In this document: one piece after another, positions 1-33,464 of the stretch | How the letters are laid out: the number at the start of each line of letters is the position of its first letter | Position numbering within the stretch: the first letter of the stretch is position 1 | Source of the DNA: Peptococcaceae bacterium | Lineage (GTDB): Bacteria > Bacillota > DSM-12270 > Thermacetogeniales > Thermacetogeniaceae | Length of the DNA: 33,464 nt | Assembly (NCBI GenBank): GCA_003132605.1 | Contig: PKYJ01000028.1 | Span: 1 to 33,464 of the forward strand | Direction: 5' to 3' | Program-made: the position numbers and the translations under genes | Notes under the pieces: generated by a model | Database searches by the model: none | What the model was told of the DNA's origin: nothing | Seen by the model: only the letters and a program-made list of their open reading frames with translations

Positions 1-374
1 ATCTGCTGGGCGCCCGCCAACAGGACCGCCCTGACCTGCGTCAGATCGTCATCTTTGACCGTTTGGAACAGTTCGGCCATCCGGTCGAGCGCCCAGGCCA
101 GGTTCACCGCCGTCGGCCGGGTCAAAAGCAACTCCCGGGCAGCCTGGTCCAGGTAGTGCTCCAGGTCCTGCTCACCAGGTTCATAATTGAAGGCCGCCAG
201 GAGATACCCAAAAGCGGCCGCAACCCCGATCGCCGGCGCTCCCCTTACTTGCAACCTGGCGATCGCCTCGGCCACCTCCCGGTAATGCCGGCAGGAACGA
301 TGCACTACCTCATCGGGCAGCCTGGTCTGATCGAGCAAAAGCAGGCTATTGTCTTCCCAGCGCAGCACATCCAT
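1..374 (-). CDS. mtnA: methylthioribose-1-phosphate isomerase, N-terminal part (continues beyond window start)
   Basis: Not in the ORF track because no stop lies in the window. Minus-strand ATG at 374 is preceded by GGAGGGG. Translation MDVLRWEDNSLLLLDQTRLPDEVVH...LQVRGAPAIGVAAAFGYLLA looks like the MtnA/eIF-2B-related N-terminus. It lies directly downstream of mtnP. Confidence 0.8.
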   Translation of the reverse strand, partial: MDVLRWEDNSLLLLDQTRLPDEVVHRSCRHYREVAEAIARLQVRGAPAIGVAAAFGYLLAAFNYEPGEQDLEHYLDQAARELLLTRPTAVNLAWALDRMAELFQTVKDDDLTQVRAVLLAGAQQ

Positions 375-406
375 CGAAGATCCGCCCCTCCAACATCCAA
401 CCGCCA

Positions 407-1195
407 TTATCCTAATGAGCCGAGCTCCCTGGCTGCCTGAGAGCAGTTGCAGGGCCGGGACTCGCTGACGTTTTCCAGCACCGAAAAGATAATCCGGCGC
501 AGCTCCCCCTGGGCCTCGTTCATGGCGGCGACGACCTCCTGGTGGGACAGGGGCCGGCTGGAGATGCCTGCCGCATAGTTCGTGACCAGGGCGATGGTGG
601 CATAGCAGAGCGCCGCTTCCCTGGCCAGCACCACCTCGGGAACGCTGGTCATGCCCACCACATCGCCACCCAGGCTGCGGAACATCCTGATCTCCGCCGG
701 AGTCTCGTAGCGAGGCCCTTCCGTGCATACGTAAGTGCCCCCGTTATGCAGGACTACCTGGATCCTGCCGGCCGACCGGCAGATCTCCTCCCGCAGGCTG
801 GGGCAATACGGATTGGTGACATCCACGTGCAGCACCCCGGTTCCATTGCCCTCAAAAAAGGTCTGTGCTCTGCTCTTGGTAAAATCCAGGAACTGATCGA
901 CCAGAACGATCTCGCCCGGCTTCAGGTCCTTCTGCAGTGATCCCACTGCGGCAGTGGCAATCACCTTTTCCACCCCGATCTCCCGCAGCGCCCAGATGTT
1001 GGCCCGGTAGTTCACCAGGTGGGGGGGTACGGTGTGCCTGGCGCCGTGCCTGGCCAGGAACACCACTTCCAGCCCCTGATAGACACCAGTTTTGATATTT
1101 ACCGGGCCATAAGGAGTCGAGGCTGTGACGTCCTTTTCTTCGCTTAATATCCCTGCTTCGTAGAAACCGGTGCCCCCAATGATACCGACTTTCAT
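407..1195 (-). CDS. mtnP: S-methyl-5'-thioadenosine phosphorylase (MTAP/PNP family)
   Basis: 262-aa ORF starting MKVGIIGGTGFYE, with ...FLARHG..H..PPH.VNYRANIWAL... and ...CTEGPRYETPAEIRMFR..GGDVVGMT, typical of the MTAP family. Its ATGA start overlaps the ftsY stop, and mtnA follows. Confidence 0.85.
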   Translation of the reverse strand: MKVGIIGGTGFYEAGILSEEKDVTASTPYGPVNIKTGVYQGLEVVFLARHGARHTVPPHLVNYRANIWALREIGVEKVIATAAVGSLQKDLKPGEIVLVDQFLDFTKSRAQTFFEGNGTGVLHVDVTNPYCPSLREEICRSAGRIQVVLHNGGTYVCTEGPRYETPAEIRMFRSLGGDVVGMTSVPEVVLAREAALCYATIALVTNYAAGISSRPLSHQEVVAAMNEAQGELRRIIFSVLENVSESRPCNCSQAARELGSLG

Positions 1196-2118
1196 CCTGC
1201 TGTCTCCTCCTCGCCGAAAAGCGCCGCCAGAAACTCTTCCCCGGAGAAATCCTTCAGGTCTTCGTTGCCCTCTCCCACTCCCACCAATTTTACCGGAATG
1301 CCGAGTTCTTCCTTGATGGCCAGGACGATCCCGCCCTTGGCCGTGCCGTCCAGCTTCGCCAGTACGATGCCGGTCACCTCGGTGGCTTCCCTGAACAATT
1401 CCGCCTGCCGGACGGCATTCTGACCGGTGGTGGCGTCCAGCACCAGCAAGACCTCGTGGGGTGCCCCAGGCATTTCCCGTGAGATGATCCTCCTGATCTT
1501 GCGAAGCTCCTCCATCAGGTTCGATTTTGTATGCAAACGCCCTGCCGTGTCGATGATCAGGAGATCGACCCCTCTTTTGACAGCCGCCTGAATAGCGTCA
1601 TAAACCACTGCGGCAGGATCCGAACCGGCCTGGTGCTTCACCAGGTCAACACCGGTGCGGCTGCTCCAGACCTCCAACTGTTCGATGGCTGCGGCCCGGA
1701 AGGTATCGCCTGCGGCCAGCAGGACTCTCTTCTTCTCTTTAATAAAACGATAGGCCAGTTTCCCGATGGTGGTCGTTTTCCCCACTCCGTTGACACCGAC
1801 CACCAGGTAGACCGTCAGGCCCTGGCTGTTGAACTGCAGGGGAACCTGTGCCCCTAAAATATCTCCCATTTTGGCGCGCAGCAGGCCTTTCAACTGGTTC
1901 GCATCGTTCAGCCCCTGCTTTTTGGCCTCGCTTCGGAGTTCGGCGATCAGGCGCGACGTCGCCGCCACTCCTATGTCTGCCTGCAGCATGATCGCCTCCA
2001 GGTCCTCGAAGAGGTCTTCGTCGATCTTGCGGGTGACCGCCACCAACTGGTTTACCTTGTCGACGAAATTGTTGCGTGTTTTGGTCAGGCTTTCCTTGAG
2101 TTTCGAAAAAAACGCCAC
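1192..2118 (-). CDS. ftsY: signal recognition particle receptor FtsY
   Basis: 308-aa ORF with SRP-GTPase motifs GVNGVGKTTTIGKLA, DTAGRL and AKLDGTAKGG. smc-ftsY synteny supports the call. Confidence 0.95.
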   Translation of the reverse strand: MAFFSKLKESLTKTRNNFVDKVNQLVAVTRKIDEDLFEDLEAIMLQADIGVAATSRLIAELRSEAKKQGLNDANQLKGLLRAKMGDILGAQVPLQFNSQGLTVYLVVGVNGVGKTTTIGKLAYRFIKEKKRVLLAAGDTFRAAAIEQLEVWSSRTGVDLVKHQAGSDPAAVVYDAIQAAVKRGVDLLIIDTAGRLHTKSNLMEELRKIRRIISREMPGAPHEVLLVLDATTGQNAVRQAELFREATEVTGIVLAKLDGTAKGGIVLAIKEELGIPVKLVGVGEGNEDLKDFSGEEFLAALFGEEETAG

Positions 2119-2229
2119 TATTGCTTCATCCTCTTTTTCACACTTGAAACCATTTTATCACAATTAAAAAAGCCTACCCAACCACCGCTGCACTCAACAC
2201 TATCCGGCCCGGGACCCACTTCCTGCTTT

Positions 2230-5200
2230 TTAACTCCCACTTCTAACGCGGGCACCCGGCCTCTCACCTCTCATTTCCACCGCCACCAGCTTGGAGATCC
2301 CTGGCTCTTCCATGGTGATGCCGTACAGAGTGTCTGCCGCCTGCATCGTCCGTGGACGGTGGGAGATGAGAATGATCTGGGCCTTTTCGGCCATCTTGCA
2401 CAAGAAATCCGCAAAGCGGACCAGGTTGGACTCGTCAAGGAACGCCTCGATCTCGTCGAGGAAATAGAATGGACTCGGGCGTGTCTGAAGCAGGGCGAAA
2501 AGAAAGGCGATCCCCGTCAGGGCTTTCTCACCCCCGGAAAGGAGGGACAGGTGGCGCGGTTTTTTCCCGGGGGGCAATACTCTCACATCGATGCCCGTGG
2601 TAATCAGGTCCTTCTCATCGGTCAGGAACAGCTCCCCCGTACCACCGTCAAACAGTTTGGCAAATACTATCTCGAAATTATGCTTGACCTCTGCGAACAA
2701 CTGGCGGAAGCGGCTTGCCACTATCTGGTCCATCTCCCTGATCACACCCTGCAGGGCCTTCCGCCCATCCTCCATATCCTCCCTCTGCTGCATCAGAAAA
2801 CTATGCCTATCCACCAGGGCCGCATATTCCCCCGGGGCGGCAAAATTAACCTCGCCGAATGTCCCCAGCCTTTCCTTGAGAGAGACGGCCTCTTCCTTCA
2901 TGCCGATCTCTTCCTGGCGCTCCAGCGGGGCGCCACCGGACACCTGGTCCAGGTCCAACTCCAGCGCCCTGGCCCTGACCTCGTCCAATTGCTCTTCCAG
3001 GTGCTGCGCCTGCGTCTCCAGACTGTGCACCTTCTGCTCGCGCTGCCAATTGAGGTGCTTGATCCGCAAATACCTTTTTTCCTTGGCGCGATAATAGCTC
3101 TCCTTGGTGCCGACCTGCTTCCTTCTGAAGTTCAGATCCGATTCGATCGCTGTTTTTCTGGCGATCAGAGTATCCAGCTGTCTTCGGGAGCGCTCTTTCT
3201 GCTCCTCGTAGCCGTTTATCTCATCAAGCAGGGCGTCCAGGCAGACCTCGACCTGGGTACGTTCCCGCTGCTGTTCCCCGATCAGGTTGTTTTCCTGCTG
3301 CGCTTTCTGCTCGAGGTACTTGATCTCCTGGTTCAGCGAGACCAGGTGCACTCTGCTTTCGGACAACTGGCTGTTCAGCCGGCGCACCAGCGCTTCACAG
3401 TCTTTCCTCTCCTGCTCTATCTGAAGGCGCCGCTGTTCCAGCCCGCTCTCATTCTCCAGCACCATGGCCAGGTCACGCCCGGTACGTTCGATCTCCTGGT
3501 CGAGATCGCCCCGGCGGTAGTTCTCCTCGTTGCTCTCCAACTGCCATTCCTGAGCATATTCCTGGAGCCTCTGCAACTCCCGGTTGCAGGATGCTATGGC
3601 CTGCTCCAACTCGTTGCGCTCTTTCTCCAGGACACGCTCCGCTGATTCCAGTTCTCTGATCCTGGCCGTGACCGAGTTCTGTTCCCTGCTCAGTGCGTCC
3701 CGCCTTTTCTCCAGCGCATCCAGAGCCTGCTGCCCGCGGCTCTGATCTTCGGACAACTGCACGATCTCCCGCTTCCGCTTGAGCGAAAACTGCGCCTGCT
3801 GATCCTCCCGGCCGCCGGTGATCAGGCCACCCGGTTGCAGCAGGTCTCCATCCAGCGTCACTACCCGTACCCTGTAATAGTTGGCTTCCGCAAACTGCCG
3901 GGCCTCCTTCATGCTGCTGGCAAAAAAAGTGCGACCCAGCAAAAATTCGGCTACATTCCGGTACTGATCGTCGCAGCTTACAAGTTCGGAGCCACGCCCC
4001 AGGATCTCGGCGCCATGAACGTACTTGGGAGGATGTTCCCTTTCCAGCCAACGTTGCAGCGCAGACAGCGGCAAAAAGCTGGCCCTGCCGATCTCCTTCT
4101 TTTTCAAAAAAGCCAACGCCTGCTGGGCAACATCCGGAGAAGCGCAGACAAAGTAGTGGGCGGCCCGCCCCAGGGCGGTAAAGAGTGCGGTCTCATACTC
4201 CCGGGAGATCGTGAACAGTTCCTCGACCATACCGAGGATACTGCTGCAGAAGGCCTCACCCCGGTCTCTGGCCTGGAGGATCCCCCGCACCCCCTTCTGG
4301 TAGCCGTCCCGGTTTTTTTCTGACTCCTTTATCATCTGCAGGCGGGTTTTGCAACGCTCGTTCTCCTGGACCTGCTTCTGAATCGCCGGGGCGATCTGCT
4401 CCCGTTCCCTGCTGATGCCGGACGCTCTCTGCCGTGCCTGTTCAAATTCCAAAGTGTTCTCTGCCAACGCAGCAGTCTTGGTCTGCAACAACCGGCCTTT
4501 TTCCCCAACCTGTTCCCTGATCTGGCCGATCCTGGCGGTATTTTCGTCAGTCTTCTGCCCGAGGTTTTCCTGTTGCCTGCGGGCAGTCTCGTTCTTATTC
4601 TGGAACTCCTTGACCTGACTGGCCAGCAGGGTCTTCTGGTGCAGCACTTCAAAAAGTTCTCCGTTATTTCTTTCCCACTCGTCGTTGACGCGCTGTCTAG
4701 TCTTTTCCCCTTCTTCCAGGGCCTGTTCCAACTCCAGGCAGCACTGCTCGGCCAAAACCTTCTGTTCACGGCACTGCTGGTGCTGATTGGCAATCTGCTG
4801 CATCTCCGAAGCGATCTCCTGATCCTTCTGGGCGATCACCTGCAGTCGGCCCCCCAGTTCCGCCTGACGCGACTGGGAGGACGAACATTTTTCTTCGATC
4901 CGGGCTAATTCGACCTGCGCCTCCTGAAGCTGCTGCCGGACCTGCCCAGCCTCCTGCTCGCGAGTGGCAAGCCGCTCCTTTCTCTCACTGATGCCCTGAT
5001 CCAAGTCGCTCAGTTCACACTCCATCAGGCCGGCCTTGGTTAGGGCTGTTTCCTTGCCAGCCTGTAAATCCTCAATGCTTGAGGCAATCGCCTTCTTTTT
5101 AGCCGCCGCTCTGGCAAACTGGTTCCCGACCAGCCTCGCTTCCAGCCCTTTCAGCCGCTCCTGACACTCGTTGTATTGGTTGGCTGCCTTGGCCTGCTCC

Positions 5201-5820
5201 GCCAGCGGCGCCAACTGCCGGTCCAGTTCATGAACAACATCCTGGAGCCTTACCAGCACACCCTCAGTCTCTTCCAGCTTGCCCGCCGCATCAGCCTTGC
5301 GCTGCCGGTACTTGCCGATCCCTGCCAATTCCTCCAGGTGAAGCCGCCGCTCTTCGGGTCTCTGGGAGATGAATTCCTCGATCCGGCCCTGGCCAACAAT
5401 CGAAAAAGCCGCTCTGCTGATACCGCAGGATAAAAAAAGCTCCTGGATATCACGCAGGCGGCAGGGCATCTTGTTGATAAAATACTCTCCCTCGCCAGAC
5501 CTGTATACCCGGCGGGAAATGGAGACCTCATCGTACTCCAGGGGCAGGGCGCCCTGGCTGTTATTGAACGTCAGGGTGACTTCCGCCATCCCATAGGACC
5601 GGCGCCGGGATGTTCCCGCAAAGATCACGTCTTCCATCCGGTAGCCCCTGAGCGCCCTGACATTCTGCTCGCCCAGGACCCACTGCACAGCCTCGGTGAG
5701 GTTGCTCTTGCCGCACCCGTTCGGACCAACAATTGCCGTGATCCCGGGTGCCAGATCGATCTCCACCCGCTCTGCAAAAGACTTGAAACCTTGGATTTCA
5801 ATGCGTTTTAAAAACATCAC
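2230..5820 (-). CDS. smc: chromosome segregation protein SMC
   Basis: 1196-aa ORF. N-terminal (M)FLKRIEIQGFKSF...GPNGCGKSN Walker A, a long coiled coil, the hinge, and C-terminal LSGGEKALTGIAFLFAL...FYFLDEIEAFLD. Confidence 0.95.
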   Translation of the reverse strand: MMFLKRIEIQGFKSFAERVEIDLAPGITAIVGPNGCGKSNLTEAVQWVLGEQNVRALRGYRMEDVIFAGTSRRRSYGMAEVTLTFNNSQGALPLEYDEVSISRRVYRSGEGEYFINKMPCRLRDIQELFLSCGISRAAFSIVGQGRIEEFISQRPEERRLHLEELAGIGKYRQRKADAAGKLEETEGVLVRLQDVVHELDRQLAPLAEQAKAANQYNECQERLKGLEARLVGNQFARAAAKKKAIASSIEDLQAGKETALTKAGLMECELSDLDQGISERKERLATREQEAGQVRQQLQEAQVELARIEEKCSSSQSRQAELGGRLQVIAQKDQEIASEMQQIANQHQQCREQKVLAEQCCLELEQALEEGEKTRQRVNDEWERNNGELFEVLHQKTLLASQVKEFQNKNETARRQQENLGQKTDENTARIGQIREQVGEKGRLLQTKTAALAENTLEFEQARQRASGISREREQIAPAIQKQVQENERCKTRLQMIKESEKNRDGYQKGVRGILQARDRGEAFCSSILGMVEELFTISREYETALFTALGRAAHYFVCASPDVAQQALAFLKKKEIGRASFLPLSALQRWLEREHPPKYVHGAEILGRGSELVSCDDQYRNVAEFLLGRTFFASSMKEARQFAEANYYRVRVVTLDGDLLQPGGLITGGREDQQAQFSLKRKREIVQLSEDQSRGQQALDALEKRRDALSREQNSVTARIRELESAERVLEKERNELEQAIASCNRELQRLQEYAQEWQLESNEENYRRGDLDQEIERTGRDLAMVLENESGLEQRRLQIEQERKDCEALVRRLNSQLSESRVHLVSLNQEIKYLEQKAQQENNLIGEQQRERTQVEVCLDALLDEINGYEEQKERSRRQLDTLIARKTAIESDLNFRRKQVGTKESYYRAKEKRYLRIKHLNWQREQKVHSLETQAQHLEEQLDEVRARALELDLDQVSGGAPLERQEEIGMKEEAVSLKERLGTFGEVNFAAPGEYAALVDRHSFLMQQREDMEDGRKALQGVIREMDQIVASRFRQLFAEVKHNFEIVFAKLFDGGTGELFLTDEKDLITTGIDVRVLPPGKKPRHLSLLSGGEKALTGIAFLFALLQTRPSPFYFLDEIEAFLDESNLVRFADFLCKMAEKAQIILISHRPRTMQAADTLYGITMEEPGISKLVAVEMRGERPGARVRSGS

Positions 5821-5828
5821 AAATTCTT

Positions 5829-6092
5829 CTATCTGTGTTCCACAATAAATTTGATGGCTGTTCGTTCTTCACCGTCTATGGAAATCTCCACAAAAGCCGG
5901 AACAGAAACCAGATCAATCCCGTTTGGCGCGATAAATCCCCTGGCTATAGCGATCGCTTTTACGGCCTGATTGACCGCTCCGGCGCCGACAGCCTGCACC
6001 TCGGCGGTACCTCTTTCCCTAATCACGGCGGTCAGGGCGCCGGCAACGGATTTCGGGTTCGATTGGGCAGATACCCTGAGCACATCCACCAT
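5829..6092 (-). CDS. spoVS: stage V sporulation protein S
   Basis: 87-aa ORF MVDVLRVSAQSNPKSVAGALTAVIRERGTAEVQAVGAGAVNQAVKAIAIARGF..., typical of the SpoVS family. It sits between rnc and smc. Confidence 0.9.
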   Translation of the reverse strand: MVDVLRVSAQSNPKSVAGALTAVIRERGTAEVQAVGAGAVNQAVKAIAIARGFIAPNGIDLVSVPAFVEISIDGEERTAIKFIVEHR

Positions 6093-6137
6093 CTTTTCCC
6101 CCTCTAGTGCGCATCTGGTAAAAATAATTCGCCTTGT

Positions 6138-6190
6138 CTATCGCTCTTATCCTGCCACTTCGAAGAAGCGGGTGATATTAGAGCAGGTAA
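6138..6190 (-). repeat. degenerate solo copy of repeat module A (see 29151-29273), reverse orientation
   Basis: CTATCGCTCTTATCCTGCCACTTCGAAGAAGCGGGTGATATTAGAGCAGGTAA aligns by eye to the reverse complement of 29161-29212 (GTAGCCGCTCTTATCCCACCGCTTCGAAGAAGCGGGGGTATTAGAGCGGGTA) with several substitutions. It is intergenic, between rnc and spoVS. Confidence 0.6.
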
Positions 6191-6286
6191 TCCTCGGGGA
6201 AATATATCAGCTCATTCAAGTATATTTCGACCGTTAGCTAAAAATTCCTGCTCAAGCTCAGGTCCAAGTGCTCAATATCTGCTTTA

Positions 6287-6970
6287 TTATACAGGCCTGT
6301 TTAGCAATTTTAAAGCGTTCTTGGCGGCCTGTTGTTCCGCCTCCTTTTTGGACTTCCCGCTGCCCCTGCCCAGCATCCGTCCGTTGCAGAGCACCCCTAC
6401 GGTAAAGTGCTTGTCATGGTCCGGCCCAGCCTCGTCGATGATACAATAGGCCAGGGTATCCCCTCCCCGCTGCTGAACCACCTCCTGGAGAGCAGTTTTA
6501 TAATCCCGGCCACTGCCCCGGGCAATGGTCAGCATCTCCTCGCCCAATAGCAGCAGCAGAAACCGCCGGGCCTGCTGCCACCCTTGATCAAGAAATACAG
6601 CACCCGTCAGGGCCTCCAGAGCATCCGCCAGGACTGAGGCCCGCGACCGGCCGCCTGACAGTTCTTCTCCATGGCCCAGCCGTAAATAACTGCCCAGGTC
6701 CAACCTCCTCGCCATTCTGGCCAGGGTCGATTCGCAGACCACCGCCGCCCTCATTCTGGTCAACTGGCCTTCGGGCTCTTCTGGAAAGCGGTGATAAAAA
6801 TAATCGGCGACTACCAGGCCCAAAACGGCATCACCCAAGTATTCCAGCCTCTGGTTGTGATTATTGGCCTGTGGATGCTCGGCCAGATAGGATGGGTGGG
6901 TAAGAGCGGTGAGCAGCAGTTCCGGATCCTTGAAGGAAACAGCGGTCGCCTGCTGCAACTTGTCGGGCAT
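6287..6970 (-). CDS. rnc: ribonuclease III
   Basis: Contains the signature NQRLEYLGDAVLG and a C-terminal dsRBD (GPDHDKHFTV...GSGKSKKEAEQQAAKNAL). The ATG at 6970 (MPDKLQQ...) has AAGGG upstream and gives a normal N-terminal length. The track's longer start at 7006 has no SD but is coupled to a mini-ORF (see findings). Confidence 0.9.
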   Translation of the reverse strand: MPDKLQQATAVSFKDPELLLTALTHPSYLAEHPQANNHNQRLEYLGDAVLGLVVADYFYHRFPEEPEGQLTRMRAAVVCESTLARMARRLDLGSYLRLGHGEELSGGRSRASVLADALEALTGAVFLDQGWQQARRFLLLLLGEEMLTIARGSGRDYKTALQEVVQQRGGDTLAYCIIDEAGPDHDKHFTVGVLCNGRMLGRGSGKSKKEAEQQAAKNALKLLNRPV

Positions 6971-7070
6971 TGCCTGCCCTTGCTTGGGTTTTCGCGAACT
7001 CGTCATTAATAACTGGCACTAACCTCGAACATCGAGCAGGCCTTTCTCCTTTTTTAAAATATGGTTTGGT

Positions 7071-8324
7071 TCAACCTTCAAATTTTTTAAAGACCAGCAC
7101 AGCATTATGTCCACCAAAACCGAAAGAGTTGGAGACCGCCACCCTCACTGGACACTGACGGGCCTGGTTGGGCACGTAGTCCAGATCGCACTCCGGGTCT
7201 GGCTGCTCATAATTAATGGTCGGATGCACCCAGTCCGTGCTGACAGATAGGGCGCAGGCAATAGCCTCAAGGGCGCCCGCGGCGCCCAGGGAATGCCCGA
7301 TCATGGACTTGGTGGAACTGACCGGTACCTTATAGGCGTGGTCCCCAAGCACCTTTTTGATGGCCAAAGTTTCGATCTTATCGTTAAGTTCAGTGGATGT
7401 GCCATGAGCATTGACGTAATCCACCCGATCAGGGGAGATCCCGGCGTCTTCCAGGGCGATCCGGATCGCCCTGGCCGCCTCGGTGCCCTCAGACTCTGGA
7501 GCAGTGATGTGATAGCCGTCGGCGGTGCACCCGTAACCGGCCACCTCGCCATAGACCCGGGCGCCTCTCGCCGAAGCGTGTCCGAGAGTCTCCAGCACCA
7601 GGACCCCTGCCCCCTCGCTGATCACAAACCCATCCCTGTTCTTGTCAAAGGGGCGGCTGGCACGCTGCGGCTCATCGTTGTTGGTGCTCATCGCTTTCAT
7701 GGAACAGAACCCCGCCATGGCAACGGGCACGATGGGGGTTTCGGTGCCTCCCGCCAGAACCACCTCTACCGCTCCCCGCTGGAGCATCAGGTAAGCCTCC
7801 CCGATAGCGTTGGTGCCTGAGGCGCAGGCCGTCACCAAAGTGATGTTGGGTCCCTTCGGCCCCAGGCAAATGGCGATCTGGCCGGCGGCCATATTGCTGA
7901 TGATCATCGGGATGAATAAAGGACTGATGCGGTTGGGCCCCTTGTTGAGCAAGACGCTGTGCTGCTCGCAGAGGGTTTCGATGCCGCCGATCCCGGAGCC
8001 GATCACCACCCCGATACTTTCCGGATCCTCTTCGCCTATCTCCAGCGCTGCATCCCCAACTGCCAGTTTGGCCGCAGCAACACCGAACTGGGCGAAACGG
8101 TCCATCCTCCTGATCTCTTTCCGTTCCAAAAACTGTTCCGGCACAAAATCCTTGACTTCTCCGGCGATCTTGCTGTCGTATGAGGAGGAGTCAAACCGCG
8201 TCAGACGGTCAATCCCCGACTGTCCCCGCAAAAGCGCTTGCCAATAAGCCTCTTTCCCTATCCCGACAGGAGACAGCACGCCCAGACCGGTAATCACTAC
8301 TCGCTGCTTGCTCTCCGGCAACAT
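7071..8324 (-). CDS. fabF: beta-ketoacyl-ACP synthase II
   Basis: 417-aa ORF with KAS I/II hallmarks: active-site ...TACASGTNAIG..., ...NAHGTSTELND..., ...SNSFGFGGHNAVLVF. Confidence 0.95.
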   Translation of the reverse strand: MLPESKQRVVITGLGVLSPVGIGKEAYWQALLRGQSGIDRLTRFDSSSYDSKIAGEVKDFVPEQFLERKEIRRMDRFAQFGVAAAKLAVGDAALEIGEEDPESIGVVIGSGIGGIETLCEQHSVLLNKGPNRISPLFIPMIISNMAAGQIAICLGPKGPNITLVTACASGTNAIGEAYLMLQRGAVEVVLAGGTETPIVPVAMAGFCSMKAMSTNNDEPQRASRPFDKNRDGFVISEGAGVLVLETLGHASARGARVYGEVAGYGCTADGYHITAPESEGTEAARAIRIALEDAGISPDRVDYVNAHGTSTELNDKIETLAIKKVLGDHAYKVPVSSTKSMIGHSLGAAGALEAIACALSVSTDWVHPTINYEQPDPECDLDYVPNQARQCPVRVAVSNSFGFGGHNAVLVFKKFEG

Positions 8325-8376
8325 TATGTAATCCTTTCCACCATTTTGGCTGTGTGCCGTTGGATGTGTGTCATCC

Positions 8377-8622
8377 CTAACCGTTAGCCTTGATATAGTC
8401 AGCAGCAGCCCCTACGGTCAGGAGTTTTTCAGCATCCTCGTCAGGTATCTCTATGCTGAACGTCTCTTCCAGCGCCATAATCAGTTCCACTATGTCTAGG
8501 GAATCAGCATTCAGCGCCTCGAATGAGGTCCCTAGCGCCACCGCGTTCTCCTCGACGCCGAGCTGCTCAACAATGATCGACCGTACTTTCTCGAAGATTG
8601 CCTGATCACTCAAATCAGCCAT
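8377..8622 (-). CDS. acpP: acyl carrier protein
   Basis: 81-aa ORF with the phosphopantetheine-attachment motif [17 protein letters not shown]. It lies between fabG and fabF. Confidence 0.95.
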
Positions 8623-8676
8623 TCACCTGTCACCTCCTATCTCAATATTTTACCCTGATATTTGGCGAGAGTATGC

Positions 8677-9423
8677 TTAAATAGCCATGCCCCCATCCAC
8701 GTGCAGAACCTGACCTGTTATATAATCTGCAGCCGGTGACACTAAAAATACCACCGCTCCGGCAACATCCTCCGGAGTGCCGATGCGCCCCAGTGGAATC
8801 CTGCCCTGCAGTTGATCCTGGGCTTGGAGCGAGATCCGGTCCGTCATCTCTGTCCTGATGTAGCCCGGGGCGACGACGTTGACATTGATGCCCCGGCTGG
8901 CCACCTCTCGCGCCACACACTTGGTGAAACCGATGACCCCGGCCTTGGAAGCGCCATAGTTTGCCTGCCCGGCATTCCCGATCACCCCGACCACCGAGGC
9001 GAGGCTCACCACGCGCCCCCAACTGCTCTTCAGCATCCATTTCAGGGCAGCCCGGGTGCAGTAAAAAACGCCGTTCAGGTTGGTGGACAATACCGCCTCC
9101 CAATCCTGGTCCTTCATTCTCAGCAGCAACTGATCCCTGGTGATGCCGGCGTTGTTGATCAGGATATCCAGCGACCGGAAGCGCTTGACGACTGCATCCA
9201 CCATCTCTTCGACTTCTGGCCTCTTGCTGACGTCTGCGGCAATAGGAAATGCCCTGCCGCCGGCCCTTACAATCTCTTCAACCACGAGGTCCGCTTGGTC
9301 GGACTGACCCGGGTAGTGGTTTACGGCAACCGCGGCGCCGTTTTTTGCCACAGCCAAAGCTATAGCGCGCCCGATTCCCTGTGAAGCGCCGGTTACAAGC
9401 GCAACCCGATTTTCTAGAAACAT
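8677..9423 (-). CDS. fabG: 3-oxoacyl-ACP reductase
   Basis: SDR protein: MFLENRVALVTGASQGIGRAIA..., NNAGITRD, YGASKAGVIGFTK. The ATG at 9423 lies 1 nt after the fabD stop. The track's longer N-terminus (to 9483) overlaps fabD. Confidence 0.9.
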   Translation of the reverse strand: MFLENRVALVTGASQGIGRAIALAVAKNGAAVAVNHYPGQSDQADLVVEEIVRAGGRAFPIAADVSKRPEVEEMVDAVVKRFRSLDILINNAGITRDQLLLRMKDQDWEAVLSTNLNGVFYCTRAALKWMLKSSWGRVVSLASVVGVIGNAGQANYGASKAGVIGFTKCVAREVASRGINVNVVAPGYIRTEMTDRISLQAQDQLQGRIPLGRIGTPEDVAGAVVFLVSPAADYITGQVLHVDGGMAI

Positions 9424-9424
9424 T

Positions 9425-10396
9425 TTAAACAGTTCCCCCCGTTTGCGCAAGCACCTTTTCCAATGTTTTTTCGTCCTCGACATGGTCTACCCGGCACCCT
9501 GGCAGGATCCTCCTGATCAGTCCGGACAACACCTGGCCGGGGCCAACTTCCAAATAGTCTTTGAACCCCTCGCTTGCAAGTCTTTTTACCGACTCCTCCC
9601 AGAGCACCGGCGAGCTTACCTGGGCAGCCAGCAGGTCTTTGATGACGCCCGGACTGGATACCGCCTCCCCGGAGGCATTCATTACCAGAGTTACTTTGGG
9701 TGCGGAGAAGGTATACCCTTGCAGAAACAGCCTCAGGTCTTCGCTCACACCGGCCATCAAAGAGGTGTGAAAGGCGCCGCTGACCGCCAGCGTGGCAACT
9801 TTTCTGGCCCCCCTGCGGCGGGCCTCGGCGATGGCTTCATCCAGGGCCGCTCTCTCGCCGGAGATCACGATCTGGTTTGGGGCGTTGAAGTTTGCCAGTT
9901 GCACCACCCCCTTGGTTCCGGCCACCAGGCATATTTCCCGCACCGCCTCCTGCCCCAGACCGATCACGGCAGCCATGCCCCCCAGTCCGGAGGCAGCCGC
10001 CCGGTCCATCAACTCAGCCCGCTTGATCACGATCTCCAGGGCCGCAGCGAAGGATAGCACCCCAGCGGCGACCAGGGCCGTGTATTCTCCCAGGCTGTGG
10101 CCTGCGGCGGCCTGGCAGGTGACGCCGGACTCCTGCAGCACTTTCATGATGGCGATACTTGCCGTAAAAATTGCGGGCTGGGTGTACTTGGTCCGGCCTA
10201 ACACCTCTGCCGGCCCCTCGGCGCAAAGCTGCAACATCTGGTACCCGTCAACCTGCCCGGCCTGCTCGAAAACTTCGGCCGCCACCCGGCGCCGACGGAC
10301 GAGTTCGATACCCATGCCCACATACTGGGATCCCTGTCCCGGAAAGACGAAAGCCAGACTCAAATCACGACCGCCCTCCCATCCTCTCACTACCAT
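9425..10396 (-). CDS. fabD: ACP S-malonyltransferase
   Basis: Motifs AFVFPGQGSQYVGMG and the active-site GHSLGEYTALV. The start is uncertain. ATG at 10396 forms ATGGTAG with the stop of the fabH relic. TTG at 10363 (MSLAFVFPGQ) has GGGAGGG upstream. Confidence 0.9.
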   Translation of the reverse strand: MVVRGWEGGRDLSLAFVFPGQGSQYVGMGIELVRRRRVAAEVFEQAGQVDGYQMLQLCAEGPAEVLGRTKYTQPAIFTASIAIMKVLQESGVTCQAAAGHSLGEYTALVAAGVLSFAAALEIVIKRAELMDRAAASGLGGMAAVIGLGQEAVREICLVAGTKGVVQLANFNAPNQIVISGERAALDEAIAEARRRGARKVATLAVSGAFHTSLMAGVSEDLRLFLQGYTFSAPKVTLVMNASGEAVSSPGVIKDLLAAQVSSPVLWEESVKRLASEGFKDYLEVGPGQVLSGLIRRILPGCRVDHVEDEKTLEKVLAQTGGTV

Positions 10397-10643
10397 CTTA
10401 TTGTGCAGGCTGCCCAAGTCAATCCCGCTCCGAATGTTGACAGCACGACTACCACCCCTCCCTCACCAGGCCCTGATCCACAGCTTTGGACAGGGCCACG
10501 GGGCAGGTAGCGCCTGAGAGGTTGCCGTATTTCTCAATATTGACAAATACCTTGGACTCCGGCAGCCCCAGCCTCCGGCGCGCCGCTTCGATGATCCTCA
10601 GGTTCGCCCCAGTGATCCGTACCGGTCTCAGCCCTTCAGGATT
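10390..10643 (-). pseudogene. fabH: relic of beta-ketoacyl-ACP synthase III (C-terminal ~85 codons only, frameshifted)
   Basis: Frame A (10449-10643): NPEGLRPVRITGANLRIIEAARRRLGLPESKVFVNIEKYGNLSGATCPVALSKAVDQGLVREGW*. This resembles the FabH region ..HQANLRII....LGL...KV..N...YGNTSAASIP.AL. Frame B follows a -1 shift in a G-run: VVVVLSTFGAGLTWAACTIRW*, a FabH-like C-terminus. About 240 N-terminal codons, including the catalytic Cys, are absent. The His of HQAN is replaced (ITGAN). Confidence 0.65.
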
Positions 10644-11637
10644 CATGGCCCTGTTTCCACTCCTTCTGCAAGGATTCGACAAGGTTCTCTTTTACTGCTT
10701 TCGCTGTATAGCGGACGGCATTTTTAATGGCGCGGGCGCGGGAGGAACCGTGGCAGATCACGCTCAACCCGTTTATACCGAGCAGCGGCGCCCCCCCGTA
10801 TTCTGTGTAGTCCATCCTGCGAAAAATGTCGCCGAAGGCTGGCTTCACCAGCATACCGCCAAGCATCCGCAGGGGGTTCCGCTTCAATTCATCCCTGATC
10901 ATTCCGGTAAGGGTGGAGACGATCCCCTCAGCCAACTTCAGGGCAATGTTGCCGACAAAACCGTCGCAGGCGATCACATCCACGTCGGCGGTCAAAAACT
11001 CCCGCCCCTCGACATTGCCGGCAAAGTGCAGATCCCCGGCCTCAGCCAGGGCTTGATGGGCCTCGATGACCGCTCCGGTTCCCTTGGTAGCCTCGCTGCC
11101 CACACTGAGCAGGGCAACCCTGGGGTTGCCGATGCCCAGCACCTGCCTGGCATAATGGCTGCCCAGGTAGGCGAACTGCACCAGGTGGCTCGCCTTAGCA
11201 TCGACATTCGCTCCAGAATCGATCAGCACCTTGGGCCCCTTGGGAGACGGAAAAACGGTGGCGATTCCCGGGCGTTCGACGCCGGGCAGCCTCCCAAATT
11301 CGAAAAGCGCTGCTGTCATCTGAGCTCCGGTATTGCCAGCCGAAATGACAGCGGTTGCCTCGCCCTCTTTAACCAGCCTGGTAGCCACGACCAATGATGA
11401 GTTCCTTTTCCTCCTGACTGCGGACGCCGGGTGCTCATCCATGCCGATGACTTCTTCAGCGTTTCTGACGGTGATTGCCTCGCTGGGATAGCGGTACTTT
11501 TTCAGTTCTGCCTCTATCAACTCCTGATGACCGACCAGGATCACCCGGGCAAAACCACTGTTGACCGCGTTGACAGCACCCTTTATGACCTCCACCGGGG
11601 CATGATCGCCCCCCATGGCATCAACGGCAATGCTCAC
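10636..11637 (-). CDS. plsX: phosphate acyltransferase PlsX
   Basis: 333-aa ORF MSIAVDAMGGDHAP...; the fapR-plsX-fab synteny supports the call. Confidence 0.95.
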   Translation of the reverse strand: MSIAVDAMGGDHAPVEVIKGAVNAVNSGFARVILVGHQELIEAELKKYRYPSEAITVRNAEEVIGMDEHPASAVRRKRNSSLVVATRLVKEGEATAVISAGNTGAQMTAALFEFGRLPGVERPGIATVFPSPKGPKVLIDSGANVDAKASHLVQFAYLGSHYARQVLGIGNPRVALLSVGSEATKGTGAVIEAHQALAEAGDLHFAGNVEGREFLTADVDVIACDGFVGNIALKLAEGIVSTLTGMIRDELKRNPLRMLGGMLVKPAFGDIFRRMDYTEYGGAPLLGINGLSVICHGSSRARAIKNAVRYTAKAVKENLVESLQKEWKQGHES

Positions 11638-12209
11638 AGGTCATTCATCTCCTTCGCCACAACGGTAAAACGGCCCCTCAAGACCTCTGCGCTGCCTACC
11701 TTGGAATTCACCTTGATGACAAAACTCTTGCCCTTCTGGCCCACGATCTCGGCATAGGCCACCACCTTGTCCTTTAAAAAAACAGGGGTTAAATAACGTA
11801 CAGAGGCGCTGCCTGTCAACACCACGTCTGCATTGATCAGCGCCACCGCCAGGGAATTGGCCTGAGCGAAGAGGTAATGCCCGCGCAGGATCTTGGTCTT
11901 GGAAAACACCATATCCTTTTTGACCTCGAGGACTGTAATGCCTCTTTTGCCTACATCCAGCTCCAGTATGTCACCGATCAGCTCACCCGCGCCCAATGAG
12001 CGGATCTGGCCGTAAAACTGCTCGGCGACGTCCTTGGTCCGCACCCGCAGTTCGGGAATACCCAGATCCAGGCGGTCCAGGCGCACGGTGGGGACGCTAA
12101 CGAACAATAATTCCGCCAACTCCTCATCGGTCAGAAACGGGTTCTCCTGCAACTGGCTTACCATGACCTGCTGCCTCTCCCGCTTATACCGGTTCCTTTT
12201 CAAGACCAC
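11634..12209 (-). CDS. fapR: fatty acid/phospholipid biosynthesis transcription factor FapR
   Basis: KRERQQ..L..NPFLTDEELAELLFVSVPTVRLDRLDLGIPELRVRTK followed by a thioesterase-like fold. The likely start is GTG at 12209, 9 nt after AGGAG. The track's 12275 start adds an implausible leader. Confidence 0.85.
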   Translation of the reverse strand: MVLKRNRYKRERQQVMVSQLQENPFLTDEELAELLFVSVPTVRLDRLDLGIPELRVRTKDVAEQFYGQIRSLGAGELIGDILELDVGKRGITVLEVKKDMVFSKTKILRGHYLFAQANSLAVALINADVVLTGSASVRYLTPVFLKDKVVAYAEIVGQKGKSFVIKVNSKVGSAEVLRGRFTVVAKEMNDL

Positions 12210-12273
12210 CGCAACCCACTCCTGCTTAATACCTAATCTTATTACCAAGTAACAATGAATAGTATAATGTACC

Positions 12274-12311
12274 AAAATAAAAAAGACAAGCAGGTTTCGC
12301 CCACACTTGTC
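12274..12311 (-). terminator. putative intrinsic terminator after rpmF
   Basis: Minus strand GACAAGUG-(loop)-UGCUUGUC followed by UUUUUUAUUUU. The stem is short and includes G-U pairs. Confidence 0.5.
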
Positions 12312-12347
12312 CTAATGGCCGTTAGCCGTTGGTCGTTGTCCTTTCTT

Positions 12348-12521
12348 CTACTTCTCCAGAACCTCCAACTCCCGGTAGTAACCGCATGCCTGGCAGACCC
12401 GGTGAGCCATTTTCGGTTCGTGGCAGCGCGGGCAGTTGATCACAGTCGGGCTGGCAATCTTGATCATGGACCTTCTCTTATTTTTCCGTGCTTTCGATGT
12501 TCTACGCTTGGGTACACCCAT
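12348..12521 (-). CDS. rpmF: 50S ribosomal protein L32
   Basis: Absent from the ORF track (57 aa). Translated by hand: MGVPKRRTSKARKNKRRSMIKIASPTVINCPRCHEPKMAHRVCQACGYYRELEVLEK*. SD GGGGGTGAGGA lies upstream. It is a Zn-ribbon (CxxC...CxxC) form, with the ylbN-rpmF synteny. Confidence 0.9.
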   Translation of the reverse strand: MGVPKRRTSKARKNKRRSMIKIASPTVINCPRCHEPKMAHRVCQACGYYRELEVLEK

Positions 12522-12533
12522 GTCCTCACCCCC

Positions 12534-12657
12534 TTCAACTGGGTCTTGGCTTCAGTGGCCCCCACTGAAGCTTAGAGCCAGTTAATACAGTGGCGTACCC
12601 GCTCTAATACCACCGCTTCGAAAGAAGCGGGGGTATTAGAGCGGGTAGTCATCTGTG
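12534..12657 (-). repeat. full composite repeat (module B + module A), reverse orientation relative to 29151-29273
   Basis: TTCAACTGGGTCTTGGCTTCAGTGGCCCCCACTGAAGCTTAGAGCCAGTTAA + TACAGTGGC + GTACCCGCTCTAATACCACCGCTTCGAAAGAAGCGGGGGTATTAGAGCGGGTAGTCATCTGTG. It fills the spacer from 1 nt after the ylbN stop (12659) to the rpmF SD. Confidence 0.85.
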
Positions 12658-12658
12658 A

Positions 12659-13189
12659 TTAATCTTTCAACTGCTTCAGGTATTCACCCAGGCCGGCCAG
12701 CCTCGGGTCCGGCGCCTGCGGACCGCAATCGCAATGATCGATATTGAGATTGCACCCGCAAGAAGGGCACAGGCCCTTGCAGTCCGGGCGACAGACCGGC
12801 TTCATGGGCAGCGCCAGAACCAGGCTCTCGATGATCACGTCCCTGAGATCTATCTGTTCCCCGCTGTATATCCGTCCGGTATTATCCAGGTCGCCTTCTT
12901 CTACACTGCCTGCGGCATAATAGGTCTCCTCGAAGGAGGATGCGACGGGGATGGTAAAGGACGTGAGGCAACAACTGCAGTTAAGATCGGCTTTCGCCTC
13001 GATGCTGCCCCTGATGTAGATCTTGCCGCCGACGTTATTTGCCTCTCCCTCAACCAGTACCTCAGTAAAAACGAACAGGTCGCCCCGTAGTTCGATCTCC
13101 AGGCGGGAGTCCCTGCCGGCGAACTCTTTCTCGTTGCCTGTCTGCCTGCGCAGGTCAGCGACCTCTAACAACAAGTGCACCACCCCCAA
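12659..13189 (-). CDS. yceD: YceD/YlbN family DUF177 protein (large-subunit rRNA accumulation protein)
   Basis: C-terminal Cys cluster ...CRPDCKGLCPSCGCNLNIDHCDC... is typical of DUF177, and the gene lies upstream of rpmF. The true start is probably a few codons inside (TTG near 13174). A consensus promoter ends only about 14 nt upstream of 13189. Confidence 0.85.
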   Translation of the reverse strand: MGVVHLLLEVADLRRQTGNEKEFAGRDSRLEIELRGDLFVFTEVLVEGEANNVGGKIYIRGSIEAKADLNCSCCLTSFTIPVASSFEETYYAAGSVEEGDLDNTGRIYSGEQIDLRDVIIESLVLALPMKPVCRPDCKGLCPSCGCNLNIDHCDCGPQAPDPRLAGLGEYLKQLKD

Positions 13190-13202
13190 TCAACCATTCC
13201 AC

Positions 13203-13231
13203 ATTATACCGGCGGCGAATAGGGATGTCAA
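13203..13231 (-). promoter_or_regulatory. sigma-A type promoter for ylbN-rpmF
   Basis: Minus strand reads TTGACA-17 nt-TATAAT. Both hexamers are perfect consensus. Confidence 0.6.
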
Positions 13232-13240
13232 TTAAGAGGC

Positions 13241-13278
13241 AAGAAGAGCAAAGAGGGGAAGGTCCTCGCCCTTCCCCT
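13241..13278 (-). terminator. putative intrinsic terminator after ackA
   Basis: Minus strand AGGGGAAGG-GCGAGGA-CCUUCCCCU followed by the U-rich CUUUGCUCUUCUU. Confidence 0.5.
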
Positions 13279-13308
13279 TCACTGCTTTATTGTCTTGACT
13301 GGCGCGTT

Positions 13309-14652
13309 TTACTGACCGGGAACCTTGGCCTGGGCCTTAGCCATCTCCGGCTTCTTCTGGAGCTGCTTCTCCAGCTCGTCGTCACGCTGCTTGTTCTGGT
13401 ATGCCGGGTCCTGGAAGGAGTATTTGAAGTTGGTGTGCACGTCGTAGGTTCCGTTCATGATCGCGATCGTGTCTTCCACAATGATGAGTTCCTCGTCGGT
13501 GGGAATGACGAAGATCTTGACCTTGGAATCCGGCGCCGAGATATCGGATTCCATGTTCCTGGTGCGGGCTACCTTGTTCTTCTCGGGGTCGAACTTGATG
13601 CCCATGAACTCCAGGCCCTCCAACGCCTTGGCCCGGATGTCCGACGCCATCTCGCCCACACCGGCCGTCCAGACGACGGCATCGATGCCACCCACGGCTG
13701 CACTGTACGCGCCGATGTACTTCTTGATCCGGTAGGTCTCCACCTCGAAGGCCAACCTCGCCCTGGCGTCGCCCTTCTCCGCAGCCTCAAGCACGTCGCG
13801 GCGGTCGGTGTACTGCCCGGTGAGGCCCAGCAGGCCGCTCTTCTTGTTCAAGGTGTTGTCCATATCCTTCGGCGAAATGTTCTCTTTCTGCATCACGTAG
13901 AAGTCCAGGGCGGCGTCGTGGTCGCCGGCCCGGGTGCCCATAACCAGGCCCTCGAGCGGGGTGAAGCCCATGCTGGTGTCGAAGGAGATCCCTTTCTTGA
14001 CGGCGTTGGCGCTCACGCCGTTGCCGATGTGCAGGGAGACCAGGTTGACGTCGAAGGGGTCCTTGCCCAATAGCACCGCTGCCCGCTTGGCCACGTACAG
14101 CAGGGAGGTGCCATGGAAGCCGTAGCGGCGCACCCGGTACTTTTCATACCAGGCATAGGGTACGGCATACATATACTGCGGAGACAGCATCGTCTGGTGC
14201 CAGGCGGTATCCATCACCGCCACGTGGGTCACGTTGGGCAACATTGACTGGGCGGCCTCGATGCCGAGGATGTTGGGCGGATTGTGCAAGGGCGCCAGAG
14301 CCTGCAACTCCTTGAAGGTATTCAGCACTTCCGTGTTAATCTTGACTGACTTGATAAAATTCTCGCCGCCGTGCACCACCCGGTGTCCGACAGCGTCAAT
14401 CTCCTTGACGTTCTTCAAGACGCCGTGCTCCGGGCTCACCAGCAGGTCGAGGATCAGGTGCACCGCTTGCGTGTGAGTCGGACAGTCGTGCGCGATCTTG
14501 ACGGCGTCTCTTCCTGGCACTTCGTGGACGCAGAAGGATTCCCCGATGGTCACGCGCTCGACGATACCCTTGGCCATGATCTCCTTCTTTTCCCAGTCGT
14601 AGACCAGATACTTGGCAGAAGAACTACCGCAGTTCAGAACCATAATCTTCAT
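13309..14652 (-). CDS. ackA: acetate kinase (with ~45-aa C-terminal extension)
   Basis: MKIMVLNCGSSSAKY..., HRVVHGG, FHGTS, IPTDEELIIVEDT. The ATG at 14652 has GGAAGGGGAAG upstream. The track's start at 14694 is less likely. Confidence 0.9.
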   Translation of the reverse strand: MKIMVLNCGSSSAKYLVYDWEKKEIMAKGIVERVTIGESFCVHEVPGRDAVKIAHDCPTHTQAVHLILDLLVSPEHGVLKNVKEIDAVGHRVVHGGENFIKSVKINTEVLNTFKELQALAPLHNPPNILGIEAAQSMLPNVTHVAVMDTAWHQTMLSPQYMYAVPYAWYEKYRVRRYGFHGTSLLYVAKRAAVLLGKDPFDVNLVSLHIGNGVSANAVKKGISFDTSMGFTPLEGLVMGTRAGDHDAALDFYVMQKENISPKDMDNTLNKKSGLLGLTGQYTDRRDVLEAAEKGDARARLAFEVETYRIKKYIGAYSAAVGGIDAVVWTAGVGEMASDIRAKALEGLEFMGIKFDPEKNKVARTRNMESDISAPDSKVKIFVIPTDEELIIVEDTIAIMNGTYDVHTNFKYSFQDPAYQNKQRDDELEKQLQKKPEMAKAQAKVPGQ

Positions 14653-14702
14653 GTTTCTTCCCCTTCCCTTTTTATAATATGTTATTGCCTTCAACGATTG
14701 CC

Positions 14703-15728
14703 TTAGTACGGAACCATGGCCTGAACCGCCACGATGGCCGACACGTTGGCAATATCCTCGGCTTTGCAGCCGCGTGAGAGGTCATTGATCGGCTTGGCCA
14801 GCCCTTGCAGCAACGGGCCATAGGCCTCTGCGCCGGCAAGGCGTTCCGTCAACTTATAGGCGATGTTTCCGGCGTTGAGGTCCGGGAAGATCAAAATGTT
14901 GGCCCGTCCCGCAACCGGGCTCCCCGGCGCCTTCTTACGCCCGATCTCCGGAACGAGGGCGGCATCCCCCTGCAGTTCCCCGTCGATCAGCAGGTCCGGG
15001 CGCTTCTGGTTGGCGATCTTGGTGGCCTCGATCACCTTGTCCACGATCGGATGGGTGGCGCTGCCCTTGGTGGAATAGGAAAGCATCGCCGCCCGGGCTT
15101 CTGGCACGCCAAAGATGTTCTTTATTGTGATGCAGGTGGTAATGGCGATCTCCGCCAACTCTTCCGCGGTGGGGTTCGGGTGTCCGCCGGAATCCGCATA
15201 GAGAAGGAAGCCATTTTCGCCGTATGGGCAGTTGGGGATGATCATGGCGAAATAGGCCGAGGCAATGGAGATCCCCTTGGCTGTCTTGAGGATCTGGTAG
15301 GCCGGCCTTTCAACATCGGCAGAGGTGTTGACGGCCCCAGCCACCATCCCATCGGCATCGTCGAGTTTAATCGCCATTACCGAGAAGTAGATCTTGCTCT
15401 TTAAAAGCTGCCTGGCATCACCGATCGAGGCGATCTTGCCTTTCCTGATCTCAAAGAGCTTCTCCGCATACTCGTCGATCCGGTCGAATTTCTCGTGGTC
15501 CAGCACCGGTATGCCGTCGATGTTCACGCCGGCTTCCTTGGCCTTCTTTCTAACCTCGTCATCCTTCCCGACCAGAACAATTTTGCCCAGTCCTGCCTCC
15601 TTAACCAGTTCCGCAGCCCTGAGAGTGCGTTCATCTTCCGTTTCCGGCAGGTAAACTGTCTTTTGTCCCTGGCGTGCCTTTTCCCAAACATACTCCATAA
15701 TAGCATTCTTGGGTGCAAACTTCGCCAT
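14703..15728 (-). CDS. pta: phosphate acetyltransferase
   Basis: 341-aa PTA_PTB family protein (..VYLPETEDERTLRAA...MVAGAVNTSADV...SYSTKGS...IFPDLNAGNIAYK). The pta-ackA pair supports the call. Confidence 0.9.
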   Translation of the reverse strand: MAKFAPKNAIMEYVWEKARQGQKTVYLPETEDERTLRAAELVKEAGLGKIVLVGKDDEVRKKAKEAGVNIDGIPVLDHEKFDRIDEYAEKLFEIRKGKIASIGDARQLLKSKIYFSVMAIKLDDADGMVAGAVNTSADVERPAYQILKTAKGISIASAYFAMIIPNCPYGENGFLLYADSGGHPNPTAEELAEIAITTCITIKNIFGVPEARAAMLSYSTKGSATHPIVDKVIEATKIANQKRPDLLIDGELQGDAALVPEIGRKKAPGSPVAGRANILIFPDLNAGNIAYKLTERLAGAEAYGPLLQGLAKPINDLSRGCKAEDIANVSAIVAVQAMVPY

Positions 15729-15982
15729 CGCTTTCCCTCCCTGAAAGAATAATTTGACTTAATTATATATCAATATCCTTTTTTTTGAAATACATCCACG
15801 AAAGAAAGACCCAGCATCACTCCCTTCAGGAAGTGACTACAAAACAGAACCCTAATAAATCATGCTTTCCTCTGCTAAATTACACCACCCCTTTCTTGAG
15901 GTCTATTTTCTACAAGAAGCTTGTATAATCCTTCCGAGACCAAGTTTTTTCTTGAAGAACCCCGCGAAAGAGGGAATTATTC

Positions 15983-17260
15983 TTGTTCAGCCCAGCACTC
16001 AATGAAATCAATAAACGCAACGATAAAACAAAAACCCACGATAAGTCCAATGCTCAACGGATAGCGCATTATTTTGAGTGCTGGATCTGGATTCTCGCCT
16101 GTCTGGGTTTCGGGATCGGGATTATCCACTACCCGACGGTGGCATTTGCCGCTGCCCGGCGCGGCCTGTTGACCTGGTGGGAGATCGTGCTGCCCAGCCT
16201 GATGCCCTTTTTTATCGTGAGCGAACTGCTGATGGGCTTAGGTTTCGTTGCCCTGTTCGGCGCCCTGCTGGAACCGGTCATGCGCCCGTTATTCAATCTC
16301 CCGGGCAGCGCCGGCTTTGTTATCGCAGTGAGCTACACCTCCGGTTTTCCGCTCTGCGCCGTGCTCACCTCCCGCATCCGGAGCGATCATCTCTGCACCC
16401 GGAACGAGGGCGAGAGGCTGCTGGCTTTTACCAGCAACGCCAGTCCATTGTTCATGCTGGGGGCGGTCAGCGTCGGCATGTACAGAAATCCGGCGCTCGG
16501 GCCTTTAATCGCCGGCATCCACTATCTCTCCAATCTCCTGTGCGGAATACTGCTCCGATTTACGTCACAGCCGCCTTTCGGCCTGAAACCGGACGAGCGC
16601 CTCAAACAGGGCCTGGCGCCAAGGGTGGGTCCATTGCTGCGGGTTTCCCGTCTGGAAAAGCAGAACTTCGGGTCTCTGTTGGGTGAAACCATACAGAAAA
16701 CCAGCATCACTTTGCTGACAATCGGAGGGTTTATCACGATCTTCTCGGTGCTGATCGGGATCATGGAGGCGGCGGGCTTCTTCAACGCGCTCATCACTGC
16801 GCTGGCACCGGTTGCGCAACTGTTCCACATCGATGCGAGTCTCTTGAGAGCGCTGATGTACGGCCTTTTTGAAATCACCATCGGTATCAACGAGGCGAGC
16901 AAGAGTTCGGGCAGCTTCGTCCAGCAGTTGTTGGTGATCGAAGTGCTGCTGGCATGGAACGGGCTTGCGGTGCAGGCCCAGGTGGCAGGAATGATGGTGG
17001 GGAGCGACCTGCGCCTCTGGCTCTACCTGTTGACCAGGTGCCTGCAGGCGCCTATAGCGGTTCTAATGGTCTACCTGGTGACCCTGCTGCCGGTCCGGGA
17101 TTACCTGACGTACCCGGCACTGGCAACGGGGCCTGCGGCGTCCTGGTTTCCCTGGGTATCCGGAGCATGCGTGCCGGCAGGAATTGTCCTGGCGCTGTTT
17201 ACCGGATACACACTCAAAAAATGGTGGGTCCGTCTGAAAAATATCATCATCATCCGTTGA
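15983..17260 (+). CDS. ylbJ: sporulation integral membrane protein YlbJ (nucleoside-recognition/Gate domain)
   Basis: 425-aa polytopic membrane ORF (..GLLTWWEIVLPSLMPFFIVSELLMGLG..). TTG start 6 nt after AAAGAGGGAA. It is divergent from pta and next to coaD, as in Bacillus ylbI/ylbJ. Confidence 0.75.
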   Translation: MFSPALNEINKRNDKTKTHDKSNAQRIAHYFECWIWILACLGFGIGIIHYPTVAFAAARRGLLTWWEIVLPSLMPFFIVSELLMGLGFVALFGALLEPVMRPLFNLPGSAGFVIAVSYTSGFPLCAVLTSRIRSDHLCTRNEGERLLAFTSNASPLFMLGAVSVGMYRNPALGPLIAGIHYLSNLLCGILLRFTSQPPFGLKPDERLKQGLAPRVGPLLRVSRLEKQNFGSLLGETIQKTSITLLTIGGFITIFSVLIGIMEAAGFFNALITALAPVAQLFHIDASLLRALMYGLFEITIGINEASKSSGSFVQQLLVIEVLLAWNGLAVQAQVAGMMVGSDLRLWLYLLTRCLQAPIAVLMVYLVTLLPVRDYLTYPALATGPAASWFPWVSGACVPAGIVLALFTGYTLKKWWVRLKNIIIIR

Positions 17261-17267
17261 CTGCCGG

Positions 17268-17729
17268 CTACCGGTCTCTCTTCAGTTGGCCCAGCTCTTC
17301 CCGGCCGCTGCGGATCATGGCCAGGTTCTGCTCGAGGTTTGCCTCCAGGTTGCTCATGATGTCATCGGCGTACCGGGTGGCGTTGTTCTTGATCTCATAA
17401 GCTACTCGCCGGCTCTGGGCCACAATCTCTTCAGCAGCCGCCTCGGCGCGCTTGACCACCTCGCTATCCCCGATCATACCGTCGATCCGCTGGTTGGTCT
17501 CTGCCAAGATGCGCTCCACATCCACCCGGGCGTCCTCCATCAGGTGTTCCCGGTCCTTGACCATCAGCTTTGCCTGGCGGAGCTCCTCCGGAAGCAGCGC
17601 CCTGATCCGGTCGATGTAATCCAACAACGCTTCTTCACCCACCAAAACCTTGTCGGTCATCGGCACGCGCCTGCAGCTTTGAATGTGCTCTTCCAGTTCT
17701 TCCAACAGTTTGAATACATCCTTGGACAT
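17268..17729 (-). CDS. hypothetical coiled-coil protein (family not recognised with confidence)
   Basis: The ATG at 17729 lies 9 nt after GAGGGGGGAG and gives MSKDVFKLLEELEEHIQSCRRVPMTDKVLV...IRSGREELGQLKRDR (153 aa). The track ORF extends to 18047, overlaps coaD by ~100 nt and runs through a TCGA-repeat region. An ATG at 17957 is an alternative start. Confidence 0.6.
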   Translation of the reverse strand: MSKDVFKLLEELEEHIQSCRRVPMTDKVLVGEEALLDYIDRIRALLPEELRQAKLMVKDREHLMEDARVDVERILAETNQRIDGMIGDSEVVKRAEAAAEEIVAQSRRVAYEIKNNATRYADDIMSNLEANLEQNLAMIRSGREELGQLKRDR

Positions 17730-17949
17730 ATCCACAGGCTCCCCCCTCACTTCTGAAAGTTCGATGTTCGAAGCGCGCCCGCAAGCGGGCACCCGTTCGA
17801 TTATTTCCACGTCTGGATGAGTCTGCTCGGTTGTCGACCCTCTCGACGTTGGAAGTTCGGCATTCGATGTTCGATTTTCTTCGATGTCCGAAGCTAGGTG
17901 TTCGATTAGCTTTCCCTTTGAATCTCGAACCTCTAACCTCGAAACATCA

Positions 17950-18447
17950 TTACTCATCACACAAGCCATGCAAGGCGAATCGCTCTTTAAGATGCCGGGC
18001 CACCTGCTCCGAGACCAGCCCGCCGATATCGCCCCCGAGGCTGGCAACTTCCTTGACGATGCTCGAACTCAGGTACGAGTATTTGGGTTGAGCCACCAGA
18101 AAGACTGTCTCTATCTCCGGACCGAGTTTCCGGTTCATCAATGCCATCTGAAACTCGTTCTCGAAATCGGAGATAGCACGTAGGCCCCGTACGACGATCC
18201 GGGCATTTTTCTGCTTCACAAATTCGGTCAGCAAACCTTTGAAGCAGTTTACCTCAATGTTCGGAAGCCGGGCCGACTCCCGGGCGATCATCTCCACCCG
18301 CTCTTCCATGGTGAAAAGGGGTTGTTTGCCCGGGTTGAGACAGACGGCCACGATCACCCGGTCAAAGACTGCAGCCGCCCTTTCGATGATATCCAGGTGC
18401 CCATAAGTGATCGGGTCGAAACTGCCCGGATAGACAGCTATGGCCAT
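17950..18447 (-). CDS. coaD: pantetheine-phosphate adenylyltransferase
   Basis: MAIAVYPGSFDPITYGHLDIIERA... is the canonical CoaD N-terminus. Confidence 0.95.
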   Translation of the reverse strand: MAIAVYPGSFDPITYGHLDIIERAAAVFDRVIVAVCLNPGKQPLFTMEERVEMIARESARLPNIEVNCFKGLLTEFVKQKNARIVVRGLRAISDFENEFQMALMNRKLGPEIETVFLVAQPKYSYLSSSIVKEVASLGGDIGGLVSEQVARHLKERFALHGLCDE

Positions 18448-18465
18448 GTCAATGTCCTCCCTGGA

Positions 18466-19032
18466 TTACTTTTGTTCTCCCCGGCCAGGGAAAAATCTCA
18501 GCACGCTATCCCCGTAAGTCCTGGTCTTGATTGGGGCGATCCCCGCCGCAGCCTGTTCTCCTATATAACTGCGCGTGACGATCAATCCGTCAGGCGCCAT
18601 CAGTTCAAGCCGCAACAACATGTCCAGAGTCGGGGCCACCAGGCCCTTCCTGAAAGGAGGGTCGATGAAGGCCAGGTTGAACCCGGGTCCATCCCTTTGC
18701 AACCGAGCCAGAGCCTGCAAAGCATCTCCTACATAGATCCGCCCCTGTGGGGTAAATCCGGTAACATCCAGGTTGTCCCTGATCAGGGCGGCTGTAAGTG
18801 GGTCTTTCTCTATAAACAGCGCCTGCCTGGCCCCCCGGCTTAAGGCTTCGATGCCGATGCTTCCACTGCCGGCGAAAAGGTCGAGGAAAAGAGTGTCCCT
18901 TACCCTCAAGGCCAGCATATCAAAGAGGGCCTCTTTGATGAAGTCCGTTACCGGCCGGAGGTTCATCGTCTTTCTGGTTTTCAGCCTCCTGCCTTTCGCA
19001 ATGCCGCTGATTACCCGCAGTCCGCTCAACAA
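18466..19032 (-). CDS. rsmD: 16S rRNA (guanine966-N2)-methyltransferase RsmD
   Basis: ..RVISGIAKGRRLKTRKTMNLRPVTDFIKEALFDML...FLDLFAGSGSIGIEALSRGA...FIDPPF. TTG start 7 nt after GTGGGAG. The rsmD-coaD (ylbH-ylbI) synteny supports the call. Confidence 0.9.
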   Translation of the reverse strand: MLSGLRVISGIAKGRRLKTRKTMNLRPVTDFIKEALFDMLALRVRDTLFLDLFAGSGSIGIEALSRGARQALFIEKDPLTAALIRDNLDVTGFTPQGRIYVGDALQALARLQRDGPGFNLAFIDPPFRKGLVAPTLDMLLRLELMAPDGLIVTRSYIGEQAAAGIAPIKTRTYGDSVLRFFPGRGEQK

Positions 19033-19249
19033 AATCTTGCTCCCACTCGGAAAAGCTCTTAAGAATTATAGAAAACTTGGCTTGCGCCGAGCTCTAGCGC
19101 AGGCGGAATTTCATCCAAATAAGTATAACATAAAGAACCTGAAAATGCCTATTAGATTAGGAATTTAGATTATTTTAAGTGATTTTTTGGGCTGCCACAA
19201 TGTAATATATTACCATTATGTTTTTTGTATAAATAAATGCGGTTTGTAC

Positions 19250-19458
19250 AGAATAGGTAATGGCTAAAGGGTCTTCATGGGAAAGGAACTTGATACCAGA
19301 CCTGCAAAGACGCAGCAAGGATTACAGCTAACCTTTCTCGTGAGCTCTTCCTCCAGTTTCTCCTCTCCCACGCCATTGAGTGCGTCTTTACTTCGGTGAG
19401 CGCACTCAGTGGCGACGCTAAACCGAACCATAAGCAGCCGGCTGCTTATGGTTTTTTT
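19250..19458 (+). ncRNA. candidate small RNA (5' end not defined)
   Basis: A 19-bp UUCG-capped hairpin (19371-19414) has three G-U pairs that would be A-C on the other strand. A strong plus-strand intrinsic terminator follows. A CU-rich stretch CTCTTCCTCCAGTTTCTCCTCTCCC lies upstream. There is no convincing ORF. No known RNA family was recognised. Confidence 0.3.
19426..19458 (+). terminator. intrinsic terminator (strong on the plus strand; may also serve the convergent 86-aa ORF)
   Basis: AACCATAAGCAGC-CG-GCTGCTTATGGTT followed by TTTTTTT on the plus strand. On the minus strand the stem is followed only by CGGUUUAG. Confidence 0.7.
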
Positions 19459-19706
19459 ATTTCCGGAGCCAGCAGCCTGGCCCCAAACCCGCGCTCCTGC
19501 AATATTCCCCTAATCTTCTGCAGCGCTTCCTTGATGCCGTTGATTGTTGCTTCCAGGCTTATACCGGTGCTGGAGATACGTATGCCAGTCCGGCGCAGGA
19601 GGTACTGGCGTCCCTGTTCCAGGTTCTGCAGTTCACCCCTCAGCCGGTCCAGTTCTTTCATCAGGTCTTCACTGTTCATACGGGAATAGCGCCTATCTTT
19701 TGACAT
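19446..19706 (-). CDS. hypothetical small coiled-coil protein
   Basis: 86-aa ORF MSKDRRYSRMNSEDLMKELDRLRGELQNLEQGRQYLL... has protein-like charged/helical composition, unlike the overlapping plus-strand ORFs. GAAGGAG lies 15 nt upstream, a long spacing. No family was recognised. Confidence 0.45.
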   Translation of the reverse strand: MSKDRRYSRMNSEDLMKELDRLRGELQNLEQGRQYLLRRTGIRISSTGISLEATINGIKEALQKIRGILQERGFGARLLAPEIKKP

Positions 19707-19823
19707 CAGTCTTCCGTGTTACTCCTTCATCCTGGTTCATGCCATAAGTTTATCATGAAATCCTCATCAACGCTAAATGACTTGCGACACAAGGGGCATA
19801 TAAAGCGCAACCTCAGCTTTTAA

Positions 19824-19853
19824 TTGTCTGGACACCCGTGTTTATGTTAAAAT
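19824..19853 (+). promoter_or_regulatory. putative sigma-A promoter with extended -10
   Basis: TTGTCT-18 nt-TAAAAT, with TG one nt upstream of the -10 (TGTTAAAAT). It lies ~130 nt upstream of the SD+ATG at 19988. Confidence 0.45.
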
Positions 19854-19987
19854 CAACCTAATAAAGCTCCTTCTTTCCCCAATCCACATCAATGCAACTG
19901 ACTCTTCGTCAACTCCTTTTCACTTGCCCTGATTCCCTTGTCGCTCTGTAGGTTCACCTTAAAAAATTAAACCAGGGAGTGATGATA

Positions 19988-20327
19988 ATGGATATATATC
20001 CCTGAGCACCGTGACGATGACCTGTGCGCTGATTGCGGCGGCAAATGCTGCCTGATCTACGGCCCGTCTCAAAACCTGAAGCGGCAGAGACTGCATGAGG
20101 ATGAAAAACATCTCTTTGGCGGTGGTCACTATCTGGAATATGGCGTTGACCCGTTGTCCGAGAAGATACACCCGCATGCCTGTGAATACCTGGGATTGAA
20201 TGGATGTATCATTCCCTGGGAAAGACGGCCGCCGATCTGTAAAAATTACCGCTGCGGCATATGGCGCGATCTGACCAATAGGCAAAAAAAGTCCGGCAGT
20301 CGCCATCTGCCGGTTAAAGAAAAGTGA
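19988..20327 (+). CDS. YkgJ-like CxxCxxCC-type cysteine-cluster protein, interrupted (+1 shift needed after codon 5)
   Basis: Not in the ORF track. AGGGAG-8 nt-ATG GAT ATA TAT CCC TGA. In the +1 frame from 20001, 108 open codons read PEHRDDDLCADCGGKCCLIYGP...HACEYLGLNGCIIPWERRPPICKNYRCGIW...VKEK*. This resembles the YkgJ/UPF0153 pattern (CxxC..CC ... C.FL..G.C.IY..RP..C..Y). There is no in-frame ATG or GTG anywhere, and the only in-frame TTG is about 50 codons in. Confidence 0.6.
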
Positions 20328-20340
20328 CAATAAGTTTAAC

Positions 20341-20372
20341 AAAAAAACTCCCGCCCCATTAGAGGCCGGAGT
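20341..20372 (-). terminator. intrinsic terminator (expression platform of the cobalamin riboswitch)
   Basis: Minus strand ACUCCGGCC-UCUAAUGG-GGCGGGAGU followed by UUUUUUU. The stem has one G-G mismatch. Confidence 0.65.
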
Positions 20373-20399
20373 AAAAAAACATTATCTATCAATGCTATC

Positions 20400-20575
20400 T
20401 TCTACCTGGGAAGGTACAACACGCCGTGCTTCCGGGCAGGTCTCCTGGCTCATGGCTCATTGCCCCGGCGCTGCCTTCCCGGATCAACTCCAGTGGCACG
20501 TTAGCGCTGGCTACCATTTACAGTGGCCGGACCCGCTCAGGTTTTTCACCTGATTCCCTTTTCCCGAATGCGACT
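20400..20575 (-). promoter_or_regulatory. cobalamin (B12) riboswitch aptamer
   Basis: The minus strand carries the conserved blocks GGGAATCAGGTGAAAAACCTGAGCGGGTCCGGCCACTGT, GTGCCACTGG...CCGGGAAGGC and the B12 box GAGCCAGGAGACCTGCC (20432-20451). Order and spacing match the cobalamin riboswitch consensus. Confidence 0.85.
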
Positions 20576-20624
20576 ATTCAGTTCTACTTTAACTTATCAT
20601 AAGCTTTCCGGTAAATCCAGATCT

Positions 20625-20819
20625 TTATACCTGAACCTGTTCCAGGATAACCTTGTGGTCGACCAGATTCAACTCCTTGATGTGCGCCTTGATCATCTTG
20701 CGCTGGCCAAAGATATTCTCCAGCACCAGGCCATCCTCATAGGGCAGCACGCTGTCCACATTCTCCATAAAGAGCTCATCCTTGTCATCCTTGCGCACAT
20801 AGGCATGTGCTTCGCACAC
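20625..20819 (-). CDS. CooT-family small protein (putative nickel-binding; formerly 'predicted RNA-binding protein')
   Basis: GTG at 20819 lies 6 nt after GGGGGTG and gives MCEAHAYVRKDDKDELFMENVDSVLPYEDGLVLENIFGQRKMIKAHIKELNLVDHKVILEQ. This matches the MCEANAY...NIFGE.K...I....L..HKI pattern of the CooT family as I recall it. The track start (20834) adds 5 residues before the conserved Cys2. Confidence 0.7.
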   Translation of the reverse strand: MCEAHAYVRKDDKDELFMENVDSVLPYEDGLVLENIFGQRKMIKAHIKELNLVDHKVILEQVQV

Positions 20820-20943
20820 CGGCGACACCCCCATTTATTTTGACTAAATTTTAAGCGGTTGATCTTCCATCCGATTAGGCATGATCCTGGTTTACCTCAG
20901 TCCTATTATAACATCAGGCTACCAACTGTTGCAGGTCTTCCCA

Positions 20944-21546
20944 TCATTGAGGTTCGTTTTTCGAAGTTGACACCTGATCGTAAAGCTCCTTGATCTTCTT
21001 GAAATCCTCCCACACCGGCTTCTTCTTGTTGGCATCCCTCAAAATGGCCGCAGGATGAAAGGTCGGGACGATCTTGATACCGCCCTTTTCATAGACATTG
21101 CCCCGAACCACGGTAATCTTGGCATCATTATGAACCAGGTATTGGGTGGACAACGCCCCCAGACAGACGATCAGGCGCGGCTGGATCAGTTCGATCTGCC
21201 TAACCAGGTAGACAAAGCACGCCTCCGCCTCATCCTTCTTGGGGATGCGGTTGCCCGGAGGACGGCACTTGGCGATGTTGGTGATGTAGACATCGCTGCG
21301 CTGAAGCCCCACCGACTCCATGATCTTCTCCAATAGTTGTCCCGCAGCGCCGACAAAGGGTTTCCCCAGGCGGTCCTCGTCGACCCCCGGGGCCTCTCCG
21401 ACAAACATCAACCTGGCATCCGGGGCACCGTCCCCGAACACCACACCGCGGGCATTATCCCTCAAACTGCAGCGGTGGCACTGCAGGCAATGCTGCTGCA
21501 GGTTGGCGAGGTCATCATATTGGTCGAGCAACGGCAGCCATTTCAC
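20944..21546 (-). CDS. udg: uracil-DNA glycosylase, family 4
   Basis: ..C..C.L......VFGDGAPDARLMFVGEAPGVDEDRLGKPFVGAAGQLL...ITNIAKCRPPGNR...HPAAILR is the family-4 UDG signature. Confidence 0.9.
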   Translation of the reverse strand: MKWLPLLDQYDDLANLQQHCLQCHRCSLRDNARGVVFGDGAPDARLMFVGEAPGVDEDRLGKPFVGAAGQLLEKIMESVGLQRSDVYITNIAKCRPPGNRIPKKDEAEACFVYLVRQIELIQPRLIVCLGALSTQYLVHNDAKITVVRGNVYEKGGIKIVPTFHPAAILRDANKKKPVWEDFKKIKELYDQVSTSKNEPQ

Positions 21547-21580
21547 TATATAAAATAACCTCCTGCTCCAATCAAGATTA

Positions 21581-21620
21581 ACCGATGGCGTAGCCGCTCT
21601 GAAGCCAAGACCCAGTTGAA
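21581..21620 (+). repeat. internally deleted copy of the composite repeat (both termini retained)
   Basis: ACCGATGGCGTAGCCGCTCT corresponds to CACAGATGGCTACCCGCTCT, the left end of 29151-29273. It is joined directly to GAAGCCAAGACCCAGTTGAA, the last 20 nt of module B. It lies between udg and gpr. Confidence 0.7.
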
Positions 21621-21745
21621 TATATTATACTTCTTCAGACTGCCGAAAAAAACCTTGAAAATCGTATAAAAAGTTTGGCCCCTGGTTAATATTAGAGATG
21701 ACAGGAAGCACGTACTATTTTATTTTTCGGGGAGCGCAAATAACC

Positions 21746-22678
21746 ATGGTCAATCTGGACCTGGCAGTGGAAGCCAGGGATCTGGTCAGAGGAACCACCG
21801 GGAAGGAAATACCCGGCGTCTCCGAACAGAAACAGGATTTCCCATACGGCGCCGTCACCATCATCAAGATTCTCGATGAGCGTGCGGAATCGGTGATTGG
21901 CAAGCCGAAGGGAACTTACATCACCATCGAGGCCCCGGATCTCCGGCTCAAGGCGCCCGAAGTCCAGTCCAGCGTTGCCGATGTGCTGGCGCAGCACCTG
22001 CGCAGCCTGTTAAAGACATCCAAAACAGCAACCGTTTTAATCATCGGACTGGGCAACTGGCAGGCAACACCGGACGCCTTGGGACCCACAGTGGTGAAAT
22101 ACTCCCTGATCACGCGCCACCTGCACAAACTCATGCCTGAGATGGTAGAGCACTACAGTTCAGTCTGCGCCTTTGCACCGGGCGTGTTGGGCATCACCGG
22201 CATCGAGACCGCCGAGATCATTCAGGGGATCGTGGAAAAAGTCAAGCCGGAAGCGATCATTGCGGTTGATGCCCTGGCGGCGACAAGGATCGCCAGGTTG
22301 GGGACCACGATCCAGATCGGTGACACCGGCATCTCGCCCGGATCCGGCGTCAACAACAACAGGACCGGAGTCAACCAACAGACCATGGGCGTTCCCGTCA
22401 TCGCCATCGGGGTGCCTACCGTTGTCAATGCCGGCGTGATCATGCAGTCCGCACTTGAGAGTTATCAATCCAAGCTCTCGCAAGGCAGCCGGCTGAGTCC
22501 GGTTCTCTCCAAGGAAGTGCTCAGGGATCTCCTGAAACCATTCGAGGGTTCGCTGATCGTCACGCCGAGAGAAATCGACGACCTGATCCTGAATGCCGGC
22601 CGGACTGTTACCAGGGGGATCACCCTGGCCTTGCACCCGGAAGCGGATAAAGAGGAGATCGAGGCGTTAATGTGTTAA
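21746..22678 (+). CDS. gpr: germination protease GPR
   Basis: MVNLDLAVEARDL...GKPKGTYITIEAP...IGLGNWQATPDALGP...AVDALA...IQIGDTGISPGSGVNN is typical of the GPR endopeptidase family. The ATG at 21746 follows GGGGAG. The track start (21698) is less likely. Confidence 0.9.
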   Translation: MVNLDLAVEARDLVRGTTGKEIPGVSEQKQDFPYGAVTIIKILDERAESVIGKPKGTYITIEAPDLRLKAPEVQSSVADVLAQHLRSLLKTSKTATVLIIGLGNWQATPDALGPTVVKYSLITRHLHKLMPEMVEHYSSVCAFAPGVLGITGIETAEIIQGIVEKVKPEAIIAVDALAATRIARLGTTIQIGDTGISPGSGVNNNRTGVNQQTMGVPVIAIGVPTVVNAGVIMQSALESYQSKLSQGSRLSPVLSKEVLRDLLKPFEGSLIVTPREIDDLILNAGRTVTRGITLALHPEADKEEIEALMC

Positions 22679-22683
22679 AAGTT

Positions 22684-22707
22684 AAAGCGGACCGCAGAGT
22701 CCGCTTT
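22684..22707. terminator. hairpin between convergent gpr and SASP genes (possible bidirectional terminator)
   Basis: AAAGCGGAC-CGCAGA-GTCCGCTTT, a perfect 9-bp stem. The only U-tract is the one inside the stem. Confidence 0.5.
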
Positions 22708-22737
22708 AATCGGCAATCACTAGACGAGACATGGTTG

Positions 22738-22935
22738 TTACTTCGCCGCAATGCTATTCTGGTATTGACTCCAGACTTTCCGAGTCATCTCCCCACCGAT
22801 AGAACCATTGTCACGGGATGAGATGTTGCCCTTGTACCCCTGGTTGTAATCAACTCCCACTTGACCGGCGATCTCGAACTTGAGCTGATCCATAGCCTTT
22901 CTTGCATTGGGGTTCAGAATGGTGTTACGAGCCAT
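22738..22935 (-). CDS. alpha/beta-type small acid-soluble spore protein
   Basis: 65 aa, MARNTILNPNARKAMDQLKFEIAGQVGVDYNQGYKGNISSRDNGSIGGEMTRKV... carries the SASP motifs (..A.DQ.K.E.A...GV.., ..SR.NGS.GGEMT). SD AAAGGAGGTG. Confidence 0.9.
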   Translation of the reverse strand: MARNTILNPNARKAMDQLKFEIAGQVGVDYNQGYKGNISSRDNGSIGGEMTRKVWSQYQNSIAAK

Positions 22936-23009
22936 TAGTATGCACCTCCTTTCATCCTTAATACTTGCGACAACTACCGAACCACCACCTGGTTTCGAAG
23001 AAGAAGGTG

Positions 23010-23207
23010 TTACCGTGCCGCAATGCTATTCTGGTACTGCTCCCAGACCTTACGGGTCATGTTCCCACCGACATAACCGTTGTCACGGGATGGAAGGTCA
23101 CCCTTGTAAGCCTGGTTGTAGTCGACCCCAACCGAGTTCGCAACTTCCATCTTGAACTGATCCATGGCCTTCCTTGCATTCGGGTTCAGGATAGTGTTTC
23201 GAGCCAC
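23010..23207 (-). CDS. alpha/beta-type small acid-soluble spore protein (tandem paralogue)
   Basis: 65 aa, (GTG)ARNTILNPNARKAMDQFKMEVANSVGVDYNQAYKGDLPSRDNGYVGGNMTRKV... SD AAAGGAGGTG 8 nt upstream of a GTG start. A forespore-type promoter-like GTATC-17 nt-CAAACTA lies near 23270-23300 (weak call). Confidence 0.9.
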   Translation of the reverse strand: MARNTILNPNARKAMDQFKMEVANSVGVDYNQAYKGDLPSRDNGYVGGNMTRKVWEQYQNSIAAR

Positions 23208-23412
23208 CTGGTACGCACCTCCTTTCGTTGGACGCTTGACGTCGCTTTTTTATTTTGTTCAGGTTCTACATATAGTTTGATTAAAAGTCGCCTAAAGATA
23301 CTAGTAAGATGACGCCAAAATTCATAATAATTTGAAGACATAATGATAAAAACTATGATTTGCGCCATATTTACGATATTTCCAATATAAGTTACAATCT
23401 AAACTAGATACC

Positions 23413-23442
23413 AAAAAAGCCTCGATTATAAAGAATCGAGGC
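23413..23442 (-). terminator. intrinsic terminator after recG
   Basis: Minus strand GCCUCGAUU-CUUUAU-AAUCGAGGC followed by UUUUUU. Confidence 0.75.
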
Positions 23443-23478
23443 ATCCTGTAGAATTATTCATCATTTATACTCTATTTT

Positions 23479-25548
23479 TCAAAACTTCAAGCCATAGATC
23501 AAGCTGGGAAAACGGAATCCGATCTCCTGCATTATAGTATCATTGACATGCCCTATGTACCTGGCAGCATATGACCTGGATGTTTCCATCAAATAAGCGT
23601 CTTTAAAGATATCGACGACACGAAAATCCGACAGGCCATGCTGCTTGACACCCATCAACTCCCCCGGGCCCCTGATGGCTAGGTCGCGTTCAGCAATCTT
23701 GAACCCATCCTGGTGCTTTACCAGGGTCTTGACACGGTCCCGGGCTTCATCGGTCTGGGGATTGCCGATCAGGATGCAGTAGCCCGCAGCCTTGCCGCGG
23801 CCTACCCGGCCGCGCAGTTGGTGCAACTGTGACAGGCCAAACCGCTCGACGCCCTCGACGATCATCAGCGAGGCATTGGCAACGTCAACCCCCACCTCGA
23901 TCACCGTTGTGGCAACCAGGATGTTGATGTCCCCGGCCCTGAATTCCTCCATGACCCGCGCCTTCTCTTCCAGCTTCAGCCTGCCGTGCAAGAGCCCCAC
24001 GTTGTACTCCGGAAACTCCTCCTGCAGCTCGGAAGCCCGGTTTGCCGCAGCCTCCATCTCCAGTTTCTCTGATTCTTCGATCAGGGGACAGACCACGTAG
24101 GCTTGCCGTCCGGCATCCAATTCCTGGCGCAGGAACCGGTATGCCCTCTGCTTTTCCCTGTCCGGGAGAAAATAGGTCTTGACTCCCTGCCTCCCGGGCG
24201 GCAGTTGGTCGATCACCGACAGGTCGAGGTCGCCGTAGAGAGTGAGCGTGAGGCTGCGCGGGATGGGGGTGGCACTCATCACCAGCACGTCAGCCTGGGG
24301 GGCCTTGGATTGCAGGATATCTCGCTGCCGGACACCGAAGCGGTGCTGCTCATCGATGACAATCAACCCCAGGTTGTTAAAAACGACCCCTTCCTCCAGG
24401 AGGGCATGAGTGCCCACCACAATGTCAATCTGCCCATTTTTTAACGCATCCAGGGTCTCCTCCCGATGGCGTTTGCTGTCTCCCCCCGTCAGCGCCGCCG
24501 CCTGCACCCCCAGGCGTTCGGCTGGGCCCTTCAATCCCAGGTAGTGTTGCACCGCCAGGACCTCGGTGGGGGCCATCAGCGCCCCCTGGTATCCCGCCGC
24601 CACTGCATATAAAAGGGCGTACAGGGCGACTACTGTTTTTCCGCACCCCACATCCCCCTGTACCAGCCGGTACATGCGGCGCGGGGCGGCCAGATCGCTT
24701 CTGATCTCGCCGAGCACCCGCTGCTGGGCCGATGTCAGGGGGAAGGGCAGGCCTCTGACAAAGGTCTCCGCCAGGTCGGACTTGGGCCTACGCCCCACCC
24801 CCCGATGCTGGATGGTGTCCTGGATCCTCCCCAATCCCAGTCCAAATAAGAAAAGCTCTTCAAAAGCCAGCCTTTCCCGGGCTTTGGCCAGAGCTTCAAA
24901 ATTGCCGGGGAAATGCACCTGCCTCAAGCTCTCCGCCAGGGACGGCAGGTGAAGCTCGACCGCCACCTGCGGTGGTAGCAGGTCCTTCGCCCAGCAGGCA
25001 TATTGTTTGACAAGCTTGTACATGAGCCGCCTCAGGGTGCGCTGGCTCAAATCCTCAGTGGCGCTGTAAAAGGGCACAATCCGCCCCACGTGGACCGCAT
25101 CTTCGGGATTACCGATCTCGTAATCGGCGACGGTGATCTCGTTACCGAACAGGCCGCCGTCGATTCTGCCGGTCACCGTTACCGGCAAGCCGCGGCGCAG
25201 AGACCGCGTTAAAAAGGGCTGGTTGAACCACAGAGCAGTGAGCGGCCCGCCACCGGTTCTGATCTCGGCCCTCACCACAGACAACCCCCGGCGGGTGGCC
25301 GTTGTTTCCGTCCTGGTGATGATTCCCCAAACAGTAGCGTTCTCGCCCGGTTTCAACTCGCCTGACTGATTGAGGCGCCGGTCCTCGTAGCGCCGCGGTA
25401 AGTAATAGAGGACGTCGAACAGAGTCCCGATCCCCAGTTTCCCGAGCAGCTTTGCCCGGGCCTCCCCCACTTGCGGCAAGCTGCCGGCGGGAACGGCGCC
25501 AAGCTGGCAGGCAGTCAGTTGTTTTACTGTAGCAGTACCCCTGGACAT
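23479..25548 (-). CDS. recG: ATP-dependent DNA helicase RecG
   Basis: 689 aa. It has a wedge domain followed by SF2 helicase motifs (LVQGDVGCGKTVVA, VIDEQHRFGV, MSATPIPR, QLHQLRGRVGRG). Confidence 0.95.
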   Translation of the reverse strand: MSRGTATVKQLTACQLGAVPAGSLPQVGEARAKLLGKLGIGTLFDVLYYLPRRYEDRRLNQSGELKPGENATVWGIITRTETTATRRGLSVVRAEIRTGGGPLTALWFNQPFLTRSLRRGLPVTVTGRIDGGLFGNEITVADYEIGNPEDAVHVGRIVPFYSATEDLSQRTLRRLMYKLVKQYACWAKDLLPPQVAVELHLPSLAESLRQVHFPGNFEALAKARERLAFEELFLFGLGLGRIQDTIQHRGVGRRPKSDLAETFVRGLPFPLTSAQQRVLGEIRSDLAAPRRMYRLVQGDVGCGKTVVALYALLYAVAAGYQGALMAPTEVLAVQHYLGLKGPAERLGVQAAALTGGDSKRHREETLDALKNGQIDIVVGTHALLEEGVVFNNLGLIVIDEQHRFGVRQRDILQSKAPQADVLVMSATPIPRSLTLTLYGDLDLSVIDQLPPGRQGVKTYFLPDREKQRAYRFLRQELDAGRQAYVVCPLIEESEKLEMEAAANRASELQEEFPEYNVGLLHGRLKLEEKARVMEEFRAGDINILVATTVIEVGVDVANASLMIVEGVERFGLSQLHQLRGRVGRGKAAGYCILIGNPQTDEARDRVKTLVKHQDGFKIAERDLAIRGPGELMGVKQHGLSDFRVVDIFKDAYLMETSRSYAARYIGHVNDTIMQEIGFRFPSLIYGLKF

Positions 25549-25551
25549 CGG

Positions 25552-27444
25552 CTATTCGACGCTGATCAGGAAAAAGTAGACCGGTTGCCCCCCGTATTGA
25601 AGCTCTACTTCAATCTGCGGGTGGCTGCTGCGAATCAGTGCGGCAACCCGGCCAGCCTCTTCCGGCAGCACTTCCTGTCCTGTCAACAGCGTCACCAGTT
25701 CGTCATGCTCATCCAACATCCGGTCGACCGTCGCCAGCAGCACCTGTTCCAGCGAGGCGCCTACCGCCACAATGTCCTCCTGCCAGAGACCGATCAACTC
25801 GCCCTGCTTGATTTCCATATCCTTGACAACCGCATCGCGCACTGCGTAGGTCACTTCCGCGGTCTTTACCCGGCTTGCAGCCTGCTCCATTTTCCCAATG
25901 TTGGCAGTCATGTCCAGGGATGGATTGAAGGCGAGAATGGCCGAGATCCCGGCCTGAATGCTGGTGGTAGGAAGGATCACCACGCTGCGGGAGACCAGTT
26001 TTCCAGCCTGCCCGGCGGCCATGATCAGGTTCTTGTTGTTGGGCAGGATCAGCACCTGCTCATTTGGCATCGCTTCAATCGCCCTGACAAACTCTTCCAC
26101 CGACGGGTTCATGGTCTGCCCGCCGGCGACGATCTGCACCGCTCCCAGGCTCCGAAAGATCTCCTCGATTCCCTCACCGGCAGCCACCGCCAATACCCCG
26201 ATCTCCCGGGAGGCGCCCGCTTTGCCGGTGGTTGAGGCCACATCCGGCTTCAGAGCTGCATCATTGCCATGCGCTTGCTGCCACTGGTCGCGCATGTTGC
26301 TGACCTGTATATTATGCAGCGTCCCAAACTGCAGGCAATGCTCCAGCACCTGTCCGGGATGATTGGAATGCACATGGATCTTGATCACGTCATCGGTGTT
26401 GGCAACGATCAGACTCCCGCCATACTCCTGGAGGGTGAGGCGCAGTTGTCCCACGCAGGCGGGATCACCCCGCAGCAGAAATTCAACGCAGTATATATAG
26501 ACAAAATCTTCATCGTTATCCAGAACAGTGCCCTGTAATTGTGATGTGAGGGGTCGCTCCCGGCGGGTGCTCTCTGGGCGCGGATCCGGCGCCGCCGCTT
26601 CAGCGGGCGCTTGAGAGGCGAGATTCTCGTTGGCGCTGGCTCTGCCAATGACTTCATCACCACTGAGGTGTGCATCCGCCACTTCCCGTGCCGTACCGGA
26701 GTTGTCGCTTTGCACATCACAGTTGGCGGGCGTGCTTTCAGATCCACCGTGCCCCACCGGGGTACCCGTTTTAGCGGGCCGGGTACCCGGAACCGTCTCA
26801 GGCGCCCGTTCACGCCTCGCACTTCTCAATTTGCCCAGTTCCACCAAGCCTCCCTCCAGAAGGAACATCAGGCCCTTGCCCCCGGCGTCTACCACGCCGG
26901 CCTTTTTTAGAACCGGAAGCAATTCCGGTGTCAACTGCAGCGTCTCATTTCCCTTCTGCACTGCAAACAATAGCGCCTGCACCAGATCGGACTCCGTCTT
27001 AACGGCCTCGCCCAGGCCCTGAGAGAAACCCCTGGCTACTGTCAACATTGTTCCCTCAACCGGCTTCATCACTGCATGATAGGCCGTCAACACCGCCATC
27101 TGCCAGGCCCTGGCAAACTGGGCCATGGTGATCTTCTCGCTGCCTTTGACAGCGTCGGCAAAGCCACGGATCAACTGAGATAAAATAACACCGGAATTTC
27201 CCCGGGCACCCATCAGGGAGCCCTTCGCCAGCGCTTCGCTGACGGCGTTCAAGCTGAGAGCTTTTACCTGCTGCAGCTCCCGAACTGCTGCCTGCATCGT
27301 CAGGTACATATTGCGACCGGTATCGCCATCGGGTACCGGAAAGACATTCAGCCTGTCAATCTCTTGTTGGTGCTCGGCAAGGGAGGCCAGACCACCTTCA
27401 AAAAGCACCTTTACCTGTTCTCCAGTCACACCCTCCAGGACCAA
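25552..27444 (-). CDS. yloV: DAK2 domain-containing fusion protein YloV (with long low-complexity linker)
   Basis: The N-terminal DAK2 domain reads ..LNVFPVPDGDTGRNM...GARGNSGVILSQ.. A C-terminal YloV-type domain follows. The yloU-yloV-recG synteny supports the call. Confidence 0.9.
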   Translation of the reverse strand: MVLEGVTGEQVKVLFEGGLASLAEHQQEIDRLNVFPVPDGDTGRNMYLTMQAAVRELQQVKALSLNAVSEALAKGSLMGARGNSGVILSQLIRGFADAVKGSEKITMAQFARAWQMAVLTAYHAVMKPVEGTMLTVARGFSQGLGEAVKTESDLVQALLFAVQKGNETLQLTPELLPVLKKAGVVDAGGKGLMFLLEGGLVELGKLRSARRERAPETVPGTRPAKTGTPVGHGGSESTPANCDVQSDNSGTAREVADAHLSGDEVIGRASANENLASQAPAEAAAPDPRPESTRRERPLTSQLQGTVLDNDEDFVYIYCVEFLLRGDPACVGQLRLTLQEYGGSLIVANTDDVIKIHVHSNHPGQVLEHCLQFGTLHNIQVSNMRDQWQQAHGNDAALKPDVASTTGKAGASREIGVLAVAAGEGIEEIFRSLGAVQIVAGGQTMNPSVEEFVRAIEAMPNEQVLILPNNKNLIMAAGQAGKLVSRSVVILPTTSIQAGISAILAFNPSLDMTANIGKMEQAASRVKTAEVTYAVRDAVVKDMEIKQGELIGLWQEDIVAVGASLEQVLLATVDRMLDEHDELVTLLTGQEVLPEEAGRVAALIRSSHPQIEVELQYGGQPVYFFLISVE

Positions 27445-27465
27445 TCACCCTTTCGTTCTCAACAA

Positions 27466-27822
27466 TTACTGAAATAATCTGACTCCCGCCACGTTGATAT
27501 TGATTGCTGCAGGGCGCAGGCCCGTCATTTTTTCGATCTCGTACTGGACCGTCTCCATGATGCTGGAGGCGACCTCGGCGATCCTGACACCGTAGCACAT
27601 GATGACATACAGATCGATCTTCACTTCATCGCCCTCCAGGTTGACATCAACACCCTGACTCAGGGCATCCCGGCCGAGGATCTCCGATACTCCCTGGCGC
27701 CACCCCATGGGGACCATGCCAACAATGCCATAGCAACGAACTGCAGCCGCTCCTGCAATCATTGCCAGGGCCTCACTGGAAATCTCGATGCTGCCATACT
27801 CGGTTTTGGTCTTTTGACCCAT
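27466..27822 (-). CDS. yloU: Asp23/Gls24 family envelope stress protein
   Basis: 118 aa. ..GSIEISSEALAMIAGAAAVRCYGIVGM...V.V...GDEVKIDLYVIMCYGVRIAEVASSIMETVQYEIEKMTGL is typical of Asp23. Confidence 0.9.
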   Translation of the reverse strand: MGQKTKTEYGSIEISSEALAMIAGAAAVRCYGIVGMVPMGWRQGVSEILGRDALSQGVDVNLEGDEVKIDLYVIMCYGVRIAEVASSIMETVQYEIEKMTGLRPAAININVAGVRLFQ

Positions 27823-27929
27823 AATTAAGCCTCCCTTACGCGGAGTATGACTTTATATCAATTATATGCCAAACATTCGGCGGCAACAAGAAATTTGGTT
27901 GTCCGCCGTAAAAGGAGTGTCCGTTTTTC

Positions 27930-27958
27930 TTGCCAGCGCCGGACCTTTTTGTTAAAAT
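27930..27958 (+). promoter_or_regulatory. putative sigma-A promoter for rpmB
   Basis: TTGCCA-17 nt-TAAAAT. It would give a ~175-nt leader before rpmB. Confidence 0.55.
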
Positions 27959-28138
27959 AGTCTTTGTGATAGAGGAAAGGCCGTGCCCGGCGGTGCCTTC
28001 TGGGGAAAGGCACGGCACAACGATGTTCCCCGGCGCTTAATTCACCTCAGTATAAGTTGCAGCCGGTTTGATTGTGTTAAGTATTGCACATTTTTTTCGT
28101 TGAGACGCCGGGTCACAATCAAGGAAGGGGGAAGTTGC

Positions 28139-28324
28139 ATGGCAGTATGCGCTTATTGCGGCAAGGGAGTCAGGATCGGCATGCAGGTCAGCCACAGCCA
28201 TATCCGCACCAAAAGATCCTGGGCGCCCAACCTGCAACCTATCAGAACTGTTGTCAACGGCAAACCGGAGCGCCTGATGGTCTGCACCCGCTGCCTGAAA
28301 GCGGGCAAAGTCAAGCGCGCCTAA
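28139..28324 (+). CDS. rpmB: 50S ribosomal protein L28
   Basis: [61 protein letters not shown] (61 aa). SD AAGGAAGGGGGAAG. The track ORF (27983-) carries a spurious N-terminal extension. Confidence 0.9.
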
Positions 28325-28460
28325 TGGTCGTTGATCGTTGGATGCAGGTTATTCTGCATGTAATTCATTAAATACCAACGCTATTGATCTTTTTTCCAAT
28401 AGCTGCCAACCACAAACCACCTAAATCAGGCTCGCCTCGGCCAGGACCTGTCTTGTTCGC

Positions 28461-28521
28461 CACGATGACTAGCCGCTCTAATGCCCCCGCTTCTTTGAAG
28501 CGGTGGGATAAGAGCGGCTAC
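28461..28521 (+). repeat. solo copy of repeat module A
   Basis: CACGATGACTAGCCGCTCTAATGCCCCCGCTTCTTTGAAGCGGTGGGATAAGAGCGGCTAC is colinear with 29151-29212. It abuts the truncation point of the phosphoesterase relic. Confidence 0.8.
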
Positions 28522-28623
28522 GTCCCCGGCGTGAACGATCAGTTCGACGCCCTCGAAGAGATCCAGCGCCTCGACCCAGTCGTTGACAGAACCGTGGGTA
28601 TCGCTGATAATCCCGATCCGCAT
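28519..28623 (-). pseudogene. metallophosphoesterase (YfcE/MJ0936-like) relic, first 35 codons only
   Basis: The ATG at 28623 lies 1 nt after the ribH stop. MRIGIISDTHGSVNDWVEALDLFEGVELIVHAGDV carries the D-x-H and GD motifs of the calcineurin-like phosphoesterase fold. The reading frame then runs straight into the repeat (..AALIPPLQRSGGIRAAS..). A possible C-terminal remnant follows the repeat at about 28368-28460 (IVANKTGPGRGEPDLGGLWLAAIGKKINSVGI*); that part is speculative. Confidence 0.6.
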
Positions 28624-28624
28624 G

Positions 28625-29128
28625 TCAATCTTCCCGTGGCTGCTTGTCCTGGGTCGCTCCGCCCGCCTGCAACTCCCGCAGCAGGTTGGCCATCTCCAGA
28701 GCGGACAAGGCGGCATCGGCGCCCTTGTTGCCTGCCTTGGTACCGGCGCGCTCGATCGCCTGCTCCAGAGTGTCGGCCGTGATCAGGCCGTAGATGATGG
28801 GCAGGCCCTTATCCAGACCGATCTGGGCGATCCCCTTGGTGACCTCGCTGGCAATAAACTCGAAGTGGGGCGTTGCCCCCCTGATGAGGGTGCCCAGGCA
28901 GATCACCGCGTCATAACTCCGTGCTGCCATTTTTTTGGCCGCCAGGGGGATTTCAAAGGCGCCGGGCACCCAGGCGATCTCAATGGCGCCCTCATCCACT
29001 CCGTGCCGCAGCAGGGCATCCATCGCACCGCTCAACAGGCGGCTGGTGATGAAGTCATTGAATCTTGCCACGACTATCCCGAACCGCATCCCCTGACCGA
29101 TCAACTTACCTTCATACGTCTTTGCCAT
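28625..29128 (-). CDS. ribH: 6,7-dimethyl-8-ribityllumazine synthase
   Basis: ..[21 protein letters not shown]...[16 protein letters not shown]...[20 protein letters not shown].. is the lumazine synthase signature. Confidence 0.95.
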
Positions 29129-29150
29129 AGCTCGCCTCTCCTTCTATTTT

Positions 29151-29273
29151 CACAGATGGCTACCCGCTCTAATACCCCCGCTTCTTCGAAGCGGTGGGAT
29201 AAGAGCGGCTACGCAACTGTATCAACTGGGTCTTGGCTTCAGTGGCCCCCACTGAAGCCAAGACCCAGTTGAA
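29151..29273 (+). repeat. full composite repeat: module A (29151-29214) + linker + module B (29222-29272)
   Basis: Module A is CACAGATGGCTACCCGCTCTAATACCCCCGCTTCTTCGAAGCGGTGGGATAAGAGCGGCTACGC, with imperfect 24-nt arms. Module B is TCAACTGGGTCTTGGCTTCAGTGG-CCC-CCACTGAAGCCAAGACCCAGTTGA, with perfect 24-nt arms. The element lies between the ribBA stop (29276) and the ribH SD. Confidence 0.9.
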
Positions 29274-29275
29274 TC

Positions 29276-30487
29276 CTATTTTCCCAGGGCCAGCAGGTGA
29301 CCCATCTTCTCCTTCTTGGTCTGCAAGTAACGCCTGTTCTCCTGCACCGGAGGGATCTCGATCGGCACCCGCTCTACAATCTCCAGTCCATATCCCTCCA
29401 GGCCGGCAATTTTCCGGGGGTTGTTGGTCAACAGCCGGATCTTGTGCAGTCCCAGATCGACGAGGATCTGTGCCCCAAAGCCGTAATCCCGCAGGTCCGG
29501 AGGAAAACCGAGCAACTCGTTGGCTTCAACGGTATCGCACCCCTGGTCCTGGAGGCCGTAGGCACGGATCTTATTGGGCAATCCGATTCCCCGGCCCTCC
29601 TGTCGCATGTAGAGGATGACGCCGGCACCCTCGTCGGCGATCATGCGCATCGCCTGGGCCAACTGCTGACCGCAGTCGCAGCGCAGTGAACCGAAGACAT
29701 CGCCGGTGAGGCACTCCGAATGCACCCTGGTCAAGGTCGGGCGCGCCGGGTCGAGGTCGCCCCTGATCAGAGCTAGGTGGCAGTTGTGGTCGAGGATGGT
29801 CTCGTAGGCCACTGCCTGAAAATCGCCGTACTTGGTGGGCAGATGTGTCGTTGCCACCCGGCAGATCAGTTTCTCGGTGCGGCGGCGGTATTCGATCAGG
29901 TCGGCGACGGTGATGATCTTCAGGTCGTACTTTTGGGAGAACTCCAGCAATTGTGGAACACGTGCCATGGTGCCGTCGTCGTTCATGATCTCGCAGCAAA
30001 CCCCGGCCGGATAGAGGCCGGCCAGCCGCGCCAGGTCAACCGTGGTCTCGGTGTGTCCGGCCCTCCTCAGCACGCAGCCTTTTTTGGCCCGCAGCGGAAA
30101 GATATGCCCCGGGCGACGCAAGTCTGCAGGCTTGGCGGCAGGGTCGATGATCGTCCTGACGGTCAGGGCGCGTTCGAAGGCGGAAATCCCTGTAGTCGCC
30201 GTGGCCGCGTCCACCGAAACGGTAAAGGCCGTCTCCAGGCTCTCGGTGTTCTGTTCGACCATCTGCTGGATCTTCAACTCATCCAGGCGCTCCCCGGTCA
30301 AGGGCATGCAGATCAGGCCTTTTGCATAGGTGGCCATGAAGTTGATGGCCTCGGGGGTGGCTTTCTCTGCGGCAATGATCAGGTCGCCCTCGTTCTCCCG
30401 GTCCTCATCATCCACCACGATGACCATCCGGCCTGCCCGGATCTCCTCGATCGCTTCCTCTACCGCATGAAACTCGCCGGTTCTCAT
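29276..30487 (-). CDS. ribBA: bifunctional 3,4-dihydroxy-2-butanone-4-phosphate synthase / GTP cyclohydrolase II
   Basis: ..[14 protein letters not shown].. marks the DHBP synthase half. ..[22 protein letters not shown].. marks the GCH II half. The ATG at 30487 lies 5 nt after GGAGGGGAAG. The track's GTG at 30529 lacks an SD. Confidence 0.95.
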
Positions 30488-30535
30488 GACAGCTTCCCCT
30501 CCATAATGTGCGAATATAAGCGTCGTCACGGTCGT

Positions 30536-31183
30536 TTACATAAAACCGTTCTCGACCAACAAGTCGGTGGTGATCCCCTTCTTTGGCTGAACGCCGGCTC
30601 GCTGCAACAGGCTGCTCACATACTTGCCAAGCAGGTCAGCTTCTATGTTCAGCAGGTCCCCGGTCTTCTTGCCGCCCAAGGTGGTGGTCTCCCTGGTGTG
30701 GGGGATCAGGCCGACCATCAGCGCCCCCTCTTTCAAAGCGGCGATGGTCAGGCTCACCCCATCCAGGGTTACCGAACCCTGAGGGATCAGGCATTGCTCC
30801 AACTCCCCGGGCGCGGCCACCCACATCTCGGTGGCAATACCCTTATCCTGCAGGCTCAGGATAACGCCGGCAGCATCCACGTGGCCGGCGACCAGGTGTC
30901 CGCCCAGTCTGTCCCCCATTGCCAGCGCCCGCTCCAAGTTTACCCGGGACCCCGCCTGCAAGCGCCCGAGGTTAGTCTTCCGCAGGGTTTCGTACATCAC
31001 GTCAACGGTAAAACTACCGGCTGAAAACCCGGTCACCGTCAGGCAGGCGCCGTTCACGGCGATGCTGTCCCCCAGCCTGATGCCGTCCAAGACCCTGGCC
31101 GCCTCAACTGTCAGGGCGGCCGAAGACTGCCCTGACACCAGGTTCCTGATCACTCCCGTCTCTTCAACAATACCCGTGAACAT
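30536..31183 (-). CDS. ribE: riboflavin synthase alpha subunit
   Basis: MFTGIVEETG..., with the internal repeat ...GDSIAVNGACLTV... / ...GSVTLDGVSLTI... The canonical MFTGI start is at 31183. The track start (31237) adds 18 residues. Confidence 0.9.
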   Translation of the reverse strand: MFTGIVEETGVIRNLVSGQSSAALTVEAARVLDGIRLGDSIAVNGACLTVTGFSAGSFTVDVMYETLRKTNLGRLQAGSRVNLERALAMGDRLGGHLVAGHVDAAGVILSLQDKGIATEMWVAAPGELEQCLIPQGSVTLDGVSLTIAALKEGALMVGLIPHTRETTTLGGKKTGDLLNIEADLLGKYVSSLLQRAGVQPKKGITTDLLVENGFM

Positions 31184-31326
31184 CCCGCTCTCATCCCCAT
31201 CCAAAACAGAAGCCAGAGGCAAGAAGTCTGATGTCAAAAAAAGATCTGGGCGGGGGTCAGCTTTCTGCCTCTAACATCCGATTTTTATATTTTTCAGCCG
31301 TCATCCCTCGTTCATGATTCACTTAT

Positions 31327-32445
31327 TTATCTTCCGGCCTCCGACCTCTGCTCGGGGTATCCTGTGATCATCAGGTCGGCGCCTATTTTTTGGCACTCCA
31401 GTGCTGTGAGCTGCAACGCCTCGGCCAGGGTTGCCGCCCCCGCCCCCCCGAAGGGACCGGGGGCGCTGTTGCCGCCGATAATCCCGGGGGCGACAAAGAA
31501 GATAAACTTGTCGACGGCTCGCGCTTTGAGAAAGTTGGCATTCAGGAGACTGCCGCCTTCCAGGAGCAGGCTGACCAACTCCCGTCTCCCCATCTCCCGC
31601 AGTAGCGCCTGGATGTCTACCAGGCCATCAACTCCCGGCAGCTCCCAGACTTCCACCCCCCGTTCCATCAGCATCTCTTTCTTGCCGGGCGGGCATTGCC
31701 CCTCTACCACGGCCACTGCCGCCGGGTAATCCCGCGCCGTCTGCACCAACTGAGACTCCAGGGGGATTCTGAGGCTGCTGTCGGCGACCACCCGCAGCGG
31801 CTTCTTTTCAGCGCCCGGCAGCCTGACCGTCAGCAGGGGGTCATCCGCCAGCACCGTCCCTATTCCCACCAGCACGGCATCATTCTCTGCTCGAACATGC
31901 TGCGCCAGGTTGCGGGATTCAGGACCGGTGATCCACTTGGAATCTCCCGATCTGGTGGCGATCTTGCCGTCCAGGCTCATTCCGGCCTTGAGGGTGACAA
32001 AGGGTTGCCTGGCTACGATGTACTTGAAAAAAGCCTCGTTGAGGCGCCTGGCCTCGGCATCCAGTACTCCGGACCGCACTTCCAAGCCTGCCTGCTGCAA
32101 GGCCTGCAGGCCATTTCCCGCCATCAGCGGGTTTGGGTCCGGGGTGGCCGCGACCACCCTCTTGATGGCCGCTCTGATAATCGCCTCGGTGCATGGCGGT
32201 GTCCGTCCAAAGTGGCAGCAGGGCTCCAGAGAAACGTACAGGGTCGCCCCCCTGGCCCGTAACCCGGCTTGCCTGAGGGCGAGGATTTCAGCATGGGGCA
32301 TGCCCGCTTTATGGTGGTAACCCTCTCCCAGGACTGTTCCGTCGCTGACGACGACCGCCCCCACCATGGGATTGGGGCTGGTCTTCCCCTTCGCCAGCGC
32401 TGCCAGCTCCAACGCCCGGGCTATAAAGGCATGATCTTGATCCAC
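31327..32445 (-). CDS. ribD: bifunctional diaminohydroxyphosphoribosylaminopyrimidine deaminase / 5-amino-6-(5-phosphoribosylamino)uracil reductase
   Basis: Deaminase Zn motifs HAEILAL and LEPCCHFGRTPPC, plus a reductase domain. GTG at 32445 lies 7 nt after GGAGATGGAGG. Confidence 0.9.
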   Translation of the reverse strand: MDQDHAFIARALELAALAKGKTSPNPMVGAVVVSDGTVLGEGYHHKAGMPHAEILALRQAGLRARGATLYVSLEPCCHFGRTPPCTEAIIRAAIKRVVAATPDPNPLMAGNGLQALQQAGLEVRSGVLDAEARRLNEAFFKYIVARQPFVTLKAGMSLDGKIATRSGDSKWITGPESRNLAQHVRAENDAVLVGIGTVLADDPLLTVRLPGAEKKPLRVVADSSLRIPLESQLVQTARDYPAAVAVVEGQCPPGKKEMLMERGVEVWELPGVDGLVDIQALLREMGRRELVSLLLEGGSLLNANFLKARAVDKFIFFVAPGIIGGNSAPGPFGGAGAATLAEALQLTALECQKIGADLMITGYPEQRSEAGR

Positions 32446-32499
32446 GGCGCCGCCTCCATCTCCCAAGCTAACAACAGCCACCTGCGCCCATTATTATAA

Positions 32500-32728
32500 A
32501 ACAAAAAACCCACCACCTGGGAGGCGAGGGTTGATCAAGACCAGCACAAAGCCAGCATGAACAAGAGCGCCACTCTCCCATCCAGACTCTACTGTCGGCT
32601 CCGGATTCCCACCGGATCAGCCCTGCGCCTGCATCGTTTCACCGATCGCCGGTCCCGGGTTCGCGGGCTCATCCTCCTGAAGAGGCATCACCGCCGGTGC
32701 GGGAATCTCACCCGCCCCCCGAGGAACT
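32500..32728 (-). promoter_or_regulatory. FMN riboswitch (RFN element) with intrinsic terminator
   Basis: Minus-strand aptamer at about 32568-32728: CTCGGGGGGCGGGTGAGATTCCCGCACCGGCGGT...AGCCCGCGAACC...GGTGGGAATCCGGAGCCGACAGTAGAGTCTGGATGGGAGAG. A terminator follows at 32500-32532: AACCCUCGCC-UCCCA-GGUGGUGGGUU plus UUUUGUUUU. It lies upstream of ribD. Confidence 0.9.
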
Positions 32729-32739
32729 TCACAAATTTC

Positions 32740-32768
32740 ATTTTACACCCATTAATATTGAGCGTCAA
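32740..32768 (-). promoter_or_regulatory. putative sigma-A promoter of the rib operon
   Basis: Minus strand TTGACG-17 nt-TAAAAT. The -35 overlaps the rpe stop codon. Confidence 0.6.
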
Positions 32769-33430
32769 GAAAAGTGTTCTACCAACTTCCTGTATTCTTG
32801 CAGGGTCGCGGCCGCGTCCCCTGACCCGAACAGGGCGGAGCCGATGACGAGATGATTGGCGCCGGCAGTTGCAACCGCCTCCACGTTGGCCTTGTTGATG
32901 CCGCCGTCCACCTGCAGGTCCGGCCGCCGATCGCTGGCGTCGAGCATGCTGCGCAGAGCCCGAATCTTATCATACATCCCGGCGATGAACTCCTGCCCTC
33001 CCCATCCGGGGCTAACCGTCATCAACAGCACCAGGTCCACCTGGTCAAGGACATACTCCACGGCAGTCAACGGCGTGGCCGGGTTCAAGGCCACCCCCGC
33101 CTTCAGGCCGAGGGCCTTCACGGCTTCAACGGTGCGATAGAGGTGCGGGCAGGTCTCGGCGTGCACGGTGATACTGTCGCTCCCGGCCGCGGCGAAAGCC
33201 TCCAACAGGCAATCCGGGTGGTTTACCATGAGGTGGGCGTCGAAGGGCAGCCCGGTGGTCTTGCGAAGGGCTGCCACCACCGGCGGCCCGAAGGTCAGGT
33301 TGGGAACAAAGTGGCCGTCCATGATATCCAGGTGCAGGGAGTCGGCGCCCCCCTGTTCCAGGAGACGCACCTGGTCGGCCAGCCGGCTAAAATCAGCGTT
33401 CAGGATAGATGGCGCAATCTTGATCCTCAC
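32765..33430 (-). CDS. rpe: ribulose-phosphate 3-epimerase
   Basis: (GTG)RIKIAPSILNADFSRL...LHLDIMDGHFVPNLTFG...DAHLMV...VNPG..GQ.F is the canonical Rpe pattern. SD GAAGGAGAGGA. Confidence 0.95.
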   Translation of the reverse strand: MRIKIAPSILNADFSRLADQVRLLEQGGADSLHLDIMDGHFVPNLTFGPPVVAALRKTTGLPFDAHLMVNHPDCLLEAFAAAGSDSITVHAETCPHLYRTVEAVKALGLKAGVALNPATPLTAVEYVLDQVDLVLLMTVSPGWGGQEFIAGMYDKIRALRSMLDASDRRPDLQVDGGINKANVEAVATAGANHLVIGSALFGSGDAAATLQEYRKLVEHFS

Positions 33431-33450
33431 GAGTAGGTCCTCTCCTTCAC

Positions 33451-33464
33451 CACAGATGACTACC
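33451..33464 (+). repeat. start of another module A copy (cut by window end)
   Basis: CACAGATGACTACC equals the left terminus seen at 29151 (CACAGATGGCTACC) and at 12644-12657 (reverse complement). It begins 20 nt upstream of the rpe start, the same placement as upstream of ribH. Confidence 0.5.

Follow-up and report, generated by a model that had tools for sequence, protein, structure and literature searches.

What does a cobalamin (B12) riboswitch regulate when no gene follows it on its own strand? The question is posed by a locus in the window, that is, the whole stretch of 33,464 nucleotides analysed here, where a riboswitch lies on the minus strand between a cooT-like gene and a convergent gene for a small Cys-rich protein (the Cys gene). 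An earlier interpretation made from the letters alone (henceforth, the sequence-only reading) had considered antisense gating of the Cys gene, a 3′-UTR function for cooT and a riboswitch orphaned by gene loss. Experimental work covers only two antisense-acting riboswitches (PMC9943018); the locus described here is a candidate for a third, and the comparative evidence for it is unusually clean.

Results

The canonical minus-strand B12 aptamer of the sequence-only reading proved real and complete. The recommended Rfam covariance search matched the full cobalamin model (RF00174, model positions 1–189) to 20418–20606 of the minus strand at 89.9 bits against a gathering threshold of 31.5 (E = 3e-21), and the B12 box, GAGCCAGGAGACCUGCC at about 20435–20451, agrees with the position given earlier. 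The limits given for the aptamer are those of Rfam. The orthologous aptamers of two relatives, L016 and L035, scored 100 and 96.4 bits, respectively. The RNAalifold consensus of four riboswitches comprises 42 pairs, nearly all kept in the four sequences, and four of the pairs have changed on both sides. In the Rfam alignment, most of the outer P1 is made of non-canonical pairs; a conserved helix, UYCGGG with CCCGGA (in the window UUCGGG at 20563–20568 and CCCGGA at 20433–20438), closes the aptamer instead. The fold z-score of the whole region was only −1.5, an uninformative value. The usual context of RF00174, the 5′ leader of a gene for B12 synthesis, transport or a B12-independent isozyme, was not found, as no minus-strand gene follows the two terminators described below; this context is typical of the family and not a structural criterion of it.

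The intrinsic terminator proposed at 20341–20372 of the minus strand (T1) was also called by the terminator scanner, with a stem at 20348–20372, seven U residues at 20341–20347 and a hairpin energy of −17.7 kcal/mol. It was likewise called in L016 and L035, and across the three species the energy is held at −15.5 to −17.7 kcal/mol despite four to eight substitutions. T1 is presumed to be the B12-controlled expression platform. The linker that the alignment places between aptamer and T1 (20373–20417, minus strand) evolves overall at the neutral rate (65–80% identity) and holds the conserved GUGUUGUNCCUUCCCAGG; its CCUUCCC is complementary to GGGAAGG of the core. No conserved antiterminator could be resolved across the three species, as transcripts folded without the 3′ arm of T1 shared no alternative helix; the many CCGG-containing segments yielded weak alternative pairings, namely CCCGGA:UCCGG (5 bp), GCCGGGG:CUCCGGC (7 bp) and GGGAAGG:CCUUCCC (7 bp).

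A second terminator (T2), missed in the sequence-only reading, starts 28 nt beyond T1. It occupies 20284–20313 of the minus strand and consists of the stem-loop CCGGCAGATGGCGACTGCCGG (20293–20313), the two-base spacer AC and seven U residues (20284–20290). T2 overlaps the final codons of the Cys gene on the opposite strand, and the scanner called it in each of the three riboswitch-bearing species. Its stem is invariant, also in L015/L031, where T2 is non-coding and directly follows cooT. The window contains one copy; a repeated element was thus ruled out, T2 being unique to this locus. Between the terminators lies a 13-mer, ATTGTCACTTTTC (20319–20331, minus strand), which the window, L016 and L035 share without change and which no other locus has; its complement holds the stop codon of the Cys gene (TGA, 20325–20327). 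In three of three riboswitch-bearing species, the stop codon and the invariant 13-mer fall exactly between T1 and T2.

CooT-based scans of metagenomes and genomes yielded 29 loci, and the gene order RecG-SASP-GPR-UDG-CooT is preserved in all relatives. The orphan layout occurs in three lineages only: cooT, riboswitch, T1, T2 and the convergent Cys gene are common to the window, L016 and L035, so that the synteny comparison suggested earlier, once run, found the convergent arrangement to recur. The three riboswitch-bearing species are related peat-bog bacteria. The aptamer core of L016 and L035 is 95.6% and 92.6% identical to that of the window, whereas identity is 77.6% and 69.8% at pooled four-fold sites (Fisher p = 8e-8 and 1e-8, core versus four-fold) and 79.5% and 65.1% in the neighbouring linker (p = 0.002 and 3e-5, core versus linker). 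This difference, 93–96% in the core against 70–78% at four-fold sites and 65–80% in the linker, shows that the aptamer is under purifying selection and is no dead relic. Recent horizontal transfer as the cause of the aptamer similarity was dismissed, because linker and T1 of the same cassette diverged at neutral rates.

Among the relatives, the riboswitch was lost at least two times. Riboswitch and Cys gene occur together in the three species, the gene alone in L015/L046, and neither in L030/L033 and L032; within this small sample of few, phylogenetically linked lineages, the riboswitch was never seen without the Cys gene. A search for further riboswitch-bearing lineages with the protein of the shadow ORF (see below) retrieved only strains of the same species and the riboswitch-less L046. 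At locus L018, cooT is followed by a BtuF-like gene and then by a cobalamin riboswitch (106.8 bits) with a terminator behind it. Next come genes for an ABC ATPase, an ABC-2 permease and an SLH protein, and then two unassigned proteins, one of 226 aa (13641–14321) and a membrane protein of 217 aa (14329–14982). This riboswitch is ∼70% identical to that of the window, and its orthology is unproven. The "dull" alternative of the sequence-only reading, an orphan left by loss of transporter or cob genes, may fit the origin of the locus, given the B12-uptake operon of L018, but not its present state, given the selection on the aptamer.

The gene upstream of the riboswitch (20625–20834, minus strand) is cooT-like, as had been proposed (PF10133, 84.9 bits versus a cutoff of 27); its true start is likely the GTG at 20817–20819, which would yield a product beginning MCEAH. 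In the riboswitch-bearing species, cooT has no terminator before T1, whereas the riboswitch-less relatives have one directly 3′ of cooT. The extended −10 element TGTTATAAT (20905–20913) upstream of cooT was judged good, and transcription from the cooT promoter probably reaches the riboswitch, as cooT lacks a terminator of its own in this genome. No clear promoter had been recognized between the cooT stop and the aptamer, but sequence inspection pointed to a candidate at 20591–20619 of the minus strand (−35 TGGATT, 20614–20619; 17-nt spacer; TG-extended −10 TAAGTT, 20591–20596), from which a transcription start near 20584 is predicted. The site scores under the scanner threshold in the window; at the equivalent position, the scanner itself found TGGACA-17-TAAAGT in L016 (8234–8262) and TGGACT-17-TAAAAT in L035 (3152–3180), both with the TG. 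The proposal that the riboswitch is part of the cooT 3′-UTR retains the missing cooT terminator in its favour, whereas its exclusive form is weakened by a promoter-like site of conserved position just upstream of the aptamer.

Downstream of the riboswitch, the minus strand offers no credible CDS, in line with the sequence-only reading. The sole ORF there (19959–20342; 127 aa) starts, as had been stated, at a TTG within the U-tract of T1 and is a codon-aligned shadow of the Cys gene, using the same triplets: the same DNA is 82–92% identical when read as the Cys protein versus 62–75% in the antisense frame. Being such a shadow, with low conservation and no family matches, it was rejected as a target. 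It is nevertheless called as a gene by JGI pipelines, and gene callers predict a 115/127-aa ORF directly after the riboswitch while missing the frameshifted Cys gene. Read-through to the 86-aa ORF at 19446–19706 (orf86), as once envisaged, would not reach a conserved target, as orf86 is missing from the riboswitch-bearing L035; rsmD-coaD was discarded as well, since rsmD has its own ylbH-leader-like element. A permissive Rfam scan of 19300–21000 detected only the riboswitch and the ylbH-like leader.

The Cys gene itself occupies 19988–20327 of the plus strand, and its stop codon, as had been noted, lies 14 nt from T1. A promoter-like site (TTGTCT, 18 nt, TG-TAAAAT) was called by the scanner at 19824–19853 of the plus strand, with equivalents in L016 (9030–9002) and L035 (3945–3917). 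The ORF has no in-frame start: from the ATG at 19988, the sequence reads ATG GAT ATA TAT CCC TGA, whereas from 20001 onwards the body of the gene follows the +1 frame. Translation from this ATG requires a shift by +1 at TAT_CCC_TGA (19997–20005), a point overlooked in the sequence-only reading. The arrangement ATG-N6-TAT_CCC_TGA with a +1-frame body recurs in the window, L015/L031, L016, L046, L044 and L004/5, and the codon-position identities show that copies carrying the frameshift continue to evolve like coding DNA. For CCC_UGA, +1 frameshifting has been documented (PMC5009743). As in prfB with CUU_UGA, a shift-prone P-site codon precedes a stop codon, the product would continue in the +1 frame and the site is conserved. 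From these sequence features, a programmed +1 ribosomal frameshift at CCC_UGA is probable, which would make the Cys gene a new cellular case.

Homologues of the Cys gene fall into eight clusters of 63–84% identity, and the codon-position identities in the Cys frame (89.7/99.1/76.6%) indicate purifying selection. The protein carries an N-terminal CADCGGKCC, followed by ACEYL...GCIIPWERRPPICKNYRCG, which resembles the scheme of an N-terminal Cys cluster plus a C-terminal C...C..RP..C...C; its C-terminal tail, RQKKSGSRHLPVKEK, is encoded across T2 and confined to the riboswitch-bearing species. The label "YkgJ-like" given earlier holds as a remote similarity only. Neither the window protein nor six homologues matched PF03692 or any other Pfam family up to an E value of 10, and no NCBIfam model matched; a profile search with the protein retrieved 139 remote relatives, and 2 of the 10 tested have PF03692 below threshold (19.5–20.9 bits versus 23). 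The protein thus appears to be a remote relative of CxxCxxCC proteins. Its AF2 model (pLDDT 52) was too poor to use. Among 13 loci with distant homologues, covering roughly six genomic contexts, none had a conserved riboswitch beside the gene; counted over eight contexts other than that of the window, distant homologues likewise lack one.

Discussion

The locus is most likely a case of the known, little-studied riboswitches whose effect is exerted by antisense transcription. More specifically, and with a probability of ∼40%, a B12-gated terminator decides, in the manner of AspocR, whether antisense transcription proceeds into the 3′ end of the Cys gene, with T2 probably keeping the antisense RNA short. 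The promoter-like site, aptamer, T1 and T2 would then form a free-standing unit of the adenosylcobalamin type with a non-coding output, arranged tail to tail with the Cys gene. Transcription would start at the site just 3′ of the cooT stop and probably also at the cooT promoter. With B12 bound, RNA polymerase would halt at T1, still 14 nt short of the Cys ORF. In the absence of B12, it would pass T1 into the convergent gene and mostly halt at T2; the RNA would gain ∼56 nt and so be antisense to the stop codon and the last ∼14 codons of the Cys mRNA, while a minority of polymerases may continue further over the gene. By the logic of AspocR and pocR, the antisense extension or polymerase collision would lower Cys expression when B12 is scarce. 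That T1 responds to the ligand, that the Cys gene is affected at all and that the promoter-like site acts as a promoter are inferences, whereas the riboswitch, T1, T2, the lack of a sense-strand target, the selection on the aptamer and the recurrence in three species are shown.

Selection on the aptamer makes a non-coding, antisense-type output plausible and a dead orphan unlikely. What is weakened in the earlier proposal is a transcript across the whole gene, which would have to pass the conserved T2: with a competent-looking terminator at the entrance of the gene, a long antisense RNA is unlikely, and the two states may differ by only ∼56 nt. The plus strand yielded no terminator for the Cys mRNA, which may overlap with the riboswitch RNA whether or not B12 is present; the contrast between the two states would then be less sharp. 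Against antisense regulation also speaks that L015/L046 and the distant homologue loci have the Cys gene without the riboswitch and that the search for a conserved antiterminator gave none.

The closest known system is AspocR of Listeria monocytogenes, an antisense RNA to pocR under the control of a B12 riboswitch (PMC9943018). At both loci, a cobalamin riboswitch and its intrinsic terminator stand at the 3′ end of a convergent gene, and the riboswitch has no sense-strand target; in both, the gene would be spared by termination in the B12-bound state, and read-through would yield antisense RNA. They differ in that a conserved T2 stands here at the entrance of the target, probably limiting the antisense to ∼56 nt over the stop codon, in that the target is a small Cys-rich protein and not a regulator of B12-dependent enzymes, and in that the present locus is known from sequence alone. 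In Clostridium acetobutylicum, an S-box (SAM) riboswitch governs an antisense transcript at the ubiG-mccB-mccA operon (PMC9943018). There too, the host belongs to the Clostridia, the riboswitch lies 3′ of its target and is transcribed in antisense to it, and control is exerted, as it would be here, via terminator read-through; however, the ligand is another one, the target is a whole operon metabolically tied to that ligand, and a tandem second terminator is lacking. Finally, 190 antisense-acting cobalamin riboswitches have been predicted, including a category with uncharacterised ORFs (Serrano-Gutierrez and Merino 2023, PMC9943018). The present locus shares their defining geometry and would qualify for that set, as its riboswitch is transcribed towards the Cys gene, with 14 nt between the end of T1 and the stop codon, a geometry repeated in L016 and L035; the lineage, represented by uncultured MAGs, probably lies outside it. 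What the locus adds is evidence from three species that an aptamer remains under purifying selection even as an orphan, together with the pattern of losses among relatives.

Weighed against the antisense reading, a left-over leader of a lost B12-uptake operon is somewhat unlikely. Deletion of the transport genes would have brought T1, as the leader terminator, beside T2, the one closing the region, and the riboswitch would now be at most a stop or insulator between cooT and the Cys gene, with no regulatory target. L018 has such an operon behind a riboswitch downstream of cooT, the 28-nt gap between T1 and T2 could be a deletion scar, T2 alone terminates cooT in L015, and the repeated losses among close relatives mark the riboswitch as dispensable. 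However, the orphan layout is older than the split of the three species, over which neutral sites diverged by 22–30%, the linker at the neutral rate and the core by only 4–7%; a mere stop signal would not preserve a ligand-binding core, and the link to L018 suffers from the low identity and unproven orthology of its riboswitch. In a trans-acting sRNA, which we consider quite unlikely, B12 would select a T1-short or a T2-long form, and the extra segment with its 13-mer and the hairpin of T2 would have a protein or a distant mRNA as its binding partner. The promoter-like site, aptamer and terminators without an ORF, the two discrete isoforms set by the tandem terminators and the invariance of the 13-mer would suit such an RNA. 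The invariance of 13-mer and T2 stem is also explicable by the overlapping Cys coding sequence, the stop codon and terminator function, though; the segment holds nothing else, and there is no trans target to propose. The precedents, the riboswitch sRNAs EutX and Rli55 of Enterococcus and Listeria, were reportedly described in 2014 by DebRoy and co-workers and, in Science, by Mellin and co-workers. They share the choice by a B12 riboswitch between a short and a long non-coding isoform, but their long form has ANTAR-binding hairpins that sequester EutV, whereas the permissive Rfam scan found neither these nor any other known protein-binding RNA motif here.

Slightly less probable still is that the riboswitch acts as a 3′-UTR element of cooT, with B12 setting the mRNA end at T1 or T2 and hence its stability. 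The terminator that riboswitch-less relatives carry directly after cooT and riboswitch-bearing species lack before T1, and the good extended −10 upstream of cooT, agree with this; yet both isoforms would comprise the same intact cooT ORF and a stable end hairpin, most relatives have cooT without a riboswitch, and a separate promoter-like site stands between the cooT stop and the aptamer. Riboswitches of Listeria reportedly serve as terminators of the upstream gene, as is said to have been described in Nature in 2009 by Toledo-Arana and co-workers. T1 and T2 would likewise end cooT transcripts, as cooT has no terminator, but those riboswitches still control a downstream sense gene, which is missing here. 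Control of orf86 or rsmD-coaD through a long leader, or of the 127-aa ORF as a real gene, is largely refuted. The candidates share the strand of the riboswitch, and the 115/127-aa ORF is called directly after it, but more than 600 nt and both terminators separate orf86 and rsmD-coaD from it, L035 lacks orf86, rsmD is unrelated to B12 and has its own leader-like element, and the 127-aa shadow ORF is conserved far below the sense frame and matches no family.

An extension of the antisense reading is a long shot: B12 would gate a short, T2-bounded antisense RNA over the stop codon and tail of the Cys gene, and duplex formation or cleavage would alter the 3′ end of the mRNA (e.g., to a non-stop message), stacked with the +1 frameshift at CCC_UGA in codon 5. 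If true, two RNA-level controls, 3′-overlap antisense and recoding, would act on one small Cys protein. To our knowledge, the combination of riboswitch-driven 3′-overlap antisense and translational recoding on one gene has not been described.

Selection on an aptamer with no gene behind it speaks for non-coding outputs of riboswitches as genuine functions and against genomic debris, and the T1–T2 tandem suggests a variant whose regulated product is a short 3′-overlap antisense RNA. The locus also exposes a probable new cellular +1 programmed frameshift, in place of which current gene callers annotate an antisense shadow ORF. Moreover, B12 sensing would be tied to an uncharacterised family of Cys-rich proteins in uncultured Thermacetogeniaceae/Peptococcaceae of peat, organisms that depend on corrinoids. 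The sole hint at a link between the Cys protein itself and B12 is the neighbourhood of some homologue loci, which comprises corrinoid-protein genes and a BtuF-type transporter.

A cobalamin riboswitch with two terminators

An Rfam scan of the whole window yielded a full-length match to the cobalamin riboswitch (RF00174; 89.9 bits vs. a gathering score of 31.5, E=3e-21) at 20418-20606 on the minus strand, with the B12 box GAGCCAGGAGACCUGCC at about 20435-20451 within the match, which bears out the canonical B12 aptamer of the sequence-only reading. The intrinsic terminator placed at 20341-20372 (minus strand) was likewise recovered; it is here called T1 and consists of a stem (20348-20372; hairpin −17.7 kcal/mol) and a U7 tract (20341-20347). 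A second minus-strand terminator, T2, had been overlooked. It follows 28 nt past T1, inside the final codons of the convergent plus-strand gene for a small Cys-rich protein, and comprises the stem-loop CCGGCAGATGGCGACTGCCGG (20293-20313), the spacer AC, and another U7 tract (20284-20290). T2 was unique, that is, found at one locus only. The interval separating T1 from T2 holds the invariant 13-mer ATTGTCACTTTTC (20319-20331) and the Cys-gene stop codon.

The ORF upstream of the riboswitch (20625-20834, minus strand) belongs to the CooT family (PF10133, 84.9 bits). Between its stop and the aptamer, where no clear promoter had previously been seen, there is a weak promoter-like site (TGGATT, 17 nt, TGnTAAGTT; 20591-20619, minus strand), and the promoter scanner reported equivalents at the same position in the two other species with an orphan riboswitch, L016 (TGGACA-17-TG-TAAAGT) and L035 (TGGACT-17-TG-TAAAAT). 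We infer that the riboswitch has a promoter of its own there. According to RNAalifold, the aptamer is closed by UYCGGG (20563-20568) pairing with CCCGGA (20433-20438), and the outer P1 pairs of the Rfam alignment are mostly non-canonical; a start near 20584 would thus be compatible with a complete aptamer. The longest cooT ORF begins with MGVSPVCE. Starting instead at a GTG (20817-20819, minus strand) preceded by GGGGGTG, the product would read MCEAH..., with a cysteine at position 2, as expected in nickel-binding CooT.

The frame downstream of the riboswitch is the shadow of a Cys-rich protein gene

The sole minus-strand ORF 3′ of the riboswitch (19959-20342) coincides triplet for triplet with the plus-strand Cys ORF and is, hence, its codon-aligned shadow. 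The plus-strand frame, uninterrupted between 19983 and its stop codon (20325-20327), encodes PEHRDDDLCADCGGKCC...CEYL...GCIIPWERRPPICKNYRCG. Between species, the same DNA was 82-92% identical when read in the Cys frame vs. 62-75% in the shadow frame, and identities at the codon positions of the Cys frame were 89.7/99.1/76.6% (L016), 91.4/90.5/70.5% (L035), and 91.6/95.8/78.9% (L015, a relative without riboswitch), a pattern typical of purifying selection. The earlier view that no credible coding sequence follows the riboswitch on its strand was thus confirmed, and because that ORF is a shadow, the riboswitch has no coding target immediately downstream.

A collection of 5.8 billion proteins contained eight clusters of Cys-protein homologues (63-84% identity), some of which carry the JGI label “Fe-S-cluster containing protein.” Public gene calls (JGI), including those for loci of the same species (L001-L003), place the antisense ORF here, at a length of 115 or 127 aa, and overlook the genuine Cys gene with its frameshift; in the protein collection the family is accordingly represented by truncated or wrong-strand proteins. 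The previous designation “YkgJ-like” held only in part: the protein had no Pfam match to YkgJ/CxxCxxCC, and its profile reaches remote relatives with sub-threshold PF03692 matches. Its C-terminal tail, RQKxxGSRHLPVK(E/G)K, is encoded across T2 and occurs only in riboswitch-bearing species; in L015 and distant homologues the protein lacks this tail and ends in ...RR. No plus-strand intrinsic terminator was found after the Cys gene in the window, so its mRNA may run into the riboswitch region. Distant homologues are encoded near corrinoid-binding proteins (PF02607/PF02310) and a GntR regulator (L008 234-872; L010 1-896 and 6725-9699; L011-L013), and convergently with a BtuF/FecCD-type ABC transporter devoid of a riboswitch, which gives a weak hint at a corrinoid-related role.

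A probable +1 frameshift at codon 5 of the Cys gene

The only start of the Cys gene bearing a Shine–Dalgarno sequence (GGGAG, 8 nt, ATG at 19988) reads ATG GAT ATA TAT CCC TGA, and the body of the protein lies, from 20001, in the +1 frame relative to this ATG, which had not been noticed before. The arrangement ATG-N6-TAT_CCC_TGA with the body in the +1 frame was present in the window (19988-20005), in L015/L031, L016, and L046, and in the divergent homologues of L044 and L004/5; for L004/5, initiation at a TTG in frame with the body is an alternative to frameshifting. No fewer than three divergent lineages have kept the five-codon leader and CCC_UGA; the leader differs only by a change of ATA to ATC in L016, which leaves the amino acid encoded in the ATG frame unaltered. 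Homologues in L035 and elsewhere are in frame. Judging from codon-position identities, the frameshifted genes are still under purifying selection. CCC_UGA has been described as a +1 shift site (PMC5009743): Listeria phages employ it in their tail genes, and in pheL of E. coli it gives rise to 15% shifting. The leader is probably a conserved and new cellular case of programmed +1 frameshifting.

Gene content after cooT varies among relatives

A CooT-anchored search of GTDB genomes and JGI metagenomes yielded 29 related loci. The order RecG-SASP-SASP-GPR-UDG-CooT is common to all close relatives, and the content 3′ of cooT varies. The window, the same-species loci (L001-3 and L047-49), and L016 have riboswitch, T1, T2, convergent Cys gene, orf86 (the 86-aa ORF at 19446-19706), rsmD, and coaD; L035 has riboswitch, T1, an extra hairpin, T2, convergent Cys gene, and rsmD. 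L015/L031 lack the riboswitch and carry T2, 70 nt, convergent Cys gene, orf86, and rsmD. In L046, a short contig ending past the Cys gene, a 34-nt gap likewise leaves no room for a riboswitch. cooT is followed by orf86 and rsmD in L030/L033, and directly by rsmD in L032. Concatenated nucleotide identities group the window with L033 and L032, and L015 with L016, with L035 outside both; on this grouping, parsimony favors an ancestor with both riboswitch and Cys gene, followed by one loss of the riboswitch alone and one or two joint losses. No cobalamin riboswitch was found beside distant Cys-gene homologues in 13 loci representing roughly six other genomic contexts.

In L018, cooT is followed by a BtuF-like gene, a riboswitch (106.8 bits), a terminator, and genes for an ABC ATPase, an ABC-2 permease, an SLH protein, a 226-aa protein, and a 217-aa membrane protein. 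The ATPase gene is split into two overlapping frames (10152-10886 and 10489-11007), which reflects a frameshift or else a mistake in the assembly. The UDG gene of L018 (6179-7831) carries an insertion of ∼355 aa within the conserved NIxKCRPPGN motif, which begins with Cys (CLNGYTG...) and ends with ...VVHN before another Cys, hallmarks of an intein. More distant relatives have a SAM riboswitch (87 bits) 3′ of the cooT homologue (L041 783-894 and L042 6545-6662); the site seems to be a recurrent position for riboswitch-led units. Tandem duplications of 14-17 nt, absent from the window and L015, are found around the stop codon, at the extreme 3′ terminus of cooT (L016 8195-8240 and L035 3115-3150). 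Just downstream of them lies GATCTGGAYTTA, the point where the content of all relatives diverges, which suggests a hot spot of recombination or slippage.

The aptamer is conserved, and its output may be antisense RNA

Identity to the window was compared by region. The aptamer core (20425-20560) was 95.6% (L016) and 92.6% (L035) identical, compared with 77.6% (622/802) and 69.8% (301/431) for pooled four-fold degenerate sites of neighboring genes (Fisher p = 8e-8 and 1e-8) and 79.5% and 65.1% for the adjacent linker to T1 (p = 0.002 and 3e-5), the latter being indistinguishable from neutral. Recent transfer as the cause of the similarity was ruled out, because the linker and T1 of the same cassette had diverged normally. 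T1 has accumulated 4-8 substitutions, yet its hairpin energy stays between −15.5 and −17.7 kcal/mol. The T2 stem shows no change at all, not even in L015/L031, whose T2 lies outside coding sequence and terminates cooT directly. Conservation of the core relative to four-fold sites and linker indicates that the ligand-binding core was maintained in the orphan state throughout the divergence of the three species; the evidence speaks for a riboswitch that is still functional.

In all three species, what follows T1 on the riboswitch strand, up to the next strong hairpin, is solely Cys-gene antisense sequence. The reading we favor, at a probability of about 0.4, is a B12-gated terminator controlling the convergent Cys gene in antisense. 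When B12 is present, RNAs begun at the putative riboswitch promoter or arriving from cooT would end at T1, outside the Cys ORF; in its absence they would enter the gene, most of them ending at T2. The resulting extension of about 56 nt, antisense to the final Cys codons and the stop codon, would repress the gene via RNA duplex formation or polymerase collision. Ligand dependence of T1 and an effect on the Cys gene are presumed here; what the analysis demonstrates is the anatomy, selection acting on the aptamer, and the absence of a sense-strand target. The original proposal of B12-gated antisense RNA is, thus, retained, owing to the conserved aptamer and the missing sense target, except that antisense across the whole gene is doubtful, the main objection being the conserved T2 standing in its way.

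That the element is the remnant leader of a B12-uptake operon, now just a stop signal, is unlikely: the arrangement in L018, the T1-T2 “scar,” and repeated riboswitch losses speak for it, and conservation of the aptamer speaks against it. Less probable again is a trans-acting sRNA of the EutX/Rli55 type, as the Rfam scan of the locus found no effector motif, and an element of the cooT 3′-UTR ranks slightly lower. That the riboswitch acts on distal sense genes or the shadow ORF is very improbable. The shadow ORF was rejected as a riboswitch-controlled gene for its lower conservation on the same DNA, and orf86, earlier considered a target of read-through, is missing from the riboswitch-bearing L035.

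Two antisense-acting riboswitches have been experimentally characterized, the cobalamin riboswitch of AspocR-pocR in Listeria and the S-box-ubiG system of C. acetobutylicum, and a further 292 functionally consistent cases have been predicted in a survey by computation, with cobalamin significantly enriched (190 antisense-oriented riboswitches) (PMC9943018). The geometry of the window locus fits this class, from which it differs in its tandem terminators and uncharacterized target. Going by comparative sequence evidence, this is a genuine riboswitch that selection maintains and whose output is non-coding, and it is best filed as a comparatively well-supported new member of the antisense-acting class with a tandem-terminator twist and putative B12 gating.

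Elsewhere in the window, a sub-threshold match to the ylbH leader (RF00516; 33.9 bits vs. 50) at 19315-19460 (minus strand), directly upstream of rsmD (ylbH), overlaps the hairpin after orf86; the same hairpin is kept in L035. An FMN riboswitch (RF00050, 83 bits) lies at 32566-32730 (minus strand), just upstream of the minus-strand ORF 31327-32481.

Follow-up and report, generated by a model that had tools for sequence, protein, structure and literature searches.

A composite double-hairpin repeat, probably a non-autonomous mobile element, dispersed among uncultured peat-bog Bacillota

The present knowledge of REP- and REPIN-type repeats comes mostly from Proteobacteria and cyanobacteria. REP is a 20-40-nt imperfect palindrome bearing GT[AG]G (or CGTC) at the foot of its stem, and two inverted REPs forming one hairpin make up REPIN, the cognate RAYT (Y1 HUH) of which is usually single-copy and repeat-flanked. 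Elements of the IS200/IS605 group use short left-flank targets, TTAC for IS608 and TTGAT for ISDra2, and those of the IS608 type display strong replication-strand bias (lagging-strand template). Correia and ERIC repeats are single long inverted repeats accompanied by TA target duplication, and attC sites are defined by R''(RYYYAAC)/R'(GTTRRRY) cores, by the G^TT crossover and by an associated IntI.

Several properties of these systems are useful for comparison. REPINs are hairpin doublets with compensatory changes, and their asymmetric excision leaves a few terminal bases (PMC3116915), while REPs, having stems of 5-13 bp in their tagged variants, also occur inserted within other palindromes (PMC3733652). 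The IS200/IS605 elements carry imperfect end hairpins recognised by the enzyme as folded single-stranded DNA (PMC6006769). BOX repeats of Streptococcus, organised as boxA-boxB(n)-boxC, reside in operons and beside riboswitches without abolishing them, are strongly folded when transcribed and are considered dormant at present, with no convincing partner IS (PMC3049150). Correia hairpins are reported as targets of RNase III, and ERIC hairpins as modulators of RNase E decay (PMC3049150).

Here, we describe a repeat that works most like REPIN/BIME, BOX or IS200/IS605-derived elements without corresponding to the full definition of any of them. It was noticed in a stretch of DNA of 33,464 nucleotides (hereafter the window), and its hosts are uncultured spore-forming Bacillota of peat and bog labelled as Peptococcaceae or Thermacetogeniaceae. 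The repeat is undescribed and represents yet another example of the familiar selfish-repeat kind; in our judgement it is probably mobile DNA of a small, non-coding and non-autonomous type, a family of selfish interspersed palindromic repeats.

Copies, architecture and abundance of the repeat

Six copies were proposed by a sequence-only reading of the window, and all of them are present at or within a few bases of the positions first assigned (Table 1), shuffled sequence yielding none. Module patterns gave 3-4 matches each in the window versus 0.00-0.14 expected from 100 shuffles, which excludes chance, and a nhmmer profile search of the window at E<=1 brought no additional convincing copy. The placement of the element inside operons and its lack of coding capacity, both suggested earlier, are borne out; the accompanying statement that no copy lies within an intact coding region is right inside the window, but the copy at 33451 turned out to interrupt rsgA in its final codons.

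Table 1. Copies of the repeat and associated features in the window
Feature	Position	Strand	Description
Left flank and insertion target, T-rich CTATTTT	29144-29150	+	repeated at 29276-29282
Full A+B element	29151-29273	+	between ribBA stop and ribH ribosome-binding site, both genes on the - strand; sequence CACAGATGG...CCCAGTTGAA
Element termini			left end CACAGATG.., right end ..AGTTGAA
Hairpin A of the 29151 copy	~29152-29218	+	followed by 8-nt A-B junction
Hairpin B of the 29151 copy	29222-29272	+	stem 24 bp perfect, loop 3 nt
Second CTATTTT	29276-29282	+	2 nt past the right end of the element; its - strand carries the ribBA stop codon
Full A+B, opposite orientation	12534-12657	-	A 12588-12656, B 12534-12586
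A-only copy	28463-28526	+	right end truncated at ..GGCTACGTCCC; 93% identity over 59 nt
Degenerate A-only copy	6142-6197	-	rnc-spoVS spacer; A profile E 1.4e-11
Internally deleted copy	21581-21620	+	20 nt of A left end (ACCGATGGCGTAGCCGCTCT) joined to last 20 nt of B (GAAGCCAAGACCCAGTTGAA)
First 14 nt of full A+B copy	33451-33464	+	inside rsgA 3' end, just upstream of rpe; window ends within the copy

The exact ends of the ribBA-ribH copy (CACAG...AGTTGAA) are set by the empty orthologous site in the relative L190, which leaves the TC following position 29273 in the flank, outside the element. The second full copy, located between the stop codon of yceD/ylbN (DUF177) and rpmF, shares 89.5% identity with the first one. 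Folded as RNA, the first copy gives -86.9 kcal/mol (z = -11.6) and the second -79.7 kcal/mol (z = -9.7), and the hairpins are very stable when read from either strand. The A-only copy at 28463, found in every strain contig sampled, is fused to what is left of the 5' part of a Metallophos_2 gene (ORF 28426-28716, - strand); the rnc-spoVS spacer with its degenerate copy is of the same length across 10 strain contigs, and the internally deleted copy is missing at the orthologous site of L190. The copy truncated by the end of the window is continued as full A+B by contig L123, 763 of 764 overlapping bases of which match the window.

The element covers ~123-135 bp and consists of hairpin A (~70 nt) followed by hairpin B (~55-65 nt) in fixed order and orientation. 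Its initial description had to be amended in several details. CACAGATGR, assumed to stand on both sides of A, occurs on the left side only, and since the right flank of A (..CACTGTA) is an imperfect complement of it, the imperfect arms of the A helix extend over ~33 nt instead of the 24 nt first proposed. The perfect B helix with 3-nt loop is real for the ribBA-ribH copy and a few relatives, but it does not describe the family, the consensus B having two internal mismatches at conserved positions and a loop of ~8-10 nt inside a GGGGG/CCCCC stem; this loop is found in both orientations, as if flipped. Pairing in the stems is observed for 95.1% of cells, with 14 pairs showing compensatory changes, which is above 500 of 500 shuffles and every slid control.

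Each module is palindromic individually, and terminal inverted repeats between the element ends are absent: the left terminus reads NAC(A/C)GATG and the right one, when reverse-complemented, TTCAACT(A/G)G, which do not form inverted repeats. Over 131 sites the element starts with a well conserved left end and stops sharply on the right. On the bottom strand of A, the inner stem is bordered on either side by GTAG (GCGTAGCCGCTCT... and ...AGAGCGGGTAGCC), the stem comprising 21-33 bp, and B is devoid of such a tag. The number of modules varies (A-B, A-B-B, A-A-B-B), right halves of B may also be repeated, and some elements are nested in the loops of other copies. Two or more additional nested hairpin families coexist with the element.

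Further copies anticipated beyond the window proved to be counted in hundreds across contigs of peat Bacillota. A single 21-nt pattern occurs in at least 111 stretches of genome contigs (the 80 stretches listed come from 6 assemblies) and in at least 120 stretches of metagenome contigs, and copies are carried by at least five Peptococcaceae/Thermacetogeniaceae MAGs and by many peat metagenome contigs. In ~2.0 Mb of element-centred loci 460 element regions were found, which profile search and flank clustering condensed to 268 distinct sites, 103 of which are canonical A-B, the remainder being A-only, split or amplified forms. Since the hosts are sampled as MAGs or metagenome contigs only and the stretches are counted as minimal values, these copy numbers are lower bounds, and the loci are biased towards module A.

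Orientation of the element relative to flanking codirectional genes has no preference (18 on the same strand vs 19 on the opposite one), and further copies are situated between genes pointing away from each other (21) or towards each other (13). The G-rich strand carries the top strand of the element at 52 of 132 sites (39%; p 0.018 for sites that are non-independent), and significance is gone at |skew|>0.04, so that replication-strand bias as judged by GC skew is weak and not robust. Neither full copy contains a terminator (hairpin plus T-run) on either strand, the T-rich flank being located 5' of A and not 3', and no promoter-like site was found within the element; this is why it can sit between cistrons.

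The supposition that the family is undescribed agrees with the database searches. No Rfam family reached the gathering threshold for the element, the only passes in the window being Cobalamin and FMN riboswitches located elsewhere; permissive Rfam searches with the element and five loci returned microRNA-type hairpins at chance level, all sub-threshold. Plasmid and phage sequences contained no match, and no publication containing the element sequence was found in the literature.

Filled and empty sites, junctions and losses

Filled and empty alleles at orthologous sites of near-identical strains indicate that the element is, or recently was, mobile, as the sequence-only reading had supposed. 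At ribBA-ribH the element is carried by the window, L002 and L004 and is missing from L001, L003, L005 and L006 (three vs four), and these contigs encode identical RibH and share DNA identity of 99.7-99.9%. At rsgA-rpe the window, L118 and L123 have it, while nine contigs (L001-L003, L119-L122, L124 and L125) show the site empty, the strains again being near-identical (99.7-99.9%). The ylbN-rpmF site is filled in all 10 strain contigs, as A-B, A-B-B (L130) or A-A-B-B (L135). Empty sites were found in relatives as well, L190 being an example for ribBA-ribH, and cross-species pairs of filled and empty alleles are available at eight further sites. Related species have their copies at different sites, one of them inside the loop of an FMN riboswitch, and insertion into loops of existing hairpins is recurrent, affecting other copies, a terminator-like hairpin and the mentioned riboswitch. 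The direction of change, gain or loss, is ambiguous at the FMN riboswitch site and for the L159/L221 and L057/L112 pairs.

Surviving copies within operons spare stop codons and ribosome-binding sites. In the filled rsgA allele a local duplication of ~20 nt is present, with the element lying within its second copy and the first copy restoring the C-terminus of RsgA (..VLVKERTY*). This duplication was considered as a long target-site duplication and rejected, the duplicated copy not flanking the element.

Junctions are clean at five empty sites, which read CTATTTT^TCCTATTTT in L190, CTTCAC^CAGCAC at rsgA, CAGACG^CCGGAGG in L086, TTGGGC^GAATAG in L245 and CTTTAC^CAGGG in L096, and point to insertion without target duplication. 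For 65 copies the longest words common to left and right flanks equal those of shuffled pairs, that is, no target-site duplication was detected. A 7-8-bp duplication suggested for the rib copy by within-species alleles was also rejected, since CTATTTT-T(C/G)-CTATTTT pre-exists in the empty sites of L190 and L175. The A-rich tail of the bottom strand brought to mind SINE-like retroposition, which was dismissed for want of variable-length target duplications. The boundaries CACAG/CCAG...AGTTGAA recur exactly in several independent insertions at unrelated targets; some other junctions look as if rotated by 2-4 nt, or are microhomologous to the termini of the element (L250/window, L209/L236).

The 5' flank possesses a distinct signature. 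At positions -5 to -1 the frequencies are T.62, T.66, T.65, W.96 and Y.94 over 131 sites, with sharp onset, position -6 and the right flank being at background in the same set. A motif of the TTTWY type is already there before filling at rib (ATTTT), rsgA (TTCAC), L096 (TTTAC) and L222 (TTATC), and verified targets lacking it are L245 (TGGGC), L086 (AGACG) and L112 (GGGTG). TTTWY 5' of the A end is therefore a statistical preference and not a rule.

Losses of the element are deletions between short direct repeats of 2-7 nt, CTATTTT at rib and AGTT in L236 among them. The pair of CTATTTT repeats is likely the substrate of the deletion giving the short "empty" rib alleles. One deletion endpoint falls within the 28463 copy, beside the gene relic, and the empty site of L236, which reads G|TTGAAC, retains GTTGAAC.

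Related systems, the mobilising enzyme and competing explanations

RAYT was searched for by phmmer with E. coli RayT and by jackhmmer with the resulting hit among ORFs of at least 70 aa in the ~2 Mb of element-centred loci. The sole Y1_Tnp gene there (L247:10379-11177, Pfam E 1.8e-14) is flanked by a different, TIRYT-type inverted repeat, GGGGACGGTTCT.., unrelated to A or B, and as a TIRYT-like gene with unrelated flanking repeats it was rejected as the cognate transposase. These loci thus yielded no RAYT with A or B at its sides, and no parental IS (tnpA/tnpB or other) bounded by A/B ends was revealed among their ORFs. When the ORFs near copies were clustered all against all, no family resembling a transposase proved recurrent; ORFs situated between inverted copies resemble, judging by their sequences, housekeeping genes, and neither of these general ORF checks, made for part of the loci, brought an integrase-like ORF.

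With REPINs and REP-BIMEs mobilised by RAYT in Pseudomonas fluorescens SBW25 and E. coli, the element has in common that it is a short non-coding extragenic repeat present in hundreds of copies, folds into long hairpins as single-stranded DNA or RNA, accumulates compensatory changes in both arms, and has neither IS-type terminal inverted repeats nor target duplication. Singlets, clusters and mosaics occur in both cases, singlets being decayed remnants, and the residue at the empty L236 site resembles that of asymmetric REPIN excision (PMC3116915). Insertion inside other palindromes is REP-like as well, and the bottom-strand GTAG beside the inner stem of A may be likened to the REP tag. In contrast, the arms of A are not small palindromes, so that A is not a doublet of REPs, and the mobile unit includes a second, unrelated hairpin B; the stems are much longer than in tagged REPs, no A/B-flanked RAYT was detected in the ~2 Mb of loci, and the host belongs to Bacillota.

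Similarity to IS200/IS605 elements and PATEs consists in the lack of terminal inverted repeats and target duplication, in imperfect end hairpins with conserved irregularities and in a short conserved sequence flanking the left end only, for which TTTWY may stand here. However, the element has far longer hairpins that extend to its very ends, with no evident guide tetranucleotide remaining beyond the stem, its target motif is a preference, its replication-strand bias is at most weak, and the loci sampled showed no parental tnpA/tnpB IS bounded by A and B. BOX is comparable as a modular composite of a Gram-positive host with variable module number and riboswitch association, but its A and C ends pair together, whereas each module of our element forms its own hairpin; BOX is described as dormant, and the element shows strain-level gain and loss. 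A sequence relationship between the two seems unlikely, the permissive Rfam searches having returned only sub-threshold microRNA-type hairpins and the host belonging to a different class. Correia (NEMIS, Neisseria) and ERIC (enterobacteria) are likewise ~100-150-bp palindromic repeats co-transcribed with their neighbours, differing from the element in that the latter has two independent hairpins and is inserted without duplication.

Taken as selfish mobile DNA, the fixed A+B composite is the unit that moves, and its insertion is simple, without target duplication, favouring TTTWY 5' of the A end. Mobilisation would occur in trans by an enzyme recognising folded single-stranded DNA; the most likely candidate would be a HUH/Y1 transposase resembling RAYT or those of IS200/IS605, to which we give somewhat less than even likelihood. 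Rather unlikely, though conceivable, is an undescribed single-stranded DNA transposition system of Bacillota, whose trans enzyme would be neither canonical RAYT nor IS200/IS605 TnpA, or would form an unrecognised class thereof, and would choose TTTWY sites and hairpin loops. The copies decay or vanish by deletion between short direct repeats, their modules are also multiplied in tandem, and the B loop can flip. Strong RNA hairpins in operon transcripts would be a side-effect of the insertions and may locally alter mRNA decay or processing.

Spreading may alternatively require no dedicated transposase and proceed through host replication and repair, namely quasi-palindrome template switching, microhomology-mediated copying, gene conversion and slipped-strand events. 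Tandem amplification of modules including right halves of B, flip-flop of its loop, conversion of imperfect B into perfect palindrome, deletions at 2-7-nt direct repeats, and rotated or microhomologous junctions all suit this explanation, as does the failure to find a transposase in ORFs of the ~2 Mb loci. It is nevertheless unlikely, because identical exact boundaries are reproduced at unrelated targets sharing no homology, the ends are sharp or conserved across 131 sites, with a 5-nt flank motif enriched before them, A and B travel jointly in one order, and hundreds of dispersed copies are hard to explain by ectopic repair alone. Even less credence, amounting to low probability, is given to a host-selected cis-acting RNA element, the helices of which would tune operon expression as RNase III or exonuclease-blocking determinants, as was imagined for the ribBA-ribH copy. 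Stability of the hairpins in both orientations, copies lying in spacers that are transcribed as part of three operons (rib, rpmF and rnc-spoVS), stems maintained by compensatory change and the reported influence of REP, ERIC and Correia on mRNA decay or cleavage (PMC3049150) speak for such a function. Conserved pairing, however, is equally expected of a DNA hairpin recognised in transposition; the ribBA-ribH and rsgA-rpe copies are dispensable, being missing in near-identical strains, the perfect 24-bp helix is an atypical variant of B, orientation relative to transcription is unbiased and copies also fall between divergent and convergent genes, insertion sites differ among related species, copies decay to fragments, and no Rfam family corresponds to them. 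This sequence analysis provided no evidence for a dedicated regulatory device, and given the dispensable rib copy, its atypical B and the absence of orientation preference, any RNA effect is accounted for most simply as incidental to selfish DNA.

Two more precise assignments were weighed against the same observations. By size (~125-135 bp) and as a non-coding, highly structured, multi-copy, intergenic sequence the element could pass for a classical MITE, an internally deleted IS moved by DDE transposase via terminal inverted repeats, the more so that the rib copy at first seemed flanked by a 7-bp duplication. But this duplication pre-exists in the empty sites of relatives and is not general, the left terminus (N)ACAGATG.. 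and the reverse-complemented right one, TTCAACT.., are not inverted repeats, and neither an IS with matching ends nor a recurrent transposase ORF is found in ~2 Mb; lacking both terminal inverted repeats and target-site duplications, the element is unfit for the label, and we regard this origin as very improbable. Hairpin B might also be an attC-like folded site for an integron-type or other tyrosine recombinase, considering that the right end AGTTGAAY fits the GTTRRRY core with a pyrimidine after TTGAA in 75% of sites, that B is laid out as stem, internal mismatch, stem and variable loop with the loop flipping, and that the empty L236 site is divided right before TTGAAC. The G^TT crossover fails for rib, rsgA, L086 and L245, the empty-site junctions of which have no GTT/TTGAA core; moreover, RYYYAAC is not matched at the left end of B, a cassette array is absent, the partial, general ORF checks gave no integrase-like ORF, and a 7-nt degenerate match noticed post hoc is weak evidence, which makes an attC nature of B next to inconceivable.

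Implications for the host lineage

The element by itself opens no new mechanism, the mobilising enzyme being the key question. If its mobilisation did depend on an undescribed single-stranded DNA system, the element would have invaded riboswitch loops and cistron junctions, with local duplications restoring the neighbouring genes. For practical purposes it should be taken into account that the element breaks metagenome assemblies, many contigs ending inside it, and that gene callers read through it; at the same time it could serve as a strain marker. With this finding the poorly known uncultured Peptococcaceae/Thermacetogeniaceae of peat bogs acquire a palindromic repeat family that is abundant and, apparently, active to this day. 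Nearly identical strains differ naturally in whether an operon junction or a riboswitch loop is filled, and these alleles offer ready comparisons for the effects of hairpins on mRNA and allow asking how cells tolerate or remove such hairpins.

Copies of the repeat in the window and their structure

The repeat is confirmed in the window with small corrections only, since repeat finder, shuffled controls, folding, profile searches and an overlapping contig all agree. Every copy and relationship listed in the sequence-only reading was recovered by the repeat finder, pattern searches and profiles, and profiles built from 66 copies detected no further ones in the window. Pattern search allowing up to three mismatches gave 3-4 matches to each module or end in the window versus 0.00-0.14 expected in shuffles. 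Contig L123 overlaps the window by 764 bases, 763 of them identical, and runs on through a complete element composed of hairpin modules A and B. Folded as RNA of the transcribed strand, both full copies adopt two adjacent long hairpins (-86.9 and -79.7 kcal/mol, with z-scores of -11.6 and -9.7); terminator-like or promoter-like sites were found in neither of them.

Copies of the element and its parts in the window
Feature	Position	Sequence or relationship	Source
Full element A+B	29151-29273	CACAGATGG...CCCAGTTGAA	sequence read directly
Full element A+B	12534-12657	opposite strand to the 29151 copy; 89.5% identity to 29151-29273	
A-only copy	28464-28522	93% identity	repeat finder
Degenerate A	6142-6200		repeat finder
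Element fragment	21594-21621		repeat finder
Perfect 24-bp inverted repeat (B of the 29151 copy)	29222-29245 / 29249-29272		repeat finder
Element start, 14 nt	window's end	first part of a full A+B copy	contig L123

Alignment of 66 canonical copies (mean column identity 84%) revealed a sharp right end (...AGTTGAA) and a left end reading N-A-C-(A/C)-G-A-(T/G)-G, which are not inverted repeats of each other. The stems are maintained: in the subfamily versions of the outer stem of A (ACAGATGAC..GTCACTGT; CCAGATGAC..GTCACTGG; ACCGAGGGC..GCCTCTAG) and of B (CTATTTCT..AGAACTAG; CTGGCTCT..AGACCCAG; CGATTTCT..AGAACTCG) a change in one arm is matched on the other, and RNAalifold predicts both hairpins with compensatory changes at 9 of 36 pairs. 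With the outer A helix included, 95.1% of 2947 cells pair and double changes occur at 14 of 46 pairs. The covariation score is 0.089; shuffles give 0.045, with 0 of 500 as high as 0.089, and slid controls do not exceed 0.041. Internal mismatches are kept as well, e.g., CTAAGC facing GCCAAG in B; the perfect 24-bp B helix noticed earlier is indeed present at 29222-29272 but represents a minority variant within the 66 aligned copies. The B loop is found either way round (AAAGACAAT versus ATTGTCTTT) and therefore can flip. Some sites have B's right half (CCCACTGAAGCCAAGACCCAGTTGAAC) tandemly repeated two or three times, the repeat number varying among near-identical contigs (L259:2966-3276 versus L229; L010:4358-4520; L091). 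The bottom strand (5'-TTCAACT...CATCTGTG-3') is ~4 kcal/mol more stable than the top one in 56 (RNA parameters) or 63 (DNA parameters) of 65 copies, a bias reflecting shared ancestry rather than independent evidence; it hints that the bottom strand would be the active form, if a single strand is active.

Several other features of the window were observed along with the repeat. A Metallophos_2 gene survives as a 5' relic (28426-28716, minus strand), and its frame continues into the truncated A-only copy at 28463-28526; this looks like a deletion with one endpoint within the copy, and gene callers assign a 63-65-aa product across the relic in three strain contigs (L003, L004, L006). A cobalamin riboswitch (20418-20606, minus strand; Rfam, 89.9 bits) has no relation to the repeat, and a tandem pair of diverged repeats at 22736-23206 (79-85% identity, 272 bp spacing) appears to correspond to two adjacent SASP genes called in related strain contigs.

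Gain and loss of the element at individual sites

The proposal that the element may be mobile is borne out by orthologous sites found with the element (filled) and without it (empty) at ribBA-ribH, rsgA-rpe and other loci. At ribBA-ribH it is present in the window, L002 and L004 and missing from four other strain contigs (L001, L003, L005, L006), the flanking DNA being 99.7-99.9% identical. An empty site was also found in the relatives L190 and L175 (93-95% identical), reading CTATTTT-T(C/G)-CTATTTT-CCC. A 7-bp target duplication (CTATTTT) considered for this locus was rejected, because both words already exist in these empty relatives; the filled allele equals the L190 sequence into which 29151-29273 has been placed, CTATTTT on its left and TCCTATTTT on its right, and nothing is duplicated. 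The short empty alleles miss one 9-nt unit, either because the element was deleted between the two CTATTTT repeats or because of separate 9-nt slippage.

The rsgA-rpe site is empty in nine contigs, where the two genes overlap by 4 nt. In the filled alleles (window, L118, L123) the element resides at CTTCAC^CAGCAC within the last rsgA codons; an upstream duplicate of ~29 nt (GTTAAGGAGAGGACATATTAA...) supplies RsgA with a new end (..VLVKERTY* filled versus ..VLVKERTYS* empty). L118 (ENA ERZ28657535 scaffold_2047) is itself a snap-back palindrome, rsgA-rpe-ribD' followed by the same genes inverted, which is probably an assembly artefact. All 10 strain contigs are filled at yceD-rpmF, in the forms A-B, A-B-B (L130) and A-A-B-B (L135), and the 21581 fragment is missing in L190. 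In the window, ribD is preceded by an intact FMN riboswitch (32566-32730, minus strand; loop CCTC-TTCA-GGAGG). L250:1504-1633 and L175:5186-5313 (93-95% identical) carry a full A+B in the variable hairpin loop of this riboswitch, with junctions GCCTC|TTCAACTGGG...CATCTGTGGACA|GGAGG, implying either gain in these relatives or loss in the window species. L209 and L220 are filled at a site that reads AAAAGTTGAAC in L236, which retains there 7 nt matching the element's right end, consistent with a deletion from one AGTT word to another. At two sites L036 and L086 differ reciprocally, one being filled where the other is empty, and further pairs are L169/L245, L243/L096, L086/L222, L159/L221 and L057/L112.

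Insertion proceeds without target duplication: junctions are clean at rib, rsgA, L036/L086, L169/L245 and L243/L096, and family-wide the longest word common to left and right flanks is distributed as in shuffled pairs. The element prefers T-rich TTTWY flanks and hairpin loops. Among 131 distinct A-B sites the five bases 5' of it are T (.62), T (.66), T (.65), A/T (.96) and C/T (.94), position -6 and the right flank being at background except for a pyrimidine at +1. In informative cases the pentamer is part of the target (ATTTT at rib, TTCAC at rsgA, TTTAC in L096, TTATC in L222); it is a preference and not a rule, since other targets lack it. Insertion into loops recurs, involving a terminator-like hairpin (L096, AAGCCCTCAACTG / CAGTTGAGGGCTT), the riboswitch loop, the B loop of another copy (a whole element in L259) and the apical loop of A, where a second hairpin family, CCTCCGCATCCGGGCTTACAGCCCGGCCTGAAGAATGCGGAG(T/C)ACA, is often nested (L094, L108, L032, L028, L030, L093). 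This family also stands alone (L105, L076, L083, L061, L009), and a third layer is formed by longer nested modules such as ..GCCTGAACGCCGGCTCAAGGCTCCGCCTTGGCTGAAAGCCCGCCGGCACACCGGG...

Host range and copy number

Genes of the window lie mostly on the minus strand, and identical RibH, Rpe, L32 and SpoVS are encoded on contigs from JGI, ENA and Logan metagenomes and one NCBI MAG; SASP and germination-protease genes are among the neighbours there, which marks the host as a spore-forming representative of Bacillota. Scanning one genome per species with CCGCTCTAATRCCCCCGCTTC gave at least 111 matching stretches, the 80 listed coming from MAGs titled Peptococcaceae (bog_1190, MFD04492, MFD03726), Thermacetogeniaceae (SPRUCE 237) and Bacillota MAG053 and from one contig, L028 (JBEKCL010000123.1), of a MAG titled Dehalococcoidia. 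L028, binned to another phylum, carries one copy with a module nested in the A loop, which could be mis-binning or horizontal transfer. The same pattern has at least 120 matching stretches in JGI metagenomes, many at contig ends, and a large share of contigs L147-L266 start or stop no more than a few dozen bases from a copy; short-read assemblies of these organisms are thus fragmented by the repeat.

Further copies outside the window are abundant: ~2.0 Mb of collected DNA contain 460 element regions, which collapse to 268 distinct sites once searched with the profiles and grouped according to their flanks. Canonical A-B accounts for 103 of these, and about 45 more are A-B in which one module is incomplete or interrupted by an insertion. 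A alone is found at 66 sites (in full at 20, in part at 46), B alone at a few, and several carry amplified forms. The sample is skewed to A because A served as the search pattern; order and relative orientation of A and B are constant throughout. This is a high-copy, non-coding two-hairpin element, recently gained and lost.

Mode of spread and relation to known repeats

The family is undescribed, as had been supposed: it has no Rfam family and no plasmid or phage match, and no paper containing its sequences was found in the published literature. The element amplifies, nests and decays via local replication and repair errors. Beyond this, an enzyme that acts on folded single-stranded DNA may mobilise it in trans, as comparison with REPIN/RAYT and IS200/IS605 systems suggests: no terminal inverted repeats or target duplications, hairpin ends whose irregularities are conserved, a short motif at one end only and asymmetric excision footprints. 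We hold this step tentatively, somewhat short of an even chance, because no enzyme, no strict target and no strong strand bias were found; spread by repair alone is its main rival. No recurrent transposase-like ORF emerged from clustering of the ORFs near copies or among those checked between inverted copies. The sole Y1 transposase gene in the sample (L247:10379-11177, Pfam Y1_Tnp, E 1.8e-14) is flanked at 10330-10360 and 11190-11230 by inverted GGCAGACA(T/A)GGGGACGGTTCT(T/C)CTGTC repeats, with similar hairpins scattered in L100, L202, L225 and L260. It was rejected as the source of the enzyme, its flanks matching the TIRYT consensus GGGG[AT][CG]A[CG] (PMC6006769) better than A or B; it resembles the TIRYT class, with no association with either module.

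The helix between ribBA and ribH had been proposed to determine RNA processing or stability. Transcription of the rib, rpmF and rnc-spoVS units certainly includes the hairpins, which could influence what becomes of the mRNA, but a host-selected role of this kind is not needed to explain the data and is disfavoured as the reason for the element's existence, because copies are dispensable and randomly oriented. Between co-directional genes 18 copies are on the same strand versus 19 on the opposite one, 21 lie between divergent and 13 between convergent genes, with no orientation preference relative to genes; 77 of 104 copies overlap a crude ORF call by at most 30 nt. Any orientation bias relative to GC skew is at most weak: 52 of 132 copies gave p 0.018 with sites that are not independent, and significance was lost once the skew cut-off was raised.

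As a working likeness, the element is most like REPINs/BIMEs and IS200/IS605-derived elements, differing from the former in the lack of a REP doublet and of a flanking RAYT in the loci examined, and from the latter in the lack of a strict target and of a parental IS in these loci. BOX elements share its modular behaviour in a Gram-positive host, a comparison of behaviour with no apparent sequence relationship. Both defining features of MITEs are missing. We class it as a small interspersed palindromic mobile repeat of a broad, well-known kind, outside every named family. No new principle is indicated yet; the finding itself is solid, and the natural filled and empty alleles are useful.
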